Shown piece by piece: positions 1-6,480 of a stretch of 6,480 bases of DNA. Source of the DNA: Candidatus Woesearchaeota archaeon (GTDB lineage Archaea; Nanobdellota; Nanobdellia; Pacearchaeales; GW2011-AR1). Location: NCBI GenBank assembly GCA_964519005.1, contig CAZFLO010000001.1, positions 25,521-32,000 on the forward strand, in the 5' to 3' direction. How positions within the stretch are numbered: the stretch's first letter is position 1; every line of letters begins with the position of its first letter. The notes beneath the pieces are model-generated. The model saw only the letters and a list, made by a program, of their open reading frames with translations, was not told where the DNA came from and made no database searches. The position numbers were made by a program, and so were the translations under genes.

Positions 1-156
1 CTTTTTGATAACTTGAAGCTGCCACTATTGTGAATGCATCTCCTTCTGCTTTTTGGTAGGCTAAAATCCCTAAAGCAGTAGCTGCATCCTTTCCTGCTTT
101 TTGATAACTTGAAGCTGCCACTATTGTGAATGCATCTCCTTCTGCTTTTTGATAAA
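1..156 (-). repeat. In-frame 48-nt (16-codon) tandem repeat array inside the partial CDS, with a perfect 55-nt duplicate
   Basis: Positions 1-55 and 97-151 are identical (offset 96 nt = 32 codons). The motif ctgctttttgRta recurs at 46-58, 94-106 and 142-154, i.e. every 48 nt. The array runs off the window edge. Confidence 0.9.
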
Positions 157-367
157 CTGAACAAAAGGAGTAAATGTTTTTTTCTGATTCGGCATTACCA
201 AAAACTGTAAAGATGTTCCCGCCAATATTTAAAGGAACGCAAAGAGCAAAAATTATTGCCAGTTTGGAAATTTTTCTTTTTATTGTTGTTGGGCGCCACT
301 TCAAAAATTTATGGGAAACAAAATAATAGAACGCAATTGTTAAAGATAACAAAATTAAATTTGTCAT
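1..367 (-). CDS. Partial CDS (first 122 codons; continues past the left window edge): membrane-anchored or lipoprotein-like protein with 16-aa tandem repeats
   Basis: Not in the ORF track because it has no stop in the window. Hand translation from ATG (revcomp of cat, 365-367) is open to position 1: MTNLILLSLTIAFYYFVSHKFLKWRPTTIKRKISKLAIIFALCVPLNIGGNIFTVFGNAESEKNIYSFCSVYQKAEGDAFTIVAASSYQKAGKDAATALGILAYQKAEGDAFTIVAASSYQK. AGGA (revcomp of tcct, 376-379) lies 8 nt upstream of the ATG. There are two hydrophobic segments, then YQKAxxDAxT repeats. An alternative TTG start (302-304) would give a lipoprotein-like signal, MKWRPTTIKRKISKLAIIFAL|C. Start choice is unresolved. Confidence 0.6.
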   Translation of the reverse strand, partial: MTNLILLSLTIAFYYFVSHKFLKWRPTTIKRKISKLAIIFALCVPLNIGGNIFTVFGNAESEKNIYSFCSVYQKAEGDAFTIVAASSYQKAGKDAATALGILAYQKAEGDAFTIVAASSYQK

Positions 368-409
368 TGTTTTTTTCCTATTTACAGAGGCCAAAGGATT
401 TTTTATGAC

Positions 410-443
410 TTGATTATTTTAAATTTGTGAATAACTTTGTTTG
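410..443 (-). promoter_or_regulatory. Conserved upstream element (copy J0) ahead of the partial CDS; candidate promoter region, function unknown
   Basis: ttgattatttt (410-420) and aatttgtgaat (422-432) also occur at 1272-1282 and 1291-1301 upstream of CDS 516..1244. J0 differs by an 8-nt gap. Both copies are followed by a tttg/tttttg-rich tract. No convincing -35/-10 pair with conserved spacing could be defined. Confidence 0.3.
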
Positions 444-495
444 TTTCTAAAGAAAGAAAACCCTGCGCCATTCTTCTTAAGGCCAGGTTCTTACC
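444..495 (-). terminator. Conserved GC-rich hairpin repeat, copy 1; probable intrinsic terminator or REP-like element after CDS 516..1244
   Basis: The minus strand reads GGTAAGAACCTGGCC-TTAAGAAGAAT-GGCGCAGG-GTTTTCTTTCTTTAG. This gives a 7-bp stem (plus-strand 462-469 with 481-487, one bulged C) and an 11-nt loop, followed by a T-rich tract. The core ends 20 nt after the stop codon at 516-518. Core 462-495 matches 3914-3947 at 32/34 nt, and tttctaaagaaa (444-455) is also shared. Confidence 0.45.
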
Positions 496-515
496 AACAC
501 ATAATCAAAAGAATT

Positions 516-1244
516 TTATTTCTTTGATTTTTTTTCGTCTTCAATATCTGGAGGAATTGTTTTTGGATCCTCAGCTATTGTTTCCAAGGTTTCAATTTCA
601 TTAATACTTCTTTCGATAATCGGGATGAGCACTTTTTGAACGCCGGGATAAAATTCAAGGACAGTACCCTTCAAATTTTCCAGATCTTCTTTTGAATTGC
701 ATCCTATGATTTTTCTCAGAAGGATATCTGATTTTTGTATTGTTTTGAAGATATCCTCCCCTTGTTTTGCATTGTAGAAATCCATTGCACAATCAACCAA
801 ACTTTTTTCAGCGAATTCTTCTGAATCTTTCGGCAAAGCCAAATTCAATTTTTCCAGAGATTGATTCAGCCCTTCATGCAATTTCAGTAAATACTCTCTG
901 CTAGAGGTATTTCCCGGGAGTTCTTTCATTTGGTGAAAATGATTTTCCATAAAAGCGGTTAATTCTACGTACCTTTTGAAAGGATTCTTAATGTTTCCAG
1001 GAGGTTCCAGGAAATCCTCCATTATATCAAAATATTCCAGAGACTTCTTTAAGCTTCCAGAATGTGGGAAATTCTCCCTGCCATAGAAATCTTCCATAGA
1101 CTTCTTTAAGCTTCCAGGAGGTTCCAGGAAATACTTCATTATATCAAAATCTTTTGGACGCGGGTTCATTTGTTCCGGGTCCTCTCCCAGAAATGTTTTG
1201 AAAGGATTGTCTTCAATAACTACTACTATTACTATTACTGACAT
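516..1244 (-). CDS. Hypothetical acidic soluble protein (242 aa) with a reiterated N-terminal module region
   Basis: 729-nt ORF with an ATG start (1242-1244) in AT-rich DNA, where stop codons are frequent. No Shine-Dalgarno. The N-terminal ~95 aa are built from repeated short modules (NPFK, DFDIMxxFLEPPG, SLKKSxExF). The C-terminal ~140 aa look helical. No recognisable domain. Confidence 0.75.
   Translation of the reverse strand: MSVIVIVVVIEDNPFKTFLGEDPEQMNPRPKDFDIMKYFLEPPGSLKKSMEDFYGRENFPHSGSLKKSLEYFDIMEDFLEPPGNIKNPFKRYVELTAFMENHFHQMKELPGNTSSREYLLKLHEGLNQSLEKLNLALPKDSEEFAEKSLVDCAMDFYNAKQGEDIFKTIQKSDILLRKIIGCNSKEDLENLKGTVLEFYPGVQKVLIPIIERSINEIETLETIAEDPKTIPPDIEDEKKSKK
974..1208 (-). repeat. 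In-frame internal duplications within CDS 516..1244
   Basis: Three repeat pairs: 995-1033 vs 1112-1150 (39 nt, 2 mismatches, offset 117); 1035-1060 vs 1092-1117 (26 nt, 1 mismatch, offset 57); ttttgaaaggatt at 974-986 and 1196-1208 (offset 222). All offsets are multiples of 3. Confidence 0.9.
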
Positions 1245-1271
1245 AATTTTTAATTTTTAAGATTTAGAAAT

Positions 1272-1300
1272 TTGATTATTTTTTGATGTTAATTTGTGAA
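1272..1300 (-). promoter_or_regulatory. Conserved upstream element (copy J4) ahead of CDS 516..1244; related to both J0 and the J1-J3 junction family
   Basis: Shares ttgattatttt and aatttgtgaat with 410-432. Shares ttttttg..atgttaatttgt with the junction elements at 1780-1802 and 3067-3089. Lies in the 97-nt gap between two CDSs. Function unknown. Confidence 0.3.
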
Positions 1301-1327
1301 TTTTGTTTTTGTTTTTGTTTTTGTTTG
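1301..1327. repeat. Hexanucleotide microsatellite (TTTTTG)x3 perfect, with partial flanking units
   Basis: Reads ttttg tttttg tttttg tttttg tttg. The perfect units span 1306-1323. It sits immediately downstream of the stop at 1342-1344 and upstream of CDS 516..1244. Confidence 0.85.
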
Positions 1328-1341
1328 TTTATGGAAATTTG

Positions 1342-1767
1342 TTAAACTAACTTTACAAATTCTACTGTTTGTTTTTCGTAGGTCTTTGAAACGAGGCAAT
1401 CTGGTGAACAACTTAATTCTACCATTTTCAATGTTGAAAGCTTAATCAAAGCAAGTAGGGCCACTTCATCCGAAAGATCCTTATTGAAAGCAAGATTCGT
1501 TATTTGAGAAATTTTACATTTCCTTTCCCGCTCCATTATATAGAGAAGAACTCTTGTGTCCACTTCATTTATATCAGAACGATCTTCCTTCGAAAAGTAT
1601 TCTGCTAATACCTCAATAAATTTCTCTCGAGCCAGAATACTTTGTTCTGAGCCATGTTCTTTTCCCCTCGTTTTATTGGCCACAACTTCTAGCGAGACAG
1701 GGAAATCAAAGTCAACGTCTTCAAAATGTTTAAGTATGCTAATTAAAACTTGAAATAAATCTTTCAT
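1342..1767 (-). CDS. Hypothetical soluble protein (141 aa); C-terminal half has a winged-helix-like pattern (weak)
   Basis: ATG at 1765-1767 is embedded in conserved junction element J1. Residues ~70-141 (DTRVLLYIMERERKCKISQITNLAFNKDLSDEVALLALIKLSTLKMVEL...KQTVEFVKL) follow a helix-turn-helix-plus-wing hydrophobic pattern. This is pattern recognition only, with no profile search. Confidence 0.75.
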   Translation of the reverse strand: MKDLFQVLISILKHFEDVDFDFPVSLEVVANKTRGKEHGSEQSILAREKFIEVLAEYFSKEDRSDINEVDTRVLLYIMERERKCKISQITNLAFNKDLSDEVALLALIKLSTLKMVELSCSPDCLVSKTYEKQTVEFVKLV

Positions 1768-1800
1768 AAGATTAAATTGTTTTTTGTTAATGTTAATTTG
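1765..1800 (-). promoter_or_regulatory. Junction element J1 (36 nt, includes the start codon of CDS 1342..1767 and abuts the stop of CDS 1801..2493)
   Basis: Plus strand: cataagattaaattgttttttgttaatgttaatttg. Identity is 35/36 with J3 (3052-3087). It fills the whole 33-nt intergenic gap. On the sense strand it reads CAAATTAACATTAACAAAAAACAATTTAATCTTATG, followed by AAA. The repeat is certain; its function is unknown. Confidence 0.5.
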
Positions 1801-2493
1801 TTACCTGCTGATAAACCAATCTCCAACTGTTTTTGGATATTTCTTGGAGAGGAATTTGATTGAATAAATCAAACCTAAGAAAGATAAGAAAGATAAGATG
1901 AATAAACAATTTACTAATATTAAAATGGAACTAAATAATCCAAAATTTATTTCACCAAGAGAGATTAGCTTTTTTGCATATTCAAACCAAGTAATATTGA
2001 ATAAAGTTCCAGAGATTATAGTTGAAGAAACAAAAAAGATTCCAGAAATAAAAGACATCCACAAAGATAATTTAATTTTTCCTGTAATCAATTGAGAAAC
2101 TCCTCCCGTAAAAATACAGCAAATTAAATTTATTAATAAGATCAGAATAATAACAAACAAAGAAGAATCATAATCTCCAATTTTATTAAAAATTATTTGT
2201 ATCACTCCCCCAAAAGAGATTCCACTAATTATTGACATAATTAAATCTTCTTTTGAATATTCTTCAAAGTATAAAATTTTCATTATTACTCGAGAAATTT
2301 TAAAAACAATGAAAAACAACCCGAAGAAAATTGCTGCGTTTGTCAATACTGACAAAACTGTTTGAAGATTAAAATCATCTGCTGGAATATTTATCCAATT
2401 ATAAATCAGATTGATTATTCCGAAAACCAAAGTGAATTTAAGAGAAGTCAAAAGAATCCTTCTCCAAGTCCAGGAATCATTACTTTTTTTCAT
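1801..2493 (-). CDS. Hypothetical polytopic membrane protein (230 aa, about 6-7 hydrophobic segments)
   Basis: 693-nt ORF. ATG at 2491-2493 lies inside junction element J2. Hydrophobic stretches of 20+ aa occur throughout (e.g. FTLVFGIINLIYNWI, AAIFFGLFFIVFKI, LFVIILILLINLICCIF, FSSILILVNCLFILSFLSFLGLIY). Confidence 0.8.
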   Translation of the reverse strand: MKKSNDSWTWRRILLTSLKFTLVFGIINLIYNWINIPADDFNLQTVLSVLTNAAIFFGLFFIVFKISRVIMKILYFEEYSKEDLIMSIISGISFGGVIQIIFNKIGDYDSSLFVIILILLINLICCIFTGGVSQLITGKIKLSLWMSFISGIFFVSSTIISGTLFNITWFEYAKKLISLGEINFGLFSSILILVNCLFILSFLSFLGLIYSIKFLSKKYPKTVGDWFISR

Positions 2494-2526
2494 AAGATTA
2501 AATTTTTGTTAGTTAATGTTGATTTG
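2491..2526 (-). promoter_or_regulatory. Junction element J2 (36 nt, includes the start codon of CDS 1801..2493)
   Basis: Plus strand: cataagattaaatttttgttagttaatgttgatttg. Ungapped identity with J3 is 33/36. A further 9 nt separate it from the stop of CDS 2536..3054. Confidence 0.5.
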
Positions 2527-2535
2527 ATTATTTTC

Positions 2536-3054
2536 TTAAATTACGCCTTCTTGCCCATTGAAAAACCATCCCTTTCTATTTCCAAATAACTCAATTTCCT
2601 GTTTCAAGAAATTTTCTTGATCTCCTTTTGGAATAAACTTCCAAAGATTTTCTTTTTGATCTATTTCTTGAACGTGACCTTCCAAGAATTTTGGTTTGGG
2701 AAAATTCCATTCAATTCTGCAAGAATGGCCAGGAAATTCCTTTTCAAGTGATTGCCAAAAGATATTAATTGTACTCTCAACGCCATCTGAACTCCAGCAG
2801 GAATCATGATAACTTTTCCTTTTTATTTCTGTCCCTTTCCAAAATCCCCCCATTAATCCTTCATAAGTTCCTACGAAAACATAAGAGGAAGACCTTTGAA
2901 AAACAAAGTTTATATTCCGGTAGTTCGTTTCATTTCCTTTTTCGAAAATGAAGTTTATTGTTAACAGAAGAACTTTCTTGGGAGAAAACCTAGAGAGAGC
3001 TAATTCGACCAAGGTAATAATTGCCTGGGAAAGATCTATTTTTGGATTTTTCAT
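2536..3054 (-). CDS. Hypothetical soluble protein (172 aa)
   Basis: 519-nt ORF. ATG at 3052-3054 lies inside junction element J3. No hydrophobic segments and no recognisable motif. Confidence 0.75.
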   Translation of the reverse strand: MKNPKIDLSQAIITLVELALSRFSPKKVLLLTINFIFEKGNETNYRNINFVFQRSSSYVFVGTYEGLMGGFWKGTEIKRKSYHDSCWSSDGVESTINIFWQSLEKEFPGHSCRIEWNFPKPKFLEGHVQEIDQKENLWKFIPKGDQENFLKQEIELFGNRKGWFFNGQEGVI

Positions 3055-3087
3055 AAGATTAAATTGTTTTTTGTTAATGTTGATTTG
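3052..3087 (-). promoter_or_regulatory. Junction element J3 (36 nt, includes the start codon of CDS 2536..3054)
   Basis: Plus strand: cataagattaaattgttttttgttaatgttgatttg. Identity is 35/36 with J1 and 33/36 with J2. A further 30 nt separate it from the stop of CDS 3118..3858. Confidence 0.5.
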
Positions 3088-3117
3088 TTTTTAAGAATAT
3101 GTTCGTTTATGTAAATA

Positions 3118-3858
3118 TCAAATTACGAAAAAACTTAGCAAAGGTCTTTGAGAAATTATCTCAAGTAATTCCCCCATTCTATTTAACATTTTTATCTCAG
3201 TTTTAGAGAGGTCTTGGCCTAAGTTTTCTGTCCACCCTTTCCAAGAAATACTAAAATAATTTTTCTCCCTTAATTCTTTCAAAAATTGTTTTCCTTGAAT
3301 TGTGAGAAGAGGTTCTGATTTATCATTACAGTTAAAGCAGTTTTTTTCCACCAGAAAATTCGCTGCATCAAAATTAATGGAAATCATTTCATCCACTTGT
3401 TTTGATTCTATTTCCAATAGGAACTTAATTGCTTCCAATATTGCTTTTGCATTCTTTTCTTTGGAAATACTTTTTTCTTTCCTAAATGTCAGAAATAATT
3501 GCAATAGCATAAATATTAATAAGTTTATCGCATGAATATAAAGGAAACTTTGAGAAGTCCAAACAAAAATAATTATTTGAAAAACAAGATGTATTCCGGA
3601 TAGAATAAAACCGACTCGGAGGAAATAATACTTGGATGTTGTTTCAAAAGCCATGAAGGAAATAAACATGGCAAGGAAAAAATAAAGAATGGACATTCCT
3701 AAAATTAGAGAGACCTCCCCAATTTCAATTAATAATTCCATCATCTTCTCCTCTCCAGAAAAAGGTTGAGAGATAAACCACCAGAGGATTGCTATAAATG
3801 CTAAAAGGGAAAATATTCCCAGGGCCATTGCATATTTTTCAATAAATTTTTTCGTCAT
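3118..3858 (-). CDS. Hypothetical membrane protein (246 aa): about 4 N-terminal TM segments plus a ~120-aa soluble C-terminal domain
   Basis: 741-nt ORF, ATG at 3856-3858, TGA stop at 3118-3120. Probably the first gene of a five-gene unit, since it follows hairpin repeat copy 2. The C-terminal part (ILEAIKFLLEIESKQVDEMISI...FLVEKNCFNCNDKSEPLLTIQGKQFLKEL) resembles a winged-helix pattern (weak). No Shine-Dalgarno. Confidence 0.8.
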   Translation of the reverse strand: MTKKFIEKYAMALGIFSLLAFIAILWWFISQPFSGEEKMMELLIEIGEVSLILGMSILYFFLAMFISFMAFETTSKYYFLRVGFILSGIHLVFQIIIFVWTSQSFLYIHAINLLIFMLLQLFLTFRKEKSISKEKNAKAILEAIKFLLEIESKQVDEMISINFDAANFLVEKNCFNCNDKSEPLLTIQGKQFLKELREKNYFSISWKGWTENLGQDLSKTEIKMLNRMGELLEIISQRPLLSFFVI

Positions 3859-3894
3859 AATATTTGTTTTATTAATTAGTAATTTAAAGTTATT

Positions 3895-3947
3895 TTTCTA
3901 AAGAAAATTTGTGCCTGCGCCGTTCTTCTTAATGCCAGGTTCTTACC
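3895..3947 (-). terminator. Conserved GC-rich hairpin repeat, copy 2; possible terminator or REP-like element after CDS 3970..4758
   Basis: Core 3914-3947 matches 462-495 at 32/34 nt. The stem is 6 bp (3914-3920 with 3934-3939, one bulge) with a 13-nt loop. The minus-strand tail CACAAATTTTCTTT is a poorer U-tract than in copy 1. The core ends 22 nt after the stop at 3970-3972. Confidence 0.35.
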
Positions 3948-3969
3948 TTTCTTTGAATTTATGTTCCGG

Positions 3970-4758
3970 TTATATTTCAGTCCGGGTTAATCCGTAATGA
4001 TCGAAACCGCCCATTGGTGGCAACTTTTTGATTGTGTATTTGAAATTGCCCAGACCCCCAAATTTTTCGTTAAGCAAATTCTCAAAAATCCCAATTTTCC
4101 TGGTTTCAACCCAACTTGCAAGAATACTCGCCTCTTGAATTAGTTCCACTGGCAAGTTTGTGAATTCTACTATTTTGCCGTCTTTTGTTTTGAAGGTTGC
4201 TGTGAGTTTTATCCCCTCTTCTTCTTTTATCAAAACCGGAGATTCATCTGTCTGGAGTTCAATGAAAGTTTTTGAGGAATTAATTTTTTCTACTTCTTCA
4301 ACTTCTCCCCCTTTCGCTTCTACTCTAGTTATTTCTAACAAAGTAAAAAAACAAAACTCATCAGACAAAAGTCCCGATGTTTTTCTAGCAAGATCATAAC
4401 ATTCAACCTTCATTTGTTCTTCGATTATTTTTATTATTTCAACTGGGTTCAAGTTCCGGCATAAAATGGTAGCCACTTTCAAAGAAGCCCCTGCCCAACC
4501 AAAACCAACACAAATTTGGAGTAACTCTTCAAATGCGTGCTCTTTTTCTTCAGATGGCAAAGAGGAAATCATTTCAATCATTTCATCCACTGAATTTTGT
4601 TGGAAAAATATTTTTACTGCTCCCGAAATGATTGTATTTATGTTGAGATCTTTAAGAAACCGAAAAGAATTTATGAATTCTCTGAACTCTTCTGCGCAAA
4701 AAGTTTTCAAAGATGAAACTTTTGCAAAAATGATTATTACTAATTCTGAAGTTTTCAT
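3970..4758 (-). CDS. Hypothetical soluble protein (262 aa)
   Basis: 789-nt ORF, ATG at 4756-4758, 36 nt downstream of the preceding stop. Helical-looking N-terminal half, then an acidic linker (GGEVEEVEK) and a C-terminal region. No recognisable motif. Confidence 0.8.
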   Translation of the reverse strand: MKTSELVIIIFAKVSSLKTFCAEEFREFINSFRFLKDLNINTIISGAVKIFFQQNSVDEMIEMISSLPSEEKEHAFEELLQICVGFGWAGASLKVATILCRNLNPVEIIKIIEEQMKVECYDLARKTSGLLSDEFCFFTLLEITRVEAKGGEVEEVEKINSSKTFIELQTDESPVLIKEEEGIKLTATFKTKDGKIVEFTNLPVELIQEASILASWVETRKIGIFENLLNEKFGGLGNFKYTIKKLPPMGGFDHYGLTRTEI

Positions 4759-4794
4759 TGTGATTTAGATTTAGTGATTAATGAATTTATTTTG

Positions 4795-5178
4795 TTATTG
4801 TTTTAAAAAAATTGTAGTTCCTCCAGGGATTTTTAATACCTGATACATCTCTCCCGAAATTTGAAACAATTGCTCTGAGTGATATTTCAAAGACAGATAA
4901 AAAGGTTCTCCAAGAATCATTTTGGAAATTTTAGTTCCCGAATTTTTTCTCTTTTTGATGTGAGAAATTATATAATAAATAAACCAGGAAAGAAAGATTC
5001 CAATAGAGAGAATTCCGAAAACCATTAAGAAAATCTTTGAAGAATCAGAAGAAAAATTTTCTAATTTGATCATTGAAAATAAATCATAAAAAAGATTTGC
5101 TATTTTTGCAAAAACCATTATTGCCCATACAAAGAACATTGCCCAGGCGATTTTTATTAAAATCGAAAGTTTTTTCAT
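4795..5178 (-). CDS. Hypothetical small membrane protein (127 aa: 2 TM segments plus a ~45-aa soluble tail)
   Basis: I trimmed the track ORF 4795..5271 to the first ATG (5176-5178, MKKLSILIKIAWAMFF...). The longer form starts at TTG (5269-5271) and would overlap the upstream CDS by 82 nt. The ATG lies 11 nt after the upstream stop (5190-5192) and is followed by cataaaattaaatt, which resembles the junction-element start cataagattaaatt. Confidence 0.7.
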   Translation of the reverse strand: MKKLSILIKIAWAMFFVWAIMVFAKIANLFYDLFSMIKLENFSSDSSKIFLMVFGILSIGIFLSWFIYYIISHIKKRKNSGTKISKMILGEPFYLSLKYHSEQLFQISGEMYQVLKIPGGTTIFLKQ

Positions 5179-5189
5179 AAAATTAAATT

Positions 5190-5651
5190 TTAAATTAAAA
5201 ATCTTACAAATAATATGGGTAGGCCAATAAGACTTCCCAAGTAGAGGAGCTGGAAAAGGAAAACCTTCCAAGTTATTTCTTTCCTATAAATATAAACTTC
5301 TGTAAAATAAATTAGAAAAAGAAGAAATCCTATTATAATTAAGATTATTCTTGAGAAAAAATCATAAAAGCCTAAATTACGAAAATTAATTCCAAAAAAT
5401 AAAATGGCAACCAGGACAAAAACATGATAAAAAGTTACTCTTTTACCTGCTGCCTCTACACGCGCAAAAAGAATTACAACAATAAATAAAATAATGGAAA
5501 AGATCGTGAAAAAGTCCTCTCTGTTAAATGTATTTTCTCCCAAATGAATGAAAAATTTATTTGAAATAATTGTTATGATGAAATAACCAATGATCGTCAA
5601 GAACCACATGAGGACTACTTCTTTTTTAAGAAACTTATTTGATTTGTTCAT
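5190..5651 (-). CDS. Hypothetical polytopic membrane protein (153 aa, about 5 TM segments)
   Basis: 462-nt ORF, ATG at 5649-5651. Hydrophobic segments run throughout (WFLTIIGYFIITII, IFSIILFIVVILFA, VFVLVAILFFGI, IILIIIGFLLFLIYF, LLYLGSLIGLPILFV). Confidence 0.75.
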   Translation of the reverse strand: MNKSNKFLKKEVVLMWFLTIIGYFIITIISNKFFIHLGENTFNREDFFTIFSIILFIVVILFARVEAAGKRVTFYHVFVLVAILFFGINFRNLGFYDFFSRIILIIIGFLLFLIYFTEVYIYRKEITWKVFLFQLLYLGSLIGLPILFVRFLI

Positions 5652-5763
5652 AACTTGAATTTTAGTGATTTATTTTTTTATTTTTTTGATTTTATTACTT
5701 TGAATTTTATTCCCCAGACTCCAAAGAATGTCTTCGGAAGGATAAATATATGAAACGCTGGCG

Positions 5764-5780
5764 GAACAGGAAAACTGTTC
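5764..5780 (-). other. Small hairpin 1 nt after the stop of CDS 5782..6009 (weak terminator candidate)
   Basis: gaacag (5764-5769), loop gaaaa, ctgttc (5775-5780): a 6-bp stem. There is no adjacent U-tract on the minus strand (CGCCAGCGTTTCATATATTT follows). Confidence 0.2.
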
Positions 5781-5781
5781 G

Positions 5782-6009
5782 TTAAGCTTGACTTTCTTGG
5801 TGAATCCGGCCAAATGGATCGGGCGATTCCATTCGTAGTTCTGGAACAAGTAGGTCAGCTCCCCCTATAAAAACCCCGCAACCAATAAGAAAGATGATTA
5901 TACCTGCAAAAATATTTTCTTTGAGAAAGAATACAATCCCTCCAATTACCATCAATAATCCAATAAAATTTATTGCAATTCCGATAATAATTACGATTAC
6001 GATTACCAT
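5782..6009 (-). CDS. Hypothetical small membrane protein (75 aa, 2 TM segments, polar C-terminal tail)
   Basis: ATG at 6007-6009 is preceded by a strong Shine-Dalgarno. The product is MVIVIVIIIGIAINFIGLLMVIGGIVFFL...IFAGIIIFLIGCGVFIGG, followed by a charged tail. Confidence 0.7.
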   Translation of the reverse strand: MVIVIVIIIGIAINFIGLLMVIGGIVFFLKENIFAGIIIFLIGCGVFIGGADLLVPELRMESPDPFGRIHQESQA

Positions 6010-6017
6010 AATTATCT

Positions 6018-6023
6018 CTCCTT
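6018..6023 (-). promoter_or_regulatory. Shine-Dalgarno sequence AAGGAG for CDS 5782..6009
   Basis: Plus-strand ctcctt at 6018-6023 is AAGGAG on the minus strand, with an 8-nt spacer to the ATG. Confidence 0.75.
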
Positions 6024-6054
6024 TTTTATTTGTTTATTTGAAAATTTGTTTTCT

Positions 6055-6091
6055 AAAAAAGGGCGGGATTGCACATCAAGTCAAACCCCTT
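6055..6091 (-). terminator. Possible intrinsic terminator after CDS 6119..>6480
   Basis: The minus strand reads AAGGGGTTTGACTTGATGTGCAATCCCGCCCTTTTTTAG. GGGTTTG and CAATCCC form an imperfect stem (one mismatch), followed by GCCC and a T6 run. The stem is weak and is separated from the T-run by 4 nt. Confidence 0.3.
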
Positions 6092-6118
6092 ACCTACTTC
6101 CTGAATTCGAAAAATTCC

Positions 6119-6480
6119 CTAGCGGAAATTTTTTGAGACATAAACTTTTCCGTCTCTTTCCAAATAGAAATCTGCCCCCATTTGAGAGACTTTTCTGGAC
6201 ACGGAAAAAATAGGTAACCACCGAGGTTTCTTCAATTCAAATTTGAATACCTCTTCCTCAGTTTCGATAGTGATCTTATCTCCTTTTTTGAATTCTTCCC
6301 AAACCACAATTGCCTGACTCCTCATGTCTTCTTGCCATCTAATCCCCATCTGGATTCTAAGCCATGAAAGATTAAGGGTATCTTTAGAAGCGATGATTGA
6401 ATCAAGTATTGGTTTAGCAAATTTGATGATCTCCAAATAAATTGAATCATACTTGCTTGTTTGCAATGTATACTCATGCT
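6119..6480 (-). CDS. Hypothetical soluble protein, probably 5'-truncated by the right window edge
   Basis: The track start at 6464-6466 is TTG, not ATG. The same frame stays open to the window end (upstream codons read ...H E Y T before it), and no Shine-Dalgarno precedes the TTG. The true start is therefore probably outside the window. TAG stop at 6119-6121. Confidence 0.7.
   Translation of the reverse strand, partial: HEYTLQTSKYDSIYLEIIKFAKPILDSIIASKDTLNLSWLRIQMGIRWQEDMRSQAIVVWEEFKKGDKITIETEEEVFKFELKKPRWLPIFSVSRKVSQMGADFYLERDGKVYVSKNFR

Follow-up and report, generated by a model that had tools for sequence, protein, structure and literature searches.

In T4-type phages, PeSL cassettes place near-identical small regulatory modules between unrelated, mostly unannotated genes of hyperplastic regions, and recombination between the copies leads to insertions, deletions and replacements (Arbiol et al. 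2010, PMC2839356; Comeau et al. 2014, PMC4122927). Cluster K mycobacteriophages carry an asymmetric repeat, SAS/ESAS, in a single orientation just upstream of the ATG of genes of different families in the non-structural half of the genome; SAS is a 13 bp, GGGATAGGAGCCC-like sequence 3–7 bp from the start, has AGGAG as its Shine-Dalgarno core and has been given a presumed role in translation (Pope et al. 2011, PMC3203893). Haloarchaeal promoters have a BRE of the form CGAAA and a TATA box of the form TTWT (PMC4983044). In the leaderless BRE/TATA promoters of Haloferax volcanii and Saccharolobus solfataricus, an A-rich BRE-like box lies by the TATA position ~26–30 nt before the start point, the pyrimidine/purine initiator coincides with the ATG, no Shine-Dalgarno motif is present and the motif is strand-specific. 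Integron attC cassette arrays have reportedly been found in Archaea as well; their attC sites form imperfect palindromes, which fold when single-stranded, and as a rule the cassettes lack a promoter.

We analysed a window of 6,480 nt, meaning the whole stretch of DNA under study, with 24.4 kb of the source genome as genomic context. A 39-nt block, CAAATYAACATTAAC..ATTTAATCTT-ATGAAA, occurs three times in the window on the minus strand, each time at the start of a gene (J1, J2 and J3; Table 1). The pattern CAAATYAACATTAACAAAAAACAATTTAATCTTATGAAA matches J1 and J3 with 0 mismatches and J2 with 3, the substitutions of J2 being located in the spacer, and matches arose in 0 of 200 dinucleotide-preserving shuffles. 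In the 36-nt frame that includes the ATG, J1/J3 agree at 35/36, J2/J3 at 33/36 and J1/J2 at 32/36 positions; the identity of 33–35 given in the sequence-only reading thus holds for two pairs and is slightly too high for the third. All three copies end in ATGAAA, as that reading had it, but this start occurs in 21/34 ORFs of a 19-kb composite and is not specific to J. J1 does fill its intergenic gap, occupying all 33 nt (1768–1800) after the stop codon of the 230-aa gene.

Table 1 Features of the window, with positions counted from its first nucleotide
Feature	Positions	Strand	Remarks
246-aa membrane protein gene	3118..3858	minus	first of five-gene unit; own, different promoter region
J3 module + ATGAAA of 172-aa gene	3049..3087	minus	ATG 3052-3054
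172-aa gene, downstream of J3	2536..3054	minus	uncharacterised family
J2 module before 230-aa membrane protein gene	2488..2526	minus	ATG 2491-2493
230-aa polytopic membrane protein gene, downstream of J2	1801..2493	minus	no family match
J1 module before 141-aa gene	1762..1800	minus	ATG 1765-1767
141-aa gene, downstream of J1	1342..1767	minus	no family match
K1 intergenic module	1245..1341	minus	core 1256-1301; before 242-aa gene
242-aa gene	516..1244	minus	last of unit; K1 module precedes
GC-rich stem-loop then T-rich run, terminator-like	3914..3947	minus	26 nt after 262-aa gene stop; upstream unit boundary
Second copy of the same stem-loop/T-run	462..495	minus	24 nt after 242-aa gene stop; downstream unit boundary
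AATTTAATTTT-ATG before 127-aa ORF	5176..5189	minus	resembles J 3' box only

The layout of J3 comprises a BRE-like CAAA at −33 to −30, TCAACATT at the TATA position from −29 to −22, and AATCTT from −6 to −1. The 33 nt of J contain no G, with T at −1 and A at +1, which bears out the reported lack of a Shine-Dalgarno motif. A promoter module belonging to a gene start would end at the ATG and carry no such motif, as J does, and we consider J1–J3 to represent, with reasonable probability, a single archaeal core promoter, present three times and reaching as far as the start codon. Whether the element is a generic expression signal has a divided answer: its boxes, CAAAT near −33 and AATCTT before the ATG, are generic and also found at other genes, but the exact 36-mer exists in only three copies within 24 kb.

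The source genome carries promoter signals at a fixed distance from the ATG. The conserved 154-aa gene has a canonical TATA box, TTTATAAATA, starting at −29/−30 both here and in a sister genome, assembly GCA_964527365.1 (contig CAZGQV010000006.1), in which two further genes have the box at this position as well. CAAAT starts between −36 and −28 in 15 genes, compared with 0–6 per neighbouring 9-nt bin (binomial P = 4e-4; 5e-3 after the J and K copies are collapsed), and is also found directly after terminator-like elements. On the intergenic sense strand (2.9 kb), ACAAAT occurs 24 times against 5 expected; there are 13 occurrences in 16 kb of coding sequence, and it never occurs antisense. A pyrimidine stands at −1 in 23/31 promoters, with A as +1. 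These signals agree with archaeal promoter anatomy and leaderless transcription as published (PMC7289017). They fit BRE/TATA promoters that would make leaderless mRNAs, the leaderless start being read solely from the spacing. CAAA at −33 to −30 and T at −29 place J in register with the canonical TTTATAAATA, but its TATA position, TYAACATT, is a weak TATA box and a poor match to the canonical TTTATAAA of the genome, so that the spacing argument is carried by the CAAAT box and not by a clear TATA. For a lineage without genetics, the signals provide a usable rule for gene starts, by which a leaderless ATG has a pyrimidine at −1 and CAAAT near −33.

The host is shown to be an AT-rich DPANN archaeon of the Nanoarchaeia type. 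A contig contiguous with the gene string of the window (L045) encodes archaeal uS9, uL13 and L18e in the order L18e-L13-S9; the uS9_arch model gives 148 bits and its bacterial equivalent 76, and L13_A_E gives 117.7 (cut-off 98.9) and its bacterial equivalent 35.5. The closest named homologues of S9 are from Nanoarchaeia (DPANN), with an entry labelled 'archaeon' at 75% identity and 'Candidatus Nanoarchaeia archaeon' at 69% identity. The locus is contiguous with chromosomal genes for ribosomal proteins and tRNAs, and the sister genome encodes nearby Orc1/Cdc6 and a putative DNA polymerase small subunit (Metallophos; DNA_pol_E_B weak). A Bacteroidetes phage, considered because of A-rich starts without Shine-Dalgarno motifs and Bacteroidetes-like signal peptides, is ruled out by the archaeal ribosomal proteins. 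The window thus lies on the chromosome of an uncultured DPANN archaeon, known from a metagenome of the Antarctic-lake type, and represents an island of accessory genes, not a phage or a bacterial cassette array. Core proteins are 78–95% identical between the two genomes and island proteins 30–46%; the promoters are unalignable, and the sister genome has no 246-, 172-, 230-, 141- or 242-aa gene.

In the mechanism that we propose, the A-rich BRE-like box and the TATA position (~−33 to −30 and ~−29 to −22) would recruit TFB and TBP. Initiation of this kind would provide each gene with a leaderless mRNA, for which a Shine-Dalgarno motif would be needless. GAGGT, a motif of that type absent from J, does occur in these genomes before the operon-internal L13 gene (both genomes) and before Cdc6 of the sister genome. 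The five-gene run 246-172-230-141-242 aa is flanked at both ends by stem-loop/T-run elements, and no terminator-like element was found between the 246-aa and 242-aa genes or between the J genes. The J promoters would be internal to this run and would produce nested, co-terminal transcripts. The sequence-only reading had offered a dedicated promoter plus leader before each gene, as in phage modules served by a phage-specific polymerase; this comes closest of its three proposals, with an archaeal host in place of the phage module and polymerase, and with leaderless BRE/TATA geometry in place of a leader. J would be no new kind of system but the promoter type of the organism itself.

J resembles the leaderless promoters introduced above in the position of its A-rich box, in the pyrimidine/purine pair at the ATG, in the strand specificity of the motif and in lacking a Shine-Dalgarno motif. 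It departs from them in that TYAACATT is atypical for an archaeal TATA position, its start point is placed from the sequence, and ordinary promoters of one genome share short boxes only, whereas the J copies share 30–34 of the 36 nt before the ATG. In ungapped comparisons of these 36 nt, the J pairs score 34, 32 and 30, as against an average of 13.8 (sd 3.9) over all 903 pairs of promoters in the 24-kb composite, where the next-highest score is 28. Identity over the whole 33 nt, well beyond what BRE and TATA need, points to recent copying or gene conversion of the module, which would have taken place in an accessory island of fast turnover. The most likely reading is that J is a standard archaeal promoter recently copied before three unrelated genes in a fast-changing DPANN island.

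Further intergenic modules are repeated as well. The diverged relative of J that had been pointed out at 1272–1300 is real and belongs to a second family, K, whose 46-nt core (1256–1301) recurs at 46/46 positions before a 185-aa gene in another contig (L006). K1 has the CAAATTAACAT box in common with J, a second CAAAT at −30, and an (ACAAAA)4 run at 1301–1324. The stem-loop module S is present in 5 copies, and one promoter pair of the sister genome is alike at 49/50 positions. The other relative that had been proposed, at 5176–5189, matches the 3′ box of J, but the rest of the module is absent; since the gap to the upstream gene measures only 11 nt, it is not a full module. In L012, a contig of 1.3 kb, the 141-aa and 185-aa genes are joined, and K1 sequence gives way to K2 sequence within the identical core. 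The crossover falls in the 46-nt identity tract, as homologous recombination would give, and concerns K and not J; viral and host sequence also meet in this contig, at a microhomology of 11 nt, and it may be chimeric.

T4-type PeSL cassettes would be the closest analogue of J, as a functional resemblance and not as membership. As in PeSL regions, the island combines the repeated promoter modules J and K, the stem-loop/T-run S and one K1xK2 deletion variant (L012, possibly chimeric). A PeSL, however, is found in a phage and joins a bacterial early promoter of the sigma-70 type to a terminator stem-loop, whereas J is a bare archaeal-type promoter without a stem-loop on a cellular chromosome; mini-circles were not seen for J, nor were J-to-J recombinants among about nine contigs. 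With SAS, J has in common that it is a one-orientation, asymmetric repeat directly before the ATG of genes of different families, but it spans 33 nt from −33 to −1 and contains neither G nor a Shine-Dalgarno core, which fits a transcription signal. Near-identical modules, genes missing in the sister genome and one putative repeat-mediated deletion variant together suggest how such islands turn over surface and accessory genes. As direct repeats, the modules would also lend themselves to homologous recombination, by which whole genes would be lost or rearranged. We tentatively extend this to the variable islands of DPANN archaea (Nanoarchaeia), which may conceivably be built and remodelled in a PeSL-like manner: J, K and S modules would be copied between gene boundaries and from then on offer movable stretches of homology through which unrelated accessory genes are deleted, duplicated and imported, possibly with viruses as exchange partners, so that each new ORF would instantly acquire a working leaderless promoter. 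If true, the regulatory-cassette shuffling of T4-type phages would have a counterpart in archaea.

Identity of 33 nt could also be kept by selection for co-regulation instead of recent copying, if a specific transcription factor bound J at a site that overlaps the core promoter. The identity runs through the spacer between TATA and start, which basal factors do not read, and the three J genes are adjacent and co-oriented; this reading and the promoter model are compatible. We nevertheless regard a factor site as unlikely: the dyad or direct-repeat symmetry that archaeal regulator sites typically have is missing from J, 24 kb of sequence yielded no recognisable regulator gene, and K (46 nt or more), S and the sister-genome pair indicate that duplication of whole modules is habitual in the island. 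A role in translation was weighed in two forms. The translational operator or sRNA target suggested previously is unlikely, because a leaderless transcript would not contain J. An intercistronic, Shine-Dalgarno-independent initiation region within one polycistronic mRNA, where a G-free, unstructured A/C/U leader loads ribosomes, is distinctly unlikely, although the uninterrupted run from the 246-aa to the 242-aa gene makes read-through transcripts containing J likely and the G-free J RNA is predicted to stay unfolded (MFE 0; no shuffle folds less well). The distance from CAAAT to the ATG equals the canonical TATA distance of genes that are first in their unit, CAAAT stands right after terminator-like elements, where a promoter is needed, and some genes elsewhere (L13 of both genomes, Cdc6 of the sister genome) carry a Shine-Dalgarno motif of the GAGGT type; such a leader would moreover leave the 33-nt identity unexplained.

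Site-specific gene capture, with J as the crossover site of an integron-like or orphan-cassette array, is very improbable, and the cassette boundary of the sequence-only reading retains weak support from the sister genome that lacks the J genes and from the K crossover in L012. The locus does resemble attC arrays in its unrelated small genes, its recurring separator and a gene content that varies between relatives, and ~16–17 kb upstream there are a fragment of a tyrosine recombinase (XerA/integron-integrase-like) and a small ORF resembling serine recombinases. Unlike attC, however, J has no secondary structure and no adjacent IntI. Neither strand of J forms a hairpin as RNA or single-stranded DNA (MFE 0 to −1.5 kcal/mol, no better than shuffles), no inverted repeat within J is among the 25 longest pairs listed, and the two inverted arms around a short spacer that mark a tyrosine-recombinase core site (dif/att) are not matched by any dyad symmetry in J. 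The search for a tyrosine recombinase or phage genes that had been advised did return a XerA-like gene, but this fragment is about 17 kb away, is conserved core beside ribosomal protein genes, and is the only one found, with no integron integrase by the array; XerC, XerA and XerD models score highest and the integron-integrase model slightly lower, all below their cut-offs, and the recombinase of the sister genome (279 aa) is likewise conserved core beside ribosomal protein genes. Every cassette would have a promoter of its own, in contrast to integron cassettes, and the sole rearrangement observed lies inside an identity tract, as for homologous recombination. The phage early-module model, in which J would belong to a mobile element and serve a viral or plasmid RNA polymerase dedicated to it, is largely refuted and has hardly any probability left. 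Identity over more than 30 nt recalls promoters of single-subunit polymerases, and the ORFs are mostly unannotated and on one strand, but the 24-kb composite holds no polymerase or viral hallmark genes, the locus continues into chromosomal ribosomal protein and tRNA genes, and the boxes of J are common to many other genes of the genome. No DNA match was obtained among 50,697 phage records and IMG/VR contained 0 relatives of J; PHROGs returned LysM only, tblastn of the LysM protein and a portal fragment against the phage records gave nothing useful, and a sigma-70 scan found 20 sites against 25 expected, at or below chance.

No close relative carrying J was found. The pattern had 10 single matches in GTDB genomes and 13 in JGI metagenome contigs, none of them a real relative; because their 6–10-nt gap bases and flanks are unlike J, these matches are put down to chance or to a single conserved gene start that is unrelated. 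In the window, Rfam and tRNA scans gave nothing relevant.

The products downstream of J3, J2 and J1 (172, 230 and 141 aa) are unrelated, in agreement with the initial claim. All-vs-all BLASTP gave no match with E<1, and when a profile of the 172-aa family, built from 36 sequences, was compared with the other two products in hhalign, the probabilities were 0.06 and 0.12, by which paralogy was rejected. Searches of the window proteins against Pfam, NCBIfam and PADLOC assigned no family to any of them. Single-sequence AlphaFold models had pLDDT values of 61 and 44, which are of low confidence, and Foldseek returned nothing below E = 0.05. The 141-aa product is predicted, with low confidence, to be all-helical. 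The 172-aa family comprises 63 distant homologues with the conserved motif SYHDSCWxSDG.

The near-identical element J, which the sequence-only reading had placed before three consecutive ORFs, is a real repeat, well beyond chance. The pattern CAAATYAACATTAACAAAAAACAATTTAATCTTATGAAA is matched three times on the minus strand of the window, where all long ORFs lie, and not once in 200 dinucleotide-preserving shuffles; a repeat search of the window recovers the same family (D1/D10). Every copy has ATGAAA at its 3' end, which is also the start of the ORF, and J1 does fill its whole intergenic gap, the 33 nt after the preceding stop codon. For comparison, we used a 24.4-kb composite of overlapping JGI and ENA metagenome contigs, found by exact protein matches, whose checked overlaps agree throughout except for two mismatches at one contig end. 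Comparison of the 36 nt that precede each ORF's ATG in this 24-kb composite gave 903 pairs: the J pairs have 34, 32 and 30 identical positions, set against a background mean of 13.8 (sd 3.9) and a next best pair of 28. With the copies ~91–97% identical (32–35/36), the similarity ends abruptly at CAAAT (5') and ATGAAA (3'); the ATGAAA start is generic in this genome (21/34 ORFs).

Locations of the repeated elements J, K (intergenic regions) and S (stem-loop and T-run)
Feature	Location	Strand	Remark
J1	window 1762-1800	minus	0 mismatches to CAAATYAACATTAACAAAAAACAATTTAATCTTATGAAA
J2	window 2488-2526	minus	3 mismatches to CAAATYAACATTAACAAAAAACAATTTAATCTTATGAAA
J3	window 3049-3087	minus	0 mismatches to CAAATYAACATTAACAAAAAACAATTTAATCTTATGAAA
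K1	window 1245-1341		core 1256-1301
K2	contig L006, about 2316-2397		
S copies	window 3914-3947, 462-495		
S copies	contig L037 1022-1055, 1487-1520, 6750-6780		

The products of the three J genes are mutually unrelated, as had been claimed: BLASTP all-vs-all of 44 composite ORF products gave no match below E = 1 among the 172-, 230- and 141-aa proteins, and hhalign of a 36-sequence profile of the 172-aa family against the other two returned probabilities of 0.06 and 0.12. Tandem gene duplication therefore does not account for the repeat. An exhaustive HMMER search for the 172-aa protein (window 2536-3054, minus strand) found 63 distant homologues of about 150–170 aa, with His83, Ser85 and Trp87 invariant inside an SYHDSCWxSDG motif, and no relative in Pfam or PDB; the protein is not an orphan and may belong to an uncharacterised family of small enzymes. 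Single-sequence AlphaFold models, both of low confidence, suggest that the 172-aa protein folds as alpha/beta (pLDDT 61) and that the 141-aa protein is entirely helical (pLDDT 44); the 230-aa protein is polytopic. Elsewhere in the window, in-frame coding tandem repeats occur at 1-161 (48/96-nt units, 217-aa protein, YQKAEGDAFTIVAASS-type units) and at 985-1182 (57–117-nt units within the 242-aa protein, EDFLEPPGxLKKSxE units).

The window matched no phage record and nothing in Pfam, PHROGs, NCBIfam or PADLOC. On contig L045, the gene string is preceded upstream by L18e-L13-S9, a tRNA, an XerA-like recombinase fragment and a 705-aa DUF87/HerA-like ATPase. Its S9 scores 148 bits with uS9_arch versus 76 with the bacterial model, and its L13 scores 117.7 with L13_A_E (cut-off 98.9) versus 35.5; the named S9 homologues are from an 'archaeon' (75% identity) and a 'Candidatus Nanoarchaeia archaeon' (69% identity). 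The same samples also yielded a sister genome (GCA_964527365.1), which has an S9 86% identical and the same core order, with Orc1/Cdc6 and a putative DNA polymerase small subunit near the core genes. From these ribosomal-protein genes, S9 homologues and sister-genome core it follows that the window is a chromosomal piece of an AT-rich DPANN archaeon; a Bacteroidetes phage, considered as its source, is wrong. At the core-side edge of the accessory-gene island lies, in both genomes, a conserved 154-aa gene paired with the 705-aa DUF87/HerA/CedD-like ATPase (L045 2966-5083; sister contig L050, CAZGQV010000006.1, 6379-8448), and nucleotide similarity between the genomes stops about 17 nt short of the island's first gene. 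The island holds a tRNA with an AT-rich acceptor stem (L037 2564-2638; Rfam 34.8 bits), which ARAGORN misses. A second tRNA, Leu-like by eye with a long variable arm, adjoins the L18e gene (L045 2300-2385), and a tRNA-like 3' half (T-arm CCAAGTTCGATTCTTGG) follows the 417-aa gene.

Archaeal promoters combine an A-rich BRE (3–5 bp) beside the TATA box with a T(A/G) initiator and give leaderless mRNAs (PMC7289017); Haloferax has CGAAA as its BRE and TTWT as its TATA box, and leaderless transcripts make up 72% of the total (PMC4983044). Genes of the present genome, too, seem to carry promoter signals at a set distance from the ATG. (i) The 154-aa gene in both genomes and two more sister-genome genes have a canonical TATA box, TTTATAAATA, whose first base is at -29 or -30 relative to the ATG. 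(ii) The intergenic sense strand of the composite (2.9 kb) contains 24 copies of ACAAAT, where 5 are expected; 16 kb of coding DNA contain 13, and none is antisense. (iii) CAAAT starts at -36 to -28 in 15 genes, versus 0–6 in neighbouring 9-nt bins (binomial P = 4e-4; 5e-3 with J and K copies collapsed). (iv) Position -1 is a pyrimidine in 23/31 promoters, with +1 the A of ATG. In position, J agrees with this register: CAAA occupies -33 to -30, T follows at -29, AATCTT occupies -6 to -1, and the bases at -1 and +1 are T and A. Its TATA match is weak, and no structure is predicted for it as RNA or single-stranded DNA. It also lacks a Shine-Dalgarno, as the sequence-only reading had noted, and contains no G; since GAGGT-type motifs do occur elsewhere in these genomes, before operon-internal L13 in both and before the sister-genome Cdc6 gene, this absence is informative. 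On these sequence features, J would most simply be classed as the archaeal BRE/TATA promoter, with a weak TATA match, of a leaderless gene. A five-codon mini-ORF, ATGAAAAAAAAAAATTAA (L037 2051-2068), is found in the gap that precedes the 71-aa gene, directly after AAATTTAAATCTT, a sequence similar to the 3' box of J.

The proposal of a promoter repeated before each gene stands in its promoter-like register and fails in its phage-polymerase setting: the composite contains neither polymerase nor viral genes, and the locus is chromosomal. An integron-like or site-specific cassette boundary is unlikely: J shows neither a hairpin nor dyad symmetry, the one tyrosine recombinase found is XerA-like and belongs to the conserved core, and each gene has its own promoter. 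A translational operator acting on read-through transcripts is possible, but leaves the TATA-like register unexplained, while a regulator site overlapping the promoter would be compatible with the promoter reading itself. Among known systems, the repeated-module architecture of the island resembles that of PeSL cassettes in T4-type phages, where unannotated genes are separated by conserved promoter and terminator motifs through which modules are shuffled (PMC2839356, PMC4122927), but domain of life, promoter type and genomic setting all differ, and the island is not a member. In position and orientation, J is similar to the start-associated sequences found in Cluster K mycobacteriophages (PMC3203893), but lacks their Shine-Dalgarno core.

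Basal promoter function accounts for the boxes and spacing of J, but not for identity across the whole spacer. Two further families, K and S, are repeated as well. K comprises the whole intergenic regions preceding the 242- and 185-aa genes: the core is identical between copies (46/46 nt), additional sequence shared by both copies lies 5' of it, and a CAAATTAACAT box is shared with J; an (ACAAAA)4 microsatellite (window 1301-1324) is present in K1 only. S is a GC-rich stem-loop (GGYAAGAACCTGGC..GCGCAGG) followed by a T-run, in five copies, each 19–51 nt past a stop codon and one with a compensatory change (CCTG/CAGG to CATG/CATG). S looks like a terminator, and its sequence conservation suggests copying of S as a module, as for J and K. 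The two window copies bracket the run of 246-, 172-, 230-, 141- and 242-aa genes, with none between the J genes; the J elements would thus act as internal promoters of nested transcripts ending at one shared terminator-like element.

In the sister genome, near-identical promoter regions (49/50 nt; L050 239-288 and 684-733) precede adjacent genes for a LysM-domain protein and a 130-aa protein without detected similarity, and the island-wide start consensus is a different one, TAAYTAAAAAATAAARTC-ATG. Core genes of the two genomes are 78–95% identical in protein and about 82% in DNA, whereas island homologues are only 30–46% identical and their promoters unalignable. Nothing lies between the sister homologues of the 262- and 185-aa genes, and the 246-, 172-, 230-, 141- and 242-aa genes are lacking there. 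Therefore, the identity of the J copies is younger than the lineage split or maintained by gene conversion. Together, these comparisons point to whole intergenic modules that were probably copied or gene-converted recently. The best explanation, which we hold with moderate confidence, is that an archaeal promoter module of the ordinary kind has recently been multiplied in a hypervariable island of a DPANN genome.

One contig, L012, suggests recombination between such repeats at K. No J-to-J junction appears in the ~9 contigs covering J. The 1,322-nt contig L012 (sample ERZ27315523, k141_429376) reads 141-aa gene, 5' part of K1, shared core, 3' part of K2, 185-aa gene: relative to the usual order, the 242- and 217-aa genes are cleanly deleted, and the crossover falls within the identical K core (junction about 955-1000). 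The first 362 nt of L012 are identical to a viral portal gene (IMG/VR contig UViG_3300035698_003982, 35% GC); an 11-nt microhomology, TTTGATTTATT (about 352-362), joins this stretch to the 230-aa gene at its 3' end, and J1 and the 141-aa gene come next. L012 may be either a genuine rearrangement, as a virus-host recombinant, or a chimera. What could be new in these observations is a turnover of genes in DPANN islands mediated by promoter modules, which indirect evidence and this one ambiguous contig suggest. Independent assemblies made from different samples share two breakpoints, inside the 230-aa gene (window about 2009-2028) and inside the 246-aa gene (about 3460-3484), and L006 shows two SNPs, at 2009 and 2014, which suggests co-existing strain variants in these two membrane-protein genes, not at J.
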